A stretch of 64,000 bases of DNA from Cyanidioschyzon merolae (Eukaryota). The stretch lies in assembly GCA_000091205.1 (NCBI GenBank), contig AP006493.2; one strand, 5' to 3'. Under the pieces are notes generated by a model, which was given only the letters and a program-made list of their open reading frames with translations, ran no database searches and had not been told where the DNA came from. Shown in pieces: positions 1 through 64,000 of the stretch. Within the stretch, counting starts at the first letter, position 1, and each line of letters begins with the position of its first letter. The translations under genes were made by a program, and so were the position numbers.

Positions 1-3000
1 CCCCCCATTCCAGTATTAATGTCTCTAGCGATTGGTCCGAGGGGAATCTTTTCCATCATAGTACTGTGTGTGGCCACCTGGATACTCCAGTACGCGCAGT
101 AGTATGGATGCATTTTAGCTTGACCGCCTCGTCGTTTCCTATGTTTTGGGCCCCGGCCTTCGCGCGTGGTCTGAATCGCGCGCTCGCTTGTGTTGCTTTC
201 GTGTGTGTCGTTCTTCAACATTTTTTGTCTCCGTTTTGTTCTCTCAACATCTCACATCACTTAAATGCTGCTTTCTCGGTGCCAGGTTGTCTCCAATGTA
301 ACGCAAATATCTTATCCGAACAAAGAAAATGTTCACATTATGTTATTTTCGGTATTTTTCTGCTAAGATTCTTGTCGAATTTTGTTCCCATCCTACCTAA
401 TTAATGGCCTTCCAACTGCACATGGCTCGGTATTGTTGAGCTTTCAGTTATCTGCGACTTCAGACCAGCCCAATGGCTGTGTGCGTTGTTTGCTCCGCTT
501 AGTAACTCTGCTATCCTCATCGTGTTTCTTCACACGATTTTGATCGTTGTTTGCAAGCCCTTCGTCCATACATTCATATCCACCGGGTTTCAGAGCTCTC
601 CGAATATCCACAGTAGTCATCATTGTTCGTATTTCGTTCTTGGTTATGAACTTGCTGTAAGTCTCCCTACTCAGCTGCAAGCTCATAGCTACATATCCTC
701 TTTGGAACATATTCTCTGTTGCAACTCTATCTTTTCTCTTTCAGCGTTCCTAGCACTAGCCGTTACCTAGCCCGAATTTGCTAGTGGCTACCTTCCAGGC
801 GACTCTGGTGCGGTTTCTTCGTCGACAGCTTGTAGGTCCGGGACCTGTTGTTGCCTGCGTCTGGATCCGATTCATGGATGATCCGAGAGCAATTTTGGAA
901 AATAAAGACGACCCGAGCCCTAAGATCTCTGGCAGCCATACAGTGACCGTGGGCACTTTATTTCTATTAGGAGCTGCAATCTCCGTTTCCGCGTACCGAT
1001 CATTCTCTAGGAGGCGACCGATATCACTTTGCGCGGTCGGTATGCAGTATGCAGCACACCGGTCTGTACGCCATTTCGCTCAGCAGCTGTGCGTCGCACC
1101 TCGACTGGGCTCGTTTCTGGAGTGAGCGTCTGATACAGGAAACGGACCCTACGTATCGATGCGCGTGCCGTGGTTGTTCAGACAAGGCACATGGATATAA
1201 TTTGTTGGGTCGATTCAGGATTTGAATGTACGTCTAGCGTCGCGTCCTTACCATAAGCATCCACAGGCGCTAAGCGTACGTTATATCTGTTTCTCTCCTG
1301 CCGACCCGTATTCAGCATTCCGACTCGGATTCCGTTTTCAGTGAAGTTGAGAAGATCCAGTACAGCTGATTACCCTCACCCGTGCCCATCAATACGGTCT
1401 AGCAATGCACCTCAGTCTATCGCTTTGCCAGTGCTTGCGGTACCAGGCATAATTTCATACAAGCTGAGATCCAACATTGTTTACCATCCATATAGGTTGT
1501 TTACAGGAATGAACACATTGTCGCAGGGCAGCATGCAGGGAACTACATGTGCACTAGAAACAGACCATGATCGAGGCCTCTTCTTCTGGTCTGTATTCTG
1601 ATTCGTTGGATTCACGCACAACACTGTTCCCTATGCTCTTTCTTGTACGCGTACACTGAATTCACGAACCACTGTTCACTAATCTGTCTAGTTATTGCCC
1701 CTACACATCTCTAGAGTAGCAATAGCATTGTTCCGCGCTACCGTTCCTGGAAGGCGGAATCAGCCACCGCGCCGCCTCGGCATCAAAGAGCAGCTGGCCC
1801 CGATATGAAAATGAGCTTTTCGCCCATACAAGTCTGCTTGCGGCTGCTACAGGGATGCTTGGTTGGAGGCAAAGATCGCGAGCACCCAAACTCTGACCTT
1901 AGCGTCCTTGCTTCTTGTTTATTGTTCAAAGCTTGCTGCTTGGCGTCTCGCCTTTATTCCTTATGACCTAGAGTTTACCAGATGCGGCTTCTGAAACATG
2001 CTGCCGGCACCGTATCCACAAAGCACAGACTGGCTTCACCTGTAGCTCACTCCGGACATGTAGCGGTTCATGCCGATAAACGCACTAGAGCCAGTACTCG
2101 AACCACTCCAAACGCGGGTACCGCGGAAGAGTCGGAGCTTGTCTGGACGAGACTGTAGCAAACTCCAAGGTACCAGTTGAATGTCGCGCGTCCACTTGAG
2201 CTTCATCTAGACTTACATCATGCACATTCTGACTAGCTTCGCTGCGTGAGGGTTGCGCTCTGGGCTACGCCTCGTCGGTCGGAGTCGTGGCGACAGGCCC
2301 AATCAGGTCGATCGTTCCATAAGCACCGGTTTGTTGCTAGCAGTAGGCTGCCTTGTGCGATCAGCAGGACTGGCACGACTGTGCTCATGAGCACGGGAAC
2401 TTGCTTTGCATTAATTATGAAGTATATACATAGTGTGCGTCTTCCAGGGCACCAGAACATAAATATAAACATCGTTCTACACAAAGTTTGGAGCAGTGTG
2501 CAGAGCTTCTGGCACAGTACACTCTGCCTTTATAACTATGGGGATCAGGCTGTGGTAACGTTCTTTCTAGTGACGTCTACTGACAGCCAGGGTCATTTCA
2601 CTGCCGATATTTTTCCTGGCAGTCCTTCTCATCTGCAGTGCATCAACGGAATAACCGTGAGATATTTACTCCTTGGCCTTATAACTTTCCGTTTTCATGC
2701 TTTCCACTGCAGGAGCTGTAGAATTGTACGACTATAACCAATTCTATTTCTCCACATTCAGTCGCGAATCTTGATCATATTGCATCCAATATTGCATTTC
2801 GTTTTTTTTTTTGAAATAATTTCCATAGATTTTTCTCGTATCTTCCCAACTGTGAAATCCTTAACGCTCTCACTGCACCGTTCCAAGCACCACGCCACAG
2901 TGCTAACAGCCAATTTTCATATCTGAATGTATGTTCGAGCGGAGCGCTCAACAACTCCCCAGCCACCATACTATTTCGAAGCATAGATGCATGCAATGCT

Positions 3001-3327
3001 CGGCTCATTCTTTCTCATGTAACCGACAGCTGCTGCTTTGACTCTCGGGAAGTATTGGCGCTACTGTACTTCTTCGCACATAAAACTGTATTCCGCGGCT
3101 TTCCACGATAGCACACACGAATACTTGTATGCTACTTTGCTCGTTCGTATAAGTTGCTATGGTTGTGTGTCTTACCGTAATGCCTGGCAATATGCTGCGG
3201 GATGCTTTTTCGCGATAGAGCGCGTATTACCATCATTGCTCAAACACTATCCTATGGCAGAAAAAGCGGCACCTAGAGTGGTACCATCGGTACTGTTCGC
3301 CCCTGTTTTGCAGAGCAGATTGCCAGA

Positions 3328-5544
3328 TCAGCAGGCTGCAACTACAACACTTACGCGAGCCTCCGTTAAAACACGTGCTGCACTCGTCCAAATGTGATAG
3401 AGCCTTTCTGCATACGGCATGATACCCACAATACCCTCTGTGCCGAGCCCTGATCCCCATACCTTGCGCAGAGCATCGACCCGCGCAGGCCACAACACTG
3501 CATGTGCCACAGCATGCGATGCGTACGTCCCGTAGCAGCTCACGAGAACGCCGTCGACCACAAGGCGCCCTGAGCGAGTCAACGGCGCATAGAGACCATT
3601 GTGCGTAACTAAAGTCTCGATTGCCACTACGGGGTCCGGCAGGTGCGCAGCAACGTCCAGCAGAGCGTCGCCAACGCGGATTTCTTCCGCGAAAACTGCC
3701 TCAACGGCGGAGGTATCCAACTCAAGGCTCTGACGTATGTGCTCCTGCTGATGCTGCTGCTGCTGCTTCTGTGAAATACACGAGAAAGCGGTCGTCATAC
3801 CGTAAAAGTCTCTAGAGTGTTCGATCATTCGATATACCAGATGCTGTCTCGTCAGACGCAGCTGCTTTCCGGAACGCGTCTTGATCGCCAGAATCTCTGC
3901 AGTAGCGCCGGCCTCGTTATGCAACCATCCTAGTACACTATCTTCGACCAGTTGCCCGCGCCCATTGACGCCCATTACGGCCATACCTGATCGAAGCTCG
4001 CTTATCTGCAGATGGTTGCCCAGACCATCGATCAGCACCGAGGCATCCGCGGGGAAGCAGACCGCAGAGCCTTCGCCCACAGCGGTCTGCGTCACATTTG
4101 TCGTTGCCGACGGTTCTGCAGTAACGGAGGGCGTCGGTGATGCCGTCGGAGTAGGCGTCGGTGTTGCGATGTATAATGTGAAGAGGTCATTATAGATGCC
4201 TGGTTTGCCTAGGCCTCCGAACAGGACCGGGTCGTTTTGATCGGTATCCCAAAGAACTGCACCGTATCGCGGAGGTGGAAGCGTAGTATTGCTTGTCTTG
4301 TTAAGCTCGCCGTAGCTATAGGCTCCATTCGTTGTATTGTCACCGTCTACCCAAGTCCATTCAAGACTCGTAATATTGAACGTCCACAGGTCGTTGCAGG
4401 CACCGGGTGAACTACCACCGAAGAGATACAGAGTGTTTGACGAGTCTACAAATCCAGAGGAAAAGGACCTGTACCCCGGAGTGTTGCTCGATGACGGCAC
4501 TCCTTTCTCGCCGTATACTGCCCCATTCAAACCAATTTTTTCATCTCCAGACATCCAGGTCCATTCTTTGGAGCTGACATTGTACAGCCATAAATCATTG
4601 AGAAGGCCGCCAGGTCTGACAATCTCTCCATCACCGCCAAAGAGCCAAAAGTTCCCATCAAGGTCTCGCCACGATGTGGCTCCGTAACGTCCCGCGGGAT
4701 AATTGCTCGGCGATGCCTGGCGAAACGTACCATAGCTTCCAGAGGGGTCCGGCTCTTGACTGCCCCCTACCCAGCTCCATTCGTTGTTCGCTGGGTTATA
4801 CTGCCACAAGTCACCGTAACTACTTCCATTAGCACCAGATCCACCAAAGAGATAAAACTGGTCATCCAAGCCAACCCAGGCCGCGGTTTTGTAGCGAGCA
4901 CCAGGCGTGTTGCTTGAAGACGAGTTTCCACGAGGACCATATGTCGGGGAAACATTGGTCTTGTTGGATCCCTGCACCCATGTCCATTCGCCCGACGATA
5001 CATTATACATCCACATATCACTATAGCCCGAGTTAAAATTCCAGCCTCCATATAGCCAAAGGTTTCCGTAGCTGTCGCTCCAACCAGCGGATTGCGTCCT
5101 CGAAGGCGGATGGTTGCTCTTGTTGGGAACTCCGCGGGAGCCGTATACCCCTGCAGAGTTGAGGGATGCAGAGCCTCCAACCCAGGTCCAAGAGAACGTG
5201 CTTAGATTGTAGTTCCAGAGATCACCGAAGACGTCTCTCAAGTCGCTGCCACCACCAAACAACCAGAGCACCCCGTCAGCGCCGGTCCAGAAGACCGCAC
5301 CGTACCGCGCCGGAGGCACGTTGCTGGTGTTCGGCACACCCTGAACACCGTAGCTACCTGAACTGCCGGTAGAGTTACTGCCACCGATCCAGGTCCATAA
5401 AAAAGTATCTTCGGAGGACAAAACTCCACGAACTGTGTGTGTACTCGACACAACCAATACTACCACCAGGAGTCTCACTATGGAAAAATATCTTTTTCGC
5501 ATATAGGATACGAAAGGGGTTCTGCACCAGTGAAAAGAAAACAC
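3328..5544 (-). CDS. Secreted Kelch-repeat (6-bladed propeller-like) protein fused to a C-terminal Hedgehog-type Hint (Hog) autoprocessing domain
   Basis: Single 738-aa ORF that ends in TGA. The N-terminus has a probable signal peptide (from the 2nd Met, MRKRYFSIVRLLVVVLVVSS). It has about 6 Kelch-like repeats (LWLFGG ... DLWxYN ... WTWVxG ... PxxRYG) with many NxS/T sequons, then a Thr/Pro-rich linker (TPTPTPTASPTPS), then a Hint domain. The Hint domain starts with the Hedgehog cleavage motif G|CFPADASVLIDG and ends with NGLYAPLTRSGRLVVDGVLVSCYGTYASHAVAHAVLWP, which resembles the Hh Hog region around SCYA. Confidence 0.8.
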   Translation of the reverse strand: MFSFHWCRTPFVSYMRKRYFSIVRLLVVVLVVSSTHTVRGVLSSEDTFLWTWIGGSNSTGSSGSYGVQGVPNTSNVPPARYGAVFWTGADGVLWLFGGGSDLRDVFGDLWNYNLSTFSWTWVGGSASLNSAGVYGSRGVPNKSNHPPSRTQSAGWSDSYGNLWLYGGWNFNSGYSDMWMYNVSSGEWTWVQGSNKTNVSPTYGPRGNSSSSNTPGARYKTAAWVGLDDQFYLFGGSGANGSSYGDLWQYNPANNEWSWVGGSQEPDPSGSYGTFRQASPSNYPAGRYGATSWRDLDGNFWLFGGDGEIVRPGGLLNDLWLYNVSSKEWTWMSGDEKIGLNGAVYGEKGVPSSSNTPGYRSFSSGFVDSSNTLYLFGGSSPGACNDLWTFNITSLEWTWVDGDNTTNGAYSYGELNKTSNTTLPPPRYGAVLWDTDQNDPVLFGGLGKPGIYNDLFTLYIATPTPTPTASPTPSVTAEPSATTNVTQTAVGEGSAVCFPADASVLIDGLGNHLQISELRSGMAVMGVNGRGQLVEDSVLGWLHNEAGATAEILAIKTRSGKQLRLTRQHLVYRMIEHSRDFYGMTTAFSCISQKQQQQHQQEHIRQSLELDTSAVEAVFAEEIRVGDALLDVAAHLPDPVVAIETLVTHNGLYAPLTRSGRLVVDGVLVSCYGTYASHAVAHAVLWPARVDALRKVWGSGLGTEGIVGIMPYAERLYHIWTSAARVLTEARVSVVVAAC

Positions 5545-6300
5545 CTCCCAGGGAAACGAGTTGCTTAGAATCTACAGGGATAGGAGAGCCTCCAGCTGCT
5601 GGTACTGTTGTCACTGTTGTCTCCGTCCTTACCACCACCAGGCTCCACGAAGTATTCTGAGGTAAGCAGCACGGGAGCGCGTCAAGCACCGCCGTCTGAA
5701 TGACGCAGATCTGCGCACGGCGCTCCCGAAACGGGACATTTCTGGAATAAACGGCCAAAGATATTTTGCAGCGCCTGCTACTGAGTTTCATGAAGGCGCT
5801 CTCGTAATGGCAATGCAAGATAGTCGTCTACGCCGCAGTCGTGTTTCAGATACACATGCAGAGTCCAAACACCCAAAAGGTCTAATAGCATGCCCGTCGC
5901 ACATTCGGACCCGGCCTGCTATGACGCAGTACGAACAACTCCCTCTTTCTGCAGGTCATCTGCATATTTGTTGGCATCCCGTCTAGAGGTATGTTTGGTG
6001 TCCAGATACCCTCAACATTGGATTATGGGCCGCCAACCCGGACTGGAAGGTTGCGTGCATGCATGTGCGAACTATATTGCACAACTAAGATCCTCATGGA
6101 ATGAATATATCAATAACTGAAACACATTCTTAGTTCTATGGTCGCGCGCGGGGCTGTACAGATAGCTGGCGTCAACGCAGTGGTTCATACTGAACCACTT
6201 GCTGAGGCATGCGTTGAGGTCGACACCAATACGACGCACTTGGAGACGCAGTTGCAGTCGCAATAATGGCACTCGGAGTCGGTGTGGGACTAATCTACAA

Positions 6301-7377
6301 TCACTCGTTGTTGATGCACTCCTCGCCAGAGCGGCAACAACGCACCTTGTTCACAAGGTTATCCGAAGCGATCAGGTACGTCCCGCACTGCTTTGTAGGG
6401 TCCTTGCATACACAGAATGACGGCAACAGCACCTGTTGCTGCTGCTGCTGTTGTCGCAGGTTATTGCTGTTGCTGAACGGGTTGTACGTACAGTTCTCTA
6501 TCTCGGCGTTGCAGCACTCCGGGCCACACGGAATATAGCTCGAGTTCGATACGTTGCCGGTCGTGCCGCTCATCGAGTTCGAGACGTACCCATACGCCTG
6601 GCACACGTACTCGGTCATCGGCTGGAAGCACTCGATGCCGATCCCCAGGCAGCAACCAGCCTCCAGACACTGCTGCGGCGAGTAGCTCGTGCGCTGCGTC
6701 CCGTGCTGCTCCCCGTACAGAAGCGTGTTCAGCAGACGCACAAACTGGTTGTTGTTGATATTATTGTTGGGCAGCTGCTGGTTCTGATTCACCGCGTTCG
6801 TGCACGGCTGGCGCTCAAACTCGCCCACAGCGCACGTCTTCTCGGGCTGGAAGCAGTACGGGTTCGACTCAAAGTCGCTCTGCTGCTTGCTGTTCTGCAC
6901 CCACTGGTTCTGCGCCTGCGAGTCGTAGCAGCAGCCCTAGGCATACCAGGTAAACTGGTTGATACCCGCGTTGCCGCACGGCTGGCGCTGCGCTCCCGGT
7001 GACGGGCAGACGGGTACTGGTGCCTGCACCTCCTGCAGCGCTACAGAGGCCTGCGGTGCATGGTTGATGTCGTAGTAGCACCAGGGCGCCAGGATGCCGT
7101 TCGCTGTTGGCTGCCAGCAGCATCCCGGTATCGCAGTGCACTCGTCTGGATAGATATAGCTCCAGCCGCAGGGGACGCGCTGCGTCACTGGAACAGCGCT
7201 GCACGCCGCTGAGACGCTCTTCAGAGTGCACGCGTTCGTCTGGGCGTTGAAGCAGCACCCGACTCGCTCGTAAGCGTCCTGGTTGATGCACTGTCCTGGA
7301 GATCCGCAGAGCTCATTGCAGAAATGGGGTGGGCGTCCGCGAAGTTTCTGGTGTTGGAGTAGGGGATGTTCCTCTCA
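6301..7377 (-). pseudogene. Cys-rich extracellular protein with trefoil (P-type) domain(s) and an N/Q-rich low-complexity region; the reading frame contains an in-frame TAG
   Basis: The minus-strand frame reads ...CNELCGSPGQCINQDAYERVGCCFNAQTNAC...RVPCGWSYIYPDECTAIPGCCWQPTANGILAPWCYYD, a textbook trefoil pattern (C..R.D/PC.......C...GCC[FW]......PWC[FY]). The same frame continues ...NQFTWYA*GCCYD... across a TAG at about 6934-6936, into ORF 6301-6900, which is full of Cys pairs and poly-Q/N. No ATG or signal peptide is present in this exon; see the neighbouring Kelch exon. Confidence 0.5.
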
Positions 7378-7428
7378 ATGAAAAGACATCATTGATAAAG
7401 TCACTGCAAGCGTGTTTGAACATCCAAA

Positions 7429-7614
7429 TCAACCAAATATGATCGGATCAGTCTCAATGTTGTTCCAGAATGCTGACCCATAGCGAGCACCTGGTACAAT
7501 CCTTGGGTCGGATTCGTTCAATGCACCATATCTTGCTGGAGCATTCACTGCCGAGCTTTCATTAATCCACGCCCGTTGACCCACTTTGATATCGAATACC
7601 CACAGATTTTTCAA
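7429..7614 (-). CDS. Single Kelch-repeat exon or fragment, possibly spliced to the trefoil gene through a 60-nt GT...AG intron
   Basis: ORF MKNLWVFDIKVGQRAWINESSAVNAPARYG...IIFG parallels the Kelch repeats of the 3328-5544 protein. A GT donor just after ...ATA TTT G and an AG acceptor 60 nt downstream (7439 to 7380) would join it in frame to ...EEHPLLQHQKLRGRPPHFCNELCGSPGQC (the trefoil exon). Confidence 0.35.
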   Translation of the reverse strand: MKNLWVFDIKVGQRAWINESSAVNAPARYGALNESDPRIVPGARYGSAFWNNIETDPIIFG

Positions 7615-8083
7615 ACGTCTGCAAGTGCGCTTCTATTGCCGTATTCTTCACCGCACAGAATTACCCAAATAAACACGCTCTGCCCTCTTGAACGACCACA
7701 GTTGGCAGTCTCTGGCGCATTCGATGCGAAGTAGGTCATAGCTATAGCTAAATGAATCACTATTGAAGTACGCTTTATGACTTGCGAAGCAATTTTGGTT
7801 CTCTACATCAGGAGGAGTGCCCTTTCACCCGATCACTATCCGATCGTGACAGTGGGGTGTCGTCTCATCGTTACGCTGTTGCTCTTACATCTGTTCTTGA
7901 AGCAGTGGTCTGCGCTCCGAAGCCGCATCTCATTCTCATCACTAACAAACCTTAGACAGGGGCCAAGATAGTCGACTTGAGGACTCGCCACCGTAAAGCC
8001 TGGTCGATCAGATCAAGACTCAGTTCGAATAGCTGATCTGCCTTGTCGATTTCGTACGTTGGTTCAATAACCTGCGGTTTCGT

Positions 8084-9211
8084 CTACTCACGCCCATCGG
8101 TATACTTGCCACGCCACTGACAATACGACCCCGAGTCCGAGAACTGTCCCTGGGTCGCCACTTCGGCTACGCGGCGGCCGGCCCCATCATTGGGAACGTA
8201 TTGCCGAGTGATGTACTTCTGAAGAATCGGGAAGAATACGTAGCGGAACCAGCCACGCTTTTCGGGGAAGAGGTTGCCGTCGGCGACACATCCGGGAATA
8301 ATAGCCACAGAGGTCACCCCGTCGCGGCCGTATCGATCACTGAGCGCCTTCGTTGTTAACACCTTCGCGGCTTTGGCGTCTTTGTAGGCTTTTGTGGGCT
8401 CAAACGGGCCTCTGTCCACCATGCCTGTCGTCTGCGGACCGAGCCCCGCGGCTAGACCAGACAAATCACCGAGACGAGCCTGTGGGGGGATCTTTCCCGG
8501 CAGCGAATTCGGCGAGTGGGTCTGAGTCGTCAGAAACACAATGCGCCTGCGCGATATTTTCAGCTTCGGCAACAGCTCCCGACATAGAAGCAAATGGCTC
8601 AGATGGCACACGTGCATGGTTTCCTCGATGCCGCCCACCGTGAAACGCGGTTTCTTGTCCGGCGGATGCTATATTGCGGCATTGCAGATCAGGGCATCCA
8701 GGTGATCGACGCGCGCCACACTTGACAGCTCTCTCACAAACTTTAATACAGAGGCGAAATCAGCCAGATCACAATGCAGCACTGTATAGGTGTCCTTTGG
8801 AAGGTTTACGCTGTTTGCTGCGCGCTCCGCCCGGTCGACGTCACGACATGCCATGACGATGTGCCAGTTGCCCTTGTTGACCAGAGCGCGAGCTGCATAC
8901 AGACCGACCCCAGAGGACGCGCCAGTGATCACGGCGATCTGCGACTGTTTCGGGCCCATACGAAGATGCAGCGCGTGGTGCCGGCGCGCTACAGGCGAAC
9001 GCTGCACCACCAAAGGAAGCGGATGCTGGCAGTGGTAACGATGTCCAGCTGCGAAGCACCTGTCACGTGCGGTACACAGCGGAAACGGTGCTCGAGTTGC
9101 AGCGGGTGCGCCAACTATGTGTTTTTCCTGGCACAGTGAAAAACAAACCAATACGTCTTGCAGTTTTTTGGGATAGATTTTCTCCGGTGGTAAAGCTGCC
9201 AACTTCATCAC
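8084..9211 (-). CDS. POR: Light-dependent NADPH:protochlorophyllide oxidoreductase (SDR family) with an N-terminal transit-peptide-like extension; one in-frame TAG (8669-8671)
   Basis: VITGASSGVGLYAARALVNKGNWHIVMACRD...LICNAAI, then TAG, then HPPDKKPRFTVGGIEETMHVCHLSHLLL...LGDLSGLAAGLG...KAYKDAKAAKVLTT...FPILQKYITRQYVPNDGAGRRVAEV. This aligns residue by residue with plant and algal POR. The TAG sits exactly at the conserved Tyr of CNAAVY(L/H)P. The two ORFs are in the same frame, and no GT/AG intron can remove the stop. Confidence 0.8.
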
Positions 9212-9513
9212 CGACTAAAGTCGTTCGCGTACGCATGCATTTCCAGTGAGAAATCTCTTTCTCGTTGCTGCACGAGTGATCGCCCGTCAATTGCACAGAG
9301 TCCGACTTCTGACTCCCGTAGACTGTCTAGCGTTGAGCGCATCGAGCACAAGCGCTCAATGTCTTCCACAGAGACGAGGCAAAGCTCTTATCATTCCAGA
9401 CACCAACCTCGCCAGTACTAGTAACTCAGTGCTCCGCATTGTTGCGCTTAGATATCACAACGATCGTAGTGGCACGATGCTGCACCCCGGCGTACGGCGC
9501 AGCGGACACGCAA

Positions 9514-9682
9514 GGGAATTCCCTCCAGCGGGATGATTTCGGCGCATATGCATCTGCCAAGGCGATGCTTCGAACAGCTGAGCTATTAGGGAATTCCCTC
9601 CAGCGGGATGATTTCGGCGCATATGCATCTGCCAAGGCGATGCTTAGAACAGCAGAGCTATTAGGGAATTCCCTCCCGCGCT
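9514..9682. repeat. 75-bp tandem repeat (2.2 copies) containing GGGAATTCCC and GCATATGC palindromes; upstream of POR
   Basis: The unit GGGAATTCCCTCCAGCGGGATGATTTCGGCGCATATGCATCTGCCAAGGCGATGCTTCGAACAGCTGAGCTATTA recurs at 9514, 9589 and 9664 (partial). Confidence 0.85.
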
Positions 9683-10559
9683 ATGCTTTCATTGGTTCGT
9701 CAGAGCCTTTCCATTGATTATATATTCCATATTGCCGGACCGATATTGGCTTTCGTGAAAGCGTCCATTATGCTGAGAAATATCTGTACGTTCCATCGCT
9801 TTTGCTTACTCTCGGCTGTTCTGGTCGTTTCATAGTTTCTTGCGTGCGTAGGTTATCTGTCGTGAGCACCCGCCGTAGCCTCTCTATCGCGTTGCGTAAG
9901 CACGCTGGAAACAGAGCAGCTCTTGCGTACCACTGGGCGCGTTGGAAGAGGCTTGGGTCATGCTACATGGGGTCAGGGAGATATTTTTTTCTTTGGAGCC
10001 TCCACGCGGCTCTTGCATACCACTTGCATGCGGTAGCGTTAAACGGTGTACTATTAGTCCACCGCGACGATGTTGACGCCCAGACGCAGCATGCCCGCTG
10101 CTAGTTCCAAGTTCAATTGCGTTTCGGAGGAACTGCCCAGGTTCCCCTTATCACTCTCCACTGAAATTTACACGGGGGCAGGCCGATAGATTTTCTCGGC
10201 TCGCAGACCTCCCACCTAAATGTAACACTGGACCATACGCGAAAACATCTTCCTTTTAAAGTTTACACCAGGTGGCGATATTACTCGCTATCCTGTTTTT
10301 GGATATTGGTTAGCTTTTTTTCTCTGTCGTGCGTCTTGGTAACGCATCGCGAAATCTGGCCGCCACGTCACACTACGTGCGTCTTGCCGATCAACGGAAA
10401 CGCTTTAATGACCTCTCCTGGAGCGACTGCTCTATCGGGGCCACTTGTTTTTGCGATCGAATCGTAGCAAAGTATAGTTTTGGCTTCAATGGCGTTTCAT
10501 TCTTCAAGAAAATGTATTAAACTTATTTTCGCCGTTCAAAGCAGAAGCGTCCACTCAGT

Positions 10560-12728
10560 TTTTCTCCCAAAAAACTTAGACTTATGTACTTGGAGGTAGT
10601 GGGTTTGGTTTGGCCGGTGTTCCCGGATTTCAGAAAGAAACGAGACATATTGCGTAGCGAAGAGGGTCAGGAAAAGAAGAAGAAGCAACATGGGGTGGCA
10701 TTACATCGACGGCTGCAATAGTGACGTCTGTACGACGAAATGGTGGTGGAATCCTATATTCTCCAACATATCAATGATCCGTACGACTGAATGTTGCGAG
10801 ACCCTATCAGAAACCGTGCCGGTTCGTACGCCAGGTATATTTGTACCTTCTCTTTAGGACTGTGGCTTTTGGAGAGCGAGCTGCATTGGAACGTAACGCA
10901 CATCGCAAAAGTGATATTTCCGGAAGAAATTTTCCAAATGACTTTCATCAACCACCTGATTGTTTTTAATGGGAAAACATCGGAGATAAATGAGCGAGTG
11001 CATGCCTTCCTTAAAAATAACGCCAAATACCGCCTCAGCGGTGCTGGACACCGGGGTGACGCAGACATTTACGCATACAGGGCAAAGAGGTGCCTCACGA
11101 ATGTGAGGAACCATAAAATGGCAAACCTCGATTGTTGAGTAATACGGGCCGTCTTTGCGCTGTACCTGGGCCTATTTCGCGAAGCAATGCTTGCAATCAT
11201 CGATGGTATGAAGAACGATCGCCAGCATGAACAGGAGATCAGACTCGTCGACAAGAGGACATCACGCAGGAGAAAGAATGATGCTTTTGTTATCCGCGCC
11301 ACTATTGTAAAACATCGCTCGGTCTTGGGGCATGTCAACCGAAGAGAAAATTTTCAGATATTTGAAAAGACGAACATAGGTATTACTTCCTCATCCTGCC
11401 CTGCTTTATGTTTTCGGACCGAGACCTCCACCGCAGGGCCGACATTGAGCAGAGTGTGGAAAAATGACGAGTGCGAGAAACGACATTGAAGTCTTCTCCA
11501 GATGCGCTTCAATGTCGGTCGGTTATGCGCGTTCAAGTCACATTTTGTGAATATCGACCCCATAGTCCTTTTGCATCTTCAGGATAGAGATCTATCCATA
11601 GCTCGATGTAATCAACAAATAGGTCTCCGGTGAAGATCGGGACGCCTACGAGAAGAATATCTTCGATTTCAAGCGTCCCGAACCGGCCAAAAAAAGGTTA
11701 TTCACTGGAACAATCGATCTCGATGTGGCGCACATATGTGTACACCATCAGCGGTTGAAGGCAGCTCGTCCTATCCCGTCTTCGTTACGGGCGTTGCCGA
11801 AGAACGAACACAGGTTGACGGGCTATGGAACGTATAAGCCCCATGAAAACCACTTTGGCGTCGGCCTTAGTCCCTGTAGCACGAATATCATAACCATCGC
11901 TGTTCCCAAGCGAAGGGAAGATTGCACTGACGGCACCTTACGCCACAAACATATGCTTCTGCTGAGGTTTTCGAGAGAGAGAGATACTATCGAGAATCCG
12001 GTATAATGAATGCAAGGAAGAAGATCGTTACGTGGAATGTAGGAATGAAGGATCACCTGGAGGCTTTGAGCATGGTGACGAGCCGATGAGCGGACATTCA
12101 AGCTTTTCTGAAATTCATGGAAGTTGGGGTTGCTCATTCCGTGGCGCTGTAGGGCGAGTATACAAAGCACCGCTGGGCACGTTTGCGTATGAATCTGTGC
12201 CGTGGTAAGCATCACGCATTCGCGAGCTTTTTCAATCGATTGAACGCCTTGAAAGAGAATCAAGTCAGAGGCTCGTTGTTACATATGGTGTAGGGAGCTG
12301 GGCTCCGAAAAAAAAAAGGACTACACCAGCTCCAGCGGCAGGAATGTACAAAGAATGCGCACTGTGTTTCTCTACGATACCTGTAGGTGAGTTCCGAACA
12401 TCGTATACACACCACGAGTTGGGATGTACTCTTCAGAAGATGGAGATGGAAAAGTGCCCGCGGAGTCGTCATGATATAAAAAAGTAAGGGACAGCTGACG
12501 GGAGAGCAAATGGAAAAGAGGGGAGAAGTTCGTGGACTACTTGCATTAGTAAGTACGACTACCATCGGCAAGAAACGTATGGAGTTCGCGAACCGAGTCT
12601 TTAACGCTGCAATCAATCCACGGAGATGTGCGGGAATAGACAAAAGACTCCCAGCGTCGACACGAGAAAACATTGTTGGACAACCTCTTAAACTGGAACT
12701 ATATGAGAAAAAATGGTACCCACAGTAG
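10560..12728 (+). pseudogene. TnpB/Fanzor-like RuvC nuclease reading frame, copy 1 (multiple frameshifts and stops)
   Basis: Basic stretch (EEGQEKKKKQ), then ...RLYDEMVV..., then the segment homologous to copy 2 (WNVTHIAKVIFPEEIFQMTFINHLI ... HRGDADIYAYRAKRCLTNVRNHKMANLD). RuvC-I-like position SPCSTNIITIA. Zinc-finger-like MYKECALCFSTIPVGEFRTSYTHHELGCTLQKMEMEKC (12344-12480). RuvC-III-like EFANRVFNAAINPRR (about 12585-12630), with the expected Asp replaced by Val. Confidence 0.5.
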
Positions 12729-12890
12729 GTGGCCGGTCGGAAAAGACGGGGAGGCGTCTGCACGTCAGCTAGAGATTTTTGGTCTAGGGCGAGTTTCTCG
12801 CCAGTACTGTACACTGCCGGCAGCAACGTTTTTGTTTTGAAAGGTGTTTGTTGTCGTCGTCGGGTGCGGCGGTCGTACGAGACGTTTCGG
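12729..12890 (+). ncRNA. Candidate omega-RNA scaffold region (conserved non-coding tail of element copy 1)
   Basis: The non-coding sequence just after the stop codon is conserved between the two copies at a level similar to the coding sequence. In TnpB/Fanzor systems the guide RNA scaffold overlaps and extends beyond the 3' end of the ORF. Confidence 0.25.
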
Positions 12891-14005
12891 TCTCAGAAGC
12901 TCGAGCCGACGCTTCCAAGACACTGCAATACCGTTCCGGTTTTGAAGCATAACCACGATAGCTGCGTATGGAACGTTTCGGTGCAAGTTTGCGGAAGGCA
13001 GGGCTTCCGAAGGAGCGCTGCATCAGCGCCTGTGCTGCATAGAGCGAAACTTTGTACCAGAATTGCTGGGACGCGAGAGGAACGTCAGAGAAGCTGGAGG
13101 CACATTCCTGGTCACTGGAAGCGCTGACGCGACTCGGGCGTTTCGGCACGATTTCGGCTTTACCGCACTGAAGCGCTTGTGCAGCCGCTCTCAAGGCAGA
13201 AGCTGTGCCATCATACCTACCACAGGGTATTCGGTTCGTTCCACTTGCATCGTTAGGTCACTGTTCGTACGTCGCTTTAAGGGTTTTATTCGTCGCCCAT
13301 GCGTGCTGATGCACACTTCCGGCTCGTGTTTTCCAGATCCATACGCATAGAGCAAAGTCTGTTACGGTCATACTCGGAAACTAAGCCTTCGGCGCCGCGC
13401 CCAGGTTCCTGGAGCGTTGCGATGCCGTCCAGCCAACATCAGTGAACGTTAAATCATGGCATACTTTTATCCTGCGGTTTACGATGGTTGACCTGAACCA
13501 GGGTATCTCGGGCCAGGCGCGATACATATCGGCATCCGGGTAAGCGTACGTTATGCCGTACCAGACCCGCAAATTTCACCAGCTTTCATCCACGCATCGC
13601 TTTGGAGAATTTTGAGTCTGTTGATTTGATCCTTGTTCGCTGTTGCGGATGCGAACTCCATCACGTCCGGTATCCATGACACGACTAGCAGGTTTCAATG
13701 ATGATAGTAGGCGAACGCTACTCTGCAGTTGCAATTCTGGTGCCACCTTGTCCTTTAGCAATGCTGTCCATTTGGAACAAGCTCGCCGAGATGGTTACGG
13801 ACGCTCCCCTCCACACCTTTTCTACGGTGCCAAGACCTACCAGTTTGGCATAGGTATCCAGCATATCTCAGTCCTCCTTGTTCATCCGCTTATTTTGAGT
13901 ACAGACCGAGCACGCTTGTGCAGAGCCCGCACTTCGACGAGGCATTTGATTAACGTCCCTGTAAACGATCCGCATCCAACGCGTTACCATGCGCAGGCAA
14001 CATGC

Positions 14006-15070
14006 TCAAGATGCTTTCTTCGGCGTGCTCTGGAGTGCCTCTATACTGGATTGGAGGTCTTCTTTCTCGTCACTTTCCATGAACGGCAGTATTTGTAGTA
14101 CTTCAACGACACCATTCCGACCTAGCACACAAGGCAACGACAAGAATACATCCGCCGACTCGAGGCCTCGCAACGAGCCCGCATGCGTCGTTATTGGCAG
14201 CACTTTGCGCCGATCATGCACAATCGTTGTAACGATGCTTCCAACAGCGCTGCCAATGGCCCAGTTGGTGTAGCCTTTCAGCTTAATGACCTCGTAAGCC
14301 GCGGCTACAACTTGCTGATGGACACCTTTCACCAGATCATAGAATGCTGTGGACGCGCTCGCAGCGTCGGTCATGCGCTCGAAGCATGTTCGCAACGGCA
14401 CGCCACCAACCGTAATACCACTCCGGTACACGAACGAGGAGTCTCCGTGCTCGCCCAGTACCATGGCCTGGACGGAAGCGGTATCGATGCCCAGCCGCTG
14501 CGCCAGAAGTGTGCGGAAACGCGAAGAGTCCAAATATGTCCCTGAGCCAATCACACGTTCGCGGGGCAAGCCACTCATCTGCCACGCTAGATGTGTCAAT
14601 AGATCAACGGGGTTACTCACAACCAACAGGATTGTGTTCGGCGAATACTGCACCAGGGGCGGAATAATGCCTTTGAACAATGCGGCATTGCGATCCATGA
14701 GCTCAAGACGACTTTCTCCGGGCCGCTGACGCACACCTGCCGTTATAATACATACTGCTGAATGTGCTGTATCCTCGTAGGACTCGGCAGCCCGGATGCG
14801 GGTGCTATAGAACGCACCTCCATGCTGCAAGTCCATAACTTGACCCTTGAGTTTGTCCTTAAGAACGTCCACCAGTACCAGCTCACTACAAATATCTCGG
14901 GTCAAAATATTATACGCGCAAGCAACGCCAACGTCGCCAGCTCCAACCACGGTGATGCGGACGGGGTACGAACGTGCAAGCGCCGCACCCGGCGTGTCGA
15001 TCGCAGGCGAGACCTCCCCAAAGAGACTTCCCTGAAGCTCAGCCGCTGCCTCGTCGATCCCTGACGTCAT
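14006..15070 (-). CDS. LDH: L-lactate dehydrogenase (LDH/MDH superfamily, LDH-type Gln at the specificity position)
   Basis: RITVVGAGDVGVACAYNIL...LVDV...GQVMDLQHG (Rossmann fold). ITAGVRQRPGESRLEL (Gln102 and Arg109 equivalents). VSNPVD. LGEHGDSS (catalytic His). Ends in TGA. About 30-aa N-terminal extension. Confidence 0.85.
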   Translation of the reverse strand: MTSGIDEAAAELQGSLFGEVSPAIDTPGAALARSYPVRITVVGAGDVGVACAYNILTRDICSELVLVDVLKDKLKGQVMDLQHGGAFYSTRIRAAESYEDTAHSAVCIITAGVRQRPGESRLELMDRNAALFKGIIPPLVQYSPNTILLVVSNPVDLLTHLAWQMSGLPRERVIGSGTYLDSSRFRTLLAQRLGIDTASVQAMVLGEHGDSSFVYRSGITVGGVPLRTCFERMTDAASASTAFYDLVKGVHQQVVAAAYEVIKLKGYTNWAIGSAVGSIVTTIVHDRRKVLPITTHAGSLRGLESADVFLSLPCVLGRNGVVEVLQILPFMESDEKEDLQSSIEALQSTPKKAS

Positions 15071-16334
15071 TCCAAAGAGCGCAGTTCCACGATTTGCTTC
15101 CTTGCGAGACAGATCTTCGAAAAAGTCCGACTACAGGTTTTAGATCGCCCGAGCTGCGGTGCAGGGTTGTTTCCAGCACTGGTGCCGAGATCGCTACAAA
15201 CCCGTGATCGTTTTGTTCTCCAGCACTATAGGCCTCGCCAAAACTAGGTACAGTGCTCTTTGATAACACAGCTGTCTGATCCACGAAGGTATTGCTTTAA
15301 GTCAGAGGGAACGCCCGAGACTGAGCGCCCTGAATAAAGCATGCTATCCGTTGAGGACACAAAGATGCACTTGAGGGCTTTCGCGATCGCCCAGAAGCGC
15401 CTTCCGGAGATTCGATCCAGAGCGATGCGCGTCTCGATGACGAGTCCGCCTCCGGAGCGTTTTTTTCTTTTTGATGAAAAAACGTTTGCATTGACCATGC
15501 ATCCCAGAATTCGGAACGCACGATGGCTTCCGGGGATATCTCGATCATAGTGCACCTGTCCTCAAGTCCCATTACCCATACTACCTCTCTGATATACTGG
15601 TCGTTTCGTATGTTCTATCGAGCGCCGAGCCTGTTGTGAGCACCCGCTGTAGCGCTTATACCGCTGAAGCAGGTGCTGCACAGAGACAGAACGGCTTTGC
15701 CATACCACTAAGGGCGTCCGCTCGAGGAATGATTCACCTGAACCGGAATCAGGGCTATTTGTCATTCTGGGAACATGCAAAATGCGCAGACAGACCTACT
15801 ACCTGCGACAGCGCGAAGTGCTGTACTAGGATTCCACTGCGACCAGGGCGAGGCCCAACGCAGCATCCTGTGCATAGTCTCAGGATGAAATGCGCTGCGA
15901 ACGAGCTACGCAGGTCTTGCAGCAGCAGCAGCAGCAGCAGCGGCGGCCACTTTAGAGGCATACCGAGCTCTAGCCCGGTAGACTCGACCGGCTCGCGGGA
16001 CCTTCCGCCTCGAACATAAGCTTCCGATAATACGGCGATCTATTTCCCCTTAAACGCTTATCGTAGAGCGGGAAAAAATTTTATATCGTTTCTTGTAAAT
16101 TGTAAGTCACTGTCCTTTTTCCTATATGGCGCGCTCGATACGTGCATCTCCAAGTATGGCACTTAGGAGACACGACGCGTGTGTCGCCATTGAAGAGAAA
16201 CGCGATCGTGACGACACGTTATCTTGTTGTTCTAACGGGCAAGTTGTATATCTGTGGAAGTCGTAACAAATCATAGTTTCCAGTTCGATTGTGTCTCAAC
16301 CCTCAAGTAAACATATTCAATTGATTTCTCGCAG

Positions 16335-16342
16335 TATATAAT
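16335..16342 (+). promoter_or_regulatory. TATA-box-like motif upstream of the Fanzor-like ORF (copy 2)
   Basis: TATATAAT in an AT-rich stretch 52-59 bp 5' of ATG 16394. Confidence 0.3.
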
Positions 16343-16393
16343 AGAAGGGTTCAAAGAGCGTTCTTTTTCACAGAAAAAAATGAAAAGAAAGTT

Positions 16394-18568
16394 ATGAAAA
16401 AGCAAGTCGACGATCCTGGAGGCCCAGTGTCGCCTGCTGCCAGAAATAAAAACAAAAAACAGAGCCGAGTCCAGAAGAACAGGAAAAGAAGAAGAAGCAA
16501 AAGGGGAGGCCCTAAGTCGAAGGCGGCAAGAAAGACGACTGTACGACGAGATGCTGGTGAAAGCCTGTCTTCTTAAACATATCGACCATCCCTACAAGGA
16601 AAATTTGCGAGACGCTATCGAAAAACGTTTCGATTCGTACTCCATGAGTATTTTCAAGGCGTCGTCAAGACTGATGCATTTGGCATGGGAGATGTACGAG
16701 AACGTGGCGCACTTAGAAACGGTCGAGATTCCGGACGATTCTTTCGATAAGACCTTTATTCGACACCTGATGCTTGGCACAGCGGAAACGCGGAGGGAAA
16801 ATGTGCTAGTGCATGGCCTTTACGAAAAACATCCCTTTTACAGGTTCGAGGGTACTCGATACAAGCGTGACCGGGATATTTACATGTACGGAGCGATGAA
16901 GTATATCACGAACCTGAAGAATCCTTTGGCAGCGAACCTCGAACGTTTCATGATACGCACCGTGTCTGCACACTGCCCGGGCATCTCTCGCAAAGGAGTA
17001 TGGGCGATTATCAATGGCATCACGAACGATCGTAAGCGTGAAGATGAGGTTGAATTTGTCAGGGAGAAGGCGTCATGCAGGAGTACGAATGAAGCTGCTG
17101 TAATGCGTGCGGCGATATAATAGCACCGCGCAATCTTGGGGTTGCCGAATCCAACAGAAAGGGTATCAGATTTAAAAAACGATAAGGAAAGATACTATTG
17201 CCTCATCCTGCGATATTTTTTGTCTCTGGACCGAGGGCTCCAACGCGAGGCAGAGATGAAGGTGAGTTGGAGAAAAAATGAAGAGTGGGAGAGACGGAAG
17301 GCTCTGCTAATGGGAAAGTGCGTCAACGTCATACCAATGTGCAACATCAAGTCACATTTCGTGACTATCGACTCCAGCGTCCTTTACGGCATCATGACGG
17401 AGATCATTCCGGAGTTCGATGTAAACAGGAAGGAGTTCACCTGTGATAACCGGGAGACGGACTGGAAGAATAGCTTCAATTTCAAACGTCTCGAAGTCAA
17501 CAAACAAAAGGTATTCACTGGGATGATCGAATCCGATGGATTAGCCATGTGTATACACTATCGGCGGTTGAAGACAGATCGTCCAGTTCCGTCCTCAGCG
17601 AAGCATGAAGATGAGAAGGATATGGGTCCTGCGACGAAGAAAGTGCATGGGAACGACTTTGTCGTTCGCGCGCACCCTGGAAACACGAATATCGTAACCA
17701 TCGCAGCACCCAAGCGTGCGGAAGATGGTACTGACGGCAACTTGCGTCAGAAAGACACGCGTCTGTTGAGATTCTCGAGAGCGAGATTCTACCGAGAATC
17801 GCGTATAATGGATGCAAGGAAGAAAATTAAGACATTGAATGCAGGATTGCGGGAGCGCCTTGAAGCTAGAAGGGAGGTGACGAGCCGTGAAGCAGACTTT
17901 GTAGCTGTTCGGGAGTTCATGGAAGTTCGCGTTGCTCATTGGGAGGCGTTGTGGAAAGAATACGCCAAGCCGATGCGAGCTCTTCTGCGTCCGAATCCAT
18001 ACTGTGGGAAGCAGCGTGCATTTGACAACTTTTTCAATGAGTTGAGCTTCTAGAAGGAGGACAAATCACAAAGGCTCGCAGTGGCGTACGGAGCAGGGCG
18101 CTGGAAGACCAGGAAAGGGACTACGCCACCTCCAACGACAAGAACGTTCAAGGAGTGCGTAAGACGTTTCGTTACGATACCAATAGACGAGTTCCGTGCC
18201 TCGTATACACACCATGAACTGGGGTGCACACTTCAGAGCGTGGAGATGGAAAAGTGCCAACGGAGCCCTGAGGATATAAAAAATACGGACCGCTGACAGA
18301 AGAGCAGCTGGAAAGTATGGCGAAAGTTCGTGGGCTACTTGCATTAGTACGTACAATCAATGGCGAGATACGTATGGGGTTTGTGAACCGAGACTTTAAC
18401 GCCGCAATCAAGATAAGGAAATGTACGGTGACGGAGAGAAGACCTCCAGAGTGGACAAGAGTGAACTTCAATGGACAACCGCTCAAAGTTGAACTGTATG
18501 AGAACAAATTGGAATCAGTAGAGGGGTGCCTGTCGAACAAGACTAGGATGCGTCTGCACAGCTGCTGA
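16394..18568 (+). pseudogene. TnpB/Fanzor-like (OMEGA-type) RuvC nuclease reading frame, copy 2; interrupted by in-frame TAA-TAG (17118-17123), TAG (18054-18056) and a frameshift near 18297-18316, or alternatively by unusual introns
   Basis: N-terminal basic NLS-like segment NKNKKQSRVQKNRKRRRSKRGGPKSKAARK (16394-16576). Two long ORFs in frame, 16551-17120 and 17136-18053. RuvC-I-like position VRAHPGNTNIVTIAAP (17673-17699), with His where the catalytic Asp of G-I-D-x-G is expected. Possible RuvC-II region ADFVAVREFMEV. Zinc-finger-like segment KECVRRF...YTHHELGCTLQSVEMEKC (18081-18296). RuvC-III-like GFVNRDFNAAIKIRK (18377-18421), matching the TnpB/Cas12 D-x-N-A-A-x-N-I signature. Confidence 0.55.
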
Positions 18569-18685
18569 AAACGTACTGTCGAAAGCGTGTTTCACGCTTC
18601 AACTGTACACCGCTGGCGGCAGCGTTTTTCTTTTGAACGGCGTATTTCCCGAAGGTCGTCACGAGAGCGAGGACTTCTATACAGC
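18569..18685 (+). ncRNA. Candidate omega-RNA scaffold region (conserved non-coding tail of element copy 2)
   Basis: Same reasoning as for 12729-12890. Conservation stops just before the UFD1 start codon. Confidence 0.25.
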
Positions 18686-18696
18686 AATAAGTTGTC

Positions 18697-19707
18697 ATGG
18701 ACGACAATATGTTACCGGACGATGTTGTGGGGCCTCTGCGACCAGCACGCCCCGTGCGGAGGCAGCTCGAAAGCTTCTCGCTTGCGTTCTCGAACGCAGC
18801 TCGGCCAGAGTACGAGCTTGGCGATAAAATCCTGCTTCCACAATCGTTGCTTGCGGAACTCATCCAATGGAATACCGAAGATCCAATGATCTTTCGCGTG
18901 CAAGCACAAAGATCCGAAAGAGTCACGCACGTCGGGGTGATCGAGTTTACCGCTGAGGAAGGCAAGTGCTACTTACCTCACTGGTTGATGCAGAACCTCG
19001 CCTTGCAGGAAGGCGACGTCGTACAGCTAGAGACTGCGAGTCTCCCAAAGGCTCGCTATGTGAAGCTGCAGCCACATCTAACTGAGTTCACGCAGATGAC
19101 GAACCCGCGGGCAGTGCTGGAGACGAGACTTCGGCACTATACCGCACTAACGGAGGGTGACGAGATCGCGATTGAGTACAACGGAAAAATGTTTTGGTTG
19201 ACGGTCATTGCTTGTGAACCGGCAAGCGCTGTATGTGTGACGGACACCGACGTGAGCGTCGAGTTCGCACCGCCGCGCGATATGCCCCCGGAGATGCCCG
19301 CGGTAAGGACAAACGCCGGGATGAGCAGCACATCGCAGTGCGCTGGTCGAATCGAGTTTGGGGACGCCACCGCCGCCACCGCTGGGGAACCCGCTGCAGC
19401 AACAACTTCCCGCTCATTGTGGCGCAGAAAGAACGAAAAAGCCGCTTCCGGGGATGAAGGCATGACCACTGGCAGCCGCGATGGCGTGCCGAACGCGCCA
19501 GCGAATGCACAGCCGCAGCACGATGACTACTGGAGCAAGCTCTCGGGGGGTCGGACGCTCAGTGGTCGACCAGTGTTTGCGTCTGATTCACCCAGAACCG
19601 TGGAAACATCAACAGGTACACCGAGCAGACCAAAGGCACAACCGACCTCAACCGATGGTCCCAAAAAGTTTGTACCCTTCTCCGGTACAGGTCGGACGCT
19701 GCGCTGA
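18697..19707 (+). CDS. UFD1: Ubiquitin fusion degradation protein 1 (UFD1)
   Basis: ILLPQSLLAELIQWNTEDPMIFRVQ...THVGVIEFTAEEGKCYLPHWLMQNLALQEGDVVQLETASLP...FTQMTNPRAVLETRLRHYTALTEGDEIAIEYNGKMFWLTV aligns closely to the UFD1 double-psi beta-barrel. Ends in TGA. Intronless. Confidence 0.9.
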   Translation: MDDNMLPDDVVGPLRPARPVRRQLESFSLAFSNAARPEYELGDKILLPQSLLAELIQWNTEDPMIFRVQAQRSERVTHVGVIEFTAEEGKCYLPHWLMQNLALQEGDVVQLETASLPKARYVKLQPHLTEFTQMTNPRAVLETRLRHYTALTEGDEIAIEYNGKMFWLTVIACEPASAVCVTDTDVSVEFAPPRDMPPEMPAVRTNAGMSSTSQCAGRIEFGDATAATAGEPAAATTSRSLWRRKNEKAASGDEGMTTGSRDGVPNAPANAQPQHDDYWSKLSGGRTLSGRPVFASDSPRTVETSTGTPSRPKAQPTSTDGPKKFVPFSGTGRTLR

Positions 19708-21491
19708 ATTTGTGCTTGAAATCGAACTTGTGCGCCCTTTTGAGATGTGCACCGACGCTTTCGTGCTGAAGAAAGCTCGAGGCCTTCGAAGGAGAGCAGC
19801 CCACTACGTAGCATGCAAGATCTGCACGAAGACACTTGGCGGGCTAGCAGCCACCGCCGCAACGCTCACCACCAAGGAGGCGAAATGTGTGATGTTGAAC
19901 ACGCGAAGCGGCGCACGCGCAAGCGAAGGCAGCTCTTTCGCGCCTGCACACTGCTGATGGTAAAATCCAAGGAACATGTACTTTGTGGTCCCGGGTTCTG
20001 TGCGGTTGTCATGTATGTTCATGCCCGTGCTCGTGCAGCTGGAGATTCTACGAATGGCGCTATTCGCGCAAAGCTTCGGCCGCAGTTGATCAGCCCCTTA
20101 CTGTCGATGCAGTCACTTGTACATCTAAAGACTCATCCAGACTGAACGGATGCAGAAAGCATGCAATTCTACGAGCTCGTTTAACGACGGTCACCGTGAT
20201 CTCTCAGTGGCATCCTGCATCCGCTCGGGAAATGGAAGCGAAGCCACAGAATCTCGCACCGAAACTGGTGTCGATGTTGCAAATACATGGCGAGAACCTA
20301 CACGTTCGCAATGTGACGAGAGACGCACTCGAGAAAAAATAAAAGAGCGTCATATGCCTCCACAGAACAAGGTGGATATACGCATGGGGAGAACAGAATC
20401 GCCTGGATCAGAGGAAGTCTGTCATCGTTCACGCGTTCATCACGCCCGGGAATGTCATCCGGTGCAACGGACGATGCTGCCCGATTCCGTTCGATGGTAG
20501 AGTGAGCTATCGCAAAGAGATCATGCTGGAATTTGTTCGAGCCCGTTGAAAGATGCATACGCGCATGCCTGCGTTTTCCAGGAACATGCGTTTAAACTCC
20601 AACGACCCGCTCTATTTCCACAGATCTTGCACTGCAATCCGGAGCTTCGTGTAGACGAGCGTGTGCTTGTGGCTAAAGAGGTTTGTGTCAGCTTTAAGGT
20701 GCCTCGTGTACGAGAGCGCCTCGATGAATCATCGCAGAGCGCAGCGCCGAGTGGGTGCGTGCATCCTACGGATTTCGACCAAGGATTGATGAGGCTTACC
20801 AGTGGTCTCCCGGATGCAGCATAGTTATCGGAATCTAGCGAAGCAAACACCGCGCTGGTAGATACCGGCCAACTTCCACTGAGTATAATAAGGTTTCCCT
20901 TTCGAGAGCATGTCACAAAAAGGTGCAGCGCTTGTCGAACACATGTCCAAGCCTGAGCGCAAGGCTGAATCTCGTACTTGTGATGCAAATGGAAAATATT
21001 GTCTGATAATATCTAGTCTTTGGTGTATATGTCGCGCATCCGCAGACCCCACATAAACCGCTGGCAACCCAGAAGTTGCACCATTGTCTCATTGGATACA
21101 TGGTTGTTCTTTGATGACAGTACAAACCAGATCCTCATCAAACACCGCCTGCTGCGGTGTGTCATCATTATCTCATTATATGTATATGTTATTATTTGGT
21201 AGTAATGTCCAAAACATTCAGATACCCCACCAGCCCATGCCTGCTGCACGCGCATCCCGAGCGGCCTTGGGCGCCTGCAGCGTCAGGCTGCACCACGTAG
21301 AGCAAACTTGCTGCGTACGCGAAGAGCGTGACGTATTCTTCGGCGTCACCCGAGCGTTCCATACGCGTATCCTCTACAGCGTGTGCTTGCTCGATAGGTG
21401 CGACACTATTGTCAATCAGTGTTCCAGTGCAGTGTATAGGGAGTGAGCTCAGGCCATAGTGATTTACAACACACGCGCTGTGTACTGGTGA

Positions 21492-24242
21492 ATGGGGTTC
21501 ATATGCGTCTCTCTCTTTCAGGGGTTCAGCATCGGCGCGGAACGGGTGGGAAGTTACTCTGGCTTTTACCGAAGACGGCATCCGGGATGGAGGTTTCGAC
21601 CACGGCAACCGGGTACGCTCCCGGTGCTTCCGTTGCCGCCTGACAGACTGACGCCCAGATGGGATGCACCCGCGATCCGCGTATCGAATGGTTCGTCAGT
21701 CACACGCAGTATTCCGCGAATGTCGGCAAGAACTGGTTCCCGTGGCTTTGAAGAGCAGCAGGGCGGCGACGCGTCGGTTTCTGCGGCCTCTGAAGTTGTT
21801 GGCGGCACACCTGGTACCTCCACTGAAGGTGCAGCCACAGGCACGCTAGGCTCTGGCCGGCCGTGGAATAAAGGCGTGGCGCATTCGCCGGAAGTTCGGG
21901 CTCGAATAGGAGCTGCTCGACGAGGTAAGGCGCCATGGAATAAAGGAAAGGCGTTGTCAGAGGAGCATCGACGGAAAATAGGCGCAGCGCACGAAGGTCG
22001 TCCTCTGAGCTCAGAGCATCGTCAACGCATCGCCAAGGGCATGCGACGCCGGCCCGATGACGTCTTGACCGGTAAAAAGGGAGGCGACACTCCAGCTGGT
22101 GCCGCCTCCACCGAGGCACACGAGCTCGACGAATTTGGACGCCTACAGAAGCTGCTCTTGTCCGCTGAACTGGAAACGGGTATCGTGCCGAATACGGAGT
22201 CTGCTAGCACGGGCCGCCATGCGATGCAAGACGCATCGGAAACACAGGAAAATGTCCTTTCTCAAAGCGATGACGTAGAAGAAAATCGGATCGAAAGTAT
22301 GGAACCGGCTGGACGCGCGTCCCCAGAAGATGAAGTAGAGGCATCATCGTTGGACTCGGTTGCACTAGACGTGCAGCGTTTTACACGCCTAAGAGCTGAA
22401 CTTCGAGCGTGGAGCCAACTGTTTGCTCGCTTTCATGGCGGTAGGCGTCCATCGCTTGCTGACGTGCGTCGCACCGGTTCCCTTGAGATTATCAACAAGT
22501 TTGAAATGTATCTGAAGCTTCGGGAACGGTTGCGCAATCTGGCGGATGAAGTACTTGGCGACACGCTTATGATTCCTGGTGTAAGTCGAAAGGTTTTAGC
22601 CGCCCCGGGCGGCAGTGAAGATGTTTCCAAGGACTACCGCTCGACAGAGGTAATCGATACCTGGATGCGATATCTGCGTATGCAGAGAGAAATTGAGAGG
22701 AGCGGTGAATCCACGACCCAGACTCCGTCGGTTGGCGTCCCGAAGACTCGGAGACGTACGAGAAGGAGCCCCGTGGAAGTCATGAAGGAGAACGCTCGCA
22801 AACCTATTTCGGTTTGGCCGAACCAGGTCAAAGTCGATTCCGGAAAGGACGGGGCGCCCGATCATTCCGTCCCAGGGGAACCGAATGAAACCTCATGGAC
22901 TCGGGCCGTATCGAAAGAGATGACCCATGCGGACGAGTCTGTATTATCACCATCGAGGAGCCTGGTGTCTGATGTGGCGCCAAAAGCTGATCCCGACTCG
23001 GGGGGAATCATTGCAGGGGCGCCACCAATAAGCTTTCCGAGAATTCCCGCAACGGCCGAGTCGAGCGCCGCTGAAGGTGCAACCTTGCTGCCAACAAAAA
23101 CTCTGAACAAGGCGAATGCTCTGCAGAAGCAATACAATCGGGGTTCGAGTACAAGGAAATCTTCGCGAACGAGGCGCAGCGCTTCGAAAGATAGCAAGAC
23201 AGCCGATCCAGCGCTGGACTCCGGCACACTTCCGAATACGATGCAGAACGACAGCAACGAAACTCTTTATCGAGAGGCGTCCGCCGCGACTCGCACGACT
23301 TGTGAACACAATGAGAACCCTGCGCCCAATGGAGCGGACACTGGGCACGCGAGTAGCACAGGGCCCACTTTTTTCAACTCGACGGAATCGACGACTGACG
23401 ACCGATCCAGGAGCCGCGAATCGTCGACAAATGCGCCGTTGGCGACGCACGACCTGTACCACAGCGCTTCGAGCACTCTCGGAAACGAGTCTAACGCCAC
23501 AGCGCCGAGCACCATTATGTCCGTAACACCGTCCGCAGCCGCTGTCCATGAGATGGCGACGGAGTGCGCCTCGTGCGCCACCGAGACCGCGCAGCATGCA
23601 GGAGCATCCATGCCGAATCCGGGCGCTGCCTCTGCCACCAGTAATGAAGGAGTATTTCTAGACGAGGACCAGCGCAACGAACAGGGCCAAAAGCCGGTGC
23701 CCGTGGTACCTCCGCAGGATCCAGCCAGCAGCCATGCGCTGGAAACTCGGAAAACCCTTGATCCCGGGCGGACGGATAACGACTCCGCAGAGCCCAGACC
23801 TGGTGTCGTGAACGCCGTTCAGCCCGAACTCGGATTAAGTGAGGAATTCGTTTTTCCGAGCGTAATCGAGCACGAGCTGGAGCCGCTGGATTATAGCCTA
23901 TTAGGGCGGATACGGCTCCTGGGCGTCAATGATGTGCGCGAAATCCTCTCACTACGCAAGACTCTGCGAAGATGGATTGAGCAGTTTAAGTTGAAGTACG
24001 GGCGCCGGCCTACCGTTCAGGACGCGGATCTGTATCTCTCAGCGGATGATCATGTCGAACTACGAAAAGTTCAATGCAGGAAATATGTTCAGTTACGGGA
24101 CACGCTGGAGCTGAAATCGCGCAAGATATACGACGATTCATTCGTTGAACTATTAGAGCAACATCATGCACGAATCGAGCGGCTTGTGGAGCGCCTCGCT
24201 CGGGAGCCAGCACAACTCACACCGCCCGAAGCGACGCCCTAG
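21492..24242 (+). CDS. Large Ser/Thr/Pro-rich hypothetical protein with three NUMOD3-like repeats and a duplicated C-terminal W...F....GRRP..D motif (real start may be downstream of 21492)
   Basis: 916-aa uninterrupted ORF that ends in TAG. Three repeats: WNKGVAHSPEVRARIGAARRGKAP, WNKGKALSEEHRRKIGAAHEGRP, LSSEHRQRIAKGMRRR. Two internal repeats: LRAELRAWSQLFARFHGGRRPSLADVRR...YLKLRERL and LRKTLRRWIEQFKLKYGRRPTVQDADL...YVQLRDTL. Confidence 0.6.
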   Translation: MGFICVSLFQGFSIGAERVGSYSGFYRRRHPGWRFRPRQPGTLPVLPLPPDRLTPRWDAPAIRVSNGSSVTRSIPRMSARTGSRGFEEQQGGDASVSAASEVVGGTPGTSTEGAATGTLGSGRPWNKGVAHSPEVRARIGAARRGKAPWNKGKALSEEHRRKIGAAHEGRPLSSEHRQRIAKGMRRRPDDVLTGKKGGDTPAGAASTEAHELDEFGRLQKLLLSAELETGIVPNTESASTGRHAMQDASETQENVLSQSDDVEENRIESMEPAGRASPEDEVEASSLDSVALDVQRFTRLRAELRAWSQLFARFHGGRRPSLADVRRTGSLEIINKFEMYLKLRERLRNLADEVLGDTLMIPGVSRKVLAAPGGSEDVSKDYRSTEVIDTWMRYLRMQREIERSGESTTQTPSVGVPKTRRRTRRSPVEVMKENARKPISVWPNQVKVDSGKDGAPDHSVPGEPNETSWTRAVSKEMTHADESVLSPSRSLVSDVAPKADPDSGGIIAGAPPISFPRIPATAESSAAEGATLLPTKTLNKANALQKQYNRGSSTRKSSRTRRSASKDSKTADPALDSGTLPNTMQNDSNETLYREASAATRTTCEHNENPAPNGADTGHASSTGPTFFNSTESTTDDRSRSRESSTNAPLATHDLYHSASSTLGNESNATAPSTIMSVTPSAAAVHEMATECASCATETAQHAGASMPNPGAASATSNEGVFLDEDQRNEQGQKPVPVVPPQDPASSHALETRKTLDPGRTDNDSAEPRPGVVNAVQPELGLSEEFVFPSVIEHELEPLDYSLLGRIRLLGVNDVREILSLRKTLRRWIEQFKLKYGRRPTVQDADLYLSADDHVELRKVQCRKYVQLRDTLELKSRKIYDDSFVELLEQHHARIERLVERLAREPAQLTPPEATP

Positions 24243-24881
24243 ACGGGAGCGCCCGACATTCGCGCACGTCGCCACACCACGATGCATTCAAAGAGCAGCG
24301 ATGCGCGTCGCCCGCCTTGAGTGCCGGATTGTCTTCGGAGCGACACCCCAGTCGGATTGTCGAAAGGCGTACTGCAGGCAGCGGTGAACGAGCGTCGCTG
24401 CCCAGTGCGTCTCTGAACGAGCCCGCCGCTTTCCAAAGCTATATGTTCACCGAATGCGTACGAGGCATAGAGATCTGACTGCGGTAAGCAACGTGCACAT
24501 CTCACATTCCGTCACATGATGATTACGGAACCAGCGCTTCAGGGCATCGCGTCGCGTCTGTACAGAGGTGCCGTACGCTCTCTCGGTCACCGAGATCCAG
24601 CACTGCTGTAGCATCGCGGTTGTCGCGTACCGGGTTGTGAGCGCCAAAACCGCCAACGAGGAGCGCTACGCTTCCCTGGAGCGGGAATCACCGCTCGCCA
24701 GCTGCGGCCTCGTTGCCGGGCACGGCATATTCGTGCAGTGGCGGCGCCAGACCCTGAGCGCCTCGCTCGCATCCAATGGTTATCCCAGCGCACAGCGCTT
24801 ATGTAAACAAGACAGGAATTTCGGAGCCCATTCACGACGTTGGGTTGCTGTCCCCGGTATCCAGAGTATGGAAGGCGCAAA

Positions 24882-26285
24882 CTATATGCCCGTCGAGTAC
24901 AACCACAGGTCCCGATACTGTTCCGTTGCTTTTGCAGCACGCTGCATATGGCTGCGTCGACTCACAGACTCGGTCTCTTTCATGCTTTTTGGAGCCTCTG
25001 GTGCAGTTTTCGGAGCTCGGTTGCTAGGTATTTGGGCACCACTATGGAGGCGAGCATGCGAGGCGGCGAGCTCGGCAGCAATCTCTGAGCCAACAGCCTC
25101 CGCGTATGTTTGCGGGTGTTTGCTCAGCGCGATATCGATAGGCGGTGTCACTGGGGTAATCGGCAAAACTGCTCGGCGATCAGGCGATCTTCCAGCGTCT
25201 GGCTGGACGTCTGTAGACCACCGGGCAAAGTCCTGGTCTGTTTGATGCTCTTCAAGGCCGGAGTCTGCACAATAGACGTGACCTGCCGCCGCTGTCGGCT
25301 CCGATAGACTACCCTCCGCGACGTTGCCTCGAATAGACGCGTGCGATAACTCTGATCCAGTGCCAGGATCGTGACTCGGAGAGCTTCTCGGCGATCGCTG
25401 GCCGAGGTACTGTTCGAGTTTCCTCCAAACGAGGGATGGCGAGACGACAGGCGCTTGTGTCCTGCCGCGTTGACCGCTATCGCGGTCGCCTGATGTACGG
25501 CTCGTGTTCGTCTCGGCGAGCGCATTCCGTAAACCCTCACTGGGCGCAGCGGGTGCACTCTGACTCAGCACGATACTGCCATCTGAGTCGACCTCGTTAC
25601 GTTCTGGGCCATGCGCAAACGTCCGGGATCTGCGGTTGATATCATTAGAGCCCGAGAGCCGGCGCTGAAGCCCCTGATACGGCACACTGCCTGACGGGAT
25701 GATCCCGAGCTCTTCAAGGTCGATCATGGCGTGCCCCGAGTCAACCGACGGCCGAGGACGCTCACCAGACGTGCCGTGAAGCGCAGGGCAGCCGTCCTCA
25801 GACGCAGGCCCCCCGGCAGCAAGGGTTCTTACGGCTGTGTTTCCCATCGCAGAGGCGCCACGGGTCTGTGAAACGGTGCCCCGGCTCCCGGGTACCGTCG
25901 GGTCAGTCGTACCCCTGCGTTGCCCAAGCGAACGCGATGCACGGCCTACATCGCTGCCTTGCACGTATGTATCTCGTTCTGGCTCCGCAGACTTGCTGCC
26001 GGTGGCCTCCGAAAACCACGCGTCCTGATCGAGGCTATCCGCCTCCGGTTCGCTTGGAACGATATCACCGTACGTTATCACCGGGCGGGCTCGATTCGCA
26101 CTATCCCAGGCGTCGACAACGGCAGAGCGACTCCCAGCGCCGACATAGCTCGCGAAAGAGGCCACGAGGCGCCCCAGCGGTGACCTCGGCGGGTGCGCAC
26201 TGCCAGCCTCGCCGTCGCTGCCCTCGAACCCGTTGGTGCCTCTGGGCGAGGCCTGCTCGTCCACGGTCATCTTTCTTGTTCCCAT
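24882..26285 (-). CDS. Hypothetical Ser/Pro/Gly-rich low-complexity protein
   Basis: 467-aa ORF. The function cannot be recognised. It may be continuous with the upstream ORF 26381-27016 (same strand). Confidence 0.35.
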   Translation of the reverse strand: MGTRKMTVDEQASPRGTNGFEGSDGEAGSAHPPRSPLGRLVASFASYVGAGSRSAVVDAWDSANRARPVITYGDIVPSEPEADSLDQDAWFSEATGSKSAEPERDTYVQGSDVGRASRSLGQRRGTTDPTVPGSRGTVSQTRGASAMGNTAVRTLAAGGPASEDGCPALHGTSGERPRPSVDSGHAMIDLEELGIIPSGSVPYQGLQRRLSGSNDINRRSRTFAHGPERNEVDSDGSIVLSQSAPAAPSEGLRNALAETNTSRTSGDRDSGQRGRTQAPVVSPSLVWRKLEQYLGQRSPRSSPSHDPGTGSELSHASIRGNVAEGSLSEPTAAAGHVYCADSGLEEHQTDQDFARWSTDVQPDAGRSPDRRAVLPITPVTPPIDIALSKHPQTYAEAVGSEIAAELAASHARLHSGAQIPSNRAPKTAPEAPKSMKETESVSRRSHMQRAAKATEQYRDLWLYSTGI

Positions 26286-27520
26286 GATACCCAGACACGA
26301 AAAAATATACTACGTTCTGCTCGGATACGCTCCGTACGCGTGTGCTCCGAACGAAAATATCACGCAGTTGCTGGTTAAGCTCAAGCGGCGATCGATCGAA
26401 AGCGCCCTGAGGCGATCTCGAGATAAGCGCGAGCCGCCACCGCCGCCACAGGCCAAGCGTCGACAAGGCAACCGATCGCGAGCCGACCAACGCCCGCACG
26501 CGAGATGGCGAGATTGCAGTCCAGAGGCGGGGTGCGTGATGCTGTCTTTACATTTAGCGACAAAAGGTATTTTACGGACATGTGCTGTTTCGCGGTACGC
26601 GCCTGCTGCGATCCACTACACGTGACCTGGCTTTCGGACGCTGCGAGGTGCCCGGTGCGGGCGTCCGTTTTGTCCATAGATCCGGGCACCGGCGTCGAGA
26701 ACGATGCTTTCGTGTCATGCTGGAGCATCGGCGCCGGCGTATGGTATTCGTTTCCGAGTGTGGATGATGGATCAGGTCGGGGGTGCTCTGGGCTGGTCCA
26801 TACATCTTTTGGGTAATTATGTACAAAAAGCGTCATGCTAGGAGACGCTGTGCCTTCTTGAGCTCTGGACTCGAAAATTGCTATCCAGGAATTTTGGGCC
26901 TTGAAAAGCCATGGTGCGTTCGATACATCCTGCTCATTCGCTTGATGTATTGCCCGACGCACCCCTGCAATTCTAGGGACCGCCATGCGCCGTACGAGCT
27001 GGCGCAAGCGCGTCATCAGTTGGAATGCGGGTATGCTCTCGATGCGCTTTCTGCATGTTCTGCGTCGTGCAAACGTCGTTTCATTTGCGATTATGGGCAG
27101 TTTTTTGGGTGCTCAAAACACGCACCACCTGACATAACTTGATCTAGTTCGAGCGGATCAGGTTCGCAAGACGCCTGCACATAACAACTGGGGCTCCCGA
27201 GCCAGCTGCCGGACCTCGAGCAATTATAATGCTCCCTGACCTACCAGCTGGAGCGCTTCGTACAAGCCTTGAAATGTTTTTCGTACGCTTCGCCATGCCA
27301 ACGCGTTGCTACATACGAACTCCTGGACCTTTGCGTGTCCAGAAACACCATGCGGCGGATCATCGCTTGATGACGACAACATGCTCACAAAAACATCCAT
27401 CTATCACGCAACGCTCTTCTCATCACATCCGAAATCATTTGTGTGAAAGAAGTTCCGTCTTGATCAGTGCATCTCGATGGAATGCTCCACAGCATCGACG
27501 TCTGATCCGAATCCTTTTCT

Positions 27521-29017
27521 TTGATCAGCGACTGCGGAGAGAGCGCACCATCGTGCGTAGCGCCGGTCAGTGCGCGACGGCGCCTCGGCGCACGATCGCC
27601 CCAGGCCAGCCGCTGCTTCGAAGCGCTTGCCTCTAGCTCGTGCGGGGTGCTATCGAACGAGCTTGCCGTTCCGGTTATGTATTTGGTCGCGGGCACTTCA
27701 AAGCTTACGTGTAAAGGTAGAGAGGCAGCTGCCATTTGTCGCCCCCAGGGTTCGGATGCGGTCGTGGCGCACTGTTGGTACCGTCGTAAACGGGAGGCGA
27801 CGCCTGGCGCCGAACGCCGGAGAAGCACCGTGAAGGCGGAGGTCCCTGTCACGACCACAGATGAGCGTGTGCTCTGGGTGGATGCGCCCTCGCGAAAGTA
27901 CCCTATCATTTTCCGAAACAAGCCAAGTCTTCACGACTCTGAGCTCTTCGCGCCGCACATAAGCGGGAACTCTGTCCTGATCGTCACGAACGAGACGGTG
28001 GCGCCCCTGTACCTTCACCGGCTGCGGGAGGGGCTTTCTCGCTGCCCCCAGGTGGATAGAGTTGAAGAGTGCATCCTCCCTGACGGAGAAGAATACAAAA
28101 CAATGGATAGTTTGCGTGCAATTATCGACGTGTGTATGCAGAAAAGACTCGATCGCAAGTCGACGCTGTTTGCCCTCGGTGGTGGCGTCATCGGGGACCT
28201 CACTGGGTTTGCGGCTTCCGTTTTCTTGCGCGGTATACCGTTTATTCAGGTGCCGACCACGTTGCTCGCGGTCGTCGACTCGGCCGTTGGCGGTAAAACG
28301 GGAATCAATCACCCGCTGGGAAAGAATATGATTGGCTCTTTCTACCAGCCGCACGCTGTGATCGTTGACGCGAGCACCCTGAAGACACTCGACCCTCGAC
28401 AGATTTCAGCGGGTATAGCGGAGATCATCAAGTACGGCCTGATATGTGATGAGGAGTTCTTCAACTGGTGCGAGCGCAATGTGTCGAAAATGGTTTCGCT
28501 GAGCCCGGGGGCTATCCAGTACGCCATGGAGCGCAGTTGCCAATGCAAGGCGGCCGTTGTCGCTGCAGATGAACGCGAAAGTAGCGGGTATCGGGCGATT
28601 TTGAACCTCGGGCACACGTTCGGACACGCAATTGAGGCTGCAACTGGATATGGAACCTGGTTGCACGGGGAGGCTGTGGCAGCCGGCATGGTGATGGCAG
28701 CTGAAATGAGCCGGCGCCTGGGCTTTATCGACGAACAGGTCGTTCGCCGAATAGAGGCTATTCTGACCGAGGCAGCGCTGCCGGTGCGTCCGCCACCGAG
28801 TATGAACGTTGAAACTTTTCTCACATACATGGCCATGGATAAGAAGGTAGAGCGTGGTGTCCTGCGTCTCGTGCTACTCGAACGGCTTGGAAAAGCGATC
28901 GTGACCGCTAACTACGAGCGTCAGGTGCTCGTGGATACCATTGAGTACTTTCGACGCCTGTACCAGGAGCAGCCAGAAAACTATGAAAGGCGTCTAGCCC
29001 ATCTGCGACCAAAATGA
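27521..29017 (+). CDS. aroB: 3-dehydroquinate synthase (monofunctional, bacterial/plastid type) with an N-terminal extension of about 115 aa (possible transit peptide; start codon uncertain)
   Basis: YPIIFRNKPSL...VLIVTNETVAPLY...ILPDGEEYK...LFALGGGVIGDLTGFAASVFLRGIPFIQVPTTLLAVVDSAVGGKTGINHPLGKNMIGSFYQPHAVIVD...AVVAADERESSGYRAILNLGHTFGHAIEA...GEAVAAGMVMAA is collinear with E. coli AroB. Ends in TGA. Confidence 0.9.
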   Translation: MISDCGESAPSCVAPVSARRRLGARSPQASRCFEALASSSCGVLSNELAVPVMYLVAGTSKLTCKGREAAAICRPQGSDAVVAHCWYRRKREATPGAERRRSTVKAEVPVTTTDERVLWVDAPSRKYPIIFRNKPSLHDSELFAPHISGNSVLIVTNETVAPLYLHRLREGLSRCPQVDRVEECILPDGEEYKTMDSLRAIIDVCMQKRLDRKSTLFALGGGVIGDLTGFAASVFLRGIPFIQVPTTLLAVVDSAVGGKTGINHPLGKNMIGSFYQPHAVIVDASTLKTLDPRQISAGIAEIIKYGLICDEEFFNWCERNVSKMVSLSPGAIQYAMERSCQCKAAVVAADERESSGYRAILNLGHTFGHAIEAATGYGTWLHGEAVAAGMVMAAEMSRRLGFIDEQVVRRIEAILTEAALPVRPPPSMNVETFLTYMAMDKKVERGVLRLVLLERLGKAIVTANYERQVLVDTIEYFRRLYQEQPENYERRLAHLRPK

Positions 29018-30481
29018 CCATAAAGCACCTTTACGGGGCGCTGACGTGCAAGCCATGAGCACATCTCCACGGACGATTTCTCGTCTGGCCTCTGGCGAAA
29101 CACTGAAACGCTCCTGACCCCGTGTGAGCGAGCGCGCGACCTAAGCATGTACGCGTCCGAACGGCGCTGCTGAGGCCTGGGGCTTGGACCTCTCTTGATA
29201 CCTTTCGAGTTGAGCTGGGCACGGCTAACTGGAGAACCGTGCGCCCATCGCTCGACGCTCGATTTGAACTTTGTCGTCATTCGTTGAGAGCCGAAGGCCC
29301 GGTAGGAAAATAAGCACGGGATTGTACGACGAGATGTTGCTGCCGCTGTTCTGGAGAGATAGACGTTTCGATTCAGGTCTGTACTTGCGAGCTCGCCCTC
29401 AGCTGCGCAGGTCCACTGCTGTCCAAGAATACACAAGTCGCTGCTCGAGCACGCGAGTCAATGACGCGCCCTCTGCCCCGGGAAGTCGTTCGTGGAGCGA
29501 GTGCTCTACCATGAAATCTCATCAATGTCTTCGCGGCCTTTGTACTGCGCCTCGCCGCAATCGTTCTACCCTTTACCGAATTAGAGCCTATCTGTACCAA
29601 GTGCTGACGCAGCCTCCAACGTCTGCCGCGCAGCTTAACTTGTCCGCATCGTCCGCAACAAGTGCGAACCGCAATGTCCGGTCCCGCCGCGCGTTCGCTC
29701 TCGCTGCGCTACCCGATGAGACGCTGATAACAGCAGCTGATAGGCAAGCTTTTGCGTACCAGAACAGCATGTATAAATGACACCGCATCAAAAGCTCTCG
29801 CTGCGAGAGCGCGCTTTATCGCTTTCCGCTGTCAGAGATGCATCGTACTGGGTAGGCGTCATGATTCCACGTGCAGGGCACTTCGCGCAACGTATCGATG
29901 TCTCGGGGGTCGTACAGCGTCCACATGCCGTACCGTACCGTCCATGCCATGACGGTGTGACTCGAATTGCATCAGCGAAACTTTCCTCTTCGGGGGTCAA
30001 ACGGAATCGAGGCGGTCGTGGCACGCAATGCATTGCGCTCTCTGTAGTGCTAACCTAAAACAAAAACGCCGGCTTTAACGGGACCTGTCGCTAGACAACA
30101 AACGACGTATCGACTGACTGAACGCGCGCGCTGCGGCTGCTGCGCTGCACAAGTATCCACAGGAACGCAGACGCTGCCTGTGCTGGCGGCAGCGCCAGCA
30201 CAGCCAGACCAACCACAAGACACATCACGAGCGGCCGGCACGCTGCACCCGACTCGTTTCCCAGCTGCCTAACGCTGCGACTGCCACGGAGACGTGCCTC
30301 AGGAACGCAACCTAGCGGCATTTCGAGGTGCACGGCCTCGAGCGCTGACACCGGCCCGGTCGCGTGATCATATGCCTCCGTGCCACAGCGACACACTAGA
30401 AGCTCTCGGTGCGGTCGCGTCTGATCCAGTGTAACTGAATCGCGCACGGTGTCGTACACACACGCTGCATCACTCACGCGT

Positions 30482-30820
30482 TCACCCGCTCTCGAGCTTT
30501 GTCATCATGTTTTTCTCCAGAACAAACTTATTTTCCTTATACTTTTGGGACTGCTCAAAAGCCTCCAAATACTTCCACCCCAGCACGGTGTTACATACGG
30601 TGCAGTGCAAATCCGCAACAGCGTGTAGTCCAGTAATCAGCATTCGATTTTCTTTCGGACCCGCTGTCACATTGACAACGTTCGCGAACAGGTACGCGCG
30701 ACCGTGACGTCCCTGGAACTGCTTTGACATGATATCTTCGTGGAGAGCGAGGTGCGCGTTACACGTCGCACAGGAGTAGATAGTCGACCCACTCAGATAC
30801 TTTTGGTAAACTCTACCCAT
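30482..30820 (-). CDS. Yippee-family zinc-binding protein (YPEL-like)
   Basis: 112 aa. YSCATCNAHLALHEDIMSKQFQGRHGRAYLF...LHCTVCNTVLGWKY carries the two CxxC pairs of the Yippee fold. Ends in TGA. Confidence 0.85.
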   Translation of the reverse strand: MGRVYQKYLSGSTIYSCATCNAHLALHEDIMSKQFQGRHGRAYLFANVVNVTAGPKENRMLITGLHAVADLHCTVCNTVLGWKYLEAFEQSQKYKENKFVLEKNMMTKLESG

Positions 30821-31198
30821 AGCCCGTCAGAGGTGCACGGTGTCAACAGCGGCGCTTCGGGCGCGCTCTGTGTGAAAAGACCCCCTGTACCTCGCGCGCA
30901 GCTCGAACGCTCTGTACAGGGCGAGCTTTTCTGCAGCCTGCGAGAGCACCCCGTTCACGACAAGCGGCAACCAAGTGGAAACCGTTTCCAACAGCAGCGG
31001 TGCTCAGTGTAACACCAGACGAGAAACAAAGCAGCTGGAAAGCAGCACGACGGATGAGTCACGTTTCGAGAAGCGCGCACTGAGCACACATCCGTAGCGC
31101 CGCGCTGGTCAGCGCAGGCGCACCGGGGAAATTCCGTTGACATCGATCTCGCGTGTGTGACAAGCCGCACGGAAGCGCATGCGCCTCCGAATCCAGTG

Positions 31199-31202
31199 TG
31201 TG

Positions 31203-31238
<36 letters not shown>

Positions 31239-31350
31239 AATACCTACATGTTTACCTTCCTACCTGCCTTCCTACCTGCCCGCTTACCTGCCTGAATACC
31301 TACATATTTACCTTCCTACCTGCCTTCCTACCTGCCTGAATACGTGCCTG
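31199..31350. repeat. (TGCC/CCTG)n microsatellite followed by an imperfect duplication of about 60 bp
   Basis: tgcctgcctgcctgcc... for about 38 bp, then ctgaatacctacat[g/a]tttaccttcctacctgccttcctacctgcc twice. Confidence 0.85.
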
Positions 31351-31957
31351 GCCTTCTTCTTTCGCACTGCGAGCCGGGGCTGCGATATCAGCTGGCGTGG
31401 TGTCGTAGGCTCGGAGTGTCCTGCGTTTGTGAGCGTGCTTCGTGGTTTGGGTAAACGCTGTACGCCGGCCGATAGCGGCGCTCTTGTGGGTGTGATCGAT
31501 GACACCAAGCAGCGGCGGTATGTTGACGTGTGTGTTGGATTGCCCGGGAATGCGCTGGATGGACACGTTTCGGACGGCTGCGCTAATGGATCATAGGAAG
31601 CAGCCGCGGTATCCTGCCGTACCTTCTGGGGTGTTCTGAAAAGCACTCGATGCACACGTGTCGAACGTGCGTGCTGCTGGAGCGACACGGGTCGTACCTC
31701 AACCACACAGGCGGATAAGAGCGTCACAGGCACCTGGTCGCCATGCTACGGCACGTGTGTTTGCTCTTGAAGCCACACGAGACTGCGTGCGTGTCTCGCT
31801 CTCGGTACCTGAATGAAACTGTCGGACATGGACGTACCGCCCGCGATACACGCTCATGCGCGCATCGCCTGCTCGCAACCGAAGAAAATCAAATCCACTG
31901 CTCCTCAGTGTTTACATAATACACACGCAAAGTCAATGATGTGAGCATGTTGACAAG

Positions 31958-32920
31958 TCAGCTGCGCGCAGGTTGAAACCTATTCATCCGTGTGAAAAAT
32001 CCCCAGGTTAGATCTTGCATATCCACCCCGATTGGTGAGTAGGGGCAGGAGAGCTCGCGCTTCAGATCATCAGCAACGCTGCGACAGAGGGCATCACGTG
32101 CCTGACACCGTTCCCATGCATCTGCTGGCGGCTGATCAACGAATCTCGAATGATTCTGGAACATCGGCTCACAGGTACCTCCCTGTGAACGCTTCGCCTC
32201 ATCAACCAACACCGATTCAGGGATTTGTGTAGCCCGAGCGGATGACGCGGATCCCAAGCAAGGCTCCTCTCGTGAGGGATGCTGTCCACTGGACTCGGTG
32301 TCTGGCGAGCTGGCGGATGCGTCGGCGCGCGGCGACTCGGTTTGTTCAGGTGCGGTTGCGTCCACAACGCTCAAGCGCGGTTCTGTCGTTATCTGGTCAC
32401 GAATTGGAGATGCTTCGGCTGGCACTTTCGATGCACCCGCTTCGTCCAAAGGTGCTGGCTGGTCTACGTGAACAACCGTACCGTCCGGCACATCTTCCAC
32501 CAGTTCTGACCCGAGCACAGCGAGATGTTTCGTCACAGTGTCGACATCCCCTTGGACGGCAACGTTCGCTGCATGCTCGCTCTCTAAAACGACTGGCACC
32601 TTGGGGTCGGTGGCGGCGTCTCCCGAGTGAGCGTCCGAGCGCGCGCTCGTTCCCGGCGTGACGACGTTGAGCCAACGCTTACGATCGCTGGGCAGGTGCA
32701 CACCCGACTCTTTCGGGATCTCCCTGGTACCCAGGAGCGAGCCCAGTGCCCAGCCTTCTGCGTTGAGCTGCCGGTGAACTCGCGCAACGTCACTCTGACA
32801 GGCTGACTTGTCGAACGGAGACGCCCATCTAGGCAGTGCCTCTGTACGTATTCGGCTGCTGGGCAGCGGTCGGGGCCCTACACTGTCAAACGGAGGACGC
32901 GTCTCAGTGTCTGCTACCAT
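31958..32920 (-). CDS. Hypothetical protein with a conserved C-terminal motif (CPYSPIGVDMQDLTWG); paralog of 33531-33968
   Basis: 320-aa ORF. The C-terminal LKRELSCPYSPIGVDMQDLTWGFF matches the neighbour's LRAPYAPTGVDMTDLTWGGM. Confidence 0.5.
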   Translation of the reverse strand: MVADTETRPPFDSVGPRPLPSSRIRTEALPRWASPFDKSACQSDVARVHRQLNAEGWALGSLLGTREIPKESGVHLPSDRKRWLNVVTPGTSARSDAHSGDAATDPKVPVVLESEHAANVAVQGDVDTVTKHLAVLGSELVEDVPDGTVVHVDQPAPLDEAGASKVPAEASPIRDQITTEPRLSVVDATAPEQTESPRADASASSPDTESSGQHPSREEPCLGSASSARATQIPESVLVDEAKRSQGGTCEPMFQNHSRFVDQPPADAWERCQARDALCRSVADDLKRELSCPYSPIGVDMQDLTWGFFTRMNRFQPARS

Positions 32921-33530
32921 ACCTGCCTAGGCAGCTGACTAGATAGACAAGGTGCTACGTCGCGCGCAGAGAACCCCCGGATGCCGATGCTGCGTTCCCG
33001 TCTCGCTAGCCTCGATGCGTGACGTGGCAGCGGACAGCACCCTGGACAAAAGTTGCACGCACGACGCATCGGCGATGCGATCTGGGTGTGTGCGCAGTGC
33101 CTGCGCCTCGGCGGGTGCATGCCCTGCGCGCGTCGCTGCGGCAGCGGGAATTCGCCTGTGAACGGAACGCAGGTAGCGTGCCCAGGAACGGGTGTTTACG
33201 GAACGCTGCTTTTGGCGCTGTGCTGAATGATGTGCTATCGGGGGTCCAGCCTAAAACGGAAGATTTCCAAATGGATGTGCGTTCTTCATTCAGCGTCTCC
33301 ATCGAGTCAGGAGAGGTGGATGCTCATGGAGCCATTCCCAGGGGCCCATCGGGCGGGATAAAAATCTCATGGAGCGAGTGCAGCATCCATCTAGAGCAGG
33401 TGCGTGATCTAGAGAGGGCATGTACAACCGGGCGGGGATTTCAGCGACTGATGCATCAGGAGCCGCGTGTTCGGCTACGCTTCGTAACCTAAGCTTCTAG
33501 AAACACAAAGTTAAGCGATCAAGGCAAGGG

Positions 33531-33968
33531 CTATTCTGCCACGGTGAGGCGTCTGCGCTGCATGCCACCCCAAGTCAGATCCGTCATATCGACTCCAGTA
33601 GGCGCGTAAGGTGCACGCAGCTCCGACGTGCACGCATCGTCATAGCTGCCGTCTACTTTCACGATAAGGACATGTTTCGTCTCATGACCAGCTCGGTTGA
33701 TGGTACCGAAGTTGGACTGAATGGGAAGCTCGCGCGAGGCCTTACGAGACGGTATCAACGAGGGCCTTGCAGTCTGCTGCGTCACTTCTGCTGAGGGCGT
33801 CGAAGCTCGTACTGTTTGGACTCGAGCGCTTCCAGGCCTTGCGGGCGTATTGCGAAGGCGATTCGACGGAAAAGGCTTCGGGGGTGAGCACACCCCCAGG
33901 TCCACATAATCGTTACCTGAAGAGACCATCCCGGGAGCGAGGCAGCGAGTCGTGGTCGAAATCCTCAA
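33531..33968 (-). CDS. Hypothetical small protein sharing the C-terminal PYxPxGVDMxDLTWG motif with 31958-32920
   Basis: 145-aa ORF. C-terminal ...DDACTSELRAPYAPTGVDMTDLTWGGMQ. Confidence 0.45.
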   Translation of the reverse strand: MRISTTTRCLAPGMVSSGNDYVDLGVCSPPKPFPSNRLRNTPARPGSARVQTVRASTPSAEVTQQTARPSLIPSRKASRELPIQSNFGTINRAGHETKHVLIVKVDGSYDDACTSELRAPYAPTGVDMTDLTWGGMQRRRLTVAE

Positions 33969-34286
33969 GCGCAGAAGCTATCGAACGAACGATATGGGCG
34001 ACGGCTTCTGGCCTCACAAACGCAGACTCGGTTTCAGAAGACGACGGAACCCGTTCTGTTCAAGGATACGGAGCCAGCGCCACGAACGAGCGACAGCACC
34101 ACAACAAAAAGTCCAGTTCGAACTGCTGAGCTGCGTTTGCGAGCTCGAGACACCGTCCCTCGCTAAGCGCGATTCGAATTCGTCGACGATGCTCAAGACG
34201 TCGCTGCAGCGACGCACGAGCACGATCCCCGGCGGACAGCACGAGAGAACGTGTCTATCTAGGAACAATCTGGACTAGAACGCTAC

Positions 34287-34500
34287 GGGCAATCGACACC
34301 GGGGCCGCCGTCCGTCCATTCCTCGATCACAAGGAATTTACTGAACTATAAGGGAATTTTCTTTGAGAGAGGTCCGGCCCGATGTAGAACGCGCCAGGCA
34401 ATCGTCACGCCGAGCAGCCTTCCGTCCCTTGCTTTGCAAGAAGGAATTTACTAAACATTAAGGGAATACCTTTAGTGAGTTTCTCCCGCGATCGGTGTGA
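34287..34500. repeat. Tandem duplication (2 copies of about 110 bp) in the upstream region of the PDI-like gene
   Basis: GGCAATCG[A/T]CAC[CG]...TCC[A/G]TCC[A/C]TT...CAAG(AA)GGAATTTACT[G/A]AAC[T/A]AT[A/T]AAGGGAAT...TTT.AG.GAG recurs with period about 110 bp. Confidence 0.7.
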
Positions 34501-34819
34501 AGTGGCGCCCCAAAAGCGCATCAACGCCACTTCGCCAGCCGTTTCATCGCCAGCGCGTGACAAATCAAAATAAACGCGCGCATCCAAACATGGCATCCCG
34601 CCGTCTCAGGGCGCGCTGACTTCAAGTTTATGTTGTTTGCGTTGTGCGTCCTACTCGGTGCGCGACCGTAGTACTGGCAACAGAACACAAGCAAAACTCT
34701 CCGTAACATCCAAGTACCAGCGTCTATTGACCTTATTCTCTGTATCAGTGCTTCTATAGGATAGGTCTGGTAAGTCGTTTGTGCAACGTTCTGTTTTCTA
34801 GAACAGATCAGAGAAGAAA

Positions 34820-37654
34820 ATGTCACGCGGGGGACACTGGCGCCAGCCAGCTATCGGTTTGTGTCTATGGCTGGTGATCGGCGTTGTGCTCAGCGGTCAG
34901 ACGACAAGAGCACTGTTTCTACCGGATCTGTCTCCGACCGGCTTTCGCAACTACATCGAGAATCGCGGCAACGACACGATTGCCGCTGTCAAAGTTTATG
35001 CGCCCTGGTGCCACCACTGCCAGGATATGGAAGACGATTGGAATATCCTCGGTAATATCTTCGCAGACTTGTCGAACGTGGTCATCGCCAGCATCAACGG
35101 CGACAAGCATGTGAAACTTCGCGAGTCTCTGGGTGTGACAGGCTATCCCACGATATTCCTCTATGACAAGGGAGCGGAGAAGCCACGTGACTGGAAGTAC
35201 GCTCGCAACTGGGGTCTCCTGGCCATGGAGATGAAGCGAATGGCACAGGAGGCCGGCGGCAGCACCGCCAGCGAAGTCGAATCCGTCGCTATACCGCAGT
35301 CGCCCACGTTGCTCACGGAGTATCGAGCGCGCTATGCCCGAGTGACGAAACAGTCGCCGATCATCAAGCTGGATGAGAAGTCGCTGACGGCAGTGGCATT
35401 CGATCGCAGTCGCGACGTTGTGCTGGCGGTTACGAAACAAGGCGCTCCCCAGATGTCCTCGTTCATGAAAGCGTTTGCGGAAGCGGGGACGTCTTTTGTG
35501 GTAGCTGGTCATTCGCCGAACGAAATCGTGTTTGCCGAAGTCGATGCCGCGACCTACAATCAAATCCAGGAAAAGGAGAAATTGCCTCCTTTGAAATCAG
35601 CACCTGCTGTGCTGTTCCTGCCACAGGGTCCCGACAAGAGAACCAAGATCGACACACTCGTGAGCGACGCTGGAGCAGCCTCGAAGATGACCGCTGCTGC
35701 GCTCATCGATCTCGTTAACGCGAAGGCCGGTACAGAGATCACAGTCGGGGGCGCACTGCACCCGCAAGCTGGCCGCATTCCGCAGCTAGACAGCATCATA
35801 GCAGCGTGCTTCAACGACGCTGCGTTTCGAGCAAAGTACCCCAGTTATGATGAGGCGCGCCGCGCAAACTTCAGTGGCGTAAGTGACCTCATCAAACAGA
35901 CCGACCAAAAGTTGGAGGATAAGGTTTACGAACTCTCTGGAGATGGAACGCTTTCAGCGGTGCAAGGAAACTTTTATCTGAAGACGTTCGAAAAGTTTGT
36001 GGATCCAACATCGGAAGGCCTCAAAGAGATCGTTCAAATGATCGGCAGATACGAACACACACTGGAAGAGGCGCCCCTGAAAAAGTCCATGCAGGCATCG
36101 CATTTGCGCGAGTTCGCTCGAATGCGGAACCTGATGCGCATTTTCGAAGAACACTCCGAGGAGCTGCGCCAAGAAGTCGAAAAGCTCACTCGTCGAGTGA
36201 AGTCGCTAGTAGCAGACTCAGTGACGATCGACATTCTCGATGACAAGTTCCGCGGCGATGACGAGACTCGCGAGCGCTTCGCCGAGCGAGTTCGCACGCT
36301 CAGCGAGGCCCGCGCCGAGGCACTCGCGGCGGCCTCGCGTGGACAGCCGTACAGAGCTCGCGAGGCGGTCGTCGCTCAGGCAGTTGCAGGCATTCGCGAC
36401 AAGCACGTCTGGGTCGTTCCAAAAGGCAGCATCATTCCGAACGAGGTGGTCTTCAAAGTTGCTGAGCAAAAGCTCCCCGACCTCGTCGTTGTGCTGGGCC
36501 CGGCCGCACAAGAGCAGGCCCCCCAAAAGCCCGCATTTTATTCGAAACATGATAAGATGTCGTCAGGGCCGAACGCTGCACCCGCAGAGCCGCTCGAGTA
36601 CACCGAGAATGCAACCGACCTCGCAACAGTCACCCGTTACCTTGAGCGAGCGATGCTGCCGCCGCCACCGAGCAGCGTTGTTGAGCTCACCGACAAGACT
36701 TTTGCAAAAGTCGCTCTCGATAAGGGCAAGACTGTGATGGTGGCGTTTGTGGCCAGCTGGTGTGGCCACTGCAAGCGTCTCAAGCCCGAGTACGAAAAAG
36801 CGGCTGCGATTATTGGGCGCAGGGGTCTGGATCCCGACCGAGTCGTCATGGCAATGATCGATGCGGACAAGTACGACCGCATTCGCGACGAATACGCCAT
36901 CCAGGGTTTCCCGACGATCAAGCTCTTCCACGCCAGCGACAATCTGGTGGAAGACTACCAGGGAGGTCGCTCCGCAGCCGAACTGCTCTCCTATCTTGAA
37001 TCCAAGGCCCAAGAAGACGCAAGCGGCAAGCGTCTACAGACTGTTGACGACGAGTCGAAAGGCGGACGCAAATTCGTCCAGGAGCTGACACCCGAAACCC
37101 TGGACGCTCTGCTGGAGCAACCCGACAAAGCGGTGCTGCTCATGCTGTACGCTCCATGGTGTGGCGCCTGTCAGCGCCTCAAGGCCTCCTACGAGAAACT
37201 CGCGGAATACTTTGCTTCGCGTCGCGAGGATGTGGTGATCGCCCGTCTCGATGCCGACAAGCATGCGTCGGAGGTCGAGCAACGCATCAAGATCGAACAC
37301 TACCCGACGTTCCGCTTCTGGCGCAAGGGCGGTCCAGAGAAACGGGCTATGGATGAATCACTCGATGAGCTGCGTTACGACGTGGACCTGGTCGCGCTAC
37401 GCCACTTTGTAGAGGAACACGCTGGTACACCCAAACCGGTACCGCTGGGGAGACGTATTTTCAGGCGGCTGCTCACCAGCGCCAGCGACCTGCTCGGGTA
37501 CCTGTCGCACCGGATGCCGTTCCAGGTGACGACGCCCTGGTACCTCGCGATGCTATCGCTATCAACCGTGTTCTTGGTGTACGGTCTGATTCGCGTGCTT
37601 CCGACTCGTGCTCGCAAACGAGCGTTGCACACATCAACGAAGAAGACCGAGTAA
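34820..37654 (+). CDS. Membrane-anchored protein disulfide isomerase-like protein with three thioredoxin domains (active sites CHHC, CGHC, CGAC), an N-terminal signal peptide and a C-terminal TM helix
   Basis: VKVYAPWCHHCQDM...GYPTIFLY; VAFVASWCGHCKRLKPEYEKAA...GFPTIKLF; LMLYAPWCGACQRLKASYEKLA...HYPTFRFW; C-terminal WYLAMLSLSTVFLVYGLIRVLP. 944-aa uninterrupted ORF. Confidence 0.85.
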   Translation: MSRGGHWRQPAIGLCLWLVIGVVLSGQTTRALFLPDLSPTGFRNYIENRGNDTIAAVKVYAPWCHHCQDMEDDWNILGNIFADLSNVVIASINGDKHVKLRESLGVTGYPTIFLYDKGAEKPRDWKYARNWGLLAMEMKRMAQEAGGSTASEVESVAIPQSPTLLTEYRARYARVTKQSPIIKLDEKSLTAVAFDRSRDVVLAVTKQGAPQMSSFMKAFAEAGTSFVVAGHSPNEIVFAEVDAATYNQIQEKEKLPPLKSAPAVLFLPQGPDKRTKIDTLVSDAGAASKMTAAALIDLVNAKAGTEITVGGALHPQAGRIPQLDSIIAACFNDAAFRAKYPSYDEARRANFSGVSDLIKQTDQKLEDKVYELSGDGTLSAVQGNFYLKTFEKFVDPTSEGLKEIVQMIGRYEHTLEEAPLKKSMQASHLREFARMRNLMRIFEEHSEELRQEVEKLTRRVKSLVADSVTIDILDDKFRGDDETRERFAERVRTLSEARAEALAAASRGQPYRAREAVVAQAVAGIRDKHVWVVPKGSIIPNEVVFKVAEQKLPDLVVVLGPAAQEQAPQKPAFYSKHDKMSSGPNAAPAEPLEYTENATDLATVTRYLERAMLPPPPSSVVELTDKTFAKVALDKGKTVMVAFVASWCGHCKRLKPEYEKAAAIIGRRGLDPDRVVMAMIDADKYDRIRDEYAIQGFPTIKLFHASDNLVEDYQGGRSAAELLSYLESKAQEDASGKRLQTVDDESKGGRKFVQELTPETLDALLEQPDKAVLLMLYAPWCGACQRLKASYEKLAEYFASRREDVVIARLDADKHASEVEQRIKIEHYPTFRFWRKGGPEKRAMDESLDELRYDVDLVALRHFVEEHAGTPKPVPLGRRIFRRLLTSASDLLGYLSHRMPFQVTTPWYLAMLSLSTVFLVYGLIRVLPTRARKRALHTSTKKTE

Positions 37655-38117
37655 GCACATTCGAAGCGTAACGTCAGGTTGTAGCGATCGAGGAAGCAAG
37701 TGCCCAGGCGTTCCTGAGCTGTCCTCGCAGCACCGTTTGTCGACTGGTACGCACCGCGTCCAGTTCAGGTGTCTGCTGCCGTGGCGAACAGAGTTGCGCT
37801 GCTTGTTGCGGTGGCAGCGGCAGGCGCTTGTCAGCATCTGGATTGTCCTCGACTCGGAGTCATCGAGCGTTTATAAAGGATCCTGAACCGAGACTGCACA
37901 TTTTCGAACACGACCTAGGCGGCAGCTTGCACTGCACAACACATACTCCGATACACATTCATTCGTTCATGTATTCATTCGTGGGGTGCGTTTTGCGTGA
38001 TTCACGGCATTCGTAGACGATCCGTATCAACCTGTCGTGGAGAGGTTTCCAATCAAGTCACGCCACGCATCAGACCGCTGAAGGGCGACTGGCCTGGACG
38101 ACACTGCGCGTTCTTTT

Positions 38118-39341
38118 CTAGACCAGCACTTGAACACCGCGATACCGAAAATGGGGTTTGGGCGGAAACGTACACCCCGGCTGGCGGATGACAACGTTTG
38201 CCGCATAGTTGCCTGCTGCAACGCACTCCACAATCGGTCGACCGAGTGCCATCATGGCCAGGAAGCCACCCACAAACGCATCACCCGCCCCATTGGTATC
38301 GACAACGTCGTTGTCGGGGCAGGGAATCACGCCGTATTCGCTGGTGCTCCATAGCCGTTCACCATCACCAATGACAAGGACAATGGGATCGGCACCGCAG
38401 GTAAAAACGACGGTGCGAGGTCGACTCGTCCGTTTTGGAGTTTTCGTCGCCAGTGCAGTGGCAACCTCAAACAGTTGCGCTCGAGTCAGGGCCTCGCAGG
38501 CAGCATCGTCGATGAGACCCATGCGTTTCGCGAGCGCACACGCCTCGGTTTCGTTCCCAAAATACACATCGACAAACGGTTGCACTGCACAAAAGTGATT
38601 CCAGTACTCTGGCACCTGTAGTAGAAACGGTGCCGATAGGTTCATGCAGAACGTTTTGTCGGCGTTTTGAGCAACGTGTTCACCGATGGCTAGCGCAGAC
38701 TCCACCGAAACCGTGAGAAAGAATCCCGCGATATAGAATAGCTTTGCTGCTTCCACGAGCTGCCATTGGTCCGGGTGCCGCAGGTGCTCTATTTTGTAGG
38801 TGTTGGCTGCGCCAAGATCAGCGACCAATGATCGACACTGACCGTTACTGGTGACCAGCACTGCACACGTGCCGGTGGGCTCGTGCTCGTCCACCCGGTA
38901 CTGCACGTGCACGCCGTCTCGACGAGCGGCTTGTCGCATCCGTTCCGCAAAATCGTCGTTGCCCACCGCGCCGAAGTAGGCCGTGCTTCCAGGCCGCTGG
39001 AGCATCCACTGCGCAACCCGAATGGCGTTCTGGGTTGCACCACCTGCGACATAGTCGGCTGCATAGGCGTCTCGTAGTTCGCGAACGAGCGGCCGGTGTC
39101 GTTGTTCAGCCAGGATCGCGTTATTCGGCTCCAGTCCGTACTTGGTGAGCAGGGTGTCAGGAACCGAAGCGGAAACGTCAAGAAGGGGATTCCCCATCCC
39201 GAGAATGCGCACGGTGTCACGAATGCCCATTAGAGAAGCGAGTCGACGTCGGACGAGTTGCCAAGGTCGAATAAACGCCGCAGCGCTGTAGTCGAGGCCG
39301 CCGCAGCCGCCAAACCACCGCCACATGGCAAGCGCAAGCAT
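38118..39341 (-). CDS. ADK: Adenosine kinase (PfkB/ribokinase family) with a short N-terminal extension
   Basis: ILGMGNPLLDVSA...YVAGGATQNAIRVAQWMLQ...YFGAVGNDDFAERM...EPTGTCAVLVT...YIAGFFLTVS...FGNETEA...DTNGAGDAFVGGFL...AGNYAANVVIRQPGCTFPPKPHF aligns throughout with human ADK. Ends in TAG. Confidence 0.9.
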   Translation of the reverse strand: MLALAMWRWFGGCGGLDYSAAAFIRPWQLVRRRLASLMGIRDTVRILGMGNPLLDVSASVPDTLLTKYGLEPNNAILAEQRHRPLVRELRDAYAADYVAGGATQNAIRVAQWMLQRPGSTAYFGAVGNDDFAERMRQAARRDGVHVQYRVDEHEPTGTCAVLVTSNGQCRSLVADLGAANTYKIEHLRHPDQWQLVEAAKLFYIAGFFLTVSVESALAIGEHVAQNADKTFCMNLSAPFLLQVPEYWNHFCAVQPFVDVYFGNETEACALAKRMGLIDDAACEALTRAQLFEVATALATKTPKRTSRPRTVVFTCGADPIVLVIGDGERLWSTSEYGVIPCPDNDVVDTNGAGDAFVGGFLAMMALGRPIVECVAAGNYAANVVIRQPGCTFPPKPHFRYRGVQVLV

Positions 39342-40045
39342 CTTCGTGTCAACGCAGATTCACTTCATGAATGCATCGATTCCTCCTTGTCGCAAAGCGA
39401 CAGCTTGCCCAGCACGAACCATGCATCGATTGATCAATGCATAATAGATGAAGCAGTGTCCAGCGCATCACCCAGGCTCGTGTCCATTCCCTAGATAGCG
39501 CTGCGATCGACGACAACAACCGCTCTAGACCGTCATGATGATCTAGAGGGAGCAAGCGCGCTCGTAGCTGCTCGTAACGACGGCATCACAAAGCTGTGTG
39601 CATTCGTGGGCGATTTGGCAGCGAGCGTTCGCAACTTGTTGATCTGCAACTGACGTGCGCTTGACGCTTATCATGGACCAGTGCGCGACCACCAGTGATA
39701 TCTTTATTGTGGGTATTGCGGAGCGAGCAGCTCCCGCTCGTTGTCTCGGACGCACGCGTTCCGTGATGCGCTCCTCATCGCCCTGTCCGCTGTTCGCACA
39801 GGCGCTACTTGTTCGCCTGGCGTCGACGCGGCGAACATGCAGGCGCAGACGTGCCATGTACGGCACCGTTCGCACCGCGCACATCCCATATGTCACGCGC
39901 AATGCGACCAGTGCCCAGCGATAAACGCCATGAGAGGGTCGTATTCGCGCGCACCTTGACACATCGTCGAGGTGCGCGCGAATACGTTTCGGTACTTTCA
40001 CTGAGGATAGCGCCCGACGACGACAAGCACTGACGATCAAGCCAA

Positions 40046-43000
40046 CTACCCAGTCCCGGGAGGCAACGACTCGCCCGACAGACGCTCGATCTGGTGCTGC
40101 ATATACGAGAGCCGACGGAGCCAGGGCTCCTCCTCAGAGCCGATCGCAAGACCTGCTGCTGAAGCCAGCGGTATCGTGGACCCATGCGCAGGTGCCGATG
40201 ATACGGAGCTCGTCGCCATGCTGCTGCGATAACCTGCGATAGCGCGGCATCCACAGAGCGTATCCGCATGAATAGCGGCAAGTCGCAGCAGGAACGCAGC
40301 TGCTCCCGTTCCGCACACCATGCACGGTCCGGGTACGCGCCACGGACCGCTGCGAGGCATACCGCTCCGGTGCCAGTGCGCTTCGGCAAGGAAGAGTGAC
40401 GATTCGGTACCATCGGCGGCTTCGTTGGTGTTTCCGTCCCTAGTGGAAAGCGGGGCGATCGTAAAGTGCACCGAATTGAATGCACCAGGCAAGACATCGG
40501 GCGTCGCAGCGATCCGAGCCTCGGTTCGTCGCGCACACCAAAAGATCTTGACGTGATCGTTCCCGACGTGGCGCTTCTTCCGAATCAGGCTTTTGCGCTC
40601 CGAGGAGGATCCTCTGGTCGCTGCCGCGAAGCGAACAGCAGGATTTGTTGGTGTCCCAGCTGGCTCCGGAACTGAGTTGCCAGGATCCGTGGCGAGTCGA
40701 GCTCCTTCCGTTCCGAGCTCAGCGGGCATCAGGGTAGTGGTGTGGAAGATAAGCTGTGTAGCGGCGTCGCGATAGTAGAGTGCAAAGGCACCGTCCGCTT
40801 GGCGCTCGCTGTAATCGAGCCCGCCGGTGTAGCCAAACATCCAGTGGTCCGTGAGTCTCAGGAAAACGCCAAGATTCGTACAGAAATCGTCGTACTGCGA
40901 ATCGCCGGCGACGTTTGCAAGAATCTCGGACTCTGTCTGCTGACCTGTGCCCACGTACATCAGACCTATACGATGAATATCCTCTGGTGGCATGCGATCG
41001 AGCACCTGCCAGACCTGTCGATCGAGTACAAGGCGTCGCCACGCTTCCAGTGGCTGCCTGTGCATGAACTGGGCGAGGACGCCCCGCAGATGTGCATCGA
41101 GTTTTTTCTCAACGGCGGAGTCGACAAGCTCCGGACCATTGGGGCTTTTCTCAGTCGGTATAGCGTTGTCAACAACAGCAACACCACCGCCACCAACAAC
41201 AACAGATGATGATAATGATGATGATGATGATGGAGCCGGCTGTTCCGCTGCGAACGGTAATCGAACGGACGACCGATCCGTCGACGCCGCTGCCGTGCCC
41301 TCCACCTGGACCCTTCGAGGCGCTTCTGCAAAAGTTGCGGCCCGGGCACTCGAGGACTCGGTCGCGTATCGTCGCTCGGGATACCAAGTCCAGGGCGGTT
41401 CGTGCAGCCTCAATTGCATTCGGCTGGATCCGGTCACTCTTCGTATCGCCAGGGTCAATTCGTATCCGTTGCGATAGGCGTTGATCACGACGGGAAGTGC
41501 GTCGGTGCCCGCCAGCGCCCAGCTGGCTACCAAAGGAGCCTGTTGTAGCGCCTTGTCCAGAAGCGTACTCGGTCCGCGGTCAACGAGACGAACGCCGCCG
41601 AAGCAGTATGTGAATTCAGCGGCAACTGCGGCGAACAGGGTGCAACCATGTTTTCGGCAGCGCTCTTCCAGGGCCTCCAGATACGGCCGCAATACGGTGA
41701 CATCGTGAACCAGCGAAGCCCAGTTGCACCATGCGCTCATCGCGAGGCGCCGTAGCTGGGCGCCCTGGCTCTGAGCGACTGCTGGTGACGCACCTTGGAG
41801 ACTAGCGCCAGTGGGTGCAAACAAAGGCACCAACGTAATCACGATGCTGAAGGCGATATGCGCATAGGTTGCGTTCCGTCGCGTCGCCAGACCCGCAACG
41901 ACACCGCCGTCCACACCGATGGAGGCCGTCTCGAACGCCGCCAGCAGGCCGACATCCGCCGGGCCGGAGCCCGACTCGGGGTCAGCGCCAGCGCTCTGAA
42001 CGCCATCGGCGTAACGCACGCGAGGAGACAGCGCAGCCTGCATCGCCACATCACTGCAAACAAACGAGCCCGTCTCTGGTGCAGTCGCCTGAGCGCTCGG
42101 AACCAACTCCCGAAAACATAGCGCCACGCCATGAAGGCTCTCCAGGATCGCTGCCGCCTCATTCACGCAGTCCGCCAGGTGACGAGCATGCTCTACGCAT
42201 GTGCGTGGCCGCTCGCCCGACACGGCGACCAGACGCCCCGCAAAGACCTGCAGCGCGACCAAATACGCCGCAGTGATCGACTGTAAAGCCACCGTCGGCT
42301 CGCGGTCTTTGGCCATGCACCAGCCCTGTACCAGAAGACGCAGTGTGAAATCCAGCATGGGGGGATACAGAGGCAGACGCTCGGCTTCCGCCACAAGCCA
42401 ATACAACTCTGCGATCACCATATCCAGAAGGTGCTCTATGTGCTGCGCCCACGACATTGGTGCGCTGCGGGCCAGCTCTCGTAACGTTATCGCAGCCAAT
42501 ACCTCGAGCGCAAGATGGCGCGCCGCCAAGCTCAGATAGCTACCAGATTTGTCGGTGGCGAGCTTCCGCGAGCGCTCGAGCCACTGACCCAGCAGGTCGT
42601 AGGTCTGCAGCGCCGGCACCAGCGCAATCGGCCCGAAACCCGGGTCCGTGACCAAATGCACAAGACAAGCCATAATGCTCTCCAGTTCGGGGGGTTGGAA
42701 AGCTTCTGTAGTACCGTCGACTGCCGGCGGTGCTGCCGTTGCATACGCTGCGTCGTCCATGGTAGAATGCAGAAGCCTCCCGAGCAGGTGATGGTACCAG
42801 GCTGCGACAGGAACGAGTACACCAGCTCCGAACACGTCCGTATGCGCAGGAATCGTAGGCTTCACCGAGGGTTGATCAGCGGGAGCGGATGATTCGCCTG
42901 TTGCCGGTGCTGGTGCATCGCTTCCGTCTGCGTGGCGCTCCAGCGCCTCGCCCGTTCGCGCTGATACCGACGCGCCCCGCGTGCGCTCGGTGCGACACCA

Positions 43001-46000
43001 GACCCCGCTTGATGCCGTATCCACGGCTATGCCAGGCGGCAGTGAGTAGGCGCTGCGTTCACCATCACCAGAGACGGCTCTTGCATCCGGCACATCGCCA
43101 AGTCGTACCGGACACGGAAGCGTTTTCCCGTCTAACTGCAGAAACGGTGAGTGCGGCAGATCTTTGCTTAGTCGGCAGATAAAGCCACAAAATGCCAACA
43201 GGTGTCGGCGGCTCTGTGCGTGCCCGCCTGGGGCGTCGTTCTCGCCAAGCGACCCAGCGTGCGCAGTGCGCCATTCGAGACAGTGATCGGTGAGAAGCGC
43301 GAACAGCACCGAGGCCCGTGGCGCCTCGTGCTCGCGCAGGTACGTCTCGAGAGCAGCCAACAAGGTTGTCAGGACCTCGTCGCCCAGATCAAGCAGTTCC
43401 CGCGCGAAACGCTCAAACACGGCTAAGCTCGTTGGGGCACTCAGCGCAACCGCCACTGTATGAACAAGCTCCTCTGTGAGTTCTGCATCCAAGCCATATT
43501 CGCTAGGCGTTGACGGGCGACTCTGTGCGGACTGACGCAGCTCCTTCCATGCGCCCAGCAACACCGGTTGCACCACTTCCGTCACAAACAGATCCGCATA
43601 GAGACCCTTCCAGACGGTAAATGTATCGCGGAAAAACCGCACTGCTCGCAGTCGGACCGCCTGCCTGGGCTCATCTCGTAGGTACACCGTCAGCACGTAC
43701 TGAAGTCGATCGACCCATGTCTCGAGGCCGAAGAAAGGTTGCGCGAGACGCTCGCGCAGCGCCAGCATTCGCAAACGCTCTGGTACTCTGGTAAGAGGGC
43801 CGACCCTCTCCAGGAACGAGAGAATCTCTGGGCCATCACCAAAAGACTGAGGCGAGGTTCGTTCAACATAATCGAGCACCGATTCAATAAAGCGATGTGC
43901 GACTTGCTCCCAAAACGCGGCCATATCCGCGATGGATCCGGCCTCCGGCGTCGACTGTGCGCGTACATCGGGCGCCGCATCCAGGCTTCTGACGGTCATC
44001 GCGCCGGTTTCGGCTGCGAGACTCGCGTTCGCAGAGGCTCGGTAGTCGTCGCTCTGAATTCTGTGAGCAAGTGTGCCCGTCGAATCATTGGAAGGAACGA
44101 AACGAGCGATTGTGGCACGAACGCTACTCGTCGGGATCGCTCTCGAGCCGGTGCCGCACAGCATTAGCTCGTTGCCGGCTCCGGTGGAGATTCCAGTACT
44201 CGAAACATCTCCGAATCTCTGCAGAAGAGCCCGGGTGGCCACTTCGACCAGGAGCGTAAGCGCTCCGTCGTCAAACTGCGAAACACAGTGGCTCACGCGT
44301 ACCAGACGATGAAGCGCTGCGACCAGCTCCATCGTAAAGAACGGAGATTTTTCTGCCCATTGAGCGGCACTCTCGCTAACTCGTATGATGAGCGCGCTGG
44401 CGAAAGCAAATCCATCAGCCTTTTCAAAGATGCTCCCCTGCGCGAGCGTCATCAGTAAACAATGCATTGCACCGAGCGCAGCCGCTTCGATAAGCATCTC
44501 GTCGGTTTCCGGGGAATTCGCCACAACACTCGGCCGTGTCCCGCACGAAGCCTCGATATTGGCATGCTGCCGCCCCAACGCCTCCGTCGCTGGAGCAGCA
44601 GTGCCACCACTGGCAAAGGAAAAAGGCTGGCGGTATGATTCTCCCGACAGTGATTCCGGCAAACTTGACAACGCTGGTAGACGCTCAGCCTCGCCAGAAG
44701 CCAGAAGAGTACTAGCTGGTACCGGAAACATTTCACCTGCTAATAGGCGGCTAGCACTCTCTAAAACGCGATAAACCCAAGGCGTCTCCAGAAGCTGCAA
44801 GAAAAGCGCAGTGGCAGCATGCGCGGCGCTCGGCGCACGCAACACGCAAAGACACGCACCCGTCGCTAATGCGTGCACCAGCACGGACACGGATTCCGCG
44901 TGCACGCATCGCCCGAATTCCCGCCAAATCACATGCTGCACGGTACCCGAAGCGCAGACGAGGATACAGAGCGCGCCTAGCACCTCGCAACACTGCGTAT
45001 AGAGACAAACCGAATGGATTCGTGCTCCCCGAGTTGTGAGCGCTCTCCAGCAGGCGCCAAACACATGTATCACCACAGGCCGGGTGAGCAGTGTCCAGTC
45101 AGCGGATGTTAGGGATTTCTTGGTGCGCCCATTGACGAGAGCAGTCCCCTTGACGGTCGTCCACAGGAGGGAAACGTAAGCGCGCCCCAAACATGTGAGA
45201 AGTGCATCAAACCCGCCGGCAAACGCAGCGTGCAGCTCTAGTACGGATACAAGCCACTGTCCCAGGCATTCCATGGCGCGTGCGTCCACCTCGCCGGGAG
45301 CATCCCGACGCGCCTCCCTACGGCGTTCTGTAGAGCAAATGCCGATCGAGTGGGCTAAGTGTACCACGGTACAGGCTGCATCAATATCAACAGAACATAA
45401 CCACGCCCAGTCGAGCATTTCGAGCAGATCCAGCATCTTGTCCAAATCTGCTCCGCGTAGCGCTCGCGCAGCCGCATCGGACCAAGTTTGCTGAATCCGG
45501 TTCGTGAGTAGATGCCCCATTGGCGACGAGTCGGCTCGTCTGCGCTGGGACTCTTCTGGGTATTTCGCTGTCGCCCCGTCGTCCGTGGTCCAGCGATCCC
45601 ACAGATACTCCAGTAGCTCCAGATCAGTCTGAAGAGCGCTCTCTACATCATCCGCATACTCTAGTTTCTGTTCATTGTGAGCTCGCGCAGTGCCACTCAG
45701 GTCCGCAATCAGTACACTCGCGAGCGCACAGAATTTTCTGTGGACCTCACAGGCATTCTTGTCGTCGCTGTCCCTGCGTGGTTCTCCTACTAACGCTGGG
45801 GGCAGGACATTTGTCGCATTCTTCGCAGTCAGTATCCTTGTCGCCCCGGAGTTGATGGATACGAGCCAAAGGGCCGGCGACAAGGTCGCCTGCGCGTGCA
45901 GGCAGGCGGTCAAAGATTCCAAGCGTATGCCAGGTTTCCCGTGCGACGCCTCCGCACTCGTCGAGCTGCCGGAGACAGGTGACACCCTCTCTGCGTCATC

Positions 46001-46576
46001 ATTTCGGTCACTACCGCTTTCGGTCTGTGCTACATGCCTCAGTAGGATCCACTGCTGCTTCATCGTTTCGAAGCTGCGAGCCCGAGTCGCACCGGAGAGC
46101 ACTACTGCCAAAGTGCCCAGTACCTGCACCAGGCTCTTGTCGCTTCGCAACGACTCTCGTGCGATTTGCTCTAGTTCTGGGGACGGTGACGCTGCTGGTA
46201 GATTTAACTGCGTTGAGGTGCCATGGTGCGGCGAACTTGTCAAAACAGGCGAAGATTCCGTGTCTAGAACGTGTACTTCGCGAGTCGCAAACGCACGTTG
46301 CTCCGAGCGACTCGCGTCGACACCAGCAGACCTGCTCGTGGTGGCGTCCACCGCGCTCTCAAGCTTGGAGTCGGTTTGCGTGCCGTTTCTCGGTTCAGCA
46401 TGGGAAAAAGGCGCTCTCGTCGCGGCGTTCATTGCAGAACCGTCCAGCTGGGATCCTGAAAATTCGGAAGAGCTTGGTTCGAGGCCCAGCGTTCTCTGGA
46501 AAGCCCGCCAAAGAGCGAGACTCGATCCAACGGAAGCGTGTTCCTTTCCATCCATAGCTTCAACATCTACAGCCAC
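40046..46576 (-). CDS. TSC2: Tuberin (TSC2) homolog: 2176-aa intronless protein with a C-terminal Rap-GAP domain
   Basis: The C-terminal region LDRMPPEDIHRIGLMYVGTGQQTESEILANVAGDSQYDDFCTNLGVFLRL...GGLDY...IFHTTTLMP...RKKRHVGNDHVKIFW...GAFNSVHFTIAPL...PWLRRLSYMQHQIERL matches the tuberin GAP domain ([21 protein letters not shown]...KKRHLGNDFVSIVY...GQFNFVHVIVTPL...KWIARLRHIKRLRQRI). Ends in TAG. Internal poly-Ser and an (ATGATG)n tract. Confidence 0.8.
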   Translation of the reverse strand: MAVDVEAMDGKEHASVGSSLALWRAFQRTLGLEPSSSEFSGSQLDGSAMNAATRAPFSHAEPRNGTQTDSKLESAVDATTSRSAGVDASRSEQRAFATREVHVLDTESSPVLTSSPHHGTSTQLNLPAASPSPELEQIARESLRSDKSLVQVLGTLAVVLSGATRARSFETMKQQWILLRHVAQTESGSDRNDDAERVSPVSGSSTSAEASHGKPGIRLESLTACLHAQATLSPALWLVSINSGATRILTAKNATNVLPPALVGEPRRDSDDKNACEVHRKFCALASVLIADLSGTARAHNEQKLEYADDVESALQTDLELLEYLWDRWTTDDGATAKYPEESQRRRADSSPMGHLLTNRIQQTWSDAAARALRGADLDKMLDLLEMLDWAWLCSVDIDAACTVVHLAHSIGICSTERRREARRDAPGEVDARAMECLGQWLVSVLELHAAFAGGFDALLTCLGRAYVSLLWTTVKGTALVNGRTKKSLTSADWTLLTRPVVIHVFGACWRALTTRGARIHSVCLYTQCCEVLGALCILVCASGTVQHVIWREFGRCVHAESVSVLVHALATGACLCVLRAPSAAHAATALFLQLLETPWVYRVLESASRLLAGEMFPVPASTLLASGEAERLPALSSLPESLSGESYRQPFSFASGGTAAPATEALGRQHANIEASCGTRPSVVANSPETDEMLIEAAALGAMHCLLMTLAQGSIFEKADGFAFASALIIRVSESAAQWAEKSPFFTMELVAALHRLVRVSHCVSQFDDGALTLLVEVATRALLQRFGDVSSTGISTGAGNELMLCGTGSRAIPTSSVRATIARFVPSNDSTGTLAHRIQSDDYRASANASLAAETGAMTVRSLDAAPDVRAQSTPEAGSIADMAAFWEQVAHRFIESVLDYVERTSPQSFGDGPEILSFLERVGPLTRVPERLRMLALRERLAQPFFGLETWVDRLQYVLTVYLRDEPRQAVRLRAVRFFRDTFTVWKGLYADLFVTEVVQPVLLGAWKELRQSAQSRPSTPSEYGLDAELTEELVHTVAVALSAPTSLAVFERFARELLDLGDEVLTTLLAALETYLREHEAPRASVLFALLTDHCLEWRTAHAGSLGENDAPGGHAQSRRHLLAFCGFICRLSKDLPHSPFLQLDGKTLPCPVRLGDVPDARAVSGDGERSAYSLPPGIAVDTASSGVWCRTERTRGASVSARTGEALERHADGSDAPAPATGESSAPADQPSVKPTIPAHTDVFGAGVLVPVAAWYHHLLGRLLHSTMDDAAYATAAPPAVDGTTEAFQPPELESIMACLVHLVTDPGFGPIALVPALQTYDLLGQWLERSRKLATDKSGSYLSLAARHLALEVLAAITLRELARSAPMSWAQHIEHLLDMVIAELYWLVAEAERLPLYPPMLDFTLRLLVQGWCMAKDREPTVALQSITAAYLVALQVFAGRLVAVSGERPRTCVEHARHLADCVNEAAAILESLHGVALCFRELVPSAQATAPETGSFVCSDVAMQAALSPRVRYADGVQSAGADPESGSGPADVGLLAAFETASIGVDGGVVAGLATRRNATYAHIAFSIVITLVPLFAPTGASLQGASPAVAQSQGAQLRRLAMSAWCNWASLVHDVTVLRPYLEALEERCRKHGCTLFAAVAAEFTYCFGGVRLVDRGPSTLLDKALQQAPLVASWALAGTDALPVVINAYRNGYELTLAIRRVTGSSRMQLRLHEPPWTWYPERRYATESSSARAATFAEAPRRVQVEGTAAASTDRSSVRLPFAAEQPAPSSSSSLSSSVVVGGGGVAVVDNAIPTEKSPNGPELVDSAVEKKLDAHLRGVLAQFMHRQPLEAWRRLVLDRQVWQVLDRMPPEDIHRIGLMYVGTGQQTESEILANVAGDSQYDDFCTNLGVFLRLTDHWMFGYTGGLDYSERQADGAFALYYRDAATQLIFHTTTLMPAELGTEGARLATDPGNSVPEPAGTPTNPAVRFAAATRGSSSERKSLIRKKRHVGNDHVKIFWCARRTEARIAATPDVLPGAFNSVHFTIAPLSTRDGNTNEAADGTESSLFLAEAHWHRSGMPRSGPWRVPGPCMVCGTGAAAFLLRLAAIHADTLCGCRAIAGYRSSMATSSVSSAPAHGSTIPLASAAGLAIGSEEEPWLRRLSYMQHQIERLSGESLPPGTG

Positions 46577-46725
46577 CGCTTTATTCGACTTGTCAACAAC
46601 TCTTAGTCTCGTCGAAATTTCATTTCGCCTGCATACACTCTGCGAGGAGACACCAAAGTCTTCAAAAGCGCAGTCTTTCCGGAAAGCGCTGCAGGTACTC
46701 GATGAAGCGGCCGCAGGCGTGCCTT

Positions 46726-46750
46726 TGTAAACGAAGCAGCAGCAGCAGCA
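46726..46750. repeat. (CAG)n microsatellite
   Basis: gcagcagcagcagcagcagcagc just upstream of the TSC2-like gene start. A similar (CAG)8 lies at about 15921-15945. Confidence 0.85.
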
Positions 46751-49221
46751 GCAGCAGCGCCGACTGTGCCAATTCGTGATCTTGGCGCAGATACACTACA
46801 GCCGCTTTTCGGGGAAGCGCGTGCACGGAACGAAAAGTCCTCGGAAGGAATGAGCGCTACGGACCCGCGGGCCGGCATCTGGAAAGCCAGTGGCAGGGAT
46901 CAGGTGCAGGCTGATTGGTCAGGCGTGGGTCCAAGGTGCACCGGGTAACTAGCACTGCCTGTTTTGGTCCTTGAGCGCTACCCAGTTCGTTTGAGAGCGC
47001 TCGCTGCACCCGGAGTCGCAGTACCCTCTCGAAAGTTTTTTCAGATTTATAGGTGAAAGATTAACGAAATCGATCAACCAAGGAAAATTACATCGCACTT
47101 TGGCACGAAAGAGTTGACAAGCAATTGAGAACCGCCGGCGGGAGGCTTTCCTAGCTGCTTTCTCAGGCAGCCTTGCGACGCGCGCGGAACTGCTGTGGCG
47201 GGAATTAGTTCTTCATAGAGGGTGTGACGACGACGAACACGCGAGATGCGGCGTCCTGGAATCGCGGATTCCCCGACGACCGATGTGTTCATCGTCGAGC
47301 GGGCTCCGCCCCAGTGGTATCCTGTGACGGAGCCATCCTGTCTCCGTCTGGCGTCTGCGCGAGTCTCAACATACATTCACACACACACACACAGACGGAC
47401 AGAATCGCAGGATCAACCGCGCTGTCATATCGTACCTGTTCTCTGTGTTCAGTCTGGTGACCATATCCCCATGTCAGACAGACATGGAACGGGTCCACTT
47501 GGCTCACTCGGGTATACATGGTTCATTTCCGGTGCCTCCAGGGTATCATCAAGGCCAGCCTGTACTTGCTTCTTCGCGAACGACTTCCTCATCCTCGCTC
47601 TTAACTCCGGCTTTGAATACGCCTGTCTCGACTTTACCTTCAGCCCCGTCGTCAGCAGTAGAAGGATGTTGATGGCAGCGGTATTGTGCCAAGTGCGCAG
47701 CTGCCAGCAGTTGCTGGCGCATTTCGCGCTCAGCAAATAGCTGCGATCTCCGGTTCACTTGCCACGTTCATCTCCTTTGGATGCAGCCTCGGTGCGCCAT
47801 TCGCAGTGGTGACACTTGCGTGTGGTCAGGACCTTCTATACGCCCGTTAAACCTCCTGCGCTTCCTCTGAGCGCCGCCCTTTGGCACGTGAACGCCTGCT
47901 TCGGCGCTCGGTACACGCCCTTGACTGCTACAGAGGATTTCCCTCAATGCCCTCTTGCGTTTGCGAGCCTGGTTCCGTACGCTTCCGTCCGAGGCGTCTC
48001 CTGGTCGATCCGCTCAGCGAGGACTCTCTCCGGTGCACGTGCCAGCGTATGCGCTTCCATTCGATAGGGGGGTTTTGGAACGCGATTTTGACCATGACGA
48101 AACAAGTTCCAGAGGGAAAATTCAGGCCGGAGAACAAGTCGAGAAAAACCGATCTGTCTACGACTCCTTCTCGCAAAGCGGTGACGCATTCTCTTTTGCA
48201 GGCAATCGCTGCGATAGCACAAGTCCGAGTCAACCACCTTTTCCATTTAAAAAGAGAATACGCGAGCCTCTGGGGGCATATCTTTGGCCGGCATTAAGCT
48301 GCTACTGACGAATGCCGTTTCTTCGACGGCCGCAAACAGAAGAAATTTTCTCTCTCGAACGGAATCGATGATTTGGCGTGACAAGTTCAGTGAATATCGG
48401 CATGAACTTGTGAACAAATCTTCAAGGAAGGATGTCGAGTCTGCTCTTCACCGTCAATCCAGCGTTGCGGATTTGTGCGCCAGCTAGTTGCCTTTAAACA
48501 GAAAACTTGAAGACTGCGTAATTCGAGCATGCGAAGCGGTGACCATTTGCATCTTATATCCATACACTGGACGATGGCATCGGTACTTTGACAAACCCCG
48601 AATGGATGGCGCTATGGATCATCCTTAATCTGTTGACGTTTCGAGTTCCAGCGAGACAACCTCAAACGAGCGACTCCAAGACGACGAACGAAACCAGTAG
48701 AATGAACAGATGAATCCGTGAGCCCTTCGTGCTGCACGTCGAATCTCGAGCGTATACATCCAAAAGCATACTCGGGAAAATCTCCAGGCGGGAACAGAGC
48801 CAGCAGTTCAGTGATCCATTTGAATCTGACAAGGATGTAGCAGCCTCTGGAGAGGCGTCGACATTGAAGCTCCGCTGAACGCCAGCAGTCGCGCACCCCG
48901 ATAGACCTCATCCGAATCGTCAATCCAACACCGTACACAACACAAGATACAGCGAGCTCCACTGGAGGCCGCTCCGAACCAAACAACCCCAAAGCGCATC
49001 CAAACGCTGAAATGTGCCCGCAAGGGTCATCTCGGGCACTTATCATGCCTCTTGAGCCGAGCGCGGGTACGCAGGCGGCATACTGTCGTGTCCGCGTGGC
49101 GTCCGGTGAGTCGCCCGTGCACCACCGCTGCAGAGGCATTCCCATCAGTTGACAAATGCGCACACGTACACAACATGTCGTGCATCCCAGCATCGCTCAC
49201 GAGCGCAAGAAGGCTCCGCGG

Positions 49222-51681
49222 CTACCTCCTGAACGCGGAGCGATCGGTCTGAATGGAGCGCGAACGACGACGTTCCAGCGCCTGCAGATGTAACGTCGGA
49301 CGCAATAAGGACGACTGCGTGATATCCATCATATTTCGATCGAAGCGGAACCGCGCTGCCTCGTCGCTGCTCTGCGGAATCGATCGAATCCTCCCACCGT
49401 ACATGGTCGCGATGATCACGAGTTTCGAAAATACGGAAAACTTCCCCGACAAGCTATAGTCTGCGTTATTGACCCCTATAGAGTAGCCAACGTTGCCGTA
49501 GGCGCTAGCGATTTCAAAAAGAATGTCGAAAACCGTGACTGTGCCGAGCGTTTGAACCTCGCGTATTGAGTTGCGAAGCAAGTAATTCTCTGCAATGCAG
49601 ACGACAAAAAGCGCTAGGAAAAGCCAAGCAATGTCGAAGACAAGCAAATTCTCGAAGGTTTTCCCCAGTTCACGGAGCACGGGAGCGGCCCCAGCGGCCG
49701 CATTCGCTGCTGCAGACTTGGAACTCAGCGAAGCGTACGCCGCATCGTTGAGTTGAGCAGGTTCGACACGCTTCCTCTGCGAGGCTGTCGAAGGCATAGA
49801 GGTGCGCAGCGTCAACACATACGGAACCGGCGACAAATACATCAGAACTGCATACAGAACGAGCAGCGCAGGCGAAATCGCGCGAAAGCTGACGACTTGA
49901 AAGCCAGCGTTTCTGGTGCAAACGCTCTGGAAGGCTCCAAGATAAACCAAACTCCCTGCCGAGTAGGAGGCTAGGAGCTCGGTTCGATCCAGATTCAGCG
50001 CTAAAAATGCAATGAATTGAACAAGTAACAGAATCACGAGGATGATACCGAGCACAAATGTTTGGGCGCCATTAAAGAGAAAAATGGAAAACTTACGACC
50101 GTGAAGCAGCAAGTACTCCCAGGGCGCCTTGTCGCGTGCCAGACGACGCCCGAGCAAGACCAGCAGGTAGAGCGCTACGGGTAGGCCAGTGTTGCCTATG
50201 ATGATCAGCACACCCAACAAGAACAATGCTCCTGGCTGGTTGGCAAGTGGCGCTAAGCTCGCGTTAAGCAGCGTGAGACCACAGTTATGCAGCGCTGAAA
50301 CACTTGTGAACACTGAAAACCAACCCGTTGTGGCGCCGCTCTGGGCAATCGCTGGAGAGGGACCCGGCGGGGTCACCACAGCTGCAAAGACCAGCGGTAA
50401 GAAAATCGCTAGTAAGCCGACGTAGAAGATGGCGTTCAACAGAATGAGTTTGCCCATGGCTTCAAACTCCAAAACCGCGTTGCGCGCAAATTCGTTCCCT
50501 TCTAGGCATATGCTTCGCCGCTGGTAGACAACACTTCTCCCTGCCAATTCTCGAGACATCGAGCGTCCGATTGAGTTGGCGCGAGCTTCTCGCTCTAAGG
50601 AGTGAATCGTTGACTCTCGTGCGAGAAACCTGCTGCCATCACGAAAACGGTTTGTGACCATGTCCGGCGAAGCGGCTCCATTGCCCGAATGTTTTGCACC
50701 ATACACGTTCACCTGACCTGAGGATAACGAACGTTCGGGATCGCCATACGTGTTCGCCTTCTGTACGGGCTTTGGCGGCTCCGGCACATGCAGCTGTGAG
50801 AGGCTGGCGTAAATACTTACCGGTCGATCATGAATGCTCTCATCCAAGCCATAGATGCTCTCTTCATCGTCTGCACCGAGATCGTCCTCGCCTTGTGCAG
50901 CGTGGCGCGACAGCTCCGACCGAAGATGGCGCTCTCGGCGGATGAGCGCACCATACCAGTGCCAGTAGAGCCGCCGCTTGATGAGTGGCGGCAGAAAAAC
51001 GGTGAAAATTTGGCTCCCGATGATGATCATGATGAATAGCAGTGCAAGAAACCCATTATTCATGGCCGACATATTCACGGAATTGAGACCCGTTTCCGTG
51101 AAGGCTGAGACGACCATGTAGTACGTGTCGATGAAGGCGATTTGCCCATGGAGAATAGCTGCTCCAACACCTGCCGCGATAATTGGAATCAACACCACGT
51201 AGGCAACAAAGATGTAGCGGTAATTGAGATTATGGAGAAGCCATCTCATAAAACGCCGATACCATGGAATAACCACGGTCCGCGAGTAGGGCCTTCCCGA
51301 GGATTGCACGGTTTCCGCAGGTCCGCTCTGGTACGTCGCTTCATAGCCTATAGACTCCCGGTCAGGCTGGTCTGGGTACCAGTCGTACGCAACGCCTTCT
51401 GTGCGACTTAAGCGCGCGCGTGCTCTGAGCGACGGCGACGCAGCGTCGAGCCGGTACCCGCCCTGCGGGTCTTCAAAGAGGCCCTCGTAGCTGCCACCGC
51501 CAGGACCTGGTGTAGCGGCTACAGGAATAGTATACACTGCCAGTTCAGTGTCGTCAGAGCTTCTCCCGGGCTGCGCGATAGTGTGCGACGCTAGAGAGCC
51601 GTTTCCCAGCCTTGGTGACGTCGACACATCCGCCTCCGCTTCAGTACTTAAGGAACCAGGGAAGTCCTCTGTAGGGGCCAT
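49222..51681 (-). CDS. Trk/HKT-type high-affinity K+ (cation) transporter
   Basis: 819-aa ORF with the four-MPM-repeat topology. SAFTETGLNSVNMS. HNCGLTLLNASL. GAFQSVCTRNAGFQVV. YGNVGYSIG pore-loop signatures. FLLGVLIIIGNTGLPVALYLL. Ends in TAG. Confidence 0.85.
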   Translation of the reverse strand: MAPTEDFPGSLSTEAEADVSTSPRLGNGSLASHTIAQPGRSSDDTELAVYTIPVAATPGPGGGSYEGLFEDPQGGYRLDAASPSLRARARLSRTEGVAYDWYPDQPDRESIGYEATYQSGPAETVQSSGRPYSRTVVIPWYRRFMRWLLHNLNYRYIFVAYVVLIPIIAAGVGAAILHGQIAFIDTYYMVVSAFTETGLNSVNMSAMNNGFLALLFIMIIIGSQIFTVFLPPLIKRRLYWHWYGALIRRERHLRSELSRHAAQGEDDLGADDEESIYGLDESIHDRPVSIYASLSQLHVPEPPKPVQKANTYGDPERSLSSGQVNVYGAKHSGNGAASPDMVTNRFRDGSRFLARESTIHSLEREARANSIGRSMSRELAGRSVVYQRRSICLEGNEFARNAVLEFEAMGKLILLNAIFYVGLLAIFLPLVFAAVVTPPGPSPAIAQSGATTGWFSVFTSVSALHNCGLTLLNASLAPLANQPGALFLLGVLIIIGNTGLPVALYLLVLLGRRLARDKAPWEYLLLHGRKFSIFLFNGAQTFVLGIILVILLLVQFIAFLALNLDRTELLASYSAGSLVYLGAFQSVCTRNAGFQVVSFRAISPALLVLYAVLMYLSPVPYVLTLRTSMPSTASQRKRVEPAQLNDAAYASLSSKSAAANAAAGAAPVLRELGKTFENLLVFDIAWLFLALFVVCIAENYLLRNSIREVQTLGTVTVFDILFEIASAYGNVGYSIGVNNADYSLSGKFSVFSKLVIIATMYGGRIRSIPQSSDEAARFRFDRNMMDITQSSLLRPTLHLQALERRRSRSIQTDRSAFRR

Positions 51682-53419
51682 GCAGCGCAGTGGCTACAAA
51701 AGCAACGGCCCCTTCGGCCCAAACTTAAGGTTTGTTACACTGTTACTGGAAAAGGAAAGGCCAAACACCGTCCAGGGTATGCGTAACTAGTTTCCAGAGC
51801 TTCACTGGTGTCGTGGAAACGACGCAACTGACTGAGACTTGCCTAACCGCACGAATAGCCGCACATGATCGTCGTGCAATCGAAGCCGCGTGCTTCAAGA
51901 GTACCAGTTAGAACTTAAAGATACCTATTTGTTCCAAAAATATCTATTTTTGTCAGATCTGTTCAGAAATCGTCGGATGACGTTGGTTCAATAAGCGCAA
52001 GCCTACAAGCACTGAGCATCTGCTGGCGTGTACCCTCGATCCACTCAAGCGCTGAACTTGTGAGGGATGTGCCTATCCTGGACTCTCGCCGTAGCGCTGG
52101 ACTATTAGGCCACCGCTGCAAGCGCCATACAAAGAGGGAATGGCACCACGGTACCTTTATTGCCGTTTACACGAAACTCGCTCGTGACTTCTTGGACCAG
52201 CGGCGGTCGAAAACCTCAGAATCGGACTCCTTGGATCGCGAACTCACCGTCGTTCAGGAGTTGCGTTCTGAACCTATCTCGTAGGCGCAATTTAATTGCT
52301 GCGCATTTGCGGAGAGTTTCGTCTTGCATTGTATACAGTCAAGTTGCACGATAGACTGCGCTCTCTGTGTGTTTTGAAGCACAGATCCCGCCGCAAGTCT
52401 CGCGAGATTATGTTGAAGAGATGCGTGCTTAGAGAACACTGTTACGGGAAAGCGCACGTCACCTGAGTATCTTTGAACATTTTCCAGTGAATTGCGAGAT
52501 TGCTTCCACTGAATACGGAGAATGCGATTTCCAGTGCAGCAGCAGAACATCGAACAATCGAGTCTGTCGGGTCCAAGATGCGCGCTTTTTACAGCACGCG
52601 CGCCATTCTCTGGTTCAATATTCGTTCTCGAACAATAGTTGCAACAGCGTTGAGTTAGTCTACTGGTTCACTATATCCGCGTTGTACTAAAACGTAACAC
52701 TAGAGTGCAGGCCCTGTTCCTGGGTGTCTATTTTTTCGCAATTTTTTCAAATGTCCAGCCTCGACATTCGAAGTTCAACAGTAAGCGCTTCCGGGATCAT
52801 TGGTTCGTTTTGCGGTTTTCAGAGGTCTTTCTCGGAGGGGGTCATTCGAGGTTGTGGCGCTGGAATTCGATACGTTACCCGAATGAAGATGCTTCACAAC
52901 GATTTGCAAGAGAGATGTGTTACACTGCAGATATCATGAATTAATCTGCCCGTGCATGTACCCGTTCTTCTCCTTTCCTTACGTGTAGCATGCTCAAATT
53001 CAATATGCTTCAAATTTTGGATCTTTGTGGTTCAAGCTAGCTCATGGGTGCAGCCATTCGAGCCGCTGCGTTGACGAGCAAAAATACGCGACGTTGTCCA
53101 TTGTCGACTAGTTCATGAGCTCATGCTGGGCGTTCACTGGCTCCATCACGTCAAGCTATCGATTCCTTTCGAAAGATGAAATCATCCTCTCTGTATATCC
53201 ATCGACGAAACATTATTCGACAGCAGCGTGACACCGCTTCCGGGATATGCCCCCAAGGGCTCCCGTCCGTTCTGTATCCATGGAAAAAGGGGTTAGTCTC
53301 GGACATCAGTCATCGCGGCGATTTTCTCAAATGGAGAGTGTCTCACCACTTTATACGAAACGAGCGTGGATGGATTGGAATTCCTCGACTTGGTCTCTAG
53401 CCTGGATTTTCCTTCAGGT

Positions 53420-53960
53420 ACTTGATTCCTGATGAACAATATCAGGTTCAACTAGTCCTGGATCGAATGGGACAGCGTTCGTTAGCATTTGCAGAACAAG
53501 CAGTTTTCGCGGAGGGGACCGCCAAGGACAAGTCAGTGTTCGTAAGCTATAGCACCGGGTCCGGAAATGGAGGAGGGTATCGAGTTGAGCCCTCTGTATC
53601 CGTCAAGGGCCTGTACCGAGCGAAGATGCGAGGCAACGCGCGGAATAAAGCGGATCGGGATGGAGGAGATATAACGGACATACACAGGAACTCTTGAGCA
53701 TGACCAAGTTTCACCGCAGCTAGGTGCGCATCGAATCTATATAGAATGCAGACGGAAACGGCAAGCAGAGCGTAGATCGCGTCTTCCGCGTGTGCATGAA
53801 AAGAGATGGCAAAAGCCGTTCGATGCGAAAACGGCAGATGAACACTGCCAGCAACATCAGCCGACTGCTGATAAAGAACCTGGCGAGACAAGCGCGACCG
53901 GTGTATTTAAAGCCAGGTACAAGAGACAGAAAAAGGAATCATTCAAGGAAAAAGTCTGCA
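53420..53960 (+). repeat. ~0.5 kb dispersed repeat, copy A (pair with 61000-61500); contains a short conserved ORF
   Basis: Blocks such as GGGTATCGAG..GAGCC.TCTGTA.CGGTCA...CCGAGC..AGATGC, ggcaagcagagcgtagatcgcgtcttccgcgtgtgcatgaa and gccagcaacatcagccgactgctgata recur in the same order and orientation at 61100-61480, at about 75% identity. Confidence 0.55.
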
Positions 53961-54199
53961 AACCCGGCGTTGATGACAATGGGAACAGATCCAACCTTTA
54001 TAAAGTATGCCCCTGTTCGTGAACCTGTTTCGATTTATTCTTCTATGGGTGCCTGTCGGGTGCTGCAGTGAATGACGCGCGCACATGCCTGTCTCGCGGT
54101 GTCTCGGTTCCTAGAGCGCACTTGCCCGCAAGTACTGGCATGCTCGTATGCATTCCACATGCGATGCGCTGAGCCTCAGAACAGAGCACCTCGATGCAG

Positions 54200-56125
54200 C
54201 TACGGACTGCGCAACTGGTGCCGAGTAGATGGTGCTGCAGCTGACCCAGGCGTGTTCGTCACAGGAAGACGAGGCGTATGCGTGGGGGAATCGGTCAGTA
54301 GTACGGCCGTTGGATTCTCGCGCGACAACTCGGAGAAGAACGCGGCAAGTTCAGAGTCGTCAGGGGCAGCGTTGAGACTGCGGCTGCGAGCCCGTTCGCG
54401 CTCCGCTATGAGTGCCCCTTGACGGGCCCAGAGAAGCACCAGATGCGCATATGTTGCGTTCAAGCCAATAAGATAGAACGGGAGACAGGCTAAAAGGCCG
54501 AATATCTTGGCGAAGAAGGAGCTCCAAGGAATGTGCCAGGCAATGCCAAAAACAATGGGCGGAGCACTCGCATCTGCGAGTGCGTAACAGAGCAACCGGA
54601 AAAGCACACCACCACGTGCGTGCTTCCCATCCGAGAGTCGATGCCTTCGCATACACATCGTTCCGAAACATATCATCCAGAAGAATGTAAAAAGCACTTT
54701 GAAGTGAATATAGATCGCGACCGCCAAGTACGGAGTCGCCAACATGGGGATGCAAAGTGCTGCCGCCAACGTAGTGCACAACCATCCGGTCATGCCTACG
54801 ATCACCATCACGTAGAGGTACAGACGATCATCAAGCCCGAAAAAATACCGCATAACTCGAGTTTGTGCAAACCAATTCCCCAGCCAGAGAAACGGAGCTC
54901 GGCGGCGACGGTTTGGTGGAGCGAAACCCAGTGGATTCGACATCGACCACCAGAGCACGTACATTCCCAGATAGACACCCAGAAACCGCAAAGCAACCCA
55001 CTTCCAGTTAAGGCTGTAGTCCGGGGGATACGGATCCGACAGCTGAGATCGCATCGCGTGCCAGGCCCAGGAAAGGTCCATGACTGGGTACGTCCACCAT
55101 TGCCACGGTTTGAAGAGCGGTACACCCATGAATTCCATGATACGAAGACCACCACAGCGAGCTGGAACCTCCCACTGTAGCCGTGGATAGTACACAATAT
55201 GGTCCAAATGGTATCCAAAGGGCAATCGACGCAAGGGACCCCCGCGATGCGCATCGTCTGGCCCGAAACCTGGCGCGTAGAACAGCTCCGAGAAGTAGAC
55301 GTTGAGGAAGCCCTGGTCGCCTCCATCGTAGGATTCTGTAACGGCCAGTTTTTCGAGCATACTCTGGAAAAGAGCCTGTGATGGCCGTATAACCATAACT
55401 CCCGAATTAAAATGACAGGGATTGATAAATGCAGCGCAAAAGTCGCCACACTCGAACATGTCTTGAACATCACCTAACACCAATGTATCCGCGTCAACGT
55501 ATACGACTTTTTCGAACTGTTCAAGAGCGAAAACTTGCAGTTTTGCGAGTACATCATCAAAGCGATGATTGTAGTGTTCGCCCCCCGTGTACGGGTTCCG
55601 TACTCGACGAACCTCCAAGGTGTAAACTCCGTCACGGTGAAGCTGAGCGCGTGCTTTCGCGGAAACGTCAGCAGTCACCATGGACAGGAGGATAGCTTGT
55701 GGTTGCTGCAGGTCGTGCCCAGCTCGCGCCGCGCTCGCCGCTTCCAGCGTTCGTTCGTCAAGCTCGCCCGCCGTGCCACCAGCTGGCTCGAAGAGCACAC
55801 CTCTCTGCTGGTGAACGCGCAGCGAATGGAACATAACACGCGCCGGGAGTACGTACGTGTCACCATATAGAAAAGTAACGTACGCCAGGGGGCGCGGACG
55901 CACCACATTCGCTTGTTTCCCCCCGGGTAGCTCCTGCGTTCGTACGTGCTCGCCTCCAGCGAGCGTCTGATTTTCCGTGCTGGGAAGACTGGCACCCGCT
56001 GCACGTCTAAAAGCCGGCCAACCAGGCGGGTTTTCCAGTGACGATGATCTCAACGATGTCTGCGATGCATCCAGAAATACATATGCGCTGATGACGATAA
56101 TGAGTGCAAAAAACTTGAGCCTCAT
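54200..56125 (-). CDS. GT8 glycosyltransferase of the PGSIP6/IPUT1 type (inositol phosphorylceramide glucuronosyltransferase-like) with a C-terminal multi-TM domain
   Basis: YVTFLYGDTYVLPARVMFHSL. VYVDADTLVLGDVQDMFECGDFCAAFINPCHFNSGVMVIRPSQALFQSMLEKL. DQGFLNVYFSEL (DxD and GT8 signatures, very close to plant IPUT1 GRFCAVFINPCIFHTGLFVLQPS / DQGFLVSYFS). Downstream W/F-rich hydrophobic helices. N-terminal signal anchor. Ends in TAG. Confidence 0.85.
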   Translation of the reverse strand: MRLKFFALIIVISAYVFLDASQTSLRSSSLENPPGWPAFRRAAGASLPSTENQTLAGGEHVRTQELPGGKQANVVRPRPLAYVTFLYGDTYVLPARVMFHSLRVHQQRGVLFEPAGGTAGELDERTLEAASAARAGHDLQQPQAILLSMVTADVSAKARAQLHRDGVYTLEVRRVRNPYTGGEHYNHRFDDVLAKLQVFALEQFEKVVYVDADTLVLGDVQDMFECGDFCAAFINPCHFNSGVMVIRPSQALFQSMLEKLAVTESYDGGDQGFLNVYFSELFYAPGFGPDDAHRGGPLRRLPFGYHLDHIVYYPRLQWEVPARCGGLRIMEFMGVPLFKPWQWWTYPVMDLSWAWHAMRSQLSDPYPPDYSLNWKWVALRFLGVYLGMYVLWWSMSNPLGFAPPNRRRRAPFLWLGNWFAQTRVMRYFFGLDDRLYLYVMVIVGMTGWLCTTLAAALCIPMLATPYLAVAIYIHFKVLFTFFWMICFGTMCMRRHRLSDGKHARGGVLFRLLCYALADASAPPIVFGIAWHIPWSSFFAKIFGLLACLPFYLIGLNATYAHLVLLWARQGALIAERERARSRSLNAAPDDSELAAFFSELSRENPTAVLLTDSPTHTPRLPVTNTPGSAAAPSTRHQLRSP

Positions 56126-56576
56126 CGCACGGCTTGCGTACTGGGGTGCTCACACGCGCCGGTGGCATTCACACACGCTCAGACAGACAGCGGCGCATGG
56201 CGTAGACGGCTGCATCTGCAGCAGGGCGCGTTGGATGGCGCGCTGCTGGTGCGCCACAGGGTGTCGATAGCGAGGCATCCAAGGATGTTTCCCTAGACGC
56301 TGTCATATCGGATCATGGAAAGCTATTATCGTTCACCAATGACAGATGATAATCAATCCTAGTGTGGATTCAGGGCGCTGCAGTTTTCCTGGATGCCTAT
56401 TTCATACCGTACCAGTATCCCGCTCCAGGACGCAATCGAAATGCCGCACCTCCGGATCGCTAGGATTCTTCTCACTGAAAGTCTGCAACGTTTCAATAAG
56501 AGGCGCATACAGTGTACGACACGATTTACCTGAATGATCGCGCGACACATAAAGCCACTGGACGCTCCGAAATCAT

Positions 56577-57040
56577 GAGATCGTTCCCAGAGATCTCGAA
56601 TGGGGGTTTTCCAACGCTCGATAGACACAGTACATGCATGTGTTCTTATTGAAGAAATGTAAGCACGAGATCGTTCCCAGAGATCTGGAATGGGAGCTTT
56701 CCAACGCTCGATAGACACAGTACATGCATGTGTTCTTATTGAAGAAATGTAAGCACGAGATCGTTCCCAGAGATCTCGAATGGGGGTTTTCCAACGCTCG
56801 ATAGACACAGTACATGCATGTGTTCTTATTGAAGAAATGTAAGCACGAGATCGTTCCCAGAGATCTGGAATGGGGGTTTTTCCAACGCTCGATAGACACA
56901 GTACATGCATGTGTTCTTATTGAAGAAATGTAAGCACGAGATCGTTCCCAGAGATCTGGAATGGGGTTTTTCCAACGCTCGATAGACACAGTACATGCAT
57001 GTAAGCGCTCTTATTGAAGAAATGTAAGCATAGCGAGCTT
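56577..57040. repeat. Satellite-like tandem array, about 5 copies of a 90-91 bp unit
   Basis: The unit GAGATCGTTCCCAGAGATCT[C/G]GAATGGG[G/A]G[T/C]TTTCCAACGCTCGATAGACACAGTACATGCATGTGTTCTTATTGAAGAAATGTAAGCAC begins at 56577, 56667, 56757, 56847 and 56938. The last copy is degenerate. Confidence 0.9.
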
Positions 57041-58117
57041 CTCAGCTTTGATTACTTCGTGATCTGCCGTTTGCGCGGCTGACAGTGCACCATCTCGCGC
57101 ATGCAGCTCTGTTTCGCACCGTTCTTGTCTGTCGGTTTTTCAGCATGCACCCGCACTCGTAGCGCATGTACGTCGTGCTGAACGCACCGACAGGAAGCGT
57201 GCGGCATAGGCACCTGAGCTTATTGGACACTCCCGTCGAAGCATGAGCAGGTCCGCGTCCTTTGCGCGCTTCTGAACGTCCAGCGTCATAGGCTGCCGCC
57301 AGGAAACGATTGGACCTGCCGGGGATTTTCGCTTGGAATTCACCGATAATGCCGGTGAATGCGAGTTTCCCGCCTCTGTAGAAGCGACACCGTTTGCGAC
57401 CTCAGCGTAGTACCAAGGACGCCCACCAAAGACCCTCCACACGATGCATTTGGTCGCTCATGGACGCTCGGAATAAATTATAGGAAGCATAACCCTCGGC
57501 TCCATACGGTGCCTGGAGCGTCGACTTGGGTCCTGATGCCGCCACCGCTCCCCTTGCTGTTCGTATGCCTTCTAGCGCCCATCACGTCCGACTGCCGCTC
57601 ATACCGAGCGATTGAAGAGGTTGAACAGGTTCATCCGCTTTCCGTTCAGGTTGTGACCTCCGCCATCTTTCAATAGATAATCGGTGGCGGTGATGATTTC
57701 CCCCCAGCGGGGATCGACGCACGGCACGTGACCTTTCCCTTCATGTGCCCGGATCCGTTGGATATGCGTTTCGTGGCTCGACGCAGGTTTCGGATTCACA
57801 AGCGTCACAAAGACCGTCGAGCTTGGTATCCCGTCGGTCGCCGTCGTCCCTGGAAACGAGAAATCTTGAACGAGCGCCGCCAGTGCTCTTCGTGTGGCTG
57901 CTCGGACGCTTCAGGCTTACTCGCAGAGAGCAGCGGCACCGCACAGAGGAGGCCATCCAGTACACAAGTGTCTACTGACGCGCGATTCACCTTGATCTGG
58001 CATACCGAGACCACGTCGAATAGACGCGTGACGTGCACCGGACGGTCGGATCCCGAGATGGGGGCTGCTCAGCTCTGGAAGCACCTGTCCAGAGAAACGT
58101 GGTAGCACAGGAGCCAA

Positions 58118-58121
<4 letters not shown>

Positions 58122-58182
<61 letters not shown>
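58122..58182. repeat. (CAGG)n microsatellite (about 15 units), the reverse complement of the (CCTG)n at 31199
   Basis: aggcaggcaggcagg... for about 60 bp. Confidence 0.9.
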
Positions 58183-60999
58183 TGCGCTTCAGCCACTTTT
58201 CGGATACGATATCTGCAGGTGCGACGCCGAGCACTAAACGATATCGTCGGGCGATCTGGGGCGATTCTGGCTCTCGTTGCTGCATTTTTTTTCGAAGTCG
58301 ATACCAGTTGGAGCTCTTGCGTATCCAGCTCGTCATTTGCCTCCATCGATATCCAAGAATCCCGTCAACCTATCTCCCCTGTTCTGGACCACTGAGGTGA
58401 GGCTGCGACATGCAGAGGGCGCGCTGCATGGGGCGCTCGACATTGGCCGGCATGTGGTTTTTGAGGTTGGCCCCAGACATGCCGGCACCTGCGCTGCGGA
58501 CGTTCTCATTACAGACGCCGGCCTACGAAGCGTCACGGCATGCTGGGTGGCGTGTTCTCAAACCCTGGATGCCACGACCAGGCCGTATTGCATCTTGTTT
58601 TCTGGCCATCTGTTGTCGCACGAACGTTTCATCGAAAGGTTATGAGAGGAATGTAGACAACTGGCGGCCGTGCGTCCAGCCCTCCGATGAGCAGATGCTT
58701 GACGAGGCGCGTCTGGGCGAGCGCAGCTGGGCGAGCCTTCGTTGAGTACGAAGCTGCGCGATCCTGAATGGCGTCTCGCATCTCACGGCTTGACAGATTC
58801 TCGCGGGTGGTGCATTTCTTGGGGAAGCGGTGGCATCGCTTTGAGACAGATCTTGTCGCTCCGACATCTGTTCCTCCCCGTCGCTCCTTACCCTATTCTC
58901 GGAAGGCTCTTTCTCTGGTTCGCCCGGTGGTCGCTTTTCTTTCTCTAGTTCCTGGCAGGCGCCCTGCATTCCATCTCTATCGAGCATATCTGTATGTCGT
59001 TCTCCCAGTGGAGACTCAGGCGCACTGGGTGGAAGGTTGCACTGAAACTCGCCCTTTCTATGTATGTATCGACTACTCCTCAAGCACCTCTCCATCGTCG
59101 TATCCGCCGAGAGCTCGCCCACGGACGGAAGCGCGCCTCTCAGCTCCCGTCCGGGCACGAGCAGCGCGGCGACGCATCAGCTCATGGCTTGCAAAGGTGG
59201 AGAATGGCTTCTCCAAGAACGGTGTCACAGATGCGGACGGCTCGTCGAATGAGTCGTGAGCATCCATCCATGGTTCGACAAACTGAGCAGGCTCCTTCAG
59301 CTGGACGGAACCAGGACGAATAGGCTCACGCAAACATCAGCTCAATGCCAAGCTCAGCTGCACAATCCGTGGCCGCTCTTGCGTGACAGAGGGCGACCTT
59401 GTCCAAGAGCGTATCAGAAGAATGTGGAAAGGAGAAGCCGAAAAGCGCTTCGACGCATCGTGAGGAGTTGAGTGATCACGGCTCTTTTGCTATTTGGTGT
59501 TGGCGACACCGAAGCCTCGCACCCAGGCCAGCTGGTGCCGTCCTGCTCGCTAATCTCCTTTGTAGGAATAGCGATTTGTCCCTCTTTGAGTAGGCATTCA
59601 CAGGTGTACCATCCCTCCAGATTCGAGTCTCAGCGATTGAGACGAACACCTCACGCTCCGGTAACAAACGTCCACGCGTCCATACGAGATCAATAGAGTG
59701 TTGTTTATTGCACGACAGTCTTCACGACGAGCGTTTTTCTCCTGTGTCTATCAGCGTGTCTTCATCAGCATTCGTATGAACCACACGGAAGCCTCACATC
59801 CTATGGCTTCCTTCGCCGTGTTCCTAGTAGAATGCATGGAATTCAATGGATTATCCAGGACACAGTCGTCTTGGTGGCGTTCGGTGACTTCTGTTTCGGG
59901 TGCACGATGCTCAGGACAGAGACGAGAACAGGAGCGCTTCATCCACTTGCGTATTAAAAAGTATCCGACATGTACGAGAATGACGATTTTTCGCAAACTA
60001 GCAGTCACAGCACCAAGTGTGCACGAGATTCTACTCCAATGTACAAAATATATTCCTTTTATAGTATACCTGCGAGAAAGACAATCAAATACGAATCAGG
60101 CGCTCTGGCACTAGAATCTCAGACTTCGATACACTTTGTCACAGAATACTAGGAGAGATGCATGCGATGACGTTTCCCCACGCACACAGAGATTATCATT
60201 CGAAGCAAGTGCCAGATTAAAATTCGAGACTGGGGTGTCCACGCTGTCTTGCCATTCGATTTTTCCAGCCATTTTTCAGAGGCACAGCCTCGGCATTCGA
60301 GGTGCAACGATGACGGCATGGGAATTCATACGTAGAGTTAGAATTCTCAGTCGTTATTTAGGAGAAGCATCTTCTACGCTGCGTCATGGGAATTCGTCAC
60401 GACACCGGACTGTCTATCTTTCGCGAAGCCTTCGAACAAGTTTTCATAGCATGACCGATGCCATTATCCAGTTCGTACGTACAGGTCCCTACTATTCTTC
60501 TTACCTCACATGCAATATGGTCAAACCACGCATTACTCAAGTTTTCGATTTTTCTGTTCGACGGCTACTCGTGGGCGCAGCATTACACGCAGGGGCATCG
60601 CTGACGAAAGCGACTCGGCGTCGTCACTCGAAGACTTGCTCACAAGCTCATGCCACAATTCACGTTACGTCTCACGCAGAGTAATCGATGCCAGTCGGAA
60701 CACAAATCCTCCTCTCTATTTTGCCATTCGCTAAACGGGATTCGATCGCAGCATGGTGCCTCCGACTAGCTACGCTCTCAGAGGATCCCGTCTCTTCACT
60801 TTCCTCAGAGAAGCTTTGTAGAGTCTGACATGAGTCATTACGGCGATTATTTTTCGTGAATCGCGCGTCACTGCTTTGCACGAAGGGGTCATACGAGGTT
60901 AGAAATATCCCAACGTGTCCTCCTGCCTGAAGTTTACTTCCTGCATTTGTTTCATCATGGAAAAACATCGCATGCCACAAATCCTCCTTCAAATGCAGC

Positions 61000-61500
61000 A
61001 GCATGCGCTTCCATATGCAGCTGACGGCATACTCTCCGAGCGAATTGCCTAGAAAAAGCCAGTGATCGTGGGGTCCAGCACTGGGCGCGGAAGCAGAGCA
61101 GGGTATCGAGCGGAGCCGTCTGTACCGGTCAGCCGCACACCCCGAGCAGAGATGCATGTCTAAAAGAGCCACAGGGCGATCATCGTAGTGCCCGGTGCGC
61201 TGGGCGTTCGGGAACACCTGACCGCAACCAAGCTCCATCGTTACGAAAGGCGTATCGAGACAGGTTGCGAAAAAGATGATCATGGCAAGTGAAGCGTAGA
61301 CCACAATTTCCGCCCGTGCATGAACTGTGTCGACAGCTTCTGGAAGCTGCGTGATTGGGACTTGAACGCCGCCATCAACATCATTCGACTGCTGACAACG
61401 GATCTGGAGAGACCGGAGAGACCAACGTGTCTGAGGGCAGAGATACAAGAGATAGGGAAAGGAAGCAATGACAAAAAATGACTGATATGCGTAGTATTTA
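61000..61500 (+). repeat. ~0.5 kb dispersed repeat, copy B (pair with 53420-53960)
   Basis: See copy A. It overlaps minus-strand ORF 60672-61448, whose product shares a segment (VDTVHARAEIVVYASLAMIIFFATCLD vs ISFHAHAEDAIYALLAVSVCILYRFD) with ORF 53547-53891. Confidence 0.5.
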
Positions 61501-62096
61501 TTTCAGCAAAACGAGACCCACACTTTAGCTTGTATACCTGTGTTCGTCGACCTTTTCCATGAAACGCTGATGTACGTGTAAAGGGCCGCTCTAAAGGCGG
61601 GAAAGAACCAAGGGCGCAAAGCATCTCTTTGGAGTCGAGAGCGCCGAATCCACTCATACATGAAATGTTTGTATTCGAGGCTCGGAGCGACTCGGTCTAG
61701 TCGAACAGAAGAAACCGATGCGTTATAGGGAAACTTTTTGGAGTTACGTTTGATATTTCTTGTCAGAGAATACTTTGTGTTGATTGCCATACAAGTGCAT
61801 CGGGCTCTCAGCTGAACGTACGCGATCCAGCTGCCGAGCATCCAACGGAACAGACAACGCAGTTTGTCGACAGAAGCCACTATACGCCGGAATCGGGCGC
61901 AGCGGCTGTGTAATCAACCTTTTGAGACTCCGCTTGGGAAACCGAGTGTCCTCCGAAGTACGACGCGCTGCTACTTGCTTCTGGGGCCGCTTCAGGAAAA
62001 ACTGCCCCCTAGCTGACGGCGACGCGACCTGGGCTCCAAACTTCAGCGTTCCCTGGGAGCGTTTCGGCTAGACGATCCTCATTCGCCCACAAGCCC

Positions 62097-62339
62097 ATGG
62101 ATCTTCTGCCTGTGCTGCGATCCCAGGTTCACGTTCAAACGACCGACGGGCGCCTCCTAGCGGGCAAGCTGTTAGCGTTCGACGCTCATAGCAATTTATT
62201 ACTCAGCCACTGTACAGAACGTCGCGGGGAATCAGCGAAACGCTACTTGGGCATGGTGCTGGTGCGCGGGGAGCATGTGCTCGCAGTTATCACGCCCAGA
62301 ATCACGGAAACTGAACAGAAAACTGCCGCATCTGAATGA
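62097..62339 (+). CDS. Sm-like (LSm/Sm fold) small protein
   Basis: 80 aa. VHVQTTDGRLLAGKLLAFDAHSNLLLSHCTE...RYLGMVLVRGEHVLAV matches the Sm1/Sm2 motifs (h.V.L.dGR...G.L..FD.hMNLVL.d..E ... R.lG.v.iRG). Confidence 0.6.
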   Translation: MDLLPVLRSQVHVQTTDGRLLAGKLLAFDAHSNLLLSHCTERRGESAKRYLGMVLVRGEHVLAVITPRITETEQKTAASE

Positions 62340-63410
62340 ACGTAGTCATAGCATAGCCTCAGCGCGTTGATGTCTTCTCCGGTCGTATTGCTTTGAGGCA
62401 ACAGACCACCCGAACGGATTCCAAGCGCTTGGTATCTCGATGCGGACTTTGCATAGCACGGAGGACTTGTTAGGGGGCACGAATCGAGATTCAAAAAGGA
62501 ATAGCTGCTCAGAATCGTTAGGGCGTGAGCTGCCACGCAAACCAGCATGGTTAGAGACGTACTCTCTAGCGTCGATGCACACTCGCACGCAATCTACGAT
62601 GCGTACTCTCAAGTAGACCAGCTCTGAAACCGGTTGTATCGAGACTGAGGCATGAACAATACCAGGGCGGCCCTGAAAGTCGTCGTAGAGATGCCGACGG
62701 TTACGGGAAAGTCTCTGCGAGCGGTATGTCCGCCAGATTTTCCGCGGCTTCATCGTGGCTCGCAAGCCCTTGTGAACTACGACTGGCATGGTTTAGTTTT
62801 CGTTGCCCATGCACCACACAAATACTGCTTGGCCCCACATCCAGAAATCGGAGCAACACGGGTTCGAGCACTGCGTCTGAAGAGGGCATCATACAAGGCG
62901 GGTACAGCTTGCGCGGAGGCGAAACTGCCGCTGATCTCGGTTTGCTGTTCTTGGCGGCAACCAGTATATATAGCAACGCACTGGGCGACGTTCAATGCCT
63001 CATGCTATGCTGGGCATCCTTCTGGACCTGGAGTCGGCAAGTTCGTTCGGGATAGGCTTTTCTTTCATCAAAAACCACAGCAGTGACGCGAAAGAGAATG
63101 TTTACGAATGTACATGCGATATGACGAGTCTTCAACGAAGCGTTAGCGGTGTCCGCTGCACTAGTCGCGTCCAGGGCACAGCGATCGCGGACGTGGCAGC
63201 GGTGATCGTGTGGGCCTGCACCCCTTTTGCGAAAGATGCAAATTGGTCATGTTGATGTCGGTTCCCGGCACATCACTTACACGGCTCTACACGATCGCAC
63301 AGGAACTGCCGATTATTTTCTGCTGCTGCCTCATCAGACGAAGACACATCCCTGATCCTGCGGCGCCTGGCCTCATCGACGTTCGTGCTACAGGTGCACT
63401 GCGCAGAGGC

Positions 63411-64000
63411 CTAAAATCCCAAAGATTCCGGTGGCAACGCATTACCTGTACTCGATAGGGCGCTTACCAGATACAGAAACAGGGCGAGTCCGCCCAGCGC
63501 CAAAAACGGTATCCAGTCCTGCATACCGTTATCCATGAGTGCATCGTTCCAGTCGTCAACCATGTCTTCCTCATCAGGGAACGCCTGGGCCTCCTTGGAG
63601 CGGAACGCACTGCGCCTCCCGCTACTGCTACCAGCACGCCATCGAGTGCCCTGACTTGCTTTCCGGTAGGCTTCCTCCTCTTCAAAGCGAAGGAGCTGTT
63701 CAAGGTACGGGTCTCGATTCTGTGCAGTTTCCCGATCCTCCGCTCCGCGTCGGCGACCACGCGGCCCGTCGTACTCGTTCGGCATTGCAGGAATGCCGCT
63801 AATAAGCGGACGGTCGCTACGGACACCACCGTGCTTGTCGCGAACGCGAACCCGCAGCGACTCGTCCGCAAGCACGCCCGTGGGTAGCGGCACGCTCTGC
63901 CCGATGAACACGCGCACCAGACGGTGCCACCAGTCGTCACCGTTGGCCACGCTTGCGGGTTCATATTCATCAAATGCGTCTGCCTCGCCCTCTTCATCAA
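63411..64000 (-). CDS. Hypothetical acidic/charged protein with a C-terminal transmembrane tail anchor; the 5' end runs off the window
   Basis: The frame is open from the window edge (...DEEGEADAFDEYEPASVANGDDWWHRL...) to ...DWIPFLALGGLALFLYLVSALSSTGNALPPESLGF. A single C-terminal hydrophobic helix. Confidence 0.4.
   Translation of the reverse strand, partial: DEEGEADAFDEYEPASVANGDDWWHRLVRVFIGQSVPLPTGVLADESLRVRVRDKHGGVRSDRPLISGIPAMPNEYDGPRGRRRGAEDRETAQNRDPYLEQLLRFEEEEAYRKASQGTRWRAGSSSGRRSAFRSKEAQAFPDEEDMVDDWNDALMDNGMQDWIPFLALGGLALFLYLVSALSSTGNALPPESLGF

Follow-up and report, generated by a model that had tools for sequence, protein, structure and literature searches.

A conserved non-coding tail as a probable ωRNA-scaffold module at the right end of CMe-1A Fanzor1 transposons in Cyanidioschyzon merolae

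The locus and its element copies

The window, a stretch of 64,000 nucleotides of the Cyanidioschyzon merolae genome, has a GC content of about 55% and genes without introns, in keeping with that genome. Two host genes were assigned in the region studied: an L-lactate dehydrogenase (LDH) gene and UFD1, whose product contains the Pfam domains UFD1_N1 and N2 (Table 1). Self-comparison of the region by blastn detected one long dispersed repeat, in which positions 10668-12847 (copy 1) are 68.7% identical to positions 16480-18643 (copy 2). Both copies contain a disrupted Fanzor1 gene followed by a conserved tail, and the tail of copy 2 ends shortly before UFD1. Another dispersed repeat is present elsewhere in the window as three diverged copies (47638-48525, 53146-53622 and 60529-61409; 63-68% identity, two inverted). 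Tandem arrays occur at 56571-57030 (units of ~90 nt) and at 9513-9690 (units of ~75 nt), the latter between the left flank of copy 1 and the element.

Table 1 Positions of the genes and element features in the window
Feature	Position	Strand	Basis
Copy-1 tail: TAG 12785-12787, hairpin 1 12788-12802, ACTGTACAC 12806-12814, hairpin 2 to GGGTG 12862-12866	12785-12866	+	
LDH ORF	14006-15070	-	Exact match to BAM80408, C. merolae 10D
5' module of the copy-2 unit, resembling TE-N2_CMe	15465-16140	+	blast coverage, 80 loci
Copy-2 Fanzor1 pseudogene	16394-18568	+	Three-frame translation, motifs, 53 homologues, profile match to solved Fanzor1 structures
Stop codon of copy 2 itself, TGA	18566-18568	+	TGG (Trp) in most family members; 6/68 copies stop here
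Commonest family stop codon, TAG	18581-18583	+	18/68 copies; GAA in copy 2
Hairpin 1 (candidate SL1), AAGCGTG-TTT-CACGCTT, 7 bp	18583-18599	+	Sequence, RNAfold, RNAalifold
Linker motif ACTGTACAC	18602-18610	+	Nearly invariant; columns 88-98% conserved
Hairpin 2 (candidate SL2, guide-adjacent) and right end of the element	18608-18658	+	Folds, family covariation, strand asymmetry, conservation drop
Unique flank, the UFD1 leader	18659-18696	+	Entropy 1.8 bits, 40 unrelated flanks, UFD1 ORF start
UFD1 ORF	18697-19707	+	Exact match to BAM80409, C. merolae 10D

The reconstructed Fanzor protein of the window retrieved 53 homologues, all in JGI metagenomes. When its C-terminal 150 residues were used to scan metagenomes, 416 loci were confirmed, and the sequences of 80 of these 416 were analysed. 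Two more loci were added from exact-protein matches; de-duplication left 68 distinct tails from hot-spring metagenomes, 64-68 of which were used. The loci lie on eukaryotic contigs of Cyanidioschyzon relatives; in L003, the whole stretch between LDH and UFD1, both genes included, is collinear with that of the window (98.5% identity). The Fanzor C-terminus directly precedes the tail, on the same strand, in 87 of 89 nhmmer matches. A 16-mer motif of the tail matched the window at the two tails and at one weak site with 3 mismatches inside the copy-1 ORF, compared with 0.4 matches expected by chance. The similarity of the tails is not a chance match.

The CMe-1A transposon and its modular 5' part

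A repeat of this kind was catalogued in C. merolae by Bao and Jurka (2013, PMC3627910) as CMe-1A, an element of ~3 kb that encodes a Fanzor1 and exists in about 150 copies with ~80% identity to the consensus. According to the same account, CMe-1A has no TIRs, its TSDs are undetermined, its class is unknown, and its 5' 635 bp correspond to another repeat, TE-N2_CMe; no 3' RNA module or right-end structure is described there (PMC3627910). The repeat unit around copy 2 extends from 15465 to 18658 (~3.2 kb), and its copies are 68-80% identical. Both window copies fit membership in CMe-1A, as matched by the published description rather than by the Repbase consensus sequence.

The 5' part of the element is modular. 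Blast coverage against the 80 loci begins at 15463-15474 or at 15560-15578, and elsewhere the TE-N2-like 5' module stands alone, is inverted, or is exchanged for other 5' modules, which meet the common core near 16145-16165. The TE-N2-like module of 635 bp (15465-16165 in the window) is found in either orientation beside the Fanzor core, being inverted in L047, L037, L063, L073 and L038, and a second, unrelated 5' module (…GTCGGACACGTGTCCTTCATCGATCGG…) occurs in L071, L076, L054 and L079. Despite this exchange of 5' modules, the 3' end is identical in kind across all copies.

At the left end, the sequence opens with a T-run and GATGACAAAACGTTT and has no hairpin to match that of the right end. 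In the search for a TAM or TSD, no conserved flank motif emerged at this end, and since the left end is modular no TAM can be defined. No second ORF with a family match, such as TnpA (Y1 HUH transposase), was found in the repeat unit. An IS200/IS605-type element was considered and rejected, as the unit has no TnpA, no left-end hairpin and no fixed flank motif. The left terminus (TTTTTCGATGACAAAACGTTTAC, 15465-15500) and the type-B right end (AACGTTTTTCTTTTGAAAGG, 18620-18645) show an imperfect inverted match around AACGTTTT, at ~13 of 20 positions. A match to the C/D-box snoRNA model snR75 of Rfam straddles the left boundary (15420-15510, plus strand; it scores 27.5 bits where the gathering threshold is 40, with E=0.018) and is probably noise.

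The only tails without an ORF come from two related strains (L071:923-1029 and L054:796-893), where only the last ~110 nt of the element remain, from GCGTCTGCAC (the equivalent of 18546). They are not an independent family but an internally deleted orthologue of copy 1: the left side of the locus is syntenic with window positions 8623-9467, and the right side probably with the copy-1 flank (copy-1 tail 12750-12866). By this synteny, the copy-1 orthologue in these strains is reduced to a solo tail.

The Fanzor1 protein family and its two pseudogenes

When translated piecewise, both copies contain the TnpB/Fanzor motifs DEFR(T/A)S and NR(D/V)FNAAI. In copy 2 the reading frame meets stop codons at 17121-17126 and 18054-18056 and shifts near 18296; the RuvC-I Asp of this copy has become His (HPG at 17673-17681, codon 17673-17675), and its DEFR and NRD motifs lie at 18186-18197 and 18386-18394. 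Many more lesions than in copy 2 appear in the three-frame translation of copy 1, which reads SPC and NRV instead of DPG and NRD, so both Asp residues are gone. The catalytic residues (D of DPG, the relocated E of DEFRT and D of NRD) are kept in the family alignments and lost in the window copies. Because both ORFs are interrupted and catalytic residues are lost, the window copies are pseudogenes of the Fanzor1 family.

The family assignment depended on the depth of the protein profile. No Pfam match was obtained for the ORF fragments of the window, a shallow 7-sequence profile had no match in the PDB, and the AlphaFold2 model built from the same shallow 7-sequence alignment had a mean pLDDT of 35. 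A search of 1.84 billion representative sequences gave 2960 relatives, from which a profile of 75 sequences was built (first row P0001, 60% identical to copy 2). Only with this profile did the link to Fanzor1 appear: among solved Fanzor1 structures, the best match was 9cf0 (PpFz1, Parasitella; E = 7.5e-25), followed by 8gkh (SpuFz1, Spizellomyces; E = 1.5e-17) and 9cer (GtFz1, Guillardia; E = 2.8e-11), and the DPG, DEFRT and NRD motifs line up in these matches. Pfam Cas12f1-like_TNB was matched by 17 of the 75 relatives. By homology, the protein family of the window copies is Fanzor1; the preliminary description, made from the DNA letters, had called them Fanzor-like, and the profile E values (7.5e-25 to 2.8e-11) bear this out.

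Where the ORF ends

The two stop codons from which the tail was first measured, 12726-12728 and 18566-18568, are not the ancestral ends of the ORF. The former belongs to a frame-shifted reading of copy 1, and the latter results from a TGG-to-TGA change. In the frame set by NRDFNAA, the stop at 18581-18583 gives a protein ending in ...RRLHVSWRRFV*, and copy 1 keeps this ancestral TAG at 12785-12787. The longest open frames in the loci analysed, of 778-819 codons (L002 and L050), stop even further upstream, at the equivalent of 18476. From these family stop positions, the non-coding tail is at least ~75 nt long, with a greater length in some lineages.

Trp codons are recurrent sites of premature stops (TGG to TGA or TAG), in 10 of 68 copies at 18452 and in 6 of 68 at 18566, and a CAA-to-TAA change at 18476 is seen in 5 copies. 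Common ancestry of the copies, or a mutation process biased towards transitions, could explain these recurrent stops.

An overlap of the scaffold with the 3' end of the ORF had also been envisaged. RNAalifold on an extended alignment did offer a long-range helix between CAGTAGTGG in the ORF and CCACTACTG in the tail, but this helix conflicts with hairpin 1 and is not part of the structure favored here. It is nearly invariant and therefore uninformative for covariation, so the overlap is left without covariation support.

The right end of the element

Homology between the two copies continues beyond the ORF and then stops. In pairwise comparison, the last ~970 nt of the ORF are 72% identical and the core of the tail (18569-18645 vs 12771-12849) 70%, and the next 100 nt of flank fall to 53%, the level of shuffled sequences. 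This drop indicates that both the conserved tail and its abrupt end are real, and between the two copies the tail is conserved about as well as the (pseudo)coding sequence, as initially noted.

The family alignment places the end more precisely. Column conservation is 85-100% to the end of the ORF and mostly 70-98% at 18584-18645, and reaches background between ~18646 and 18658. Mean column entropy rises from 0.4-0.6 bits in the ORF to 0.7 in the tail and 1.05 in the last 30 nt of the tail, and stands at 1.8 beyond 18650. Across the 64-68 distinct copies the boundary lies at ~18650-18658, and many copies terminate in ...GGCGTTnnGGTG; by comparison with related copies, the termini of the window copies are ~...GAAGGTCG for copy 2 (18658) and GGGTG for copy 1 (12866). 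By this family-wide boundary, the element ends 39-47 bp before the UFD1 ATG (18697), and even the most generous pairwise alignment leaves ~29 bp.

The preliminary description had extended the tail to 120-160 nt, with the interval flagged to 18685 and the end 10-25 bp from the UFD1 start codon. The conserved tail with its abrupt end stands, but its length is ~90 nt (18569 to ~18658), and positions 18659-18685 are unique flank. The conservation might have continued into a longer shared flank once more copies were compared. It does not: the flanks of 40 independent insertions are unrelated to each other.

Anatomy of the tail

Beyond the commonest family stop, the remaining ~75 nt of the tail consist of three parts: a GC-clamped hairpin at the stop codon, the ACTGTACAC motif, and a long terminal hairpin. 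Hairpin 1 begins at the last base of the stop codon. Its family consensus is (G)GGCG-[variable 3-9 nt]-CGCC, with an invariant GGCG...CGCC clamp, a variable part that forms either a loop or an inner stem, and a local stem of 5-6 bp in most copies. In comparison with the consensus, two pairs of the copy-2 hairpin are changed on both sides with pairing kept (T-A for A-U, A-T for G-C).

The last CAC of ACTGTACAC opens hairpin 2 and pairs with the terminal GTG of the element, as seen in L012, whose hairpin 2 is an unbroken run of 19 pairs reaching from this CAC to that GTG. The commoner type of hairpin 2, type A, is CGTCGTTCGA-CTT-TCGAACGGCG, extended outwards. Both window copies carry type B, (AA)CGTTTTT-loop-AAAGGCG(TT), in a shifted register, and the hairpin 2 of copy 2 is eroded, as only a 5-bp core is left (18623-18627 with 18635-18639). 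In L021 (664-801), comparison with its allelic or orthologous loci L039 and L034 shows a tandem duplication of the terminal ~49 nt, which start at the 3' arm of hairpin 1 and include hairpin 2.

Support for RNA structure

Hairpin 2 carries most of the signal. Because the copies are related by descent, their independence is overstated, and the statistics of this section are only indicative. Among 20 distinct type-A sequences, 92.5% of the cells of the 12 stem pairs are paired, versus 31-52% with the partners slid; 4 of the 12 pairs change on both sides, and the observed values were reached in 1-3 of 500 shuffles. The covariation support for hairpin 2 is modest. The stem has 54 G·U cells versus 3 A·C cells (~22% vs ~1% of stem cells).

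The predicted folds are also strand-specific. The mean folding energy of hairpin 2 is -13.9 kcal/mol on the plus strand and -8.6 on the minus strand for 49 distinct sequences (p=2e-8), and -16.2 vs -11.1 kcal/mol for 33 cluster representatives (p=2e-5), whereas size-matched control segments of ORF and flank show no strand asymmetry. The copy-1 tail folds at -25.1 kcal/mol (+) versus -15.4 (-). Whole tails are only modestly more stable than shuffles, with a mean z of -1.5 and 11 of 35 below -2. The tail of L012 reaches z = -4.2, and the copy-2 tail folds at the shuffle level (z = -0.1 with dinucleotide and -0.3 with mononucleotide shuffles).

Hairpin 1 shows no significant covariation family-wide, and RNAalifold on the tail alone returned only its 4-bp GC clamp. 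Rfam gave no match for the 10-20 kb part of the window or for the well-preserved L012 tail, with only sub-threshold snoRNA noise, and a covariance model of hairpin 2 recovered the type-A subfamily only and no new copies. The conserved structural RNA proposed at the outset is thus upheld in part: the covariation and G·U bias of hairpin 2 argue for it, but hairpin 1 is not significant and the copy-2 fold does not exceed shuffles.

The tail as a candidate ωRNA scaffold

Guide RNAs of Fanzors are established. The candidate ωRNA of CMe-1A is positioned in sense, directly after the nuclease ORF, from the family stop (18581-18583) to the right end (~18650-18658). We therefore favor, with a probability of roughly 0.68, the interpretation that the tail is the non-coding right-end ωRNA-scaffold module of the CMe-1A Fanzor1 transposon, present as a relic in copy 2. 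The grounds for this reading are position, orientation, boundary, RNA-type pairing and analogy, and it is by analogy that transcription, binding, guide use and cleavage would follow.

In active members, the tail would be transcribed in sense, either alone or within the 3' portion of the Fanzor transcript. The putative scaffold would comprise the short GC-clamped hairpin at the stop codon, the ACUGUACAC linker, and a hairpin of 12-19 bp ending at the transposon boundary; transcription would continue into the flank, whose first ~15-20 nt would supply the guide. With this ωRNA bound, Fanzor1 would then cut those copies of the insertion site that are vacated or unoccupied; such cutting has been shown for TnpB and other Fanzors.

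The tail of copy 2 (18569-18658) is unlikely to act today, because its nuclease gene is disrupted, a catalytic Asp is lost and its hairpin 2 has decayed. As copy 2 is a decayed relic of the catalogued CMe-1A, a tail of this kind is expected rather than new biology. Its would-be guide (~18659-18678) coincides with the UFD1 leader simply as a consequence of where the element inserted. There is no sign of guide action on UFD1, nor is such action implied by Fanzor biology.

Other explanations of the tail

The tail might be a transposon end at the level of DNA only, a single-stranded hairpin recognised by a transposase as in IS200/IS605 or at Helitron 3' ends, with no role in a guide RNA. CMe-1A has neither TIRs nor TSDs and no known class, its 3' end is constant among copies with variable 5' modules, its terminal hairpin ends a few nucleotides from the boundary, and L071 and L054 are reduced to the 3' ~110 nt; a DNA hairpin of the top strand with a function in transposition could yield similar signals. 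The wobble pairs weigh against a role in DNA alone: G·U wobble, which RNA helices typically contain and which is costly for a hairpin of DNA, makes up ~22% of the stem cells against ~1% for A·C. Moreover, the element encodes a Fanzor1, and characterised Fanzors draw their guide RNA from the same position. A purely DNA-level end is unlikely. The two roles are not exclusive, as the right-end hairpin of IS605 belongs to its ωRNA, and a hairpin function in DNA may coexist with an RNA function here.

A 3' UTR of the Fanzor mRNA, conserved for expression through signals of 3'-end formation or stability, is a distinctly less probable source of the same pattern. It would account for a tail directly 3' of the stop codon in sense orientation, for structure specific to the sense strand, and for the U-rich runs in the hairpin-2 loop of the window subfamily. 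A UTR would need neither conservation exactly to the boundary nor a terminal stem closing on the last bases of the element. According to PMC10278001, TnpB processes the 3' end of its own mRNA into ωRNA, so a UTR would largely merge with an ωRNA scaffold.

The surroundings of the right end raise a further explanation. In 14 of 37 independent insertions, an ATG-initiated ORF of at least 300 aa starts on the same strand no more than 100 nt downstream of the CMe-1A right end, versus 7.4% of random window positions; with the ORF threshold lowered to 120 aa, the count is 18 of 37 versus 15%. This suggests insertion or retention of CMe-1A just upstream of gene starts, in sense orientation. Right ends near gene starts are seen at 18658-18697 in the window and in L061, L013/L015, L052, L024, L025, L039 and others. 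As these right ends adjoin host start codons, the ωRNA "guides" of many copies would be host 5' leaders. A bolder extension, in which CMe-1A targets or is retained at gene starts and some nuclease-dead copies with intact tails were co-opted as RNA-guided or promoter-supplying regulators, is very doubtful.

The same excess of right ends near genes (14/37 vs 7.4%) would be expected if the tail were a mobile promoter or 5' leader for the downstream host gene, here UFD1. Yet such a gene is absent at 23 of these 37 insertions, and the likeness among dispersed copies points to selection on the mobile lineage rather than on each host gene. Nor does the tail clearly stand out within the element for its conservation between two strains (1 difference in 93 nt vs ~2.5% in the remaining element, which is not significant). 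Such a function is highly improbable.

Least credible of all is a tail that still codes for a C-terminal extension of the Fanzor protein, as some gene calls suggest by running through it (P0006 and P0011, ending in ...GGFLATTVHGRHRPCDRRWWCW): the commonest stop precedes the tail, there is no three-base periodicity, indels are not multiples of three, hairpin loop length varies, and solved Fanzor1 proteins end shortly past the RuvC-III motif.

Significance

If the ωRNA-scaffold reading is true, a red-algal Fanzor1, here that of a thermoacidophile, would for the first time have a described ωRNA. CMe-1A, for which the transposon class, the ends and the target site have not been settled since 2013, would gain a ~75-nt scaffold of two stem-loops and a linker, together with a sharp right end. 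Genome-editing work could take an interest in a heat-tolerant Fanzor whose scaffold is known. For annotation, the conserved non-coding block beside UFD1 would be transposon debris and not a host regulatory element.

Comparison with known systems

In the literature searched, no treatment of a C. merolae Fanzor RNA was found. Among the closest known systems is CMe-1A itself with TE-N2_CMe (PMC3627910); the published family and the window copies have in common the genome, a length of ~3 kb, a Fanzor1 gene, old and diverged copies, the absence of TIRs and a 5' part that also occurs as a separate repeat. Like Helitrons, CMe-1A has a hairpin a few nucleotides from the 3' end, no TIRs and variable 5' ends; unlike them, its end is not CTRR, no RepHel gene is seen, and its hairpin is G·U-rich and much longer.

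The ωRNA (reRNA) of the TnpB of ISDra2 and IS200/IS605 elements is likewise a sense guide RNA from the right end, with a subterminal hairpin and a guide taken from the flank. The scaffold of bacterial TnpB overlaps extensively with the 3' coding region of tnpB and contains a pseudoknot, whereas in CMe-1A an ORF overlap is unsupported and no TnpA-type transposase is present.

Fanzor1 ωRNAs have a common SL1 of 7 bp and, in SpuFz1 and PpFz1, an SL2, followed by the guide (PMC11423790); other Fanzors bind RNAs of the 3' non-coding region adjoining the right end (PMC10530073). The ωRNAs of PpFz1, the best protein match, and GtFz1 (PMC11423790) share with CMe-1A a 5' SL1 and variable downstream stems before the guide, but differ from it in length and sequence, the SL2 of PpFz1 having only 4 bp and GtFz1 having four stem-loops (150 nt).

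A further close counterpart is the SpuFz1 ωRNA of Spizellomyces punctatus (Saito et al. 2023, PMC10432273; Xu et al. 2024, PMC11423790), which has no detectable sequence similarity to the CMe-1A tail and has been shown experimentally, whereas the RNA of CMe-1A is predicted from sequence. Spu-1 elements carry inverted repeats of 30 nt, and their TAM is CA/CATA; in CMe-1A no TIRs and no TAM were found. SL1 is 7 bp in SpuFz1 and mostly 5-6 bp in CMe-1A, and the SL2 of CMe-1A is much longer (12-19 bp) and G·U-rich. In both systems a Fanzor1 of ~640 aa is encoded by the single ORF of the element, and a non-coding scaffold of ~75 nt lies between the Fanzor stop and the right end. SL1 and SL2 in SpuFz1 are followed by a variable, flank-derived guide, and the two hairpins predicted in CMe-1A are placed in the same way. 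The comparison with published Fanzor ωRNA structures that had been recommended thus reveals, at the family level, a shared SL1-SL2-guide layout (PMC11423790, PMC10432273).
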